Shown one piece after another: positions 1 to 41,709 of a stretch of DNA of 41,709 nt. The DNA lies in the IMG/VR virus record IMGVR_UViG_3300037851_000280, positions 1 through 41,709 of that record, one strand, 5' to 3'. Every line of letters begins with the position of its first letter. The first letter of the stretch is position 1. The notes beneath the pieces were generated by a model, which searched no databases, was not told the origin of the DNA, and saw only the letters and a program-made list of their open reading frames with translations. This stretch comes from a virus. Taxonomy: Duplodnaviria > Caudoviricetes. The translations under genes and the position numbers were made by a program.

Positions 1-222
1 GCCGCGCCGGTTGCGTTCGATGTGGCCGCCGATGTACCGCTCAGGGCGTAAGCCACCGCCAGCGCGCCGGTCGCGTTTGATGCGGCGGCCGATGTGCCGC
101 TTAACCCCACCGCCAGTACCGCCGCGCCGGTTGCGTTCGATGTGGCCGCCGATGTACCGCTCAGGGCGTAAGCCACCGCCAGCGCGCCGGTCGCGTTTGA
201 TGCGGCGGCCGATGTGCCGGAT
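1..222. repeat. 120-bp tandem repeat (two 60-bp subunits) within the fibre gene; also the terminal overlap
   Basis: 1-99 is identical to 121-219, and the same unit recurs at 41583-41709. Confidence 0.9.
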
Positions 223-1436
223 AGGGCCTGCCCCCCCGCCAGCGTAACCGCCGATGCCGCCGCCGTGACCGTGACGTAAAATGTCAGGTTCGCCGCGCCC
301 GTGACGTAAGACACAACGTCTAGCGCCGCGCTTGCGCCACTTGTTGCCGCCGATGTACCCGATAGTGACAGGCTCAGCGCCGCCGCCGCTGTTGCGTTAC
401 TGGTCGCTGTGGATGAACCGCTTACAGCGTAGTTAACGCTAGCCGCGCCGATTGCCTCAGCGGTTGCCGCCGACGCCCCGGATAGGTTTAGCGCCACGGC
501 CAGCGCGCCACTTGCGCCGCTGGTCGCTGTGGATGAGCCGCTTACGGCGTAGTTGACGCTAGCCGCCGCGGCCGCGGCCGATGCGGCTGTAGCTGCCCCC
601 GACAGGGCCGCGGCAAGGCTCACCCCGCCGGATGCCCCCGATGTAGCCGCCGATTGGCCCGACAATTCGTGTGCCGTACCGCTGCCGGTAACGGTAAGCG
701 CCGCCGATGCGTCTGCCGTGGCCGAGGCCGTGCCACTTACGGCATAATCAACGCCTATCGCGGCAGCCGCCGTGGCCGTGGCCGAGGCCGTGCCGGATAG
801 CGCCTGCGCCGCGTCATGGATGACCAGCATAAACCCGCCGCGATAGGTGGCGGTGCCGCTGATGTAGTTGGTGGCGGTTGACGGCGCGGAAGAGCCGCCG
901 GCCCAGGTGTCGCTTGTATCCGCGAAAAGCTGCCAGAAGTCGGGCGTGGTGTTGCCGCTGTCGCTGCGCTCGCCGTAAGCCGTCAGGCTGCTGATGTCGT
1001 ATGTGCGGGAGGACGTGGAATAGCAACCGGCGATTAAGACGATTGTCTTTTCGCCCGTGTTGACCGAGCCAAAATCAATCGTCTGCGCCGAGGCGGTCCC
1101 GAACGTGCCCTTTGTGGACGTTGCAACCGGCGCGGACCCACTGACGCCCGTGTAGATGACCGCCCGCGCTAGCGTCTTGCCGCTAGTGTAACCCGACCAT
1201 GTAACCGTGCCGATGTCGCCGGCCTCCAGTACTTTGTAGTACAGGAAGTGGGCATAGGTGCTACTGTGCGTCTGGGCAAGCGTCCACCCGCTCGGCGTAG
1301 TCGTCGGCGTCGTTGTGTTACTGCGACTAATCAGGACGATAGCAAAGTCCCCGGCCGAACGCCCGGTGAAGTTCACCGCCGCGCTGGTCGAGCCACTGCT
1401 AGACGTGCCGAGGATAGTAGTCGCGTAGGTCGCCAT
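1..1436 (-). CDS. Ala/Ser/Thr/Gly-rich 20-aa-repeat virion protein (fibre-like), N-terminal part; continues across the junction into 41085-41709
   Basis: Manually translated and absent from the ORF track. ATG at 1436 directly follows the TAA of the upstream gene: MATYATTILGTSSSGSTSAAVNF...PSGWTL...LYYKV..., then LSGTSAATSNATGALAVAYA-type repeats. No stop before position 1. Confidence 0.85.
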   Translation of the reverse strand, partial: MATYATTILGTSSSGSTSAAVNFTGRSAGDFAIVLISRSNTTTPTTTPSGWTLAQTHSSTYAHFLYYKVLEAGDIGTVTWSGYTSGKTLARAVIYTGVSGSAPVATSTKGTFGTASAQTIDFGSVNTGEKTIVLIAGCYSTSSRTYDISSLTAYGERSDSGNTTPDFWQLFADTSDTWAGGSSAPSTATNYISGTATYRGGFMLVIHDAAQALSGTASATATAAAAIGVDYAVSGTASATADASAALTVTGSGTAHELSGQSAATSGASGGVSLAAALSGAATAASAAAAAASVNYAVSGSSTATSGASGALAVALNLSGASAATAEAIGAASVNYAVSGSSTATSNATAAAALSLSLSGTSAATSGASAALDVVSYVTGAANLTFYVTVTAAASAVTLAGGQALSGTSAAASNATGALAVAYALSGTSAATSNATGAAVLAVGLSGTSAAASNATGALAVAYALSGTSAATSNATGA

Positions 1437-2516
1437 TTAGGCCGCCGTGATACTCAGGTCTCCCGCCGCAATCCTAAAGGTCTTGCCGCTGGTACACGTC
1501 ACGGGCGTAGTTAGCGTCCCGTAGAAGATCATGTTACCGCCGCTCGACGCGTCGAGAATCGCCAGATGAGTGACCTCGGCCCAGTCAGCCGACGCCGCCG
1601 GAAAGTCGATGTTACTGGTATTCGTGCGCGTATCCGTACCGTTGCCGTCCCATGCGGATATTGAGGTGCGGGCGTAGTTATTGCCGGTCAGCTCCGTGCC
1701 CCCGCCCGTTTCACCAGGCGCGGTACTGTAGAGCGCGATGTACAGTGTGCCGGTCAGGAGCGCGTCTAGCGCCGCGTCTTCCCCGTAGTTAGTTAGTTGA
1801 CCGGGACCAAGCACGGCCTCGGCTTGCGTTACGCTTATCCACTTGCGCCGCCGTCCCCACGCGCTCCAATCGGGATTGCGCTCGACGTGTGCCATTTGGC
1901 GCGAGACGGCAAACATCTCGGCGGGGGATAGCGTGCGGTTGTAAATGGCGACGGCTTGGATAGAACCAAGATAAAACGCCAAAATCGTCCCGTTCGAGTT
2001 GACCGCGCCAATGGCTAGCGCGGTCCCGGATATGGCTAACCCGGATATAGTTCCATCCGTCAATCCGTTTAGATAGGCTGCGCTGCCCGAAAAGCCCATT
2101 ACGCCGGACGCTACGGAAGCCCCAGCGGTTAATCCGGCCGTGCCGTTGCGATACAAACGCTGTGCCGATAGATTGGTCTGCCGAATGACATGCGCGTTAA
2201 TCGCGCCGGTGTCAGCTGATCCAACTAGAATGTAGTCAGCCGCACTTGTTGTCCCGCCGCTGAACCGAACGATTATCGTCTCAGCTGTACTGAGTGGGGC
2301 GTATCCCGTCGCCAGGTATTGCGTGCTACCGTTGAACGTCCACCCCGCCGCCCCATGCCACGTCGGCGCAACGCCGTCCGTTGCTTTGTAGCGGTTATCC
2401 CCGCCGTGGGCTTGGTTGTACCGTGCCTGTACCGGGTCGGGCGCACCTATCGGCTGGTAGGCCGCGACGATGCCGGGCAGGTTGAACCATGCGTGGCTGT
2501 TGCTTACATAGGACAT
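1437..2516 (-). CDS. Virion protein: LamG/ConA-like lectin domain plus C-terminal phage minor tail/fibre domain
   Basis: FNGSTQYL...GSIQAVAIYNRTLSPAE is LamG-like. C-terminal YIALYSTAP...YAR...FPAASADW..VTH..I.DA.SGGN is shared with 40683-41072. Confidence 0.7.
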   Translation of the reverse strand: MSYVSNSHAWFNLPGIVAAYQPIGAPDPVQARYNQAHGGDNRYKATDGVAPTWHGAAGWTFNGSTQYLATGYAPLSTAETIIVRFSGGTTSAADYILVGSADTGAINAHVIRQTNLSAQRLYRNGTAGLTAGASVASGVMGFSGSAAYLNGLTDGTISGLAISGTALAIGAVNSNGTILAFYLGSIQAVAIYNRTLSPAEMFAVSRQMAHVERNPDWSAWGRRRKWISVTQAEAVLGPGQLTNYGEDAALDALLTGTLYIALYSTAPGETGGGTELTGNNYARTSISAWDGNGTDTRTNTSNIDFPAASADWAEVTHLAILDASSGGNMIFYGTLTTPVTCTSGKTFRIAAGDLSITAA

Positions 2517-2519
2517 GGC

Positions 2520-3053
2520 TTAGTCCGTGATCACCAGCTTGCGCGGGATGATGATGACCCGGCTCGCGTTATCCGTCGCCGTCGTTTCGTCGCGAATGGC
2601 TTGACCTAGCTTGTTGTTAACCACCGGCACGACATACCGCCCACTCGGTCGCCAGATGATCGGCGCTTGCACCTGCACGGTGTTGCCGTCAGCCGTCGCA
2701 ATCAGCGACACGGCGGGCGCTCCGAGTTGCAGCGCCCACTCATCTTCGTTGCTATCGGTGGGCCATGTACCGTCGCTGCCCGTGACGCCGCCTGGATAGT
2801 AGGACGTGCTATGTGTGCAGGGCAGATACAGGTCAACCCGTGTCCCGGCCGTCGGCGCTGTGCCTGTCTCGACGACAAGCATCACGCTGTATTCTTCGTC
2901 CCATGACGTGCCCAGGTCGGCAACCGCGCCCATTCGCGCCGTGCCGTCTGCGAGTGCGTCAAGTGACAACGTGTGGGTGACGCCGGACGCACCGGCCTCG
3001 CCCCAAATGATCGCCGTCCCCGGCTGTATAACTACGTAATCTGGCAGCGCCAT
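2520..3053 (-). CDS. Putative virion structural protein
   Basis: 177-aa beta-rich ORF with AGGAG RBS, located in the tail accessory region. Confidence 0.6.
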   Translation of the reverse strand: MALPDYVVIQPGTAIIWGEAGASGVTHTLSLDALADGTARMGAVADLGTSWDEEYSVMLVVETGTAPTAGTRVDLYLPCTHSTSYYPGGVTGSDGTWPTDSNEDEWALQLGAPAVSLIATADGNTVQVQAPIIWRPSGRYVVPVVNNKLGQAIRDETTATDNASRVIIIPRKLVITD

Positions 3054-3063
3054 GATTTACTCC

Positions 3064-3534
3064 TTAAGCGTTCTTTGCGGCTTCAACGTCCTGATAGGTT
3101 AGCCGCCCCTCAAACGTCATCGTCGCGGGCGAAGCCGTGCTGCCCGTGCCGGTTGAAAACAGCTTTTCGGCGCGGGTCGCCGTGCGCTTTTGTGCCGTGG
3201 CAATTGCCGCTTTGAGCGTATTCTGAGTGCCACACCAATCTTCCAGCGTAGTCCTCGTTGCCGGTATCGACGGGTTGATGTTTCGCTCGAAAGCCCAAGT
3301 CAACCAAAGGATTTTGGTTTGCGCCAATCCGTCCGCTTGAAGGCCCGCGCCCGCCGTTTCCAGAATCGCCTTTGTCCATTCGTCGGGCGTGACCGATGTT
3401 TTCCACACCGTCCACGTCGGTGACGCGGGCAGGTTGTAAGCCGCCGCGATCTCCGCGTCAAACATATTGGCGAATGCCGGGTCGGCCGCGATGTCGGCTT
3501 TCAGCGTCAATAGTTGTTCGTTCGTAAGTGCCAT
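3064..3534 (-). CDS. Phage hypothetical protein
   Basis: 156-aa ORF with GGGAG RBS, collinear in the late operon. Confidence 0.65.
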   Translation of the reverse strand: MALTNEQLLTLKADIAADPAFANMFDAEIAAAYNLPASPTWTVWKTSVTPDEWTKAILETAGAGLQADGLAQTKILWLTWAFERNINPSIPATRTTLEDWCGTQNTLKAAIATAQKRTATRAEKLFSTGTGSTASPATMTFEGRLTYQDVEAAKNA

Positions 3535-3569
3535 CTTGATTTCTCCCTATATCTATTTTACTACCGAGG

Positions 3570-4160
3570 TCAATCCCACTTGGCTTTAGGCCGGGCCGCC
3601 TTTGCCGCCGCGACCAACTCCGCTAACACGCCTTGGCGCTCGGCAAGCTCTGCCAGCCCGCGGGCGTGCGCCCGTTTGGTATCGCCCGGCACGTTTGCCA
3701 GGTCGAGGCCGATGTCCATCGCAAGGCTCGCCAGCTCGTCATCGCTAAAGTGCCGTTCGAGCAGCCCGACGGTCACGGCCAGCGGCCGCAACGTCGCCGC
3801 CTGAGTAGGCAATACCGGGTCGGGCCGTGGCTCCCATTCTTCGCCCGCCTTCAGTTTGCGAACGCCGTTTTTCCAGTAGTCCACCTCCTGACGAAGATAG
3901 GCGACTTCGTTACGCAGCCGGGGTATTTCCGCCACCTCATTTCGTAGCCGGGTTATTTCGACATGGTCAATAATGTGCTGCTCCGAAAGCGCCCGTACTT
4001 CCCGCGACAATTCGGTAACGTTTGTGCGCATCGATGTGTAGCCCTCATCGTCACTACCGCTCCGGCGAAATACGACTAACAGTGACGCCACGCCGGGGAC
4101 GGCAAGCAGAATGGCGGCAATGAGTAAGACGATCCCGGCGTAAGCGGCTTCAGTGTTCAT
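3570..4160 (-). CDS. Membrane-anchored coiled-coil protein with C-terminal EAD7-like effector-associated domain
   Basis: N-terminal hydrophobic helix and heptad region (RLRNEVA x2). C-terminal LLERHFSDDELASLAMDIGLDLANVPGDTKRAHARGLAELAERQGVLAELVAAAKAARPKAKW fits the EAD7 pattern. ATGA overlap at 4157-4160. Confidence 0.7.
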   Translation of the reverse strand: MNTEAAYAGIVLLIAAILLAVPGVASLLVVFRRSGSDDEGYTSMRTNVTELSREVRALSEQHIIDHVEITRLRNEVAEIPRLRNEVAYLRQEVDYWKNGVRKLKAGEEWEPRPDPVLPTQAATLRPLAVTVGLLERHFSDDELASLAMDIGLDLANVPGDTKRAHARGLAELAERQGVLAELVAAAKAARPKAKWD

Positions 4161-4444
4161 CGTTTCGGCCATGCCCTCATAATGATGATGGCACTAAGTA
4201 GCGCCAGGATGAGTGACAATTCGCGCAGAATGGCGCTCCATAACATGCGACCTTCTCCGGATGTGTACTCGCGGAAGAAGATAACCGTCACGTAATAGGC
4301 AAACGTTACAAGCAGATAGCTGATAACCGGCGCGTGATAGAGCCGGTTTGCGGGCCGCGTCCGGTCCCACGCGACGGCCATAAAGCCAAGCGCAAGGCAG
4401 GTGGTTATCAGGACAATAGCCTGAGTAGTATCTGTCGCATTCAT
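4157..4444 (-). CDS. Small 3-TM membrane protein, holin-like
   Basis: 95 aa, three hydrophobic segments and a basic C-terminus; follows the tail genes. Confidence 0.55.
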   Translation of the reverse strand: MNATDTTQAIVLITTCLALGFMAVAWDRTRPANRLYHAPVISYLLVTFAYYVTVIFFREYTSGEGRMLWSAILRELSLILALLSAIIIMRAWPKR

Positions 4445-4462
4445 GTCGTTGTCCCTATGGCC

Positions 4463-7400
4463 CTATGGCGTAGTTGACGGGGCAAAATAAAGCAGAGTCC
4501 CGTTTGGCGTCACGCCGACAAGCTTTCCGTTCGTCCCCAATGAACTATCCCAATAAAAGGCCACTCGCCCCGACCGGGCCGCCTTTGCCGCCGCGACCGG
4601 GTCATAGTGAATGACAAGCGCCGCCATGTCTAGCGCGTGCGAGTGGGTTAGGAACGTCTCGCTAGTCGGGTCGGCGTCCATCGAGCTAGGCGAATCGATG
4701 GTGGTATCCAGCGGCTCATACGGGCCGGGTATCAGCACGTCCGGCGCGATGACATCAATGTACCCCGTCTTGGTCAGGCTTTCCGTCCCGTTGCCGTTCG
4801 TCGCCGTCAGAGTGACGCTATATGATCCGCCCTCAGTGTAAGCGTGTTCGGCCGTGACGCCCGTCCCGGCCGTGCCGTCGCCAAAGTCCCATTCGTAGGT
4901 GTCCACCGCATCGCCGTTGGGGTTGGTGGTGCTACCGTCAAAGGTGATTGTCTGGCCCGTGCGGGCAATCAACGGGTCGGCGGTGAAGGCCACAATCGGC
5001 CCGGTGATTGTTGGCGTCGTTGCCCCGCCCTCAAAGGCGATGACCATGCCGTAACGCGCCGTGGCACTAACGGTTGACCAGTTGATTGTAATCTTTGCCG
5101 TGCCCAGCGTGACTGTACCGGCAAGTAGGTTGGTATCGTCGCTCTTCTTTAGCTTAACGCTTGTCTCGCTGTAGCTTCCTGTATCGGACGTACCCGCGTT
5201 ATCCTTGCTGTACACCCCGGCGGCATACGTCCCGCCCGAATCGACCAGCGCGTAGGTCATGCCGGATGTTGTGTCATCGCTTGTCTGATAGGTCACGTCA
5301 TCGGTGTTAGACGATAGTAGGATAATCACAAATGCCGGATCGAAGTCTAGGGCAATATCCTGATTGCCCGTGCTGGTCGCCGTGGTGAATGACTTAACCT
5401 GCGTCCCGACGTTTGCCCCAAAATACATGAAAGCGCCGGTGTCGTTGATAGCCGCGTTCGCCACTTTCATTTGGTCGATGGTGCTATTGCGGATAACCTG
5501 CGCCGTGGTGGAACCGCCGCGATAGTCGCGTAGCAGCCGGTCGCCGTCTGCCGATATCCACGAGCGCCGGACGGTGGTCCCCACGCCGTCATCTTCCTGA
5601 AAGACAAACGCGCCGTATCCGGCCGTATCATTTTTGTCACCCGCGCCGAACGCATGAGCGTAGCCGGTGGCCGCGCTGCCCAGTGACCCGGTGAATTCGC
5701 TAAAGGCGATCATAGCCCCGGTCGTGAACGGGTTGCTAGGCGTCACGGCCGAATTGAGGCCGCCTAATGTCAGGTTGCTTACGTTGACCTCGGCGTCCGG
5801 CCCATACACCGCGACGGCCGTTATCAGGTAAGCCGATGGAAATGCGTCAAGGCAGTTGAGCGTCAAGGTATCGGCGCTGAATGATACGAACTCCGCCGCG
5901 CCGTCGCGTGTACCATCTTTGGTACACGAGAGCAGCGCCCGGTTGCTTGCTTGATGGCTGCCAACGTCGCTATCGCCGCTGTTATCGGCCGCCGCGAATG
6001 CGCCCGATGCCTGATTGCCGGACGCGTCTACCATGCCCCAGCCAAGCAACGCCCCGGCCGCCGTCGTGCCGGCCGTGGTCGCGCCGCTGATGAACATGAG
6101 CACGCCGACCGGCGTCGCCCCGCCGCATGAGAACGTTAGGTTAAAGTTGCCCGTTGATGTCGGCGCAGCCGTCTGGATAACGTCATAACCGACCGCCGCG
6201 TCGCCGCCTGTATCCTGCGCGATGATGGTGATCGTCTCGGTTGCCTCAGCCGACAGGCCGTTATCGTCCTCGACCGTCATGCGTATTTGATATTGACCCG
6301 CCGCTGAGAAAAGCCGGGTGGTATCTTCCGTCGCGGCGAACACGGTATAGCTGCCGCTTGGCAACGTCCGCACCGCCCACTCGTAAGCCGTGATTGTCCC
6401 GGTTGACGTGCTGGTATTGGTCAGCGTCGCCGTGCAGGGCGCAATGGCCGAAGTCGGGTCAAGGGTGTAGGTAAACCCGGCCGTGATTGTGTCAGTGTCT
6501 ACCCCGTCGTACTCATGACAACCGATGTCGTATTTGCCGCCGCTGGCGTCCGTCCGGGTGCTACCGCCGAACCATAGGCTTTCCCTTGTCACGGTTGGCG
6601 TGTAGCCATTTAGCGCCGTATGAGGCGCGCCCATGCCGATGGCGATGCTGTTACTCTTCAGCTTGTAGTTATTGACATCAAACGTCGTATCGGTCGGGTC
6701 GGGGATATCAGTAGTGTAGAAGACGCTGGCCGCGCCGCCGTCCTTAACGTTCGGTGTCCCCGTGCCCGTATTGATACGGGCAAACGGGTTGACCAAAATC
6801 GGGCTGCTTGGCGTGCCGTATACGTTATTGGCCCCCTCCGGGCGCATGGCCGCCGGTGTCACCGCCGCCGACTGGCTGAACAGGTTATTGCGCGGTGTGA
6901 TCCCGCTCAGGCCCACGCCGCTAACCTTGACGCAACCGCCCGGCGTGCTACTCGTGTTGAACACGGTAGCCGAGGCCAGAAAGATATTATTTTCGCAAAG
7001 GCTCCGCAAATGGGAATACCCCGACTTGGTTGACAACTCGGCCAGGAAGTAAGTCCCCCGCCAGCCATTATCTACAAATGTATTATAGCCGATATAACTA
7101 TCTACAATCTGCGATAGATAGGCCGTGCCGTTGCGCATGTCGAGTGTCTGGTTCGGCCCGATAATCAGGTTATTCGTCCAACTGCTATTGCGGATGGTGT
7201 CAATCCCGGCCGTGCTTTCCTCGTTAATCGGCATACCGGACGGGCCGTGATGCTGCTCCTGTTCGACCCGGCCCAGCGGCGTTAGCAGATTCTCGCAGAA
7301 GTAGCTGATGTTGCTATCCCACTCGCTTTTAATCGCGCCCGTCGTCGCCAGTTGGCTATGGTGGCAGGTGTGGACAATGTTCTGAGTGAATTCCAGGTCG

Positions 7401-8236
7401 GTCGAGTAAGACGCGCCGATGATGCCCTCGCCGCCGCAATAGGCGACGATGTTCCCTCTGCATACCGCGCCGGTGATTTTTCTGAAGCGCAACGACCCGC
7501 AAACGCTTTCCGGCCCGCCGTCCAGGTAGTCCGGGTTATCCCGCGAGAAATCACAATAGCGCATAGAGCCGCGGGTGATGATGTTATCGGTGATCGTCGC
7601 GTTGTAAATCCGATCGGCCGCATTGTCACCGACCATCAGCGGCTCATTAAATGTAAAGTCTACCCGGCAGCCGTCAACCGTGGCGTCACTACCCAGTACC
7701 AAGATGCCACGGCCTGCGCTGTTGCGAACGCATATCCCACGCAACGTTACGCCGCTGCCGGTGATGCGAATAATCGGCTGCGAGTAGTATTTATCCGCGC
7801 TTGAATTCTCTACTACCCACGCCTCCCCGCGTGCCACCGATATGGTGTAGTTTTTCGGTTGGCATGACGGTAGCGCATATCGTTCGGTTGCCGCGCCGTC
7901 GCTATCGCGTTGCTTGGTCGCGGGGAGGAACGCTCCGTAGCTGTCTTTGTAGTTCGTGTTGCCAAACAGGTGCGGCCCGTAGTTGGCGTCTATCTCCGGC
8001 TTGTGGCCGGTGTACGCCTCAAACGTGACGTTACTTTTTGTTATCTTAAGCGTTTCGCGATACTTTTCATTGGTCGGGGATTCGCCCCAGTCGCCGCCGT
8101 TATTGCCCATGACCTTGACGACATCGCCGCTGGTTATCTGGCTATGCGCGTAGGTCAGCGTCTTCCAAGCCGTGCCGGTTGATGTGCCCGCCGCCGCGTT
8201 GCTACCGTTCTTATAATCTACGTAGTACGTTGTCAT
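4463..8236 (-). CDS. Large receptor-binding/depolymerase-like protein: parallel beta-helix plus two PKD domains
   Basis: YYVDYKNGSNAAAGTSTGTAWKTL cap, beta-helix repeats and DIGCHEY end motif. PKD motifs YEWAV...GQYQIRMTVEDDNG and YEWDFGDG...HAYTEGGSYSVTLTATN. Confidence 0.8.
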   Translation of the reverse strand: MTTYYVDYKNGSNAAAGTSTGTAWKTLTYAHSQITSGDVVKVMGNNGGDWGESPTNEKYRETLKITKSNVTFEAYTGHKPEIDANYGPHLFGNTNYKDSYGAFLPATKQRDSDGAATERYALPSCQPKNYTISVARGEAWVVENSSADKYYSQPIIRITGSGVTLRGICVRNSAGRGILVLGSDATVDGCRVDFTFNEPLMVGDNAADRIYNATITDNIITRGSMRYCDFSRDNPDYLDGGPESVCGSLRFRKITGAVCRGNIVAYCGGEGIIGASYSTDLEFTQNIVHTCHHSQLATTGAIKSEWDSNISYFCENLLTPLGRVEQEQHHGPSGMPINEESTAGIDTIRNSSWTNNLIIGPNQTLDMRNGTAYLSQIVDSYIGYNTFVDNGWRGTYFLAELSTKSGYSHLRSLCENNIFLASATVFNTSSTPGGCVKVSGVGLSGITPRNNLFSQSAAVTPAAMRPEGANNVYGTPSSPILVNPFARINTGTGTPNVKDGGAASVFYTTDIPDPTDTTFDVNNYKLKSNSIAIGMGAPHTALNGYTPTVTRESLWFGGSTRTDASGGKYDIGCHEYDGVDTDTITAGFTYTLDPTSAIAPCTATLTNTSTSTGTITAYEWAVRTLPSGSYTVFAATEDTTRLFSAAGQYQIRMTVEDDNGLSAEATETITIIAQDTGGDAAVGYDVIQTAAPTSTGNFNLTFSCGGATPVGVLMFISGATTAGTTAAGALLGWGMVDASGNQASGAFAAADNSGDSDVGSHQASNRALLSCTKDGTRDGAAEFVSFSADTLTLNCLDAFPSAYLITAVAVYGPDAEVNVSNLTLGGLNSAVTPSNPFTTGAMIAFSEFTGSLGSAATGYAHAFGAGDKNDTAGYGAFVFQEDDGVGTTVRRSWISADGDRLLRDYRGGSTTAQVIRNSTIDQMKVANAAINDTGAFMYFGANVGTQVKSFTTATSTGNQDIALDFDPAFVIILLSSNTDDVTYQTSDDTTSGMTYALVDSGGTYAAGVYSKDNAGTSDTGSYSETSVKLKKSDDTNLLAGTVTLGTAKITINWSTVSATARYGMVIAFEGGATTPTITGPIVAFTADPLIARTGQTITFDGSTTNPNGDAVDTYEWDFGDGTAGTGVTAEHAYTEGGSYSVTLTATNGNGTESLTKTGYIDVIAPDVLIPGPYEPLDTTIDSPSSMDADPTSETFLTHSHALDMAALVIHYDPVAAAKAARSGRVAFYWDSSLGTNGKLVGVTPNGTLLYFAPSTTP

Positions 8237-11200
8237 ATCTCTTCCACCCAGCGGATGTATGCCTTGCCGTATGTGGCGCGGGCAAGCTCGGCCCGGTACT
8301 CAATCGCCTCTGGCGGCTCATTCACGTCTTCCGGTTCCATCGGTAGCACCAACTCCCTGGGTGCGCCGACGATGCCCCACTCTTTCCAGACAGGTTCGGA
8401 CCATGACACGGCCACACTGCTTAACGTTGTCACGGCCCGCGGGGTTATCGTCGCTGCGCCGCTGCTAATGTAGACAATTTGGTAGACTGTTTCGTCACCG
8501 GCAAGCGTAACGTAGTGCCCCGGCTCCAGCAGGTCCAGGTTATCCCCGGCGAACGTGGCCGATGTGCTACCGTCGGTGATACTGCCGGTCACGTCGGTCA
8601 GCGTGCCGTAAGTGCCCGCTTGCTCCACGGTCCAACCGATACCGCCCGGCTCGGTCGGGTTAGACCGTAGAACCGCGTCTCCGCCGTGCCATGTACCGCT
8701 GATAGGAATGCTGTCGCCGTGGTCGATACGCTTGGCTCCCCACTGGTCAAACTCCGTCGCGCCTTGCGTCCACCCCATCTCCGTGACAACCAGATAGTCA
8801 AGGGTGATTGTGCTGGCCCCGCTGGCCGTTGCGCTACGTGACTGATAGAACAGGCCCGGCCGGAACGTGCCCGCGCCCGTCTCGATGATGCCCTCTCCCT
8901 CCACCCAGTCGCCGCTATAGGACAATGCGCCTAGCGCAAAGCGGCCCGGCCCGGCCCCTGCCCCGCCGACGCGGTTGAAAGTGACGCTCCAGATGTCCGG
9001 GTCGTCTATCGTCGCGCCGGTTGATTGCGTGACCTTCGCCCGTACCTTGACGTGATAGCGGCGGTTGCCCAGTAACACGGTATCCGTGTATGCCTGCGCG
9101 TTCTCGGCCGTGCCGCTGAACGTCGCCGGATACGTGCCGACCGACCCGGCGACTACGGACAGGTCGCGGGTGATGTCGCCGGTCATCGTCCAATCTTCGA
9201 AGCGCCGGGTAGCAATCGGCCGGGTCGGGCTCCAGCCCTTTAGCGTCAAGCCAGGCGGGTACACGCGCAACGTGGCGCTACCGTCCTCATATCGCCAGCC
9301 CGCTATCTCCCAGCCTTGCGTGCCCGGCCCGTCAACGGTGACGACGGGATAGCCGCCGCCGAATAGAGTTTTACCCGTCGTTTCTTCCGTGGTTCTCAGT
9401 TGCAAGTGTCGGACGGATGAACCGTCGCCCGTATCTGTGCCGCGTACCACCCGGCAGTTGTATAGCCCGACGTAAGACGGACAGGCTATCGGATCGTCGC
9501 CGTCTATCTCCCGGTAGTAGCCGCCCTGTTGGATACTGATCTCGTTCGTGCCGTCGCTGTCATGGAAGTAACAGCCGTTGGCGATGACGTGCGAATAGCC
9601 CATGACCCGCAGGTTCTGTTCACCGTTGCCGTATGCCTCGCAGCCGGTCAGCATGACCGCGCCGCTGTACTCCACGTTAAAGCCTATCTTGGTGTTATCG
9701 TAGGCGACGCAATCGGACACCTGGACATGCTGCGCACCGTAGACGGTGATACCTTGCCAGTCGTTATCGTAGCAGCGGCAATTGGTGACACGGAAATGAC
9801 CACCGCCGACGGCCTCGACGCCGGGCAGTGGTTCGTCGTTGCTAATGCTTATCCCCGACCCGGCGATATTCCATGCCGTGACGTTGGCGATTGTCACCTG
9901 ACCGCAACCGCTACGCGTTTCAATACCGAACGCTTCCTGGTCGCTGGTCGCGTCTAGGTCGTGTATCCACACGTTGCGGATGATGACATTCAGCGCGTCC
10001 GATGTGACTCGTAAGCCATTAAACTTAGTATCCGTTCCCGTTAAGGCAATATTACTTTTGTTGCCGTCTATGCGGAGGCGCTCGACTTTGCTATTGCTCT
10101 GAACGTCAATAATGGCGTATTTGCGCGAGCCGCCGCTTAGGTAGTCAACCGATGCGTTAACCTTTAGGACCGTGCCGTACCCTTCGCCGCGTAGTACGCA
10201 ATTCTCCGGTAGGACGAGCCGGTTGCTATCATCCTTATCGTAAACGGTTATCTTGTACGTGCCGCGGGGGAAGTAGATCGTACCGCCGCCGGCCGCGTCG
10301 GCTATCTCCAGAACGTCGCGTAGCTTGGTCGTGATGTCTACCGAGCCGGTCTTGTCGGCTCCGTAGTCCATGACCATGTTATAGACTGGGTGCGCGATGT
10401 TCACGGCGCTGATGGCGTTATCCACCACTGATATAGCCGTATTGCCCGCCGTGGGCGCGGCCGAACCTGTCCCCGGCGCTAGGGGCGTGCCGCCGGACAC
10501 GGATACCCGCGTCGAGTTGACATCGCCGCCGCTGCGCATGATGGCTTCTTTCGCCCAGTAGTCTGCTACTCGCTGCGCTCTATCGGCGGTCGGCTCCGGT
10601 AGCACCGCGCCACTTGTTACCCGGTCGTTTACCTGAATCGTCGCCCGGATGGAACCAGCCGTGTCGGGCGCTACGCGGTAGGTTGCCCGGTTGATGACCA
10701 GCGCCGTGCCATCAGTCGCCCGGTTGATGGTCGTCGCCGGCCCGGTGAATTGCAAGTCGAACATTGTGCCGGGGCTGTATGCCTCATGCACAAAGGCGGT
10801 GACATCGAAGTACTCGCGGAAGGTCTTGGGATGGCCGTCGAGCCATTCAACCGCTTCTTTCAGAAGCTGGTCGGCTGTCTCGCGTATCTCATCTACCTTG
10901 TTCGTCTCGGCCCGGATATGGCTGAATGGCTCGGTCGTTGCCCAGACCTCATCATCTACCGTCCGATGGATGTAGGGGATACCCCATAGCCCTAGCGTCG
11001 CCTCATCCGTGACGACAGTGTAGCCACGCGCCAGGGCGGCGGCAACGGCTGTATCGGAGCAGTGGGATAGCGTCACCCGCTTGTCACCCGCGACCGGATA
11101 CAGGCGCGTGTAAGGAACCGTCTCTTTTTTATAGCCCGCGTCATCGACCACGGCGTAAAGGTTACTGGCCCATGTCGAGGAGGCCGTGCCCGCCTGGAAT

Positions 11201-12315
11201 AGCACATTGTCCGATCCCGAGATACCGGCCCGGTCGGGCGTGGCGCGCCACTTGATGAGCAGCCGCGGCGTGCCGTCGGCTTCAGGCGCGGCCAGCCGCC
11301 AGAATTCGCCCGTGCGGGCGGCGGTCAGGTTCAATAACTCCAGGACGCTTGCGCCCGTGGCCGGGTGACTTGTGCCGTCTGCCGTACCCTCGGCTAATGC
11401 GTCCTCAGGAAAATCAACCGACCAGCCGCCGGTCGCGTGCGACACGATCTGTGTCACGTCGTCCGTGGCGGGCATCTCGTAGGACTTGACCGTGATCGCC
11501 CTGCCCACGTCAACCGCGGCTGTTATGCCGGTACTGAGGTAGACCTTATTCTTAGTGATAGACGGGTCTTTCGCCGCAAGGCATACCAGCGTACCGGTGT
11601 TCATTGTCAGCGTGACTTTCGTCCCGGCAAGGAACGGCCCGCTTTCACCGTCGGTCACAGTCACTTCGCGGCGGCGGTATTCAATCTGATTGCCCGCGTC
11701 GGCATTGGCCGGGATGCGGTCCCACATGACATGCCGCCAGCGGCCTTCGAAAAATACGGTGTCACGGATGGTACTGACGTGTACCCCCGCGCCGCCGTTC
11801 ATCGTCACCCGCACTTCGTCGCCTATCCGGACAATGCCGTCGGGGTTGGCGACGGGAGATAGGCTATCGTTATTGCGCGGCGCGCCGACTAGCAGCGTAG
11901 TGAACCACGGCGCGGGGATGGCCTCGGCAACCAGCGACGATTCGGTTGTCTCTTCGCCTATCGGCTCCCATATGGGCATCTTCGCCAGTTCTTCGGCAAG
12001 GTCCGGCCCGTACACCCGCATGGTGTGATTCACCGGGTCTTCCTCCGACCCTTGAATGACGAACGCGCCCAGGTTAACGCGGTAGTTCGGATTAACCGGC
12101 TCGTATTGCCAGACCGTGACAATGCGGCCGGGCGTCAAGAACGTGGCAAGGTCGGTCTGAAGTGGGAACGCGGCCCAGCCCGCGCCGTAGCCGTTGCGGA
12201 CGCGGGTTATCTCGCCGCTATGTAACAGGATGTCGCCCACGCCGTTGAGAATGAGCGCCGTATCCATGTCGGCGCGAGTGCATACCCGCGCGTAGAGTGG
12301 TCCAAAGGTTGCCAT
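8233..12315 (-). CDS. Baseplate hub/Tal-like protein fused to a pectate-lyase-like beta-helix tailspike
   Basis: Position after Dit. NMVMDYGADKTGSVD...GGGTIYFPRGTYKI is a pectate_lyase_3-type start. C-terminal PISGTWHGGD...GW....GT.GT...WKEWG tailspike motif. Confidence 0.8.
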   Translation of the reverse strand: MATFGPLYARVCTRADMDTALILNGVGDILLHSGEITRVRNGYGAGWAAFPLQTDLATFLTPGRIVTVWQYEPVNPNYRVNLGAFVIQGSEEDPVNHTMRVYGPDLAEELAKMPIWEPIGEETTESSLVAEAIPAPWFTTLLVGAPRNNDSLSPVANPDGIVRIGDEVRVTMNGGAGVHVSTIRDTVFFEGRWRHVMWDRIPANADAGNQIEYRRREVTVTDGESGPFLAGTKVTLTMNTGTLVCLAAKDPSITKNKVYLSTGITAAVDVGRAITVKSYEMPATDDVTQIVSHATGGWSVDFPEDALAEGTADGTSHPATGASVLELLNLTAARTGEFWRLAAPEADGTPRLLIKWRATPDRAGISGSDNVLFQAGTASSTWASNLYAVVDDAGYKKETVPYTRLYPVAGDKRVTLSHCSDTAVAAALARGYTVVTDEATLGLWGIPYIHRTVDDEVWATTEPFSHIRAETNKVDEIRETADQLLKEAVEWLDGHPKTFREYFDVTAFVHEAYSPGTMFDLQFTGPATTINRATDGTALVINRATYRVAPDTAGSIRATIQVNDRVTSGAVLPEPTADRAQRVADYWAKEAIMRSGGDVNSTRVSVSGGTPLAPGTGSAAPTAGNTAISVVDNAISAVNIAHPVYNMVMDYGADKTGSVDITTKLRDVLEIADAAGGGTIYFPRGTYKITVYDKDDSNRLVLPENCVLRGEGYGTVLKVNASVDYLSGGSRKYAIIDVQSNSKVERLRIDGNKSNIALTGTDTKFNGLRVTSDALNVIIRNVWIHDLDATSDQEAFGIETRSGCGQVTIANVTAWNIAGSGISISNDEPLPGVEAVGGGHFRVTNCRCYDNDWQGITVYGAQHVQVSDCVAYDNTKIGFNVEYSGAVMLTGCEAYGNGEQNLRVMGYSHVIANGCYFHDSDGTNEISIQQGGYYREIDGDDPIACPSYVGLYNCRVVRGTDTGDGSSVRHLQLRTTEETTGKTLFGGGYPVVTVDGPGTQGWEIAGWRYEDGSATLRVYPPGLTLKGWSPTRPIATRRFEDWTMTGDITRDLSVVAGSVGTYPATFSGTAENAQAYTDTVLLGNRRYHVKVRAKVTQSTGATIDDPDIWSVTFNRVGGAGAGPGRFALGALSYSGDWVEGEGIIETGAGTFRPGLFYQSRSATASGASTITLDYLVVTEMGWTQGATEFDQWGAKRIDHGDSIPISGTWHGGDAVLRSNPTEPGGIGWTVEQAGTYGTLTDVTGSITDGSTSATFAGDNLDLLEPGHYVTLAGDETVYQIVYISSGAATITPRAVTTLSSVAVSWSEPVWKEWGIVGAPRELVLPMEPEDVNEPPEAIEYRAELARATYGKAYIRWVEEI

Positions 12316-12317
12316 AG

Positions 12318-12761
12318 CTAAGCCGACTTAACCCACACGCTAATCTTGTTCCACAGGCACTCGACGTATTGCACCTGTGGATAGTTACGCTTGAACGGGC
12401 GGCTAACCGTCACCGCCGGGCGTACGGCCTCCAGCCGCGCCGAGCATGTGTAAGTCGCGTCGGTTGATGTGGACGGACTGATGGCCGTAAGCGTGCCGAC
12501 CGTGCCGTCCTTATCGGTGATGCTTTTTAGCGTCGTGTTTACCGCGTCGGCGGTTGAGCCGGTTACACGAAAGACGGCCCGGCACATGCCCGCCCGTACC
12601 ACTGCCGCGTTAGCGCCGTCGGCGTCGAACTTGCGGCCGTCGGCAAGGGTGATCACCCGGCTAACGGCCTCATCGTAGTCCTCTATCGGCTCGGCCTGGG
12701 CAATGCTACTGGTAGACAAGTCCAGGCCGTTGAAGTCTGTAATCAATAGCTGTAATGTCAT
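12318..12761 (-). CDS. Putative distal tail (Dit-like) protein
   Basis: 147 aa immediately after the tape measure with ATGA overlap; call based on synteny only. Confidence 0.5.
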   Translation of the reverse strand: MTLQLLITDFNGLDLSTSSIAQAEPIEDYDEAVSRVITLADGRKFDADGANAAVVRAGMCRAVFRVTGSTADAVNTTLKSITDKDGTVGTLTAISPSTSTDATYTCSARLEAVRPAVTVSRPFKRNYPQVQYVECLWNKISVWVKSA

Positions 12762-14740
12762 GAGAGTGCCCGCCCCTCATTGCGCATGAGCAGTGCCAGC
12801 CGGTTCGCCATGCGTTCGCTTGCGGCCGTCAATTCCCGCGTGCCGACCTGCCCTGTGAAGTTATTCGTCACCGTGACCTGTACCGGCCCGCCTTGCGCGG
12901 CAGGTGCGATGTGGCCGGGCATCCACGGCACAAAGTCTTCGGCCCCACGCTCGCCTACGCGGTAGCGCCGTCCCGGTTCAACTGGCCCGCCTAGCGCCCG
13001 CGTGCCACCGTTGGCGTTCAGCTCATCTATGTTCTTTTCCCACTTCTGGCCGATGACCTTTGCAAAGAACGCCTGTAGCGCGGCCTCGGCCTCGGACGTG
13101 TCGGCGGTCACGGTGATATGCGCGTTTTGGCCGTCAAGCTCCATAAGCTCGGTCTTAATATCGCCCATCCTTGTGGCGGCCGTCTCGCTGGCGGGGATGA
13201 CCTCATCTGTCAGGTTGTCGGCAAACATGCCCAGTGCGCCGACCGCGCCATCTACGCTTATCTTGCCCTCGGCTATCATCTTGCCTAAGCGTTCGGCCTC
13301 TGCTGTTAGCGCCATTGTCTGAAGATACGCCCGCGCCTCTTCTTCGGAGAATACACCAGTTGCCACACCTAACGCGGCCAGCGCCGTGCTACTCGCCCCG
13401 GCGGCGGCGGCCTGATCATATAGGGCAGCGTTAAGGTTTTTGACATTTACCGCGCCGTCGCTAATGAGTGCGCTATCCGGTGAGCCCTGTATGTCGCGTG
13501 CGCCTTCAAATGCCGCGCCACTTTCCGTCCTTGCCCGAATCTCCCTTTCGGCGGCCTCGGCTGCCTGGGCCGCCGCGCTTGCGGCCCGTTCGCCCGCGTC
13601 GGCTATCCGGGTCGCGTTATCGGCGTAGTTGTCACGCGCCCAATGGTTGTCACTGGCAACGGCAAAGGCCGCGGCGGTATGCTCGGCGGATATTGCAATC
13701 TCCTCTTGATTGGCCTGGACTTGCTTAAGCAGCGCCGCAAGCCGTTGCGCCTCGGCCATCATTTCAGCGTCGCTGGATAAGCCAATTCCCTTAAACCCTT
13801 GCCCGCCCGCCGATATGTCACGGTCGGTTAGCCCCGCTTGCCTCAATTGCTCGCGTAGGTCAGCTATGCTGCTATTCGCGCCTATCTGTGCCAAGCCCTT
13901 GATCGGGATACTGACGATGGCGGCGGCCAGCGCGCCCGCGCCCTCGGCGGCGTATTTCATGCTGTCGCCTAGTTCTTCTATCGCGTCGCCGGCCCCGGTC
14001 AAGTCGTCTATACTTTCAATTAGCCCTTCGGCAAAGGCCATCTTAAACGCGTCGCCCGCCTCAAGCGCGGCATTCTCCAGTATCTTGACCTTACCGCCGA
14101 ATTCATCGGCCGCGCTCCCGACAATCGCCATTTTGTCTTTCAGCGCATCAAGCGTCGCCATGCGCATCGCTTCGCTGGTGGAATAACCCTGCTCCTCAAG
14201 TGCGGCCATTCGGTCTTTTACGTCCTGAATACCAAGCCCCAACTCTTGCAGGCCGCGGGTCGATCCAGTGTTAAGCGTCTTAGCAAGCGCCTCTTGCGAT
14301 ATGCCCAGTTGCGCCGACAGGCCGATGATCTCCTCTATCTCATCCCCGGTCAGGCCGAGGTTAAGCTGCATGATACCGGTCGCGGCGGCCATCGCCTCGG
14401 CATCGGTCATGAGGCCGCGTGTCGCTTCTCCCAACCCGTCGCGCATGGCGTCGCCGGTCGAGCCGATAGACGCGGCTAGATCGTTGAAGTCGTCACGCGC
14501 ATCGACCAGCGCGCCACCCTCCTTGAACAGCCCCCACAGTTGCTTACCGGCCAGATACGCGCCGCCGGCCGCTGCGCCGAATGCCAAAACGCCCGTACCG
14601 ATACCGGTCAGGGCGGTCTTCATTCGCTTACTGCCTTTTTCGGCTTCGTCGGCTACGCCTTTCACATCGGCTTTGGCTTTGTCCATCGCGCCTTTGCCTT
14701 TGTAAACGGCGTCCACCGCTAGCAGGATTTTAGGGTCCAT
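12758..14740 (-). CDS. Tail tape measure protein
   Basis: 660 aa, Ala-rich and helical, with C-terminal RALGGPV...YRVGERGAEDFVP motif; follows the chaperones. Confidence 0.9.
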   Translation of the reverse strand: MDPKILLAVDAVYKGKGAMDKAKADVKGVADEAEKGSKRMKTALTGIGTGVLAFGAAAGGAYLAGKQLWGLFKEGGALVDARDDFNDLAASIGSTGDAMRDGLGEATRGLMTDAEAMAAATGIMQLNLGLTGDEIEEIIGLSAQLGISQEALAKTLNTGSTRGLQELGLGIQDVKDRMAALEEQGYSTSEAMRMATLDALKDKMAIVGSAADEFGGKVKILENAALEAGDAFKMAFAEGLIESIDDLTGAGDAIEELGDSMKYAAEGAGALAAAIVSIPIKGLAQIGANSSIADLREQLRQAGLTDRDISAGGQGFKGIGLSSDAEMMAEAQRLAALLKQVQANQEEIAISAEHTAAAFAVASDNHWARDNYADNATRIADAGERAASAAAQAAEAAEREIRARTESGAAFEGARDIQGSPDSALISDGAVNVKNLNAALYDQAAAAGASSTALAALGVATGVFSEEEARAYLQTMALTAEAERLGKMIAEGKISVDGAVGALGMFADNLTDEVIPASETAATRMGDIKTELMELDGQNAHITVTADTSEAEAALQAFFAKVIGQKWEKNIDELNANGGTRALGGPVEPGRRYRVGERGAEDFVPWMPGHIAPAAQGGPVQVTVTNNFTGQVGTRELTAASERMANRLALLMRNEGRALS

Positions 14741-15041
14741 CGTCTATCTCTTCTCGCAACCGTTCTACGCGCATGACGGCCGCCACTATGTCGCCGTGCC
14801 GCTCTTGCCACCGGGCCAGCGCATCGCCTTCGTAGTCTGCCAGGGCATCACCGTAGGCACGTACCGCCCGGTAGACGTTAAGCGCCATCTCCATCGCCCG
14901 CGTCCACTGGACAGGCCAATCCAGCCAGCCGCCGCCGTCCGGTTGCCCCCAGCGTTCTATTCTGAATGCGTCGGTCAATTCGGACGGCATCGGCCCCTCG
15001 CCCTCGGCGGCATCGGCCGCGGCGACCGCTACGTAGGGTTT
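14730..15041 (-). CDS. Tail assembly chaperone, -1 frameshift extension (gpGT-like)
   Basis: Open in the -1 frame after slippery A AAC CCT: ...PYVAVAAADAAEGEG...GGWLDWPVQW. Confidence 0.7.
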   Translation of the reverse strand, partial: KPYVAVAAADAAEGEGPMPSELTDAFRIERWGQPDGGGWLDWPVQWTRAMEMALNVYRAVRAYGDALADYEGDALARWQERHGDIVAAVMRVERLREEIDDGP

Positions 15042-15442
15042 ACGGTCGTGACGGCAGTGTAAAAGGCTTCTACTGCATTCCTGACGCGGGTCAGCACGGT
15101 CGGGTGCAACGTCTCGACCTCGGCCGGTGATGCCAGCGGCGTGCGGGTGAACCACCCGGCTTTCATAGCCGCGACCACCGCATCTTCTCGCACTTCCCAC
15201 AAGGACGTTGATTCGTCCTCTTTACGCCCGGCGGCTATCTTGCGCTGCTCGCGGAAGTAGGACTTTAGTTCGCGGTTGGTAACGTCTTCCGCGTCCTTGA
15301 ATTCCCACCCGGCCGGCAGGTCATGGCCCAACACCGCCGCATGCCAGCGGCCGATGATGAAGGCGGTAAGCCCCTCATCATCGGCAAACAGATCGCCGTA
15401 GTGCTCGCGCAGTTCGTCAATCTTGTCCGTAGTCTCAGACAT
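15029..15442 (-). CDS. Tail assembly chaperone (gpG-like)
   Basis: TAATG coupling to the tail tube gene; lies between tube and tape measure; ends VNPT. Confidence 0.75.
   Translation of the reverse strand: MSETTDKIDELREHYGDLFADDEGLTAFIIGRWHAAVLGHDLPAGWEFKDAEDVTNRELKSYFREQRKIAAGRKEDESTSLWEVREDAVVAAMKAGWFTRTPLASPAEVETLHPTVLTRVRNAVEAFYTAVTTVNPT
15035..15041 (-). other. Programmed -1 ribosomal frameshift slippery site AAACCCT
   Basis: X XXY YYZ heptamer in frame at the end of the chaperone gene (GTA AAC CCT ACG TAG). Confidence 0.7.
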
Positions 15443-15891
15443 TAGGATACAGTCCCCCATGCCGGTGTAGACGCGCCTAGCGCCGGACGGAAACGGGCCG
15501 TCCACCGCGCCACGCCGTCGGCGTTAACCAGATACTCGGAGCAGGTATATTCGCCTTCCCATTCCGGGTCGCCCGTGGTCGGCGCGGCCCGGATACCGAT
15601 CTGAATCGTCAACGTCTTAGAGGTCGCGTCACTACCGGCGATCCCACTCATGACGGTGTGGGCACCGGTCGTGGCCGTGTTATTGAACGGCCCGCCCATT
15701 GTGATCTCGCTGTTGCCGTAGCCGGTAAGGTACTGCTTGATACTATCGGCGAACGTCGTCACCTCGGCGTCATCGAATGTCAGGCCGATTCCGCCGAGCG
15801 TGTCAACCGACGCACTAACGTCGCGGGCTGTGCCGCCGCTGTCATCGACTATCACCTTCACATATCTGCTATGGGTCTTTCCCGTCGCCAT
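15442..15891 (-). CDS. Major tail tube protein
   Basis: 149 aa, DDAEVTTFADSIKQYLTG tube motif, strong AGGAG RBS, expected synteny. Confidence 0.8.
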   Translation of the reverse strand: MATGKTHSRYVKVIVDDSGGTARDVSASVDTLGGIGLTFDDAEVTTFADSIKQYLTGYGNSEITMGGPFNNTATTGAHTVMSGIAGSDATSKTLTIQIGIRAAPTTGDPEWEGEYTCSEYLVNADGVARWTARFRPALGASTPAWGTVS

Positions 15892-15915
15892 TGATTGATT
15901 CTCCTATTTGCCGCT

Positions 15916-16695
15916 TTACCAGCGGGCGAAACTTACCCAGGGCCGTACCGTGCCGGCCGTCTTCGTGCAAGCGAACCTGACATAGCGGTTGACTGTGCCC
16001 GTGCCGTCTAGCCGCTCGGCCCCGGATGCGCTACCGTCAAGGGTGAACGTCGCCAGAGTAGACCAGGTGCTATCGTTGGCCGAATGCTCCACCCTCAGCT
16101 CGTAGTCACCACTACCTACCGCAACGGTCGTCTGCGCTAGATGCAGCTGCGCCGCCCAACCGCCGGTCGTGGATGCGCCGTTGTCAACCGAGCCGTTGCT
16201 TGTGGTCACGGACAAGTCTGCGCCTACGGCAAGCGCCGCGCCCCAACAGTGGATATTTTCATCATACAGACTGGACCCGCGCATTTGGACGGATGAGGCT
16301 AGCAGGTCGCCCAGGGCGGCCCCTTGCGTGAATTCCATCTGCTTCAGTCCGGCCATAAACACCGGCACGCCGATGCTAGGCGCGGCCCGGATGCCCATAA
16401 ACACGGACACGATGTGCTCCGCTTCGCCACTGCCCATCGTGACAAATGAACCGGGGTCAACCGGGCCGGCCGCGGCCTCCGTGTTATCCCACAGTACATT
16501 CACGTCACTCAGCATGACGTTGACATAGCCGAGCATGTACTGGCGCGAATCGTCGCCCCATACGGTCGCATCGAAGTCTTCAGCCGTCAGGCCCATGCTA
16601 CCGATTGACCGAACGTCGCCGGACAGGTTTGCCCCGCCGACTAGCAAGCGCCAAAATCGGGAGTGGGTCTTTCCTTCCGGGATAGTAACTGCCAT
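15916..16695 (-). CDS. Tail-tube paralogue with C-terminal extension
   Basis: Shares GKTHSR, GLT..D..T..D...QY..GY and GIRAAP..G.P with 15442-15891. Extra domain contains VEHSANDSTWSTLATF...RYVR. Confidence 0.7.
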   Translation of the reverse strand: MAVTIPEGKTHSRFWRLLVGGANLSGDVRSIGSMGLTAEDFDATVWGDDSRQYMLGYVNVMLSDVNVLWDNTEAAAGPVDPGSFVTMGSGEAEHIVSVFMGIRAAPSIGVPVFMAGLKQMEFTQGAALGDLLASSVQMRGSSLYDENIHCWGAALAVGADLSVTTSNGSVDNGASTTGGWAAQLHLAQTTVAVGSGDYELRVEHSANDSTWSTLATFTLDGSASGAERLDGTGTVNRYVRFACTKTAGTVRPWVSFARW

Positions 16696-16704
16696 AGAAC
16701 GCTC

Positions 16705-17106
16705 CTATACCAAGTCGTCGGCTACCCGGACGATTGACACCACGGCCCGATACTCAGTTTCACCGACGCTATACCTGTCGCCCGCCGTGACCGTGGCGTT
16801 ATGTGGCGTGCCGTCAAGCCAGTCAAGCAGGTCTTCGGCCACGGCGTCTATTGCCGTCTCGCCGTACCCGTCAAGGCGCACCGGCTCAATCAGGACGATA
16901 AGCCGCGCCTCGACCGTCTGCCCCGCTTCATCGAACGTATCGTAAAGACCGCCGCCCACGGCGACGGTCACACGGTCGATGAAGGCGACGGGTAACGTAC
17001 TGGCGGCCGGTGGCTTAATCGGCGGCGTGCTAAGCACCGTGCGCACACTGTCGCACTCTGCCGTAACCCCGGCCCGGATAGCCGCCTTGACTGTTGCTAG
17101 TCCCAT
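16705..17106 (-). CDS. Tail terminator/completion protein
   Basis: 133 aa in the neck-to-tube position. Confidence 0.55.
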   Translation of the reverse strand: MGLATVKAAIRAGVTAECDSVRTVLSTPPIKPPAASTLPVAFIDRVTVAVGGGLYDTFDEAGQTVEARLIVLIEPVRLDGYGETAIDAVAEDLLDWLDGTPHNATVTAGDRYSVGETEYRAVVSIVRVADDLV

Positions 17107-17522
17107 GCGCCACGCTCCACGAACCGCCGGATTGCCGCGGCCGTCTTGTCTATCGCGTCCGGTATCGCCTCTTCAATGCGCTCGCGGGCCAGCCACCACC
17201 GGCCTCTGTGCATCCACGCTTGCCCGCGCTTGTCACGGTCGCCAACGACGTACTTTCGATAGGCCACGGCGTTAACGATCCAAAACCGATTACGCTCTGG
17301 CCGCTCTAGTCCCCAACCCGCGCCCAGCGTGCCTGTCCGAACGTACTTGCTTTGTGGCGGCTTCGGCACGTAGTTTTCCATGCCGTATAACCGCGTGGTC
17401 ACAAGATCGCCCAGGCTGTCATTCAGCGCCTTATCCATGACATCCTGAACCTTGACGTTGAACGCGTCAAGACGGCGCACCAGCTCTTTGTCACCGGTTA
17501 CGGTGATGCGCATGTCAGGCAT
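17097..17522 (-). CDS. Neck protein, HK97 gp10-like
   Basis: ITVTGDKELVRRL...YVRTGTLG..W...NAVAYRKYV motif; start at MPD overlaps the upstream stop. Confidence 0.7.
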   Translation of the reverse strand: MPDMRITVTGDKELVRRLDAFNVKVQDVMDKALNDSLGDLVTTRLYGMENYVPKPPQSKYVRTGTLGAGWGLERPERNRFWIVNAVAYRKYVVGDRDKRGQAWMHRGRWWLARERIEEAIPDAIDKTAAAIRRFVERGAWD

Positions 17523-17910
17523 ATTCGCCCGCCTCATCCGCAAAGCTATCCGACTTGGTGAACGTGGCGACGGACAGATAGACCGCGCCGGTGTCACCGC
17601 CGCCGGTTGCCGCGCAGCGCTCGCGCCATGTGGCCGCTTGCCTATCCCAGTTGGTTGCAATGCTATCGGCCGGCAGCCCGTTATCGGTCAGGCCGAACGC
17701 GGGCCGCGACCGCCACGAAGCCGCGATGTATTCACAAGCCGTGGCGGTCGCGCAGGGGATATTCTCTTCGGACGATAGTAGGGCGGTGATGACTTCATTC
17801 GCCACGTTCGCCCGATTGGGCAAGACGCCATCATCGGCAACGGTATCGCCGATATTGAGCCGCACACGGTCAAGGTCGCTCGCCAGTGCCGAGTTGAACG
17901 TGAACGCCAT
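17515..17910 (-). CDS. Head-tail adaptor/connector protein
   Basis: DRVRLNIGDT...EVITALL...ATACEYIAA motif typical of adaptors; located after the capsid gene. Confidence 0.7.
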   Translation of the reverse strand: MAFTFNSALASDLDRVRLNIGDTVADDGVLPNRANVANEVITALLSSEENIPCATATACEYIAASWRSRPAFGLTDNGLPADSIATNWDRQAATWRERCAATGGGDTGAVYLSVATFTKSDSFADEAGEYA

Positions 17911-18110
17911 TAGAGTTCCTTGCCCTTCCGAGCCTTGCGGGTAACGGGCGGCGGCGTGTCATCCTTGACCACGACCGCCGCCACTGTTACTGGCTCCGCT
18001 TGCGGCTCGTAGAACCATTCACCCGTGTCGACCAGTTCTCGGCAATAGGCCGCGCCGTATAGCGTTAGCTTGTTGCCGTCCCTGTCGTAAAGGTAAATCG
18101 GTTCGCCCAT
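17910..18110 (-). CDS. Small hypothetical protein after capsid
   Basis: 66 aa with a basic tail; TAATG coupling to the next gene. Confidence 0.6.
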   Translation of the reverse strand: MGEPIYLYDRDGNKLTLYGAAYCRELVDTGEWFYEPQAEPVTVAAVVVKDDTPPPVTRKARKGKEL

Positions 18111-18130
18111 GTTAGCCTTCCGTCGCCCCC

Positions 18131-19246
18131 TTAGCTGGCCGTGCCGTCAGCCCAGGTCGCATTGTTATTGTAGCGCGGCGTGCCGTTCGTCCGGTCTGCC
18201 ACACCGACGCCGAAGCCACCCTTGATCATCATGTATTGCAGAGGATGGGCCGGGCTACCATTGCGCGGGTCGTTAGCCGCCATGAACATCGGCCGCGTTT
18301 CCAGCTTATCCAGGCGAACGCGCAACGGGTTGCGCTGCGACAGACCGCCGTAGGTGCGCCACGCGAAGCCGTAGTACTGAGGCATGCCACGAACGATGCG
18401 CACATTCACGTCTTTGATGACGCCGATGTAGTACGAACCATTGGCGTCAGCCAGCAGCGGCAGGGTCGCCCGATTTTCCGACGTGCCATACTGGACGTTC
18501 ACCTGCTGAACCGGCACAAAGCCGGTCAAGGCACGGATAGCGTCTTCATCGGACGGGCCGGTGATGAACTCGTAGGGCGGCTCATGCCCGTGCTCGCGCA
18601 GTTCAGCTACCATGTCGGCAAAGGCCGCAACCGTCCACGCGCCGCCGGTGATGCCCACATAATGCTCGTGCGTGCTGGAGAAGGCCGTGCCACCGTAGGA
18701 TGGCGGTACGAAGTCAACCCCGGTCGAGGCAGCCGTGGTGGCGAATCCGGGCGACAGACCGCCCGTGCCCAATCCCTTGTTTGCGCCGCTATCGTCGCCG
18801 CGCTGCAAGAGACGGCCGAGAATCTTCTGACGCCAGATGTCGCGGGCGTCCTTGATCACGTCGGCGATGTCGGCCTCAAGCTGCTCCATGCGCGCATCTT
18901 CCAGATAGTCCCACGTCCAACCCAGGGCGCGGTCAAACTTCTGGTAGGGCAGCATGTGGCCCTCGGTCGCGGCGCGTGCCTCGTCCGGACGGCCGTATTC
19001 GGTATGCACCTCAAAGCCGTTGGAAACACCGACGCGGTATTCCAGATCGGGCTTGTCGGTCAGGCTGATGAGCGAACCCCACAGGCCGCCGACCAGTTCT
19101 GCATTGAGCGAACCCAATGCGCCATTCAACATGCCATAGACGGCTTCGATTGATGTGCCGTCCTGTAGCTCCCAATTTTTGAGAGCCGTTGCGTCCCAGC
19201 CGGTCAGCATGACCAGGCTGGAGGTATCCCGTGGTCCCTTAGCCAT
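18131..19246 (-). CDS. Major capsid protein
   Basis: 371 aa, strong AGGAGG RBS, biased codons, position after scaffold and decoration genes. Confidence 0.8.
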   Translation of the reverse strand: MAKGPRDTSSLVMLTGWDATALKNWELQDGTSIEAVYGMLNGALGSLNAELVGGLWGSLISLTDKPDLEYRVGVSNGFEVHTEYGRPDEARAATEGHMLPYQKFDRALGWTWDYLEDARMEQLEADIADVIKDARDIWRQKILGRLLQRGDDSGANKGLGTGGLSPGFATTAASTGVDFVPPSYGGTAFSSTHEHYVGITGGAWTVAAFADMVAELREHGHEPPYEFITGPSDEDAIRALTGFVPVQQVNVQYGTSENRATLPLLADANGSYYIGVIKDVNVRIVRGMPQYYGFAWRTYGGLSQRNPLRVRLDKLETRPMFMAANDPRNGSPAHPLQYMMIKGGFGVGVADRTNGTPRYNNNATWADGTAS

Positions 19247-19259
19247 GATTCATGCCTCC

Positions 19260-19637
19260 TTACACCGACACATTCACGAAGACAACCGTCGCGCTTTCGG
19301 CCCAGCCGATTTTGCTTTGGTTGCCAGCGGTTGACTCAGACGGTTCACCGGCGGTCGTGCTATTGTAGATAGCAGCGGCCGGCGTCGCCCCGGTCACGCA
19401 AACGACCGGACCGAACACAACGACATCAACGCGGTCTCCAGCGGCGGCGGCGGCGGCAAGAGCCACCCCCACGTTTTGCTGGGCCGCGCTTGTGCTATCG
19501 GATGGGTCAACATACCCGTCCGATTGCATGGATACAATTTCACCGGCCGCAATCGCAGCCCCGGCCGTGAAGCGACGCACAATCGCCCCCTGCAACGGCT
19601 TGACATTGGCGGCGGTGGTATCGCGTGCGATAGCCAT
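19260..19637 (-). CDS. Capsid decoration/cement protein (DUF2190-like)
   Basis: FTAGAAIAAGEIV...VGVALAAAAAAGDRVDVVVFG motif. Confidence 0.75.
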   Translation of the reverse strand: MAIARDTTAANVKPLQGAIVRRFTAGAAIAAGEIVSMQSDGYVDPSDSTSAAQQNVGVALAAAAAAGDRVDVVVFGPVVCVTGATPAAAIYNSTTAGEPSESTAGNQSKIGWAESATVVFVNVSV

Positions 19638-19647
19638 TATTCACCCC

Positions 19648-20235
19648 TTAACTGATTTTCACGAAATGGCGGCGGTACAGTTCGGGGTTAACCCCCAACC
19701 GGATCGCCTGTTGCTCAACCTCGGCCTCATCCATGATGACCGCCCCGTTGCCACCCTTGCCCCCGTCCAGCGACGGCGCGGGCGGCTTCTGTAGCAATGA
19801 CTGGCTGGCGTCTAGCCATTCAGCCAATTTGAACGGGTCGTCATAGTCCGGCACGAGCGACCGCAGGTGCTCAGGAACCGCTTCAATCCGGCGCTTGTTA
19901 GCCTCGGCGGCGGCCGAAGTCAGGGCATCCAATTTAGCTTTGGCAGCGCGGAGGCTTTCGGCGTCCGCTGTAGTCTGCTCGTAGAGTTCTTTCCACTTGC
20001 CCTGCTCGGCCAGCGCCGCCGCTTCGCGCTGTTGCCTTTCGGCCTCTTGCGCGGCAGTCGCCGTCTCTAGTTCCTTCAGGCGCTTGCGTAAGCCTTGTGC
20101 TTCTTTCTGTGTTTCTTTGTACTTGGCAAGCGCCGCGTCTACGGTCCACGATTCGCCATGTTCCGCCGCGACCGCCGCCTGGGTGGTAGGGGGTTGCACC
20201 GCCGGGGTGCTTTCCATGTCGTTGCTCTCTGTCAT
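19648..20235 (-). CDS. Capsid scaffolding protein
   Basis: Coiled coil KEAQGLRKRLKELE...LAEQGKWKELYE; AGGAG RBS before MTESND. Confidence 0.8.
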   Translation of the reverse strand: MTESNDMESTPAVQPPTTQAAVAAEHGESWTVDAALAKYKETQKEAQGLRKRLKELETATAAQEAERQQREAAALAEQGKWKELYEQTTADAESLRAAKAKLDALTSAAAEANKRRIEAVPEHLRSLVPDYDDPFKLAEWLDASQSLLQKPPAPSLDGGKGGNGAVIMDEAEVEQQAIRLGVNPELYRRHFVKIS

Positions 20236-20252
20236 CTGATTGTTGCTCCTGG

Positions 20253-20297
20253 CAAATAAAAAGCGGCGCAAGCCCTGCCTGAGAGCTTGCGCCGCTT
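20253..20297 (-). terminator. Intrinsic terminator/attenuator upstream of scaffold
   Basis: 13-bp perfect stem AAGCGGCGCAAGC/GCTTGCGCCGCTT followed by TTTATTT on the minus strand. Confidence 0.7.
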
Positions 20298-20343
20298 GAC
20301 CTTTTCGGCCTATCGGCTACTTATTCACTTGACGAACATGGGC

Positions 20344-20373
20344 ATTATAGCATAGGCGCAACCGGTTCCGCAA
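20344..20373 (-). promoter_or_regulatory. Sigma70-type promoter for head genes
   Basis: TTGCGG-18-TATAAT with extended -10 (TGCTATAAT). Confidence 0.55.
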
Positions 20374-20557
20374 TATGCCCCACGGCCTTCCGTTCACGCC
20401 GTGACAATACCGCCCGTTCGTCTGGCCGTATCGCGCCCAGTTCCACCAACCGGCGCTCGACCGTAACGAGGTAGGATATATGCGCCGCCCTGGATTCGAA
20501 TAGCGCGGTTATCAATTCCAGCCACGCATCGGCGTGCTCTTGCGCCGTGTCGGTCAT
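20345..20557 (-). CDS. Hypothetical protein
   Basis: 70 aa, ATGA overlap with the upstream gene. Confidence 0.6.
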   Translation of the reverse strand: MTDTAQEHADAWLELITALFESRAAHISYLVTVERRLVELGAIRPDERAVLSRRERKAVGHIAEPVAPML

Positions 20558-21213
20558 ACGCTTACCTCATTGCCTTCCCTGTCGCGGTATTCGATGCTGC
20601 ACCGGCAACCCGTCAAGCACGTCCGGCCCCCGACCGGCACGAGTTCGCCTAGCGCCACCCAGCCGCGATCTGTCTCTTCCAGACACCCTTCGCAATTGTC
20701 ACCCGGCTCCAGGACGTTGCGCTCTTCCGCAAAGCCCCGGCGCTCGGCCTCCCGTTCGGTAAAGTTGTAATACGTGCTACGCGCCGCCTGGGCATACATA
20801 TCGGCCCGGCGCGTGAACCGGCCGTCAAGGGGCAGGCCGCCCGCGACTTCATCGGCAAAGTTGCGCAGATAGGCGTATTCGCCCTTGACGATTTGCCCGA
20901 CGCGGCCGAAGTCGGCTTGCGTCATCTGTGCCCAGCCGCCGCGCTCCATCGCCCCGGCAATCAGGTGCGCGTCCTTGACACCTTGCATCATGCCGGTTTG
21001 CCATTCGGCAAGGCTAATAGCACCCGACCGGTAAGATTCGGACAGCGCTCGCATCGACTTGCCGATGCCATCAAGCGCCCGGTCAAGCTGGCCGCGGACG
21101 GCCTTCGCGGATACGGCCCGGCCGCGGGCGTCGATGTAGCCGCCCGTCCCATGCCGCAACGCCGGGTTATAGCGGTATTCGGGTAGCAGCGGGTCGGGCT
21201 TCAGCGCCGCCAT
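20554..21213 (-). CDS. Minor head/morphogenesis protein (MuF-like C-terminus)
   Basis: RRADMYAQA...CEGC...PVGGRTCLTGCRC motif; downstream of portal. Confidence 0.65.
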   Translation of the reverse strand: MAALKPDPLLPEYRYNPALRHGTGGYIDARGRAVSAKAVRGQLDRALDGIGKSMRALSESYRSGAISLAEWQTGMMQGVKDAHLIAGAMERGGWAQMTQADFGRVGQIVKGEYAYLRNFADEVAGGLPLDGRFTRRADMYAQAARSTYYNFTEREAERRGFAEERNVLEPGDNCEGCLEETDRGWVALGELVPVGGRTCLTGCRCSIEYRDREGNEVSV

Positions 21214-21403
21214 TGTCTGTCATCTCCTCGGCTTGTAGCAGGTTCTTATAACGCCGTTCCAGGTAGCGCCGTGCCGTTTGTGCCGCGTGCAGGATGTCGG
21301 CGTCCGTGACCTCGGCTAGTGTGTCAAGGTCATCGTCGCTCAGGTCAAGCGGCCGCGCTTTTCGTTTTTCGCCTTCTACGGGCTGTTTGTCGTTTTCCGG
21401 CAT
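21167..21403 (-). CDS. Hypothetical protein
   Basis: 78 aa with GGGGA RBS. Confidence 0.55.
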   Translation of the reverse strand: MPENDKQPVEGEKRKARPLDLSDDDLDTLAEVTDADILHAAQTARRYLERRYKNLLQAEEMTDNGGAEARPAATRIPL

Positions 21404-21430
21404 ATTCCCCCTACGCTTGCGCCCGACGCG

Positions 21431-21682
21431 TTATTGATTCCACGCCGGCGGGTCGCTTTGCGCCCATTGACGCCACCATGCCACCATTAGCCGTCGGCGG
21501 GTTAGGGCGCTATTTTGGGAATCGCCCTCGGTCCAGCCCCCTTCTTCTATATCCGCGTAACACCGCAAGCATCGCGCGGCGACTGTGTAAGAACCGTCTG
21601 ATTCTTTGTGAATCCGGTATTTTATAAATCTATCGGCCGCCATGCAGCCAGGACACCGTCTAACCTTTTCATCTTCGGTCAT
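21431..21682 (-). CDS. Hypothetical Zn-ribbon-like protein
   Basis: CPGC and CLRC pairs; follows portal. Confidence 0.5.
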   Translation of the reverse strand: MTEDEKVRRCPGCMAADRFIKYRIHKESDGSYTVAARCLRCYADIEEGGWTEGDSQNSALTRRRLMVAWWRQWAQSDPPAWNQ

Positions 21683-21686
21683 CTTG

Positions 21687-23081
21687 TTACCTCGCTATCG
21701 GCGTTAGCAGGTCTGTCCCATTCACCAATTGTACAATCTCTTCTTCCGTGTAGCCGACCACCATCGCCGCGCCGTCAATTGTTGCGCCGGCGGATACGAG
21801 CTGAGCTACGACGCTGGCCCGTTGCGCTTCAATTGCCACTTTGTCCACCCGGTTGAAATCTTCCCATACGGTAGCGACCTCTTCCACCGGCCCGCCGCCA
21901 CTGCCATAGACGCCGTTAAGCGCCAGGGCGATGCGCATAACGTCCTCCCATGCGTTGCCGATTGCCACGCTCTCCGATGCAACCTTTGCCACAATCTGAC
22001 TATCATCGGCCCGCTGCGTATCGGCCGATGCGACCGCGCCCGTCACCTGGAAGTACTGAAGCGGGATATGCGACAGTTGCGCCATGCGAACGATATGATC
22101 CGCAATGGCTTGGCGCAAGTCGCCTAGTGACGCGGGCGGAATGACGCCGGTCGATTCACCGCTGGGGATGGTGAATATCGTCCCCGGTGTGATAGTCAGT
22201 GCCGTGCCATCCGGCGCGGTTGCCCTTGCCCCGCTTACCCAGATGATCTGAAACGCCGTCCGGTCGCGCGCCTCCGATTCGTCAAGGATTGCTTTGTTGA
22301 GCGACATCTGAAGGGGCACTAGCTTTTCTAGCTCGGACTGGCCCCAATTGCCACCGTCATCGCGCCAACGGAAGTGAACGATTGGAATGACACCGGCGGG
22401 CCACGGTTCCACGGCTTGCACGCCCCCGGCCTCATACGGCCGCCAGCCCGCGCCGCTTTCGATGTAGCGCTCTATCCGGTCGGGACGGTAGATGTTCATT
22501 CGCCGCGTGCGGGTGACTTCCCCCGTCGCCTCATCTAGCGTTAGCTCGGTCCACCGCTTGCTAGCAAACGTCATCGACCGGCGCTGGCTTGACGTATAGT
22601 GGACCTTGACGCCTTCCGTCCCGTCGAATGCCGGTTCGTGGTAGAAGCGCGGCAGGTTGGCGTCGTTGTCCCATTCGATGAGGACGTAGGTATCGCCGTC
22701 GCGGACGGCCGCCCGGTGGACCTGATTCTGTAGACCGTCCATCCGGTTAGCACGCCACCACTGCATGAGTAGGCCATCATCGCCGCCGATACCTTCTGGC
22801 GCGTCAAACGATTTGACCGTCAGCCGTTCCACGCACAATTCGACCGGCAAGGGCAGGTAGTTAACGCAGAAGGGAAAGTCGGCGTCTAGGCCGAGGTATT
22901 GCTTCTGTCGGTCGGTCAAGGGCACGTCATGATCGCCGTCGTACCACTCCCGTAACCGAACATAGTGTTCCTGTTGATCGGCATCGTCCAGCGCCAGCCA
23001 GCGGAGTAACGCCGTTTGTGCCTCGTTCGTCCCTTGCGACCGGGGACGTTGCCCGGCCCGCGTGATAATGTCCTTGAACAT
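21687..23081 (-). CDS. Portal protein (SPP1 gp6-like)
   Basis: 464 aa; WYDGDH...NYLPLPVE..VERL...RDGDTYVLI...GVIPIVHF...GQSELE motifs; follows TerL. Confidence 0.88.
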   Translation of the reverse strand: MFKDIITRAGQRPRSQGTNEAQTALLRWLALDDADQQEHYVRLREWYDGDHDVPLTDRQKQYLGLDADFPFCVNYLPLPVELCVERLTVKSFDAPEGIGGDDGLLMQWWRANRMDGLQNQVHRAAVRDGDTYVLIEWDNDANLPRFYHEPAFDGTEGVKVHYTSSQRRSMTFASKRWTELTLDEATGEVTRTRRMNIYRPDRIERYIESGAGWRPYEAGGVQAVEPWPAGVIPIVHFRWRDDGGNWGQSELEKLVPLQMSLNKAILDESEARDRTAFQIIWVSGARATAPDGTALTITPGTIFTIPSGESTGVIPPASLGDLRQAIADHIVRMAQLSHIPLQYFQVTGAVASADTQRADDSQIVAKVASESVAIGNAWEDVMRIALALNGVYGSGGGPVEEVATVWEDFNRVDKVAIEAQRASVVAQLVSAGATIDGAAMVVGYTEEEIVQLVNGTDLLTPIAR

Positions 23082-23092
23082 CTAACCCCTCC

Positions 23093-24316
23093 CTATCGTT
23101 TGCCGCCTATGTAATTGACCATTTCGATTTGCCTACCCGCGCCGTCTGTCGCGCCGTACCATGCCAGCGCCAGGGCAATCACCGTATCGTCATGCATACC
23201 GTCCGGCGCTCCGTAACGCACCGTGCCGGTCGGCGTGCGCTCGCCCTCATATGCCTGTAGTTCGCTTATCAGCGTCGTGTCCGGAATGATGCGAATGTCA
23301 CCCCGCTCCAATGCCGACGCCAGACTACCGATGATCGCCGTCTTGCTGCCGCTGGTAGTCGTGAAGTCCACCACGTTCAACCCGGCCGCCCGGAGCGCCT
23401 CATTATTCGGCCGTCCCATCGCGTTAGCCTCAGACACAACGACAATGGGCCGGAATCGCTTCGCCATGCCCATGATGCGCTCGCGCTGCAGGGTGTAGTC
23501 CACCCCGTTCCATCGCTCCAGGGCGACCAGTTCTTTCGTGCCCATGTCGACCACGGCGACGGCGGTGTAGTCGTTGCTATAGGCCCAGTCCACCCCGAAG
23601 GCGTATTGCCGGCCCAGCAAGCCGTCGTCTCGCGTCGCGGCGGTTGCGGCTTCGATGACCCGACGAAAGACGCCGCCCGCGTCGTCAAGGAATGCCGCGT
23701 CGAGTTCCTGGGCCGCCACGCGCTCCGGTAGTGTCCGGCGCATAGAGGCCAGTTCATCCGGCGGCGCTGGCCCTACTTCGGACGGCATTTGCCAGCACGC
23801 CCATTCGCCATCAAGTTCGTCCCGGCCCATTTGCCACATGCGCCAGAATCCGTTACGGCCTTTCGGCGTCGAGGCTATATAGGCATCGCCGCGCAGGTCG
23901 GCAAGCGTCGAGCGAATGGCGTAGTTCCAACTGTCCCATAGCCGCGCCACAAACGCGGCTTCGTCAATGAGCACCCGCTTGTACTTGCGACCGCGCCCGG
24001 CCTCGACATCGGTCAGGCTCCAGAATTCCAGCGACCCCCCGGTGACGAAATCCATCCTGCGCTCGGTCGCGTTCTGCCTGACGATGATAGGCGCAAGCCG
24101 ATTAGCCAAGTCGCGCCACACCTCTCCCATGTCCTTGTACGTCGGGCTGAACCAGCCAACCGGATAGGGCAACGTCTCCGGCGTGACCGCCTGATGCTTA
24201 AGTAATTCAGACTTGCCGGCCCGTCGACCAATGGCAAGCACCTTGAACCGACCGGGCGCATCGATAACTTCCCGTTGCCAGGGTATCGGCCGGTACAGGG
24301 ATATCTCAATCGGCAT
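23093..24316 (-). CDS. terL: Terminase large subunit
   Basis: Walker A GRRAGKS, Walker B VLIDEAA, STPKG, nuclease GVDWA and HDDTVIALALA. Confidence 0.95.
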   Translation of the reverse strand: MPIEISLYRPIPWQREVIDAPGRFKVLAIGRRAGKSELLKHQAVTPETLPYPVGWFSPTYKDMGEVWRDLANRLAPIIVRQNATERRMDFVTGGSLEFWSLTDVEAGRGRKYKRVLIDEAAFVARLWDSWNYAIRSTLADLRGDAYIASTPKGRNGFWRMWQMGRDELDGEWACWQMPSEVGPAPPDELASMRRTLPERVAAQELDAAFLDDAGGVFRRVIEAATAATRDDGLLGRQYAFGVDWAYSNDYTAVAVVDMGTKELVALERWNGVDYTLQRERIMGMAKRFRPIVVVSEANAMGRPNNEALRAAGLNVVDFTTTSGSKTAIIGSLASALERGDIRIIPDTTLISELQAYEGERTPTGTVRYGAPDGMHDDTVIALALAWYGATDGAGRQIEMVNYIGGKR

Positions 24317-24680
24317 AGGTAATCACGACCTCGACCGGCTTGCCATCCGCGCCGGTCACTTCCGTGCGCTTTGCCGGGTACAGCCCCAATAGCTCTGCCT
24401 CGTCCTTTGCCACTGCCAGCGCTAGTCGCCGGTCGCCCGCTTGCTCTGCCTTGCGGCGTAGGTCGCGCCGGATAGCGATATGCTCAGCGAGTAGGTCAGC
24501 CTGTTCGACCTCGGCAATCGCCCGGATGCGCTTGCGGGCGGCGGCAATATACGATTCTCGTTGGCGGCCCGTCAAGCCCCAATCCGAAGTCTTCTGAAGA
24601 ATCTGCGCCGTAGTCCAGCCGTCGAGAATCAACCTGTAAATCTCCTCGACGCGACGCTCGACGGTAACCTTATCGGCCAT
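24306..24680 (-). CDS. terS: Terminase small subunit
   Basis: N-terminal HTH and C-terminal TEVTGADGKPVEV; immediately upstream of TerL. Confidence 0.8.
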   Translation of the reverse strand: MADKVTVERRVEEIYRLILDGWTTAQILQKTSDWGLTGRQRESYIAAARKRIRAIAEVEQADLLAEHIAIRRDLRRKAEQAGDRRLALAVAKDEAELLGLYPAKRTEVTGADGKPVEVVITYAD

Positions 24681-24687
24681 AGTCCCT

Positions 24688-24984
24688 CTAAAACGGCGGC
24701 CGTTCCGTCGCTATGCCCAGCGCTCGAAGACCGTCCTCGAATGATTCCACCCGCGCCCAATGGTCGCCGTACTTGTCGCGCGCCTTGACTTCCGACGGCT
24801 CTAGCCTGACTTTCGGCCCGGTCTTGATTTCCAGGAACACGGGCGCGCCGTACTGGTAACGGGCGATCAGGTCAAAGCCCAGGCCGGGATACATCGAGAC
24901 ATCCTGAACGTACACCCCCGGCACGCCGCGCAAGGCGTCGCGTATCGCGGCGTGATTTTCGTCCGTCCGTCTTGCGTAGCTCAT
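24688..24984 (-). CDS. VRR-NUC/PD-(D/E)XK nuclease, putative Holliday junction resolvase
   Basis: RTDENHAAIRDALR...GFDLI...FLEIK motif; GAGGA RBS before MSY. Confidence 0.75.
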   Translation of the reverse strand: MSYARRTDENHAAIRDALRGVPGVYVQDVSMYPGLGFDLIARYQYGAPVFLEIKTGPKVRLEPSEVKARDKYGDHWARVESFEDGLRALGIATERPPF

Positions 24985-25000
24985 ATCGTCCTCTCTATGA

Positions 25001-25309
25001 TTATACACCCGGTGTAAAGTTGCCCATCTGCCTCTTCCGTATTGCCACGTACTCGGCCAACCACTGCCGCGCCTTATCCGGCTGGAATCCGAGCACATAA
25101 CAATCCACCTCGAAGTTGTCACCGGCGACGTACTCCGCCGCGTCTTGCATGAGCGCGGGCCTATCGAATTGACACAGGTCATAGGCGGCCCGAACGATGA
25201 TAGCCGCAAGCAGCCGCCGCTCCGGTATGCCCGTCATGCGGCCCGGCTTGTTGTAGGGGTTGTAATTGTAATGGCAGCGCGTGCCGGGATGATGAGCGGC
25301 GACGGTCAT
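25001..25309 (-). CDS. Phage hypothetical protein
   Basis: PERRLLAAIIVRAAYD motif; start uncertain (25309 or ~25237). Confidence 0.55.
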   Translation of the reverse strand: MTVAAHHPGTRCHYNYNPYNKPGRMTGIPERRLLAAIIVRAAYDLCQFDRPALMQDAAEYVAGDNFEVDCYVLGFQPDKARQWLAEYVAIRKRQMGNFTPGV

Positions 25310-25310
25310 G

Positions 25311-25631
25311 TTACCAATCCTCCAGATCATCGCGCCGACCGGCGACCATCGGCGGCGCATCTGCCGGCCGAGGCTGCGGCGCATAGCCCGGCTTGATGAT
25401 CGCCAGCCGATGCTGATTCTTGCCCCGCGCCTCAACGCGGAAGTGTACAAAGCCATCGCCCTGACAGACGATGTAGCGCGGATGGCCCGGTCCCCAGAAT
25501 GCCCAGCCTTCCGGGTCATTGAACGCATCGACAATAGCCGTCTCCTGCACCGGCCGCCGGCACTTCGGACACTGGCGGACGAGCTCAACGGCAATGTCGC
25601 CTATTGGCTTTAGCCCCCTACTCTTTTTCAT
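25311..25631 (-). CDS. Hypothetical protein with CxxC
   Basis: 106 aa, GGAGG RBS, CPKC. Confidence 0.55.
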   Translation of the reverse strand: MKKSRGLKPIGDIAVELVRQCPKCRRPVQETAIVDAFNDPEGWAFWGPGHPRYIVCQGDGFVHFRVEARGKNQHRLAIIKPGYAPQPRPADAPPMVAGRRDDLEDW

Positions 25632-25950
25632 TCGATCCTCCGGTTTTCGATCGTTTCCGTGTCTCGGTCCGCTCGTTTGTTTTTCGTCTTTTCAGGGCTT
25701 CGGTGATGTCGCTGCTTGACCGCCCGGCTCGCACACCGTGAAAACGCTCATGACATGATTCACACAAGCAGGTTAGGTCATCCGGCCATTCATCGCCCAG
25801 TCGTTCATAGGTTCGATGATGAGCGTGTAGGTCGCGCTCTCCGCCCGACTTATTGCAGATTTGACAACGCCATCCGGCACGGGCTTTGCAGTACGTCGCC
25901 CTTGCTTTCCACCCCTCTGTTTGTAGATATTCCTGATAGTCGATTATCAC
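25618..25950 (-). CDS. HNH endonuclease
   Basis: CQIC...LHAHHRTYE...LTCLCESCHERFH. Confidence 0.85.
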   Translation of the reverse strand: MIIDYQEYLQTEGWKARATYCKARAGWRCQICNKSGGERDLHAHHRTYERLGDEWPDDLTCLCESCHERFHGVRAGRSSSDITEALKRRKTNERTETRKRSKTGGSNEKE

Positions 25951-25982
25951 GTCTTGCTCCTAATTCCTATTGCTGATGCACC

Positions 25983-26158
25983 GTTCGGTTTTACGGTTTT
26001 ACCCCTATAAGGAGGGGTAAAACCGTAAAACCGAACACAAAACGGGAGGCGCGCCCGTAAAACCGCCGTAAAACCGCCGTAAAACCGCCGTAAAACCCCG
26101 TAAAACCGGGAATTAGCCGTAAAACCGGTTTTACACCCCCCTGTAAAACCGGTTTTAG
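25983..26158. repeat. Putative replication origin: 24-bp inverted repeat plus GTAAAACC iterons
   Basis: Perfect inverted repeat 25983-26006/26013-26036. Nine forward GTAAAACC and three exact reverse copies, with 11-bp spacing at 26057-26097. Lies directly downstream of the helicase. Confidence 0.75.
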
Positions 26159-26166
26159 CCAATTCT

Positions 26167-27204
26167 TTAAGGTAGGCAAATAATGGCTGCATTGTCTCGT
26201 CCCTTTTCAGTCACAAGTTCGCCCGTAATGTTTAGCATATCGTCTATCCAGCCGCGCACGTTATTGACGCCGACCTGTCCTTCCAAGCGGTCGCGAGTTA
26301 GGGTGGCGAGGCGTGTCTTGGTGATCTGCCCGGCCTCAGCGACTATCTCTAAGATGGTTGTTTTGATATTATTCTCGCCGCGCATTCGTTCCTTGCCGCT
26401 AAACCATGCCGTTTCCAGGTCATGAGTCCCAGCGTGGTGGGTGTAGTTGAACACTGCCATAGCGGGCGGTACGTCAACGCCGCGTGTCTTGGTTGACTGG
26501 ATACTAACGATACCCGTATCCGGATCGCGCATAACGTTAAGGGCCAGGTCGACCGCGGCCTCGATGCTGCTATGGCCTCGGAGTGCATCGCCAGACCGTC
26601 CGCCATTGGCCCCCCCCTTGCGCTGATGATGGACAATGACAAGCGCGCTTTTTGTTCGCTCGGCTATCAAGCGCAGATAGCCCATGACGTTCGCCATTTC
26701 CGCGCTATTCTCTTCCACGTCACCGGTGATGAGGCCCAAGTTATCAATGATGACAAGTCGCGCCCCGCAATTGCGGATCACGTCTATCAGGTAAAGCGTG
26801 CTATCCAGTTTGTTTGCATTCAGCGGTGGCATGGGCATCGAAACATAATAGAACGGCGCGTCGGGCGGCAAGTTGCGCGCCTTGCCCAACGCGGCAAAAC
26901 GCTCGTGTGTTCGTCGCGAGCCGTTGTCTATGTCTATCCAAAGGGCGGGACATTGGAAGGTATTGATCCCCTTGTTGTTCGGTTGCGAGCCGGGTAGCCA
27001 GTCGCGGCCGCTAATGGTCGCCAGGCACATATCGGCCAATAACATACTCTTCATGCTGGCCGGCGGCCCGTAGACAATGTTGATTGTCTCGGTGCTAAAA
27101 TATCTGTCTACAATCCATTGGGTCGGCTCTCGCTCTAGATAGGCGTCGTTGAGGGTGAATATCTGCCAGCCTTGCGGTTCGCCGTCGGGCGTTTCATCGT
27201 ACAT
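26167..27204 (-). CDS. AAA_25/RepA-like replicative helicase
   Basis: Walker A GPPASMKS, Walker B LVIIDNL, IVHHQRKG, LRGHSSIEAAVD; TAATG coupling to the primase. Confidence 0.88.
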   Translation of the reverse strand: MYDETPDGEPQGWQIFTLNDAYLEREPTQWIVDRYFSTETINIVYGPPASMKSMLLADMCLATISGRDWLPGSQPNNKGINTFQCPALWIDIDNGSRRTHERFAALGKARNLPPDAPFYYVSMPMPPLNANKLDSTLYLIDVIRNCGARLVIIDNLGLITGDVEENSAEMANVMGYLRLIAERTKSALVIVHHQRKGGANGGRSGDALRGHSSIEAAVDLALNVMRDPDTGIVSIQSTKTRGVDVPPAMAVFNYTHHAGTHDLETAWFSGKERMRGENNIKTTILEIVAEAGQITKTRLATLTRDRLEGQVGVNNVRGWIDDMLNITGELVTEKGRDNAAIICLP

Positions 27205-28085
27205 TATGCCCTCAGTAGCGCGGCGAGTTTTTCGTCGTGACTTATCCGCTGCGGCCGTTGGCCGTTGGCCTTGCCGTTTCCCGCCTGATACCCGTACTGC
27301 TTCGCCATATGGAAGAGCGTGCCAATACCGATGCCCTGGCCCTCCCCGTAGCCGCGATTGTCGAAGCTCCGCCACTTGCGGGCGACCTCGCCGGCGTACC
27401 CTGGCGACCACGCCTCAATCATGTCAATGCCGCGCTGGTCTGGGAATGCCGAGTGGACGGCCATTAAAACGGGCAGCCAGAACGTGTTGTAGTCGCCATG
27501 CGTCGGCAACGTTGCCAGCGCCTTGCGTACCGCCGCCTCATCCGTCGTTGCCCACTCAGGTGACACTTGCCGCAACGGGCGTGGCTCCGGTTCGATGTCC
27601 CCGCCAAACGTGACGAATAGCGCCAGTAGTTCTGCCGGCCGCTCTTCGATGTTGGCGCTGTACGCCCTGAGCCGGTTGCCCGTCACGGTGAAGTACCGCG
27701 CCTCATTGTACATCTCAAAGCCCGCCTGTTTGACGCTATGGGGGATGGTGCCCCGCGCCAGAATGTGAAGCCCCCGCCCCGATGGGCTGCGCTCCGTGTA
27801 GCTATCCAGGCACGATACCACCTGTGCGGCCGTGTCGCTTAGCTTGCCGTCGGCGTCGTAACAGTCATCGAGGTCAACGCCGATGACACCCGCCTCGATG
27901 GTAAAGACGTAGCCTATCCCGGCCCAGCTGTGGCGCTTGCGGGCCGCCCATGCTTCAGCGGCCGTCGCCCATGTCGCCGGGTCGGTTGACGACGCGGCCC
28001 GGCCGGTGTGCGGATTCATCGGCACCTTTTGGGCCGTGTACCCCACCCATTGCGGCAGGGCTTTCAAGTCTGCGATTGTTTGCAT
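27204..28085 (-). CDS. Primase-polymerase (AEP) with PriCT-2 domain
   Basis: QWVGY..KVP, GVDLDDC, ERSPSGRGLH, EMY...RYFTVTG; C-terminal W..VLMAVH...KWRSF...IGTLF. Confidence 0.88.
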   Translation of the reverse strand: MQTIADLKALPQWVGYTAQKVPMNPHTGRAASSTDPATWATAAEAWAARKRHSWAGIGYVFTIEAGVIGVDLDDCYDADGKLSDTAAQVVSCLDSYTERSPSGRGLHILARGTIPHSVKQAGFEMYNEARYFTVTGNRLRAYSANIEERPAELLALFVTFGGDIEPEPRPLRQVSPEWATTDEAAVRKALATLPTHGDYNTFWLPVLMAVHSAFPDQRGIDMIEAWSPGYAGEVARKWRSFDNRGYGEGQGIGIGTLFHMAKQYGYQAGNGKANGQRPQRISHDEKLAALLRA

Positions 28086-28139
28086 AAAGTCGCCTCTATT
28101 TTCACGTCTCTGGCGAGACGCTCCCCGGCGGATAGCGCT

Positions 28140-28343
28140 CTACTCTTGTTTGCCGTTTGTCTCTTCGATGTACTTATCCCATAGCAGGTACTCCAATTCA
28201 AAACTGATTGACCGCTTGTTACGGATGGCCCGCAAGCGCAACCAATCAAACAGACCACCATCAAACGACATCGGATTTTTGACCCGCCCCCGAGACGTGT
28301 GCCCCGATGCGGAGCGCGGCTTCAATACGCTTTCAACAGTCAT
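28140..28343 (-). CDS. Ribbon-helix-helix (Arc/CopG-like) regulator
   Basis: MSFDGGLFDWLRLRAIRNKRSISFELEYLL; GGAGG RBS; first gene after the leftward promoter. Confidence 0.65.
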   Translation of the reverse strand: MTVESVLKPRSASGHTSRGRVKNPMSFDGGLFDWLRLRAIRNKRSISFELEYLLWDKYIEETNGKQE

Positions 28344-28370
28344 AGATAACCTCCAATCGATGATGACCTC

Positions 28371-28399
28371 AGTATAATCATCGGGTAAAGTATTGTCAA
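28371..28399 (-). promoter_or_regulatory. Leftward sigma70 promoter
   Basis: TTGACA-17-TATACT on the minus strand. Confidence 0.8.
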
Positions 28400-28446
28400 G
28401 CGGATTGTGGAATATCAGATGGGGGCCATATTGGGAATATTGGTAC

Positions 28447-28475
28447 TTGACAGATATAGCGAAGTGCTTTATACT
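28447..28475 (+). promoter_or_regulatory. Rightward early sigma70 promoter
   Basis: TTGACA-17-TATACT. Confidence 0.8.
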
Positions 28476-28505
28476 GTGTGCATAGTTAGCGAACAGGAGA
28501 GCGAA

Positions 28506-28694
28506 ATGAACGAGCAACAGATTGGCTATATACTGAACAACCTGACCCCCACCACCTTGGCGGCGATAGTGGCTGATTTGCAAAATGCGGGGCTGACCTA
28601 CACGGTATTTTGTGAAGATGCACACCGGGCGCTTATCTCCAATGTCGGAGAAGAGGGCGCCGAAACCATGATTGACGCCGCTGGCGTTTACTAG
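28506..28694 (+). CDS. Hypothetical early protein
   Basis: AGGAG RBS and ATG at 28506; first gene after the promoter. Confidence 0.65.
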   Translation: MNEQQIGYILNNLTPTTLAAIVADLQNAGLTYTVFCEDAHRALISNVGEEGAETMIDAAGVY

Positions 28695-28725
28695 CCCAGC
28701 CCTTACCCCATAGGAGACACGAACG

Positions 28726-29193
28726 ATGAACGACCAGGTACGGCGATACAACGAACTGAAAGACGATTACTCTCCAATGGCGGCGGCTTTCAGGATGGAC
28801 GGCGAGACGCCGGCCGATGAGCCGCAAGACACCGCGCCGTGGTGGACACCCGCGCCGGAGCCTGGCTCTCCCGCCTACTGGGCCGCTCGCATCGTCACCC
28901 GCCACCCGCACCTGGCGCGGCCTGTCGCTCAGGCGCTGGCGTTGGTCGAGGCCGGCCACGTCAGCGGCGACGACATTCACACCCAGGTCATCAACGCCGA
29001 GCGAAAGGTCATCTATCACCAGGGCTTCGAGCCGGCGCTTGGTCAGTGGGTGTGCAACTGCAAAGCCTATGAGTTTCGCGCTTACCGTACCACCGGCCGC
29101 TTTGTCGTCTGCAAGCACATTCTGGCGATCCGCATTGCCGAGCGCGCCGGCCTGCTTGAAAAGACCCAATTGGAGGATTCCCATGCCCGTTGA
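28726..29193 (+). CDS. SWIM zinc-finger protein
   Basis: WVCNCKAY...CKHILA (CxC...CxH). Confidence 0.8.
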   Translation: MNDQVRRYNELKDDYSPMAAAFRMDGETPADEPQDTAPWWTPAPEPGSPAYWAARIVTRHPHLARPVAQALALVEAGHVSGDDIHTQVINAERKVIYHQGFEPALGQWVCNCKAYEFRAYRTTGRFVVCKHILAIRIAERAGLLEKTQLEDSHAR

Positions 29194-29383
29194 ACCTATC
29201 ACCCGCGCCCAGGTCGAGTCTGCGTTTGACCGCCTGCTCGCCCTCGTCGCCAAGAACTGCGACACGGCCACGGCCTGGACCGTCGCCTGCGTCAAGGCCG
29301 ACATCCTCGACATCCTGACCGGCGACTGGCACGGCGACGAGCCGCCCCCGGTCAACGCCGCAGAGTGGCAGGTGGCGCTATGA
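29183..29383 (+). CDS. Hypothetical protein
   Basis: GGAGG RBS before MPVEPITR. Confidence 0.6.
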   Translation: MPVEPITRAQVESAFDRLLALVAKNCDTATAWTVACVKADILDILTGDWHGDEPPPVNAAEWQVAL

Positions 29384-29589
29384 ACGACATCAACGACCAG
29401 CGCATCAGCGACTATCTGGACGACCTTGACCGGCTCGAGCGGCTTAACCGGATCACCCACTGGCCTGTAGACGACACCGGGTTCCCGATGTCGTACGACG
29501 AATGGAACGCTCTTCGCGTCCTGGCCGGGAAGCCGGCCGGAGATTTTGCCGAATATTTGAGTGCCTTGAATCAGCAGGAGAAATCATGA
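29380..29589 (+). CDS. Hypothetical protein
   Basis: ATGA overlaps on both sides. Confidence 0.6.
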   Translation: MNDINDQRISDYLDDLDRLERLNRITHWPVDDTGFPMSYDEWNALRVLAGKPAGDFAEYLSALNQQEKS

Positions 29590-30431
29590 CCAATGAAACC
29601 GCATTGACAACCGCCCCGGCCGCCGATATTGCCGAGCAGGTCGCCGTCGTTGGCGACTTGGCGCAACTGTCTCCGGCGCAGCGCATGGCCTACTACGGCC
29701 GCGTTTGTGAATCACTGGGTATCAACCCCTACACCCAGCCATTTCAGTACATCCGGCTCAACAACAAGCTTGTCCTCTATGCCACTCGGACCGCCGCCGA
29801 CCAGCTGCGGAAACGAAACGCCGTCAGCCTGGACGCGCCGCGCATCGAATTCGCCGACGGCCTGTGCATTGTCACCGTCACCGGGACGGATGAAACCGGC
29901 CGGACAGACACCGAAATCGGCGCGGTGCCGTTGGGCAATCTACAAGGCGAGGCCCGCGCGAATGCCATCATGAAAGCCGTCACCAAAGCCAAGCGCCGCT
30001 TGACCCTCAGCATCTGCGGCCTGGGCTGGCTCGACGAAACCGAAGTCGAGAGCATCCGCGACGCCCGCCCGGTCAACGTGACCGCCGACGGCGAGATTGT
30101 GGATCCGCCGCCGGCAACGCTCATAGCCAGCAACGGCCGCGCAGTGGTCGCGGTGGTCGAGCCGCCCATGCCCGATGATGAGTTGGTCGTCAAAGAGGCC
30201 GCCCCCGGCGCGTTTTTCCAGACCGTCGCCAGCCTGCTCGACGACGATGAACCGGGCATCAAGGCCCGGATGAAGGCGCTTGGCTACAAGGCCATCCCCG
30301 GCGCATCGGCCGAACGGTTGGCGGCCTACCGCAAGCTGCGCGACAGCCGGGTCGAGACAGCGGCCGCGCAAGACGAACTCTTTGGAGAGGAGCCGGTCGC
30401 AACCGAAGGCCACTGGGAAGACCCGGCATAA
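29586..30431 (+). CDS. Putative single-strand annealing recombinase (Rad52/Redbeta superfamily-like)
   Basis: GDLAQLSPAQR..YY..VCESLGINP...LYAT...NAIMKAVTKAKRR.TLSICGLG.LDETE plus an acidic tail; family call from recalled motif. Confidence 0.6.
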   Translation: MTNETALTTAPAADIAEQVAVVGDLAQLSPAQRMAYYGRVCESLGINPYTQPFQYIRLNNKLVLYATRTAADQLRKRNAVSLDAPRIEFADGLCIVTVTGTDETGRTDTEIGAVPLGNLQGEARANAIMKAVTKAKRRLTLSICGLGWLDETEVESIRDARPVNVTADGEIVDPPPATLIASNGRAVVAVVEPPMPDDELVVKEAAPGAFFQTVASLLDDDEPGIKARMKALGYKAIPGASAERLAAYRKLRDSRVETAAAQDELFGEEPVATEGHWEDPA

Positions 30432-30540
30432 GCAACTCGCCCACTGCCCCGCCCGTGACGGCGCACCCAACGCGCCGGAGCGCGACCGCCGCCGGACCGA
30501 CGAAACTCTCCCCGGTAGACGACGGGGCAGTGGGGACAGG

Positions 30541-30580
30541 CAAGGTAAGGCAAGGCAAGGCAAGACAAGGCAAGACATGG
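30541..30580 (+). repeat. Degenerate pentamer tandem repeat (CAAGG)x8
   Basis: CAAGG TAAGG CAAGG CAAGG CAAGA CAAGG CAAGA CATGG, ending in the ATG at 30577. Confidence 0.85.
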
Positions 30581-30813
30581 ACACCAACGACTACACAGAA
30601 CTGCACAGCATGGTCAAGTGGGCCAGGGCAAACAACATCATTTTGCCCCAAGACCTGTACGACCTGTACGACATGGCCGAGCGCCTGATGGCGGGCGTTC
30701 GCACGATGGCACGCAACAAGACGATGAACCGCCCCGGCCTCGGCATTGGCGGGGCTTACGAAGCGGTCCACAAGTTAGCTCAGTACGTCGCGGCAAAGGA
30801 GGCGACACGATGA
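30577..30813 (+). CDS. Hypothetical protein
   Basis: MDTNDYTEL...; ATGA overlap with the next gene. Confidence 0.6.
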   Translation: MDTNDYTELHSMVKWARANNIILPQDLYDLYDMAERLMAGVRTMARNKTMNRPGLGIGGAYEAVHKLAQYVAAKEATR

Positions 30814-31052
30814 CAACCTTGATCCGAGTGGGAAACACAATCATCAACCTGGACAACGTGACACACGTCGCCGGTGACTCGGTGCTGGTCGTGTATTTCA
30901 ACGCCCAGAGCGACGTGTCCCCCGGATACGATGCACAGTCTTCGATAACATTTCGTGACGAAGAGGCCGCCATCCTGCGCGAGTACCTCATTGGGTGCGC
31001 CGTGGATGTTCGAACGTACATCGGCGCTAATTGCAGCAAGGGGGCATCATGA
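30810..31052 (+). CDS. Hypothetical protein
   Basis: AAGGAGG RBS; LIRVGNTIINLDNV motif. Confidence 0.65.
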   Translation: MTTLIRVGNTIINLDNVTHVAGDSVLVVYFNAQSDVSPGYDAQSSITFRDEEAAILREYLIGCAVDVRTYIGANCSKGAS

Positions 31053-31261
31053 CCCGGCGACGCTATCCGATTATTCCAGACCGCACGCCGCGGCCCATGT
31101 CGCCAACGGCTCGCCGCGTCCGGGCCGCGGCATTCGTCCCCGGCGCGCTGGCGTTCGGCATTGTAGCGATGACCTACGATGCGTTACCGATGGGCGTGAT
31201 AGTCCTGATTATCCTGCTTGCGGCGGTGTGCGCGGCGGCGGGGTGGATGGTAGGGAGGTAG
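31049..31261 (+). CDS. Small 2-TM membrane protein
   Basis: Two hydrophobic segments; ATGA overlap. Confidence 0.55.
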   Translation: MTRRRYPIIPDRTPRPMSPTARRVRAAAFVPGALAFGIVAMTYDALPMGVIVLIILLAAVCAAAGWMVGR

Positions 31262-31269
31262 ATGGGCCG

Positions 31270-31869
31270 ATGAGTGCAACCGTCAAGCAACCCCGCGCCG
31301 ATGCCCTGCGCGTTGCCCTGCGACTGGTCGAGGCTCTGCAACCGTACTGCCACCGCATCGAGCTGGCCGGCAGCCTGCGCCGCGAAACGCCACTGGTTGG
31401 CGACATCGAGGTCGTTGCCGTTCCATTGTCCCGGACCGACCTATTTGGCTATCCGGTCAAAGGCCCGACGCCATTGGAAGCGTTTCTGGTTGGGAAGGGA
31501 ATTGAATTCACCAAAAACGGCGACCGCTACAAGCAATTCAAATACGGCCGCCACACGGTTGACCTGTTCCTGCCCACGGCCGCCACGTGGGGCAGCATCT
31601 TCGCCATCCGCACCGGCTCGTGGGAATTCTCCCGCTGGCTGGTCACGTCGCGGGTTAGGGGCGGCGCAGCGCCTGAGGGCGTCACGTTTCACGACGGCCG
31701 GCTCTATGCCTTCAGCCGTCGCCTGACCACTCCGGAAGAGACCGACGTGTTCGCTGCCCTGGGCCTGGCCTTCATCGAGCCGCGACTGCGTTTCGGCCCG
31801 GCCGACGACCCGGTCTGCGTTGAACCTGTTTGGAATTACGACGTCAACGAGGAGGCCGTCACGCCATGA
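31270..31869 (+). CDS. Minimal family X DNA polymerase/nucleotidyltransferase (palm and thumb only)
   Basis: AGSLRRE...GDIEVV...VDLF...TGSWEF...EETDVFAALGLAFIEPRLR. Confidence 0.85.
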   Translation: MSATVKQPRADALRVALRLVEALQPYCHRIELAGSLRRETPLVGDIEVVAVPLSRTDLFGYPVKGPTPLEAFLVGKGIEFTKNGDRYKQFKYGRHTVDLFLPTAATWGSIFAIRTGSWEFSRWLVTSRVRGGAAPEGVTFHDGRLYAFSRRLTTPEETDVFAALGLAFIEPRLRFGPADDPVCVEPVWNYDVNEEAVTP

Positions 31870-31997
31870 CCACCATCCTAACCCTTTGCCTCTTTGCCCC
31901 CACCGTATTCCTGCTCGGCCTGGGCATTGTCGCCGTCGCCGTGTGGGCATGGGAGCAAGTGCCCAGCGATGTCGCGGTGAATGAGGATGCGTTGTGA
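31866..31997 (+). CDS. 43-aa single-TM protein (not in ORF track)
   Basis: MTTILTLCLFAPTVFLLGLGIVAVAVWAWEQVPSDVAVNEDAL; ATGA and GTGA overlaps with both neighbours; GGAGG RBS. Confidence 0.6.
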   Translation: MTTILTLCLFAPTVFLLGLGIVAVAVWAWEQVPSDVAVNEDAL

Positions 31998-32563
31998 AGT
32001 ACGGTGTCATTCTGGCCGATCCGCCGTGGAGCTACAATAACGCCGGAACGCGCGGCGCGGCTGCGCTTGTCTATCCCACCATGTCAGATGCCGATATTGC
32101 CGCGCTTCCCGTGGGCGACATGGCCGCGTCAGATTGCGTCCTCCTGCTCTGGGGTACGTGGCCCAAATTACTAGAGGGGTGTATGGCGGCCCTTGACGGT
32201 TGGGGCTTTGCTTACGTTACTGGATTTCCCTGGATAAAGGTCGAGGAGGTCAGCCGCGACCTATGGGGCGAATTGAAAATCAAAACACGCTACGGGTTGG
32301 GCTTTTGGGCACGCGGCACAAGCGAGCCGCTACTTATCGCCCGCCGTGGCGATCCCAAGCCGCCGCCGGATGGCTTTATCGGGCTGCTATCGCCCAACCT
32401 TGCCCACAGTCGTAAGCCGGAGAGCATTTATCACTATGCCGAGGCCATGCCGGGACCGTATCTAGAATTGTTTGCACGTCGCCCGCGTGCGGGCTGGGAT
32501 TCGTGGGGCAACGAAATAACAAGCACGATTGTAATGCCTGACGGTGCGGAGGCCGCGCCATGA
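31994..32563 (+). CDS. MT-A70 family N6-adenine methyltransferase
   Basis: ILADPPW, YPTM, LLLWGTWP, WGF.Y, HSRKPE, YLELFARR..GW..WGNE. Confidence 0.92.
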   Translation: MKYGVILADPPWSYNNAGTRGAAALVYPTMSDADIAALPVGDMAASDCVLLLWGTWPKLLEGCMAALDGWGFAYVTGFPWIKVEEVSRDLWGELKIKTRYGLGFWARGTSEPLLIARRGDPKPPPDGFIGLLSPNLAHSRKPESIYHYAEAMPGPYLELFARRPRAGWDSWGNEITSTIVMPDGAEAAP

Positions 32564-33171
32564 TCACTCGCCGCGCCGTCACCACCGACACGGGCGCAAT
32601 TCGTAACAGCGTCTTCGCCGGCGTCGTGGCAAGCGGCACGACTTACGGCACGCTGGCCGCGCCTGGCCCAGTAGCCGTCTGTATCGCCGTCGGTGGCAGC
32701 GCGGCCCTTGCCATGCTCTGCTGGCGCATCTGGGAGGGCGACCGCCGTGCTTACGAGACCCGCGAAAGAGCGGAGGAAGCGCCGCCCGTATCCGAGACCC
32801 GACCGGTGCGGCCGTTTGTGCCAACGACCAACGGCAACACAACGCGGATCGCCAATATCCGATTGCCGCTGCACGATTGGCAAGCGCTAATAGATGACGC
32901 GGCGGCCAATAACTGGACAATTAGCCGCGACCGAGGGCGGCGCTTTATGCCGCGTGAATACTACGCCGATTGGAGCAAAACCGTTTCCACGTTAGAGCGG
33001 GCGGGAATGGTCCAGCGACAGGGCAACCAGACGCGGCTAACCGAACACGGACTGGCGGCCATTGTTGCTATGGGCGTCTCCCTGCCCCAAACGCGCCTGG
33101 AGCATCGCCCGCTTCATAGAGCGGACGGGCGGCGAGCGGACGGGCGGGCGAGTAGGGGGGGGGAGCGATGA
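32560..33171 (+). CDS. Membrane-anchored protein with possible C-terminal winged HTH
   Basis: N-terminal hydrophobic segments; LERAGMVQRQGNQTRLTEHG wing-like motif. Confidence 0.55.
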   Translation: MITRRAVTTDTGAIRNSVFAGVVASGTTYGTLAAPGPVAVCIAVGGSAALAMLCWRIWEGDRRAYETRERAEEAPPVSETRPVRPFVPTTNGNTTRIANIRLPLHDWQALIDDAAANNWTISRDRGRRFMPREYYADWSKTVSTLERAGMVQRQGNQTRLTEHGLAAIVAMGVSLPQTRLEHRPLHRADGRRADGRASRGGER

Positions 33172-33380
33172 CCTGGGACGATGTGCGCGCCTTCATAGCC
33201 GCCGACTTGACCCGGCAGACAGGCCGCGAAGTCAAGGCTGGTAGCATCTACATAGCGTCCGACTTCGTAGGCATCCGGCTGGCCTACCCTGTTATCATCG
33301 AGGGAGAGGTAGTGCCGGACGCCGACGATTGGCATTGGGACTGGTATGACTTTGAGAATGACATGAGGATGACCCCATGA
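33168..33380 (+). CDS. Hypothetical protein
   Basis: ATGA overlaps on both sides. Confidence 0.55.
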   Translation: MTWDDVRAFIAADLTRQTGREVKAGSIYIASDFVGIRLAYPVIIEGEVVPDADDWHWDWYDFENDMRMTP

Positions 33381-33793
33381 CACTAGACGATCTCTCCGAC
33401 GGCAACGCCGCCGCCGACATGCTCGGTGTGTCAAGCGGCTCTAACGCCTGGCGCATTCTGCGCGACCGGTTGGACGAATACCGCCGCTCCACCGGCCGCG
33501 ACGTGCAGATGGTCAAGGTCGGCGCAAAGATGGCCGCCGTGACTACCGACCTGACCGCCTTTGTCCAGTGGTATGACCAATGGCGCAAGGACGCCGCCGC
33601 CGACATGCAACGGCGTGCAACTGAAGGCAACCGCCGACGCGCCGCTGAACGCAAGGCGCACGCGCCGTACACCGTTCACCCGTATCACAGTAGCGACCGG
33701 CGCAAGCGTGACACGCCTGAGCAGATCGCACTTGCCAAGCGCAAGGCCAATCTACGAGCCGCTATCATCTGGCTTAAGGAAGAAATGGAATGA
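33377..33793 (+). CDS. Hypothetical protein, possibly DNA-binding
   Basis: AAADMLGVS HTH-like start; ATGA overlaps. Confidence 0.55.
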   Translation: MTLDDLSDGNAAADMLGVSSGSNAWRILRDRLDEYRRSTGRDVQMVKVGAKMAAVTTDLTAFVQWYDQWRKDAAADMQRRATEGNRRRAAERKAHAPYTVHPYHSSDRRKRDTPEQIALAKRKANLRAAIIWLKEEME

Positions 33794-34353
33794 GGGGATT
33801 GCCAGATAGATTTGACAAAAAGTGGCGGGATATTTGCGAAGTCGCTCCGATTAGCGCCGCACACGCCCGCTACATGATCGGTTTACACTATCTTGGTAAA
33901 TGGCCCGCGATTGTACGCTGTTCACTTGGTCTATACGTAGGCCCATTTGTAAACGGGTTGTGTATGTTTAGCGATGCTCCACATCAAACAAGCGTTCGCT
34001 ATAACGGCGTGACGTGGGAACTGGCCCGGCTATGGGTCCACGATGATATACCGACCAATGCCGAATCATGGTTTATTGGCAAAGCGGTAAAATATGTGAA
34101 GATCCATTACCCTGAAGTTCGATATCTTGTTAGTTACGCCGATCCATCGGCCGGGCACATGGGGACGATTTACAAAGCGGCCAACTGGCAATCCGATGGC
34201 CGCACGGATGACGATAGAAAAACGCCTCGCTTTGATCTGGCCAGCGCAAACACGGGGAAGAAATACGGGCGGTCAATACACGTCCCCGCCGATGAGCCTA
34301 CCGTGCGCGTGCGGCGCGTTTCTAAGTATAGATTTGTTTATCCAATTCGTTAA
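33790..34353 (+). CDS. Mom-like (GNAT-fold) adenine modification protein
   Basis: HYLGKWP, WELARLWV, NAESWFIG, VSYADPSAGHMGTIYKAANW motifs. Confidence 0.8.
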   Translation: MRGLPDRFDKKWRDICEVAPISAAHARYMIGLHYLGKWPAIVRCSLGLYVGPFVNGLCMFSDAPHQTSVRYNGVTWELARLWVHDDIPTNAESWFIGKAVKYVKIHYPEVRYLVSYADPSAGHMGTIYKAANWQSDGRTDDDRKTPRFDLASANTGKKYGRSIHVPADEPTVRVRRVSKYRFVYPIR

Positions 34354-34361
34354 TTACTACC

Positions 34362-34550
34362 ATGACACCGAACACACCGATTCTAGACCCAGATGGCCAT
34401 CCGGCCGTGGTCATCACCCGGCCCGTACCAGGGCGGGCGTTGCAGCTAGTTGTGATCCTATATGACACGGGTCGGGCGCGGCTTGTTGATCTTGCCGCGT
34501 GCCGACCCATTCACCCGGCCACCGTGCCGGAAGGGGAGATAGTAGCGTGA
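34362..34550 (+). CDS. Hypothetical protein
   Basis: 62-aa ORF; GTGA overlap with the next gene. Confidence 0.5.
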   Translation: MTPNTPILDPDGHPAVVITRPVPGRALQLVVILYDTGRARLVDLAACRPIHPATVPEGEIVA

Positions 34551-34783
34551 CCGAACATCAGGCAGTTTACACCGTTGAGGCGTCCGAGCGGGCGCAATTG
34601 GCAAACATGCGGCGCGAGGCCCAAATGCTGACAGGCGACGCCCGCGCCTTGCTCGCGTTGGCTGAATCGCTGGTCGCGTCCGGCCGCGACTTGTGGGACT
34701 TCTGGACCGACCGCGAGCGCGGCGAACACTACGCGACGATGCGCGACCTGCGCTTGAGGATTGAGGCGTTGCTAGGATCGTAA
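34547..34783 (+). CDS. Hypothetical protein
   Basis: GGGAG RBS and GTG start. Confidence 0.55.
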   Translation: MTEHQAVYTVEASERAQLANMRREAQMLTGDARALLALAESLVASGRDLWDFWTDRERGEHYATMRDLRLRIEALLGS

Positions 34784-34904
34784 GCCACCCCCGGCGGCCG
34801 TCTAACCGCCGATAGTGGAGCCGTGCTGATTTGGTACGGCTAATCCGGGCGCACTTACACGAGTGGTGTAACTTATCCCGCAAGCATGAGGCTACACCCA
34901 GACA

Positions 34905-34968
34905 CGCCCGCCCATGTCGCCGTCAGCGCCCAGGCGACGGGCGGGCGGGTTGCTCATATTTGTCTTTG
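34905..34968 (+). terminator. Hairpin, possible terminator of the early operon
   Basis: CGCCCGCCC/GGGCGGGCG stem with inner GTCGCC/GGCGAC; the T-rich tract is offset by ~10 nt. Confidence 0.4.
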
Positions 34969-34999
34969 TCTATGTGTGGATATTGGTGTTCCTAACCCC

Positions 35000-35028
35000 T
35001 TGACATGTTATATAACATGGCGTATACT
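35000..35028 (+). promoter_or_regulatory. Sigma70 promoter with 16-bp palindromic operator
   Basis: TTGACA-17-TATACT; perfect palindrome CATGTTATATAACATG at 35004-35019. Confidence 0.82.
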
Positions 35029-35058
35029 GTTGATAGTTAAGCGGAACGGAGAAACGAA

Positions 35059-35316
35059 ATGAACACCCTAAAGACCCGACAGTATATCAATACGAAAATG
35101 GCAGAAACGGTCAATCTGGAACTGGGGACAAACATTGAAATAACGATGATTGGAACGGACACAGAAGTTGTCAGATTTGCAGTTACCGGCGAATTAAAGG
35201 ATGTGAAACGGGCAAGCGAATACCTGGCCCAGACCCAAAACGGGACGATTGTCTACCGGGACGAAACCGAAGACCCTGAAGACCCCAATTGGTTTGTCTA
35301 CTGGATCGAATTCTAG
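35059..35316 (+). CDS. Hypothetical acidic protein (AT-rich gene)
   Basis: GGAGA RBS; first gene of the operon. Confidence 0.65.
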   Translation: MNTLKTRQYINTKMAETVNLELGTNIEITMIGTDTEVVRFAVTGELKDVKRASEYLAQTQNGTIVYRDETEDPEDPNWFVYWIEF

Positions 35317-35633
35317 TGACCACCACCCCACGCAAGACCACAGGCGAGCGCCAACGGGCACGGCGTACCCGCCTTAACGAACTGGCCCGATCGCTCGGCT
35401 ATGATAGCTGGAGCAAGCTGGAGACGGCGGCCCTGCAAGGAGATGTGTTTATGAACCACTACCGATTCGATTTCGTTGTGACCGACATGGGGCAAGAAAT
35501 CCCCCTCAGTTTTGTGGTCCAGGCCGCGTCAACCGACGAAGCGGCTGCCCTGTGGGACGCCCTGCTGAGCGTGTTGCCGGCCGGCCGGGTCGGCGGCGGC
35601 TGGTACGAGGTGCAAGATGAGCCGCAAGAATAG
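35316..35633 (+). CDS. Hypothetical protein, candidate antitoxin/regulator
   Basis: Basic N-terminus RQRARRTRLNELARSLGYDSWSKLETA and acidic C-half; overlaps the HicA start; internal in-frame RBS+ATG at 35451. Confidence 0.5.
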   Translation: MTTTPRKTTGERQRARRTRLNELARSLGYDSWSKLETAALQGDVFMNHYRFDFVVTDMGQEIPLSFVVQAASTDEAAALWDALLSVLPAGRVGGGWYEVQDEPQE

Positions 35634-35862
35634 TCTTCAGGAGTGCAAAACCAGCGGCGACTTCCTGCGCTATGCCGAGCGCCACGGCTGCGCTATCGAG
35701 CGGGGACGGCATACCTGCATTGTTCATAATGGTCACCGCGTGCCCGTCCCGACGCATGGCAACGGCGAACTGTGCAAAGGCACGCGGGCGGCCATTATCC
35801 GGGCGCTGTCGGCTATCGGGCTGGCCGTGGCGGTCATTGCCATGATTGCGGCGATGGGGTAG
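35617..35862 (+). CDS. hicA: HicA-family toxin-like protein with C-terminal hydrophobic tail
   Basis: FLRYAERHGC.IERGRH...RVPVPTHGNGELCKGT..AIIRAL is the HicA dsRBD-fold pattern. Confidence 0.72.
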   Translation: MSRKNSLQECKTSGDFLRYAERHGCAIERGRHTCIVHNGHRVPVPTHGNGELCKGTRAAIIRALSAIGLAVAVIAMIAAMG

Positions 35863-36037
35863 GGGCAACCAACGGCGACAGGATAGCCGACCGCACGGCC
35901 GCCCATTCCTCCATGATGACCGCCATCATCGGGATATTCGAGATGAATAACTCCGCAAGGAACCGGGTCGCAAAGACGTGCTCCTGCGTCTCGCCGTCGT
36001 CAAGCTCCAGGATGACCGAGCAGGGAAGGGTGTAATA

Positions 36038-36337
36038 ATGATTCATGACGTTTATCCGGGCATATCCTTAACCGACACAATCGCGGCCGCGCAAGACGGC
36101 GACACGGTTATAATTCATCCGGGCGAGCATGTCGGGCCGCTGCACCTGAAGAGGTCTATCCGCGTCGAGGGGCGACCGGGGAATGTGGTTCGTGTGCCGC
36201 CCGACATGAGCGGGATTATTGTAGAGCCGTCCGCCACTGGGTCCACGATTGTTGGCGTATATGCGGTGCGCGAACCGTCCCCGGAGCGCCCTTCGGCTAA
36301 CGCCCCCAACTGGAAGAGGATACTCAAAAGTTTGTAG
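36038..36337 (+). CDS. Short beta-helix N-cap protein or fragment
   Basis: SLTDTIAAAQDGDTVIIHPGEHVGPLHLKRSIRVEG is a typical beta-helix (NosD/pectin lyase-like) N-terminus, but the ORF is only 99 aa. Confidence 0.55.
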   Translation: MIHDVYPGISLTDTIAAAQDGDTVIIHPGEHVGPLHLKRSIRVEGRPGNVVRVPPDMSGIIVEPSATGSTIVGVYAVREPSPERPSANAPNWKRILKSL

Positions 36338-36418
36338 CCTCGCGGCTTGCATGGTATCATGTTGAATACATGGGCGCTGATGGTTGCCCGAAGTGGCAAG
36401 ACCGTAGTCCATCGTTCT

Positions 36419-36447
36419 GAAGGCCGGGAGCGCGTTCCCCGGCCTTC
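36419..36447. terminator. GC-rich hairpin at the convergence of the two transcription arms
   Basis: GAAGGCCGGG/CCCGGCCTTC 10-bp stem; no strong U tract. Confidence 0.45.
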
Positions 36448-36479
36448 GCTGTTATACCCGCCTATCGATCCGTTACCGT

Positions 36480-36791
36480 TCATACCAGCTCCAACGCTGA
36501 TAGCGAGTCGTAAACAGGTATGCCCCATGCGGCGGCTTGCGCCGTCTCTTTATCCGCCCCCGGTGAATAACCGGGCAGCCTCAGTATCGCGTCACATACA
36601 CGCAACCATTCCAGGTCAAGGGCCATCCAGAATTCATAATCATGCGGCTTCATCATATGCCAGAAGTGATACAGATGCGGCACAAATGGCACGTGGCCTA
36701 ATGCCGTTAAATGGTCGGCGGCGGCAATTGCGGAGGCGACGTTAACCGCCGGATCTCCTTGAGTGTACGGCCCGGATATGAACACGCGCAT
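36480..36791 (-). CDS. DUF4406/nucleoside 2-deoxyribosyltransferase-like protein
   Basis: RVFISGPYT...PFVPHL...DLEWL..CDAILRLPGYSPGADKE...A...GIPVY; TAATG coupling. Confidence 0.8.
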   Translation of the reverse strand: MRVFISGPYTQGDPAVNVASAIAAADHLTALGHVPFVPHLYHFWHMMKPHDYEFWMALDLEWLRVCDAILRLPGYSPGADKETAQAAAWGIPVYDSLSALELV

Positions 36792-37876
36792 TAGATTATC
36801 TCCCACGCCGGCAACGTTTCGCGCACATTGTCTGGCCTTGCCCCTGGCGCGTGCATCTCGGTAATCGCCGACTTCCCCCATTCGCTGCCCCATGCGATCA
36901 TACCGATGTCGCGGCCGAACCAGTAGCGTTCGCCGTTGGCGTGAACCTCTATCACGTCCGGTATCTGTATCCCGTTGAACACCGCTGAATCATATCGCTT
37001 GACGAACGTCGCCCGGTTGACCGCCGGGCCGCTGTTAGCCGCCGACGGCTGCCCCGTCCGCTTATCGTAAAATTGCACCCGATGACCTGGCCCGGTCCAC
37101 GTCTCGCCCGGTCGCATCCACCGGGGCAACCAACGGGCAAAGTAACTGTCCGGCTCATACTGCACGTAGAACCGGTCGCCGCCGGGCGACGTGTCCAGGC
37201 CGCGATAGATGTGGTCGTCGTCGTAGGCGAATTGCTCCCACTGGCTGTTTTTGGTCAGGTAGAACACCCGTTCCTCTCGTTCGTCTCGTTGCACCTGAAA
37301 GCGCTCGCCCGTGTTGATTTCATAAAGCGGTCCGCGCCGGGCATAACGCGCCGCGCCCATCAGGTAGGGGAGCAGGTCGAGTCGGTCGCCTTGCCCGACG
37401 ATGACCGGCCCGACAGGGACACCCGGCGAAAGCGGCTCAGCTGGGATAGGCGCGGGCGTGACCGGTTGCGCTTCTTCATCTGTGTTACCGAACGTCACCG
37501 ACCAGTACGATTTCCACGGCGTGCCGAGCGCGTAGTAGTAACCGACGCCGATATGCTCCCATACGCCTAGCACCTGCGCCCGGTGGGTCAGGCTGCCCAT
37601 CCACCAATTGAGCATCATAGCCGTGTCGCCATTCCAGCCCCAGCCGACGACTTCGCCCCATTGCGTCCAGATGTACCCGGCGTCCTTCGCTCGCTGGCCT
37701 CCGTCGCGGCCGTCGCTGCCGATGTGGACGAGACCCTCGTGCGCGGCCAGGTCGGCGGCGTGACCATCAGCCGCGCGTGTCAGGCGGCCGTCAACCGTCA
37801 GCGGTGGCAGCCCGTGCCCGCGCCGGGCCGCGTTAATCGCCGCCGTCATACCGGCTTTTTGTTGCCCTGTCGTCAT
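36791..37876 (-). CDS. CAP (SCP) domain protein with Pro-rich linker and uncharacterised aromatic-rich C-terminal domain
   Basis: INAARRGHGLPPL...L.RAA..HA.D....H.GSDG...R...AGY....GE...WWMGS..HRA.VL....IGVG....YW...FG. Confidence 0.85.
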   Translation of the reverse strand: MTTGQQKAGMTAAINAARRGHGLPPLTVDGRLTRAADGHAADLAAHEGLVHIGSDGRDGGQRAKDAGYIWTQWGEVVGWGWNGDTAMMLNWWMGSLTHRAQVLGVWEHIGVGYYYALGTPWKSYWSVTFGNTDEEAQPVTPAPIPAEPLSPGVPVGPVIVGQGDRLDLLPYLMGAARYARRGPLYEINTGERFQVQRDEREERVFYLTKNSQWEQFAYDDDHIYRGLDTSPGGDRFYVQYEPDSYFARWLPRWMRPGETWTGPGHRVQFYDKRTGQPSAANSGPAVNRATFVKRYDSAVFNGIQIPDVIEVHANGERYWFGRDIGMIAWGSEWGKSAITEMHAPGARPDNVRETLPAWEII

Positions 37877-37891
37877 GGTCAATCCCCTTGA

Positions 37892-37921
37892 TTGTACGCG
37901 CATAGCGGCGCATGCTATAAT
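37892..37921 (+). promoter_or_regulatory. Promoter for the antisense HNH gene
   Basis: TTGTAC-18-TATAAT with extended -10 (TGCTATAAT). Confidence 0.6.
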
Positions 37922-38037
37922 ACCTGCAATGAAAAGCCCAGGCGACGCGTTAACGTCCCTGGGCCAGACGACCGATTAGGACGGTCGCAGTCATAGTGTA
38001 CACAACACTCCTGCGACTTGCCACTAAGGAGTATGCT

Positions 38038-38583
38038 ATGACCGTAATCTTTGCCCCCTCTGGACTTCGGACCGCAAGCTATCGAAAACATTGGCCCGCC
38101 CTTGTAAACACCTATGGGCAGGCTTGCTATTATTGTGGCGAATTCGCCACATGCATTGATCACGTTATTCCCGCCTCGTATGGGGGTAGTAACGATTTTG
38201 ATAATCTCGTCTTGTCTTGCGCGCTGTGCAACTTGCTTGCGTCCGATATAGTTTTTGATGATGTGGAGGAAAAGCGGCTTTACATCTTGAAACGTCGCGC
38301 CAAAGGGAACAGGCTTACACGAACCATTTGCACCGATTGTCTTATGCCGTATGAATACAGGGTTGGATCGCCATCCTTGTTTTTGTGTGCCGAGTGCTAC
38401 GATCTGCAACTGGAATGCCCCACATATGCCATGCGTCCTGCATGGCATCGCTGGCTCAAAGAGCTTGAGGCTGCCGATATTCCTGTAGAGATTCATAGAC
38501 AATTACGCGACATGCATTTTTCGTCTCGCGAGCGGAAACTCGTTGCGCTTACTCAGATGATTTTTGTCACAGGCGATTTTTAG
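38038..38583 (+). CDS. Free-standing HNH endonuclease with extra Zn-binding motifs
   Basis: CYYCG...IDHVIP...GGSNDFDNLVLSCALCN, plus CTDC and CAEC; AAGGAG RBS; AT-rich; on the opposite strand to its neighbours. Confidence 0.85.
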   Translation: MTVIFAPSGLRTASYRKHWPALVNTYGQACYYCGEFATCIDHVIPASYGGSNDFDNLVLSCALCNLLASDIVFDDVEEKRLYILKRRAKGNRLTRTICTDCLMPYEYRVGSPSLFLCAECYDLQLECPTYAMRPAWHRWLKELEAADIPVEIHRQLRDMHFSSRERKLVALTQMIFVTGDF

Positions 38584-38657
38584 TTTTTCACCTTTTCGTT
38601 GTTCGTTCGTGATTATTACGCGTCTCTCAGGCCATCCTAAGCAGATTTAGAGGCATT

Positions 38658-38897
38658 CTAGGCGCTGTTGTCAATTGGCGCGTAGCCGCTGATTCGCTTG
38701 GTGACGCCGTTCATCTGCGTTCGGATGACCGTCACATGGCGCATTCGCCCGGCAGCCAGAAGCGACCGGATACGCGCCCGCGCGACCTGGTCGCACACGC
38801 CCCAGACCGCCGCGATCTCGACGGCCGTGTTACCTTCCTCCGCTTCACTGGTACGCGCTTCGTCAAGCAGCGCGAGTAGTTCGTCTTCCGTCCACAT
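38658..38897 (-). CDS. Winged-HTH DNA-binding protein
   Basis: TAVEIAAVWGVCDQVARARIRSLLAAGRM. Confidence 0.65.
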   Translation of the reverse strand: MWTEDELLALLDEARTSEAEEGNTAVEIAAVWGVCDQVARARIRSLLAAGRMRHVTVIRTQMNGVTKRISGYAPIDNSA

Positions 38898-39756
38898 TGT
38901 TAGGCTCTCTCCAGTAACCTTCGATGGGCCAATCGTGATACCGTTTGACCACCTCATAGCGGCCGTTGTCACAGATAACGTAAGCCCCGCCGATGGGCAG
39001 AATGCCGCCGCCCAGCCGGTGGCCGTAGGCCGTGGTCAATTGCCAGGACGGGTTGATGATCACCCGCGTCCTGAATGCGTCGTATGAATCCCCCGGCGCG
39101 TGAACGTGCCCATATATACGCAGGTGTGGCGGGTGCTTGTCGTTGCGATTCTCCCAATCGGCCATCGCCGCCAGCGTCATGGGGAAGTTCGCCCTTGTCC
39201 ACGGCCGCCGACCGCCTCCGCCCGGCGGATGGTGTGACACGTCAAACCGGACGCCGCTAAACTCAGCGCGCAACCGCCACCACGAGTTAACCCGCACCTC
39301 GTTCGACTTGCCGGGATTCTTAAGCACCGACGGCACGGCGCCGAGGTCGTGGGCCGTCGCCTCATCGAGTGCAGAGCTTAGCCCGGTGTGGGCTTCCGTG
39401 CCCCGCGTGATGAAAAGCCTATCCCCCTCTCTCATCAAGCTTGTTGCCGGCTCCAGCGCCTGGGCGACCATGCGCTGAATATCGGCCGGGTTGCGCGTGA
39501 CAAGTTGCCCCGTCGGATGGTGGTTATTGTCGCCCGTCTCGCCGTTGATGATGATGACCAGCCGCGCCCCATGCGCGTCTCGCCGTTCCTTGACCTCAGT
39601 CCAGAAGTCTAACCAATGTCGCCATATCCATCGCTGTTGACTGCTTGCCCGGTACGTGCCGCCGTCGTCAAGGTTGACAACCGGCGGCGATAGCGCGACG
39701 GTCGAGTTGATGTGCAAGTCCCCGACCAGCGCTACGACCGCTGGTTGGGTGGTCAT
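38863..39756 (-). CDS. Calcineurin-like metallophosphoesterase
   Basis: GDLH, NGETGD, GTEAH, SHH and GHVH motifs. Confidence 0.82.
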   Translation of the reverse strand: MTTQPAVVALVGDLHINSTVALSPPVVNLDDGGTYRASSQQRWIWRHWLDFWTEVKERRDAHGARLVIIINGETGDNNHHPTGQLVTRNPADIQRMVAQALEPATSLMREGDRLFITRGTEAHTGLSSALDEATAHDLGAVPSVLKNPGKSNEVRVNSWWRLRAEFSGVRFDVSHHPPGGGGRRPWTRANFPMTLAAMADWENRNDKHPPHLRIYGHVHAPGDSYDAFRTRVIINPSWQLTTAYGHRLGGGILPIGGAYVICDNGRYEVVKRYHDWPIEGYWREPNNVDGRRTTRAA

Positions 39757-40043
39757 CCAGGCCCGCCTTCCGTATCCGGCGCTTCTGGCGCAAAGTACCG
39801 GATACCGGCAAGCCGCCCCATTTTGTAGGCCGCGACGAGGATCAGCAGGATGTCCTCTTGCAGCACCTTCATTGTCACGTTTGTTGCTTCCAGGCTACGC
39901 ACGGCCGCCAGCCATGACATATCAACTAGGCCCGGTATGTCTTCGGACTGAGGGCCAGGCGGTCGCGTGTAGAGTTCTACCAGTCGCCCGCCGCGCGCGA
40001 GCACAGACCTGACCGACGGGTCGTTACCCCCGTTCTTTCCCAC
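39753..40043 (-). CDS. Hypothetical protein
   Basis: 96 aa, GGGGA RBS, ATGA overlap. Confidence 0.5.
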   Translation of the reverse strand: MGKNGGNDPSVRSVLARGGRLVELYTRPPGPQSEDIPGLVDMSWLAAVRSLEATNVTMKVLQEDILLILVAAYKMGRLAGIRYFAPEAPDTEGGPG

Positions 40044-40056
40044 GTTATCCCCCGTT

Positions 40057-40086
40057 ATGAAAAGGGGCGGGTTATTCGCCCGCCCC
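40057..40086 (-). terminator. Intrinsic terminator after holin
   Basis: GGGGCGGG/CCCGCCCC stem followed by TTTTCAT. Confidence 0.65.
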
Positions 40087-40092
40087 GGTTGC

Positions 40093-40335
40093 CTACCGAT
40101 TTTCGCTGAGAAGCGTTGTCTCTTTCAGGCTCGTTCTACTCTGCGTATACGTCTTTGCCACTTGCCCGATGACAATGGGCACGACCACGGCCGCAACCGC
40201 CAGAATCAGCCCGGCCCACAGGTCGGCTTCTTCCTGGCTGAGCAGTTGGTACGCCACAAATAGCGGCATGGCTGCCGCGAGCACGGTTACGACCGCGCTA
40301 AGCCAAAATTCTGTCGTCTTATATCCCGGTTCCAT
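40093..40335 (-). CDS. Holin
   Basis: PGYKTTEFWL start, two TM helices, Y..SR..K tail; AAGGAG RBS. Confidence 0.75.
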   Translation of the reverse strand: MEPGYKTTEFWLSAVVTVLAAAMPLFVAYQLLSQEEADLWAGLILAVAAVVVPIVIGQVAKTYTQSRTSLKETTLLSENR

Positions 40336-40352
40336 AATGATCTCCTTTCCGG

Positions 40353-40670
40353 CTATAGTGCCGGTTCTACTACCCAGGCTGTTTGTAATGTGCGCTCTAT
40401 GGATGAATCGCCATAGGTCGCCGTAAACTGAACGTAGTACTCGCCGGCCGTGGCGACATCGGCCGCGCTGTACGTCCAGTCGAAGATGCCCGACTCAGCC
40501 GTGACCAGCGCCAGCGTGCCGGTGACAGCCGTCGTTGTGCCGGTTGCGATATTGCGGCGGCTTGCCGTGATCGTCGCCCCGGTCAGGTTGACCGCCGTCC
40601 CGTCGCTATCCGACCATGTAATGCGTTGCGGCGTGTGCGTCGCGCCTTGCACCACGTTAGCCAATGCCAT
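40353..40670 (-). CDS. BppU-N-like baseplate/fibre adaptor protein
   Basis: QGAT...DSDGTAVNLTGATI...G...WTYSAADVATAGEYYVQF.ATY motif. Confidence 0.7.
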   Translation of the reverse strand: MALANVVQGATHTPQRITWSDSDGTAVNLTGATITASRRNIATGTTTAVTGTLALVTAESGIFDWTYSAADVATAGEYYVQFTATYGDSSIERTLQTAWVVEPAL

Positions 40671-40682
40671 AGCCGCCTCCGC

Positions 40683-41072
40683 TTAGTCTAGCGTTACGTC
40701 CAATTCGCCAATCGCAAAACTGGCCGTATCGCCGCTGCCCACCGTCTTGCTTGCCGATAGCGCGCCCCAGTAGAGCAGGTTGCCGGACGTGGACGCATCG
40801 AAAACGCCGAAGTGCGTCACCGTGCCCCATGAGCCGGTAGCCGTCGGAAAGGTAATCGCTGCATCATTGCTCATTGTCGTTCCGGACGCCGCACCAAACT
40901 TGGCACTTGCGTCCACCCGCGCATACGAGCCGCCGCTAACTTCTGTACCACCCCCGGCGTCAGTCGGCGCAGCCGTGTACAGTCCCACATACGGCGTCGG
41001 CGCGGTATAGCCGCCGTTGCCGCCGATGTGGTCAAGTAGCTCTTGTTGAAGAAAAGTCGTAAACCCTGCCAT
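40683..41072 (-). CDS. Phage minor tail/fibre protein
   Basis: YVGLYTAAPTDAGGGTEVSGGSYAR...ITFPTATGSWGTVTHFGVFDASTSGNLL; paralogous to the C-terminus of 1437-2516. Confidence 0.78.
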   Translation of the reverse strand: MAGFTTFLQQELLDHIGGNGGYTAPTPYVGLYTAAPTDAGGGTEVSGGSYARVDASAKFGAASGTTMSNDAAITFPTATGSWGTVTHFGVFDASTSGNLLYWGALSASKTVGSGDTASFAIGELDVTLD

Positions 41073-41084
41073 TGGAAGTACCTC

Positions 41085-41709
41085 CTAATCATTGAGGCGA
41101 CGCAGATCGTCGCCCGCGGTCGCCACTGTTCCTGTAGCGCCGTACTTGTAAACATAGCCCAGGCCGTTACCCGGACCGCCAACATCCCCGCCCGCGTCCG
41201 GGCTGGAAGCGTAGCCGTGATTGTCGGGACTGCCGACGCCGCCGCGTGCCGCGTAGCTGACGACGAATCCCCAGAAGACATCGGACGCCAGAACGTACAA
41301 CGCCGCCGTCGCGCCGGTCGTTGCCGTCGCCGTGCCGGATAGCCCTAACCCTAGCCCCAGCGCGCCGGATGCGCCGGTCGTTGCCGTCGCCGTGCCGGAT
41401 AGCTCGACGATGGTCAAGGACACGTCAAGCGCGCCGGTCGCGTTTGATGTGGCGCTACTGCTACCCGATAGCGGCAGGGCCAGCGCCATAGCGCCGGCCG
41501 CGCTCGATGTGGCGCTACTGCTACCCGATAGCGGCAGGGCCAGCGCCATAGCGCCGGCCGCGCTCGATGTGGCGGCCGATGCGCCGCTTAACCCCACCGC
41601 CAGTACCGCCGCGCCGGTTGCGTTCGATGTGGCCGCCGATGTACCGCTCAGGGCGTAAGCCACCGCCAGCGCGCCGGTCGCGTTTGATGCGGCGGCCGAT
41701 GTGCCGGAT
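41085..41709 (-). CDS. C-terminal part of the 20-aa-repeat virion protein (continues from 1-1436)
   Basis: Open to the window end in the same repeat register (SGTSAAASNATGALAVAYAL...). Confidence 0.85.
   Translation of the reverse strand, partial: SGTSAAASNATGALAVAYALSGTSAATSNATGAAVLAVGLSGASAATSSAAGAMALALPLSGSSSATSSAAGAMALALPLSGSSSATSNATGALDVSLTIVELSGTATATTGASGALGLGLGLSGTATATTGATAALYVLASDVFWGFVVSYAARGGVGSPDNHGYASSPDAGGDVGGPGNGLGYVYKYGATGTVATAGDDLRRLND
41311..41709. repeat. 60-bp coding tandem repeats
   Basis: For example 41446-41505 = 41506-41565 and 41311-41343 = 41371-41403. Confidence 0.85.

What the first reader, a model, noticed from the sequence alone, without database searches (positions are those of the whole stretch)
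3570..4160. Phage-encoded membrane-anchored EAD7-like (death-like adaptor) domain: candidate decoy of host defence
Seen: TM helix, coiled coil, Pro linker, then a ~65-aa helical domain F(S)DDEL..LA.DIGLD...VPGDTK...AR.L.....R.G.L..LV......RP...W. Established: this pattern matches effector-associated domains (EAD7 type), homotypic adaptors of bacterial conflict systems that are common in Chloroflexota. Phage death-fold-only proteins can inhibit such signalling. Inference: a lysis-cassette-type TM/coiled-coil gene captured a host EAD. It may sequester EAD-bearing effectors at the membrane or recruit them to assist lysis, as it is translationally coupled to a holin-like gene. This is the best candidate for an undescribed system here.
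Basis: partly seen in the sequence, partly recalled or inferred. Interest (0 to 1): 0.78.

Follow-up and report, generated by a model that had tools for sequence, protein, structure and literature searches.

The report
Phage lysis protein with CARD-like tip
This phage gene joins a widespread membrane-anchored helix protein of phage lysis gene clusters to an EAD7 domain, a module predicted to fold like the CARD domains of immune signalling, so it likely docks onto the host's EAD7-bearing immune proteins and likely ties the timing of cell bursting to them, which is untested.

Summary
Observation confirmed. ORF 3570-4160(-) (196 aa) has one TM helix, a 67-residue helix, a Pro linker and EAD7 (Pfam 56.6 bits, cut-off 32). 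The model's best structural matches are CARDs (Z 8.9 and 8.8). The architecture recurs in 62 of the top 150 clusters at 50% identity. New here: the TM-helix part is a phage family in its own right. 82 of 86 viral loci found by its motif lack EAD7; 34 of 49 follow a small multi-TM gene; 24 of 62 lie within two genes of a holin or endolysin. EAD7 is therefore a graft on a lysis-cassette protein and is under purifying selection. Each of 4 phage records has one copy, so its partner is itself or the host's (likely Anaerolineae). Best reading: a LysF1b-like lysis regulator with a host-immune docking tip (0.4); pure decoy 0.25. Binding is untested. The upstream 3-TM gene is present in only 10 of 15 groups and is not shown to be a holin. 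The scan noted this fusion before on other DNA (at least 16 genomes); my literature searches found no description.

The parts
3570..4160 (-). TM + long helix + EAD7 gene, 196 aa (an in-frame ATG at 4172 would add 4 aa)
4077..4133 (-). Hydrophobic core of the single TM helix (residues 10-28), followed by RR; predicted N-out/C-in
   Evidence: more K/R after than before the TM in 62 of 64 proteins
3849..4049 (-). Long amphipathic helix (residues 38-104), homologous to the EAD-less phage family; its end motif is about one heptad shorter here
3783..3848 (-). Pro-rich linker (residues 105-126)
3588..3764 (-). EAD7 domain (PF19960), predicted CARD-like fold
4157..4444 (-). 95-aa three-TM partner gene, ATGA overlap with the EAD7 gene; conserved Q, Y, R inside helices; no known family
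4463..8236 (-). 1257-aa beta-helix/PKD protein, homologous to beta-helix proteins that follow the EAD7 gene in relatives
   Evidence: E 4e-31 to the L067 protein
40093..40335 (-). 80-aa two-TM holin-like gene, downstream across the contig join; homologous to the two-TM genes after the EAD7 gene in L002, L087, L094
   Evidence: Phage_holin_9 only E 0.015, below cut-off
36791..37903 (-). 370-aa CAP-domain protein whose C-terminal part is shared with relatives' M23 and GH25 endolysins; likely this phage's endolysin (inference)
   Evidence: E 4e-7 and 7e-12

Best explanation
The protein is a one-helix membrane protein of a phage family tied to lysis genes, carrying an EAD7 domain at its predicted cytoplasmic tip, and it likely regulates lysis with that tip likely docking onto host EAD7-bearing immune complexes. 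Shown: the architecture, the EAD-less parent family, its gene neighbourhood, purifying selection on EAD7, and one EAD7 per phage record. Inferred: (1) the TM-helix part activates or times a multi-TM holin partner, as LysF1b and LysA2b do; (2) EAD7 binds the tandem EAD7 arrays of host STAND NTPases and their effectors; (3) when those host complexes assemble late in infection, they would cluster the regulator and shift lysis timing so that progeny escape before host suicide, with some sequestration of host EAD7 as a side effect. Confidence is about 0.85 for 'lysis-cassette membrane protein with a functional EAD7'; the figure below is for the full mechanism.
For: EAD7 above cut-off; CARD-like model; predicted N-out/C-in in 62 of 64. 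Parent family: 86 of 96 motif loci match an HMM built only from EAD7-bearing N-termini, and 82 of these stop 1-35 residues after the motif; profile-profile probability 98.8%; a profile of EAD-less members scores this protein 22 bits against at most 7.5 for reversed controls. A small multi-TM gene lies directly upstream in 34 of 49 EAD-less groups, against 5 of 43, 3 of 58 and 3 of 53 at other positions. A holin, endolysin, amidase or M23 hit lies within two ORFs in 24 of 62 groups. Phage Metamorphoo gp46, in a lysin A-membrane-membrane-holin row, scores 24 bits. EAD7-bearing relatives are followed by M23 (L002, L010) or, 3.5 kb on, GH25 endolysins (G005). LysF1b has the same topology, helix and ATGA overlap and is needed for efficient lysis (PMC13056207, abstract and section 14). 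EAD7 dN/dS <=0.32 in 10 of 12 computable pairs. One EAD7 in each of G000, G003, G004, G005. Host-type hits: 30 of 30 scanned have 2-6 EAD7 copies, 13 with a STAND/AAA-type NTPase, 3 with CHAT, 1 with TIR.
Against: No experiment on any member; homotypic binding of EADs is itself a prediction (PMC7159879, section 30). 55 of 63 phage-type EAD7s fall on one branch without multi-domain host proteins (SH-aLRT 80, weak) and differ from host-type domains at several positions, which fits self-association as well as host tracking. The 3-TM partner is missing in 5 of 15 groups. 14 of 62 EAD-less groups sit before terminase genes rather than a recognised lysin. No sequence link to LysF1b was tested directly. 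In this window the likely endolysin is far from the gene and the helix-end motif is shortened. The host assignment rests on 4 MAG labels.
Confidence: 0.4

Rival explanations
1. Pure decoy: the membrane-tethered EAD7 soaks up or caps host EAD7 complexes and blocks abortive infection; fusion to the lysis protein only supplies late expression and an anchor.
For: A phage CARD-only protein inhibits gasdermin defence (PMC10312443, passages of section 9). Host-type EAD7 proteins are largely STAND NTPases, CHAT and TIR proteins. Late timing would suit sensors of late phage proteins (recalled). 8 of 63 phage-type EAD7s fall among host-type domains, as if re-sampled (weak support).
Against: All 32 EAD7-positive rows are fused to the TM-helix part (the search patterns came from the fused family, so this is biased). 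The scaffold and, in 10 of 15 groups, its partner gene are kept. dN/dS shows conservation, not rapid chasing.
Confidence: 0.25
2. Self-assembly only: the captured EAD7 polymerises with itself and acts as a concentration switch that clusters the regulator and holin, with no host partner.
For: Phage-type domains mostly group apart from host-type ones and are more strictly conserved at E17, R50, R65 of the domain alignment. Animal death-fold adaptors are supersaturable switches (PMC13012725, section 10; no bacterial domain tested there).
Against: The parent family works without EAD7 in 82 of 86 loci; the fusion is linked to a lineage rich in EAD7 immune proteins.
Confidence: 0.2
3. Effector recruitment: EAD7 pulls host EAD7-linked proteases or NADases to the membrane to help break the cell or filament.
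For: EAD7 is predicted to recruit effectors (PMC7159879, section 30); CHAT and TIR fusions exist.
Against: These phages carry their own candidate endolysins and holin-like genes; firing suicide effectors would risk the burst (inference).
Confidence: 0.08
4. Non-immune tether: the domain acts like SAP/LEM helix-loop-helix domains and ties DNA or procapsids to the membrane.
For: SAP-type rows at Z 6.5 (PIAS1, FAN1) and weak SAP/LEM rows in Foldseek; 14 of 62 EAD-less groups precede terminase genes.
Against: CARD rows score more than 2 Z higher and cover the whole domain; the Pfam match is EAD7; mean net charge is about -1.3.
Confidence: 0.07

Closest known systems
EAD7 (Pfam PF19960; Kaur et al. 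2020 PMC7159879, 2021 PMC8195603)
   Same: Small all-helical non-enzymatic domain at a protein terminus; above Pfam cut-off.
   Different: Phage-borne, single copy, fused to a membrane anchor and helix instead of a core NTPase component or effector; no second copy in the record.
pCARD of Acinetobacter phage 133 (PMC10312443)
   Same: Phage-encoded death-fold domain with no enzyme attached; the model here resembles bacterial CARD 8SS1 from the same paper.
   Different: pCARD has no other domain and lies by its trigger rIIAB; this one is membrane-anchored, late and grafted on a lysis-cassette protein; no inhibition shown.
LysF1b (phages Girr, NormanBulbieJr; PMC13056207) and LysA2b (D29; 10.64898/2026.08.27.747656)
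   Same: One N-terminal TM, N-out/C-in, basic residues after it, long cytoplasmic helix, ATGA overlap behind a small multi-TM gene.
   Different: 88-124 aa with no folded tip; about 50% charged against 35% here; partner has 2 TM, here 3; homology not shown.
PHROG 1397 and PHROG 2658 ('hol-like chemotaxis'); Metamorphoo gp46
   Same: EAD-less relatives match PHROG 1397 (29 of 60) and 2658 (14 of 60); gp46 matches their profile.
   Different: The window's protein itself matches no PHROG; these families lack EAD7 and have no tested function that I found.

Membership tests
EAD7 domain (PF19960) | Score above Pfam gathering cut-off | tested here: met
   56.6 bits against 32
EAD7 domain (PF19960) | Small, all-alpha, terminal | tested here: met
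EAD-coupled conflict system | [quoted passage not shown] | tested here: not met
   One match in G000, G003, G004, G005; the host genome is not held
EAD-coupled conflict system | Homotypic EAD-EAD binding | not testable with these tools
   No host partner known; no EAD7-EAD7 job was run
Death-fold (CARD-like) superfamily | Structural match over the whole domain | tested here: met
   Z 8.9 and 8.8, rmsd 2.0-2.4, 70-73 aligned; predicted model, four long helices called, middling Z
Phage CARD-only inhibitor (pCARD type) | Death fold with no other domain | tested here: not met
   TM and long helix present
Phage CARD-only inhibitor (pCARD type) | Inhibits a CARD-dependent defence system | not testable with these tools
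   Needs experiment
LysF1b-type 1-TM lysis regulator | One TM, N-out/C-in, long cytoplasmic helix | tested here: met
   (predicted)
LysF1b-type 1-TM lysis regulator | Coupled behind a small multi-TM gene | tested here: met
   ATGA overlap; 10 of 15 groups; 34 of 49 EAD-less groups
LysF1b-type 1-TM lysis regulator | Sequence homology to LysF1b | tested here: inconclusive
   LysF1b was not fetched. DUF2746 (its family according to AI notes, unchecked) is not among the 25 of 58 Pfam families shown for 60 EAD-less members
LysF1b-type 1-TM lysis regulator | Deletion delays or impairs lysis | not testable with these tools
   Needs experiment
Holin (upstream 95-aa gene) | Match to a holin family | tested here: inconclusive
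   No PHROG or NCBIfam holin match for the window gene; no Pfam holin match in 10 members
Rz-like i-spanin | N-in/C-out topology with the helix outside | tested here: not met
   Charge bias predicts C-in in 62 of 64

The most novel reading that the evidence does not exclude
Phages of EAD7-rich Chloroflexota wire their lysis clock directly to the host's CARD-like immune polymer: assembly of host EAD7 complexes seeds clustering of the membrane regulator and triggers bursting before suicide completes. This would be counter-defence by sensing and escape rather than inhibition, and the first functional handle on any EAD7.
Probability: 0.25. Interest if true: 0.9.

Novelty: new variant of a known kind. 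Interest (0 to 1): 0.68.

Why it matters
EAD homotypic coupling is a prediction, and I found no experimental study of EAD7 in the searches made. A phage family that keeps EAD7 under purifying selection on a lysis-cassette protein gives an indirect sign that EAD7 systems act against phage, and a small testable probe for them. The natural with-and-without pair (EAD-less parent against the fusion) makes the question directly testable. If the tip tunes lysis, it links phage lysis timing to host death-fold signalling.

Tried and rejected
Complex prediction of the 3-TM protein with residues 1-104: no answer, score 0.00, not evidence either way. No EAD7-EAD7 job was run, since only a stand-in host was available. 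Foldseek against PDB and BFVD: nothing at E<=0.001. No solved sequence relative. No match in 50,697 annotated phage records, PHROGs, NCBIfam or PADLOC. Close-relative scan of viral contigs: 0 of 73 candidates. The 3-TM protein: only generic three-helix matches; an ESM Atlas structure row to the ETR1_N sensor domain (TM 0.74) was under the naming bar and was not followed. Frameshifted forms, as in earlier notes: none of 82 EAD-less loci had EAD7 in any frame, but 15 held under 300 nt downstream; this gene is one open frame with only an A5 run. Spanin rejected on topology. 'Always paired with a holin-like gene' rejected (10 of 15). The two genome hits labelled Bauldia and Thauera are phage-like contigs in MAGs; I judge them misbinned and did not use them for host assignment. 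A host-wide EAD7 census was not possible, as no Chloroflexota handle was obtained. No promoter-like site at 3000-5200. P0137 passed the TM filter but was dropped for lacking the helix module.

Full report
Observation. The ORF at 3570-4172(-) gives 200 aa; a second ATG at 4160 overlaps the upstream stop as ATGA and gives 196 aa. Residues 137-195 of the long form match Pfam EAD7 at 56.6 bits, E 2.2e-15, cut-off 32. AlphaFold2 on a 63-row alignment (pLDDT 90.9) shows a TM helix, a 67-residue helix, a loop and a helical domain. Against 48,161 PDB chains the top 13 rows are death-fold domains, led by NLRC4 CARD (Z 8.9) and the Azospirillum bacterial CARD 8SS1 (Z 8.8) (8SS1 identified from passages of PMC10312443). 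Z of this size is middling for helical domains and Foldseek found nothing at E<=0.001, so the fold call rests on the agreement of Pfam and the ranking.

Setting. The window is a whole IMG/VR record with terminase, portal, capsid and tail genes. Its first 99 bases equal a stretch at its far end, inside a 60-bp repeat array of one fibre-like gene, so it is likely a near-complete circular genome (inference; CheckV says 50%). No integrase hit appeared among 54 ORFs scanned. Late order: beta-helix protein, 3-TM gene, EAD7 gene, six structural-type ORFs, a 2-TM holin-like gene, and further on a CAP protein that shares its C-terminal part with relatives' M23 and GH25 endolysins.

Family. Of the best 150 clusters at 50% identity, 63 are 140-240 aa with an N-terminal TM; one lacks the helix module and was dropped, leaving 62. 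K/R follows the TM in 62 of 64 proteins counted, which predicts a cytoplasmic EAD7. Two EAD7 patterns gave 63 viral loci, of which 8 (7 contigs) hold EAD7, all fused. With metagenome and genome scans, all 32 EAD7-positive rows have the N-terminal module in frame; they form 15 groups, 10 with the 3-TM gene overlapping or abutting (that profile was built from these loci). Neighbours read as late phage genes; downstream lie M23 or GH25 endolysins or a beta-helix protein, then a 2-3-TM gene. One record is a provirus.

Parent family. A pattern for the helix-end motif returned 96 viral loci; 86 match an HMM built from EAD7-bearing N-termini, 4 carry EAD7 and 82 end within 35 residues. Homology is backed by hhalign (98.8%; partly circular, as the set was picked by the motif) and by the reverse profile test, in which 57 of 63 fused proteins beat the best reversed control. 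Among 62 EAD-less groups, 34 of 49 with an upstream ORF follow a small multi-TM gene; 7 of these match holin PHROG 1299, and 24 groups in all have a lysis hit within two ORFs; 14 precede terminase genes (93 of 107 first and 83 of 96 second neighbours were scanned, and many loci are short). Six EAD-less loci have an upstream gene matching the 3-TM profile. EAD7 is thus a C-terminal graft on an older two-gene membrane unit.

The EAD7 itself. dN/dS over the domain is at most 0.32 in 10 of 12 computable pairs of 15 tried; 0.51 and 1.05 come from near-identical pairs (pairs are not independent and the window's gene is not among them). In a tree of 279 domains, 55 of 63 phage-type rows share a branch free of multi-domain proteins (SH-aLRT 80) and 8 fall among host-type rows; 70 columns cannot settle one origin or several. 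Each of four phage records has one EAD7. The 30 long host-type hits scanned all have 2-6 copies, 13 with an NTPase (multi-copy proteins are favoured by the ranking).

Mechanism. The anatomy matches LysF1b and LysA2b, 1-TM proteins that activate a 2-TM partner (PMC13056207: abstract, section 14, passages; 10.64898/2026.08.27.747656: abstract, section 17). Homology to them is not shown, so this is 'works like'. EADs are predicted homotypic adaptors (PMC7159879: section 30, passages; PMC8195603: passages). With no second copy in the phage, the partner is the host's EAD7 or itself. A plain decoy needs no anchor (pCARD, PMC10312443: passages), while here the lysis scaffold is kept, so I rank an input to lysis timing first (0.4), decoy second (0.25), self-assembly third (0.2). 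Earlier AI notes of PAS domains on similar regulators (unchecked) moved me towards the input reading. None of these steps is tested.

Novelty. Searches for 'effector-associated domain' or 'EAD7' (listings), phage decoy or CARD-only terms, death-like with Chloroflexota and lysis, Anaerolineae with holin and holin with death domain showed no description of this fusion; only 20 rows were listed for the larger searches. The EAD7 passages in 10.1101/2024.11.07.622273 and PMC10910872 concern host systems. The two held supplements of PMC7159879 have no 'EAD7'; its source-data files and those of PMC8195603 were not seen and may list such proteins. PMC9671378 (passages) and PMC13012725 (passages, section 10) gave background. 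The scan had noted the fusion in at least 16 other genomes; the EAD-less parent family and its counts were worked out here.

Verdict. A real, conserved and apparently unpublished fusion of a lysis-cassette membrane protein with a CARD-like immune adaptor: new variant of a known kind, interest 0.68.

Noticed in passing
window 1-99 and 41608-41706: Contig ends are identical over 99 bases inside a 60-bp repeat array, splitting one Ala/Ser/Gly/Thr-rich gene; the record is likely circular although classed linear and 50% complete.
   Followed up: partly
window 36791-37903 (-): CAP/SCP domain joined to a C-terminal part shared with M23 and GH25 endolysins of related phages; a possible CAP-type endolysin.
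   Followed up: partly
window 35617-35862 (+): HicA-family gene (27.8 bits, cut-off 27); a partner was not looked for.
   Followed up: no
window 38863-39756 (-) and 39753-40043 (-): A 297-aa gene, 50% identical to the one behind the holin-like gene of L034, and a 96-aa gene; a similar pair follows the holin-like gene in several relatives.
   Followed up: no
window 4157-4444 (-): The 3-TM family keeps Q, Y, S and R within its helices and has a weak structural likeness to the ETR1_N sensor domain; it may be a sensor rather than a holin.
   Followed up: partly
L100, L101, L147, L150, L156, L161, L168 and others: The multi-TM plus 1-TM pair often stands just before the terminase genes (14 of 62 groups).
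   Followed up: no
G001 (L067, L094) and G002 (L068, L089): MAGs labelled Bauldia and Thauera each hold two phage-like contigs with the fusion; likely misbinned.
   Followed up: partly
window 30955-34353 (+): Plus-strand block with a DNA polymerase beta thumb hit, a DNA methyltransferase and a Mom-like gene.
   Followed up: no
window 4160-4172 (-): Two in-frame ATGs four codons apart, with a GAGGG stretch 1 and 13 bases before them; a dual start is possible.
   Followed up: no
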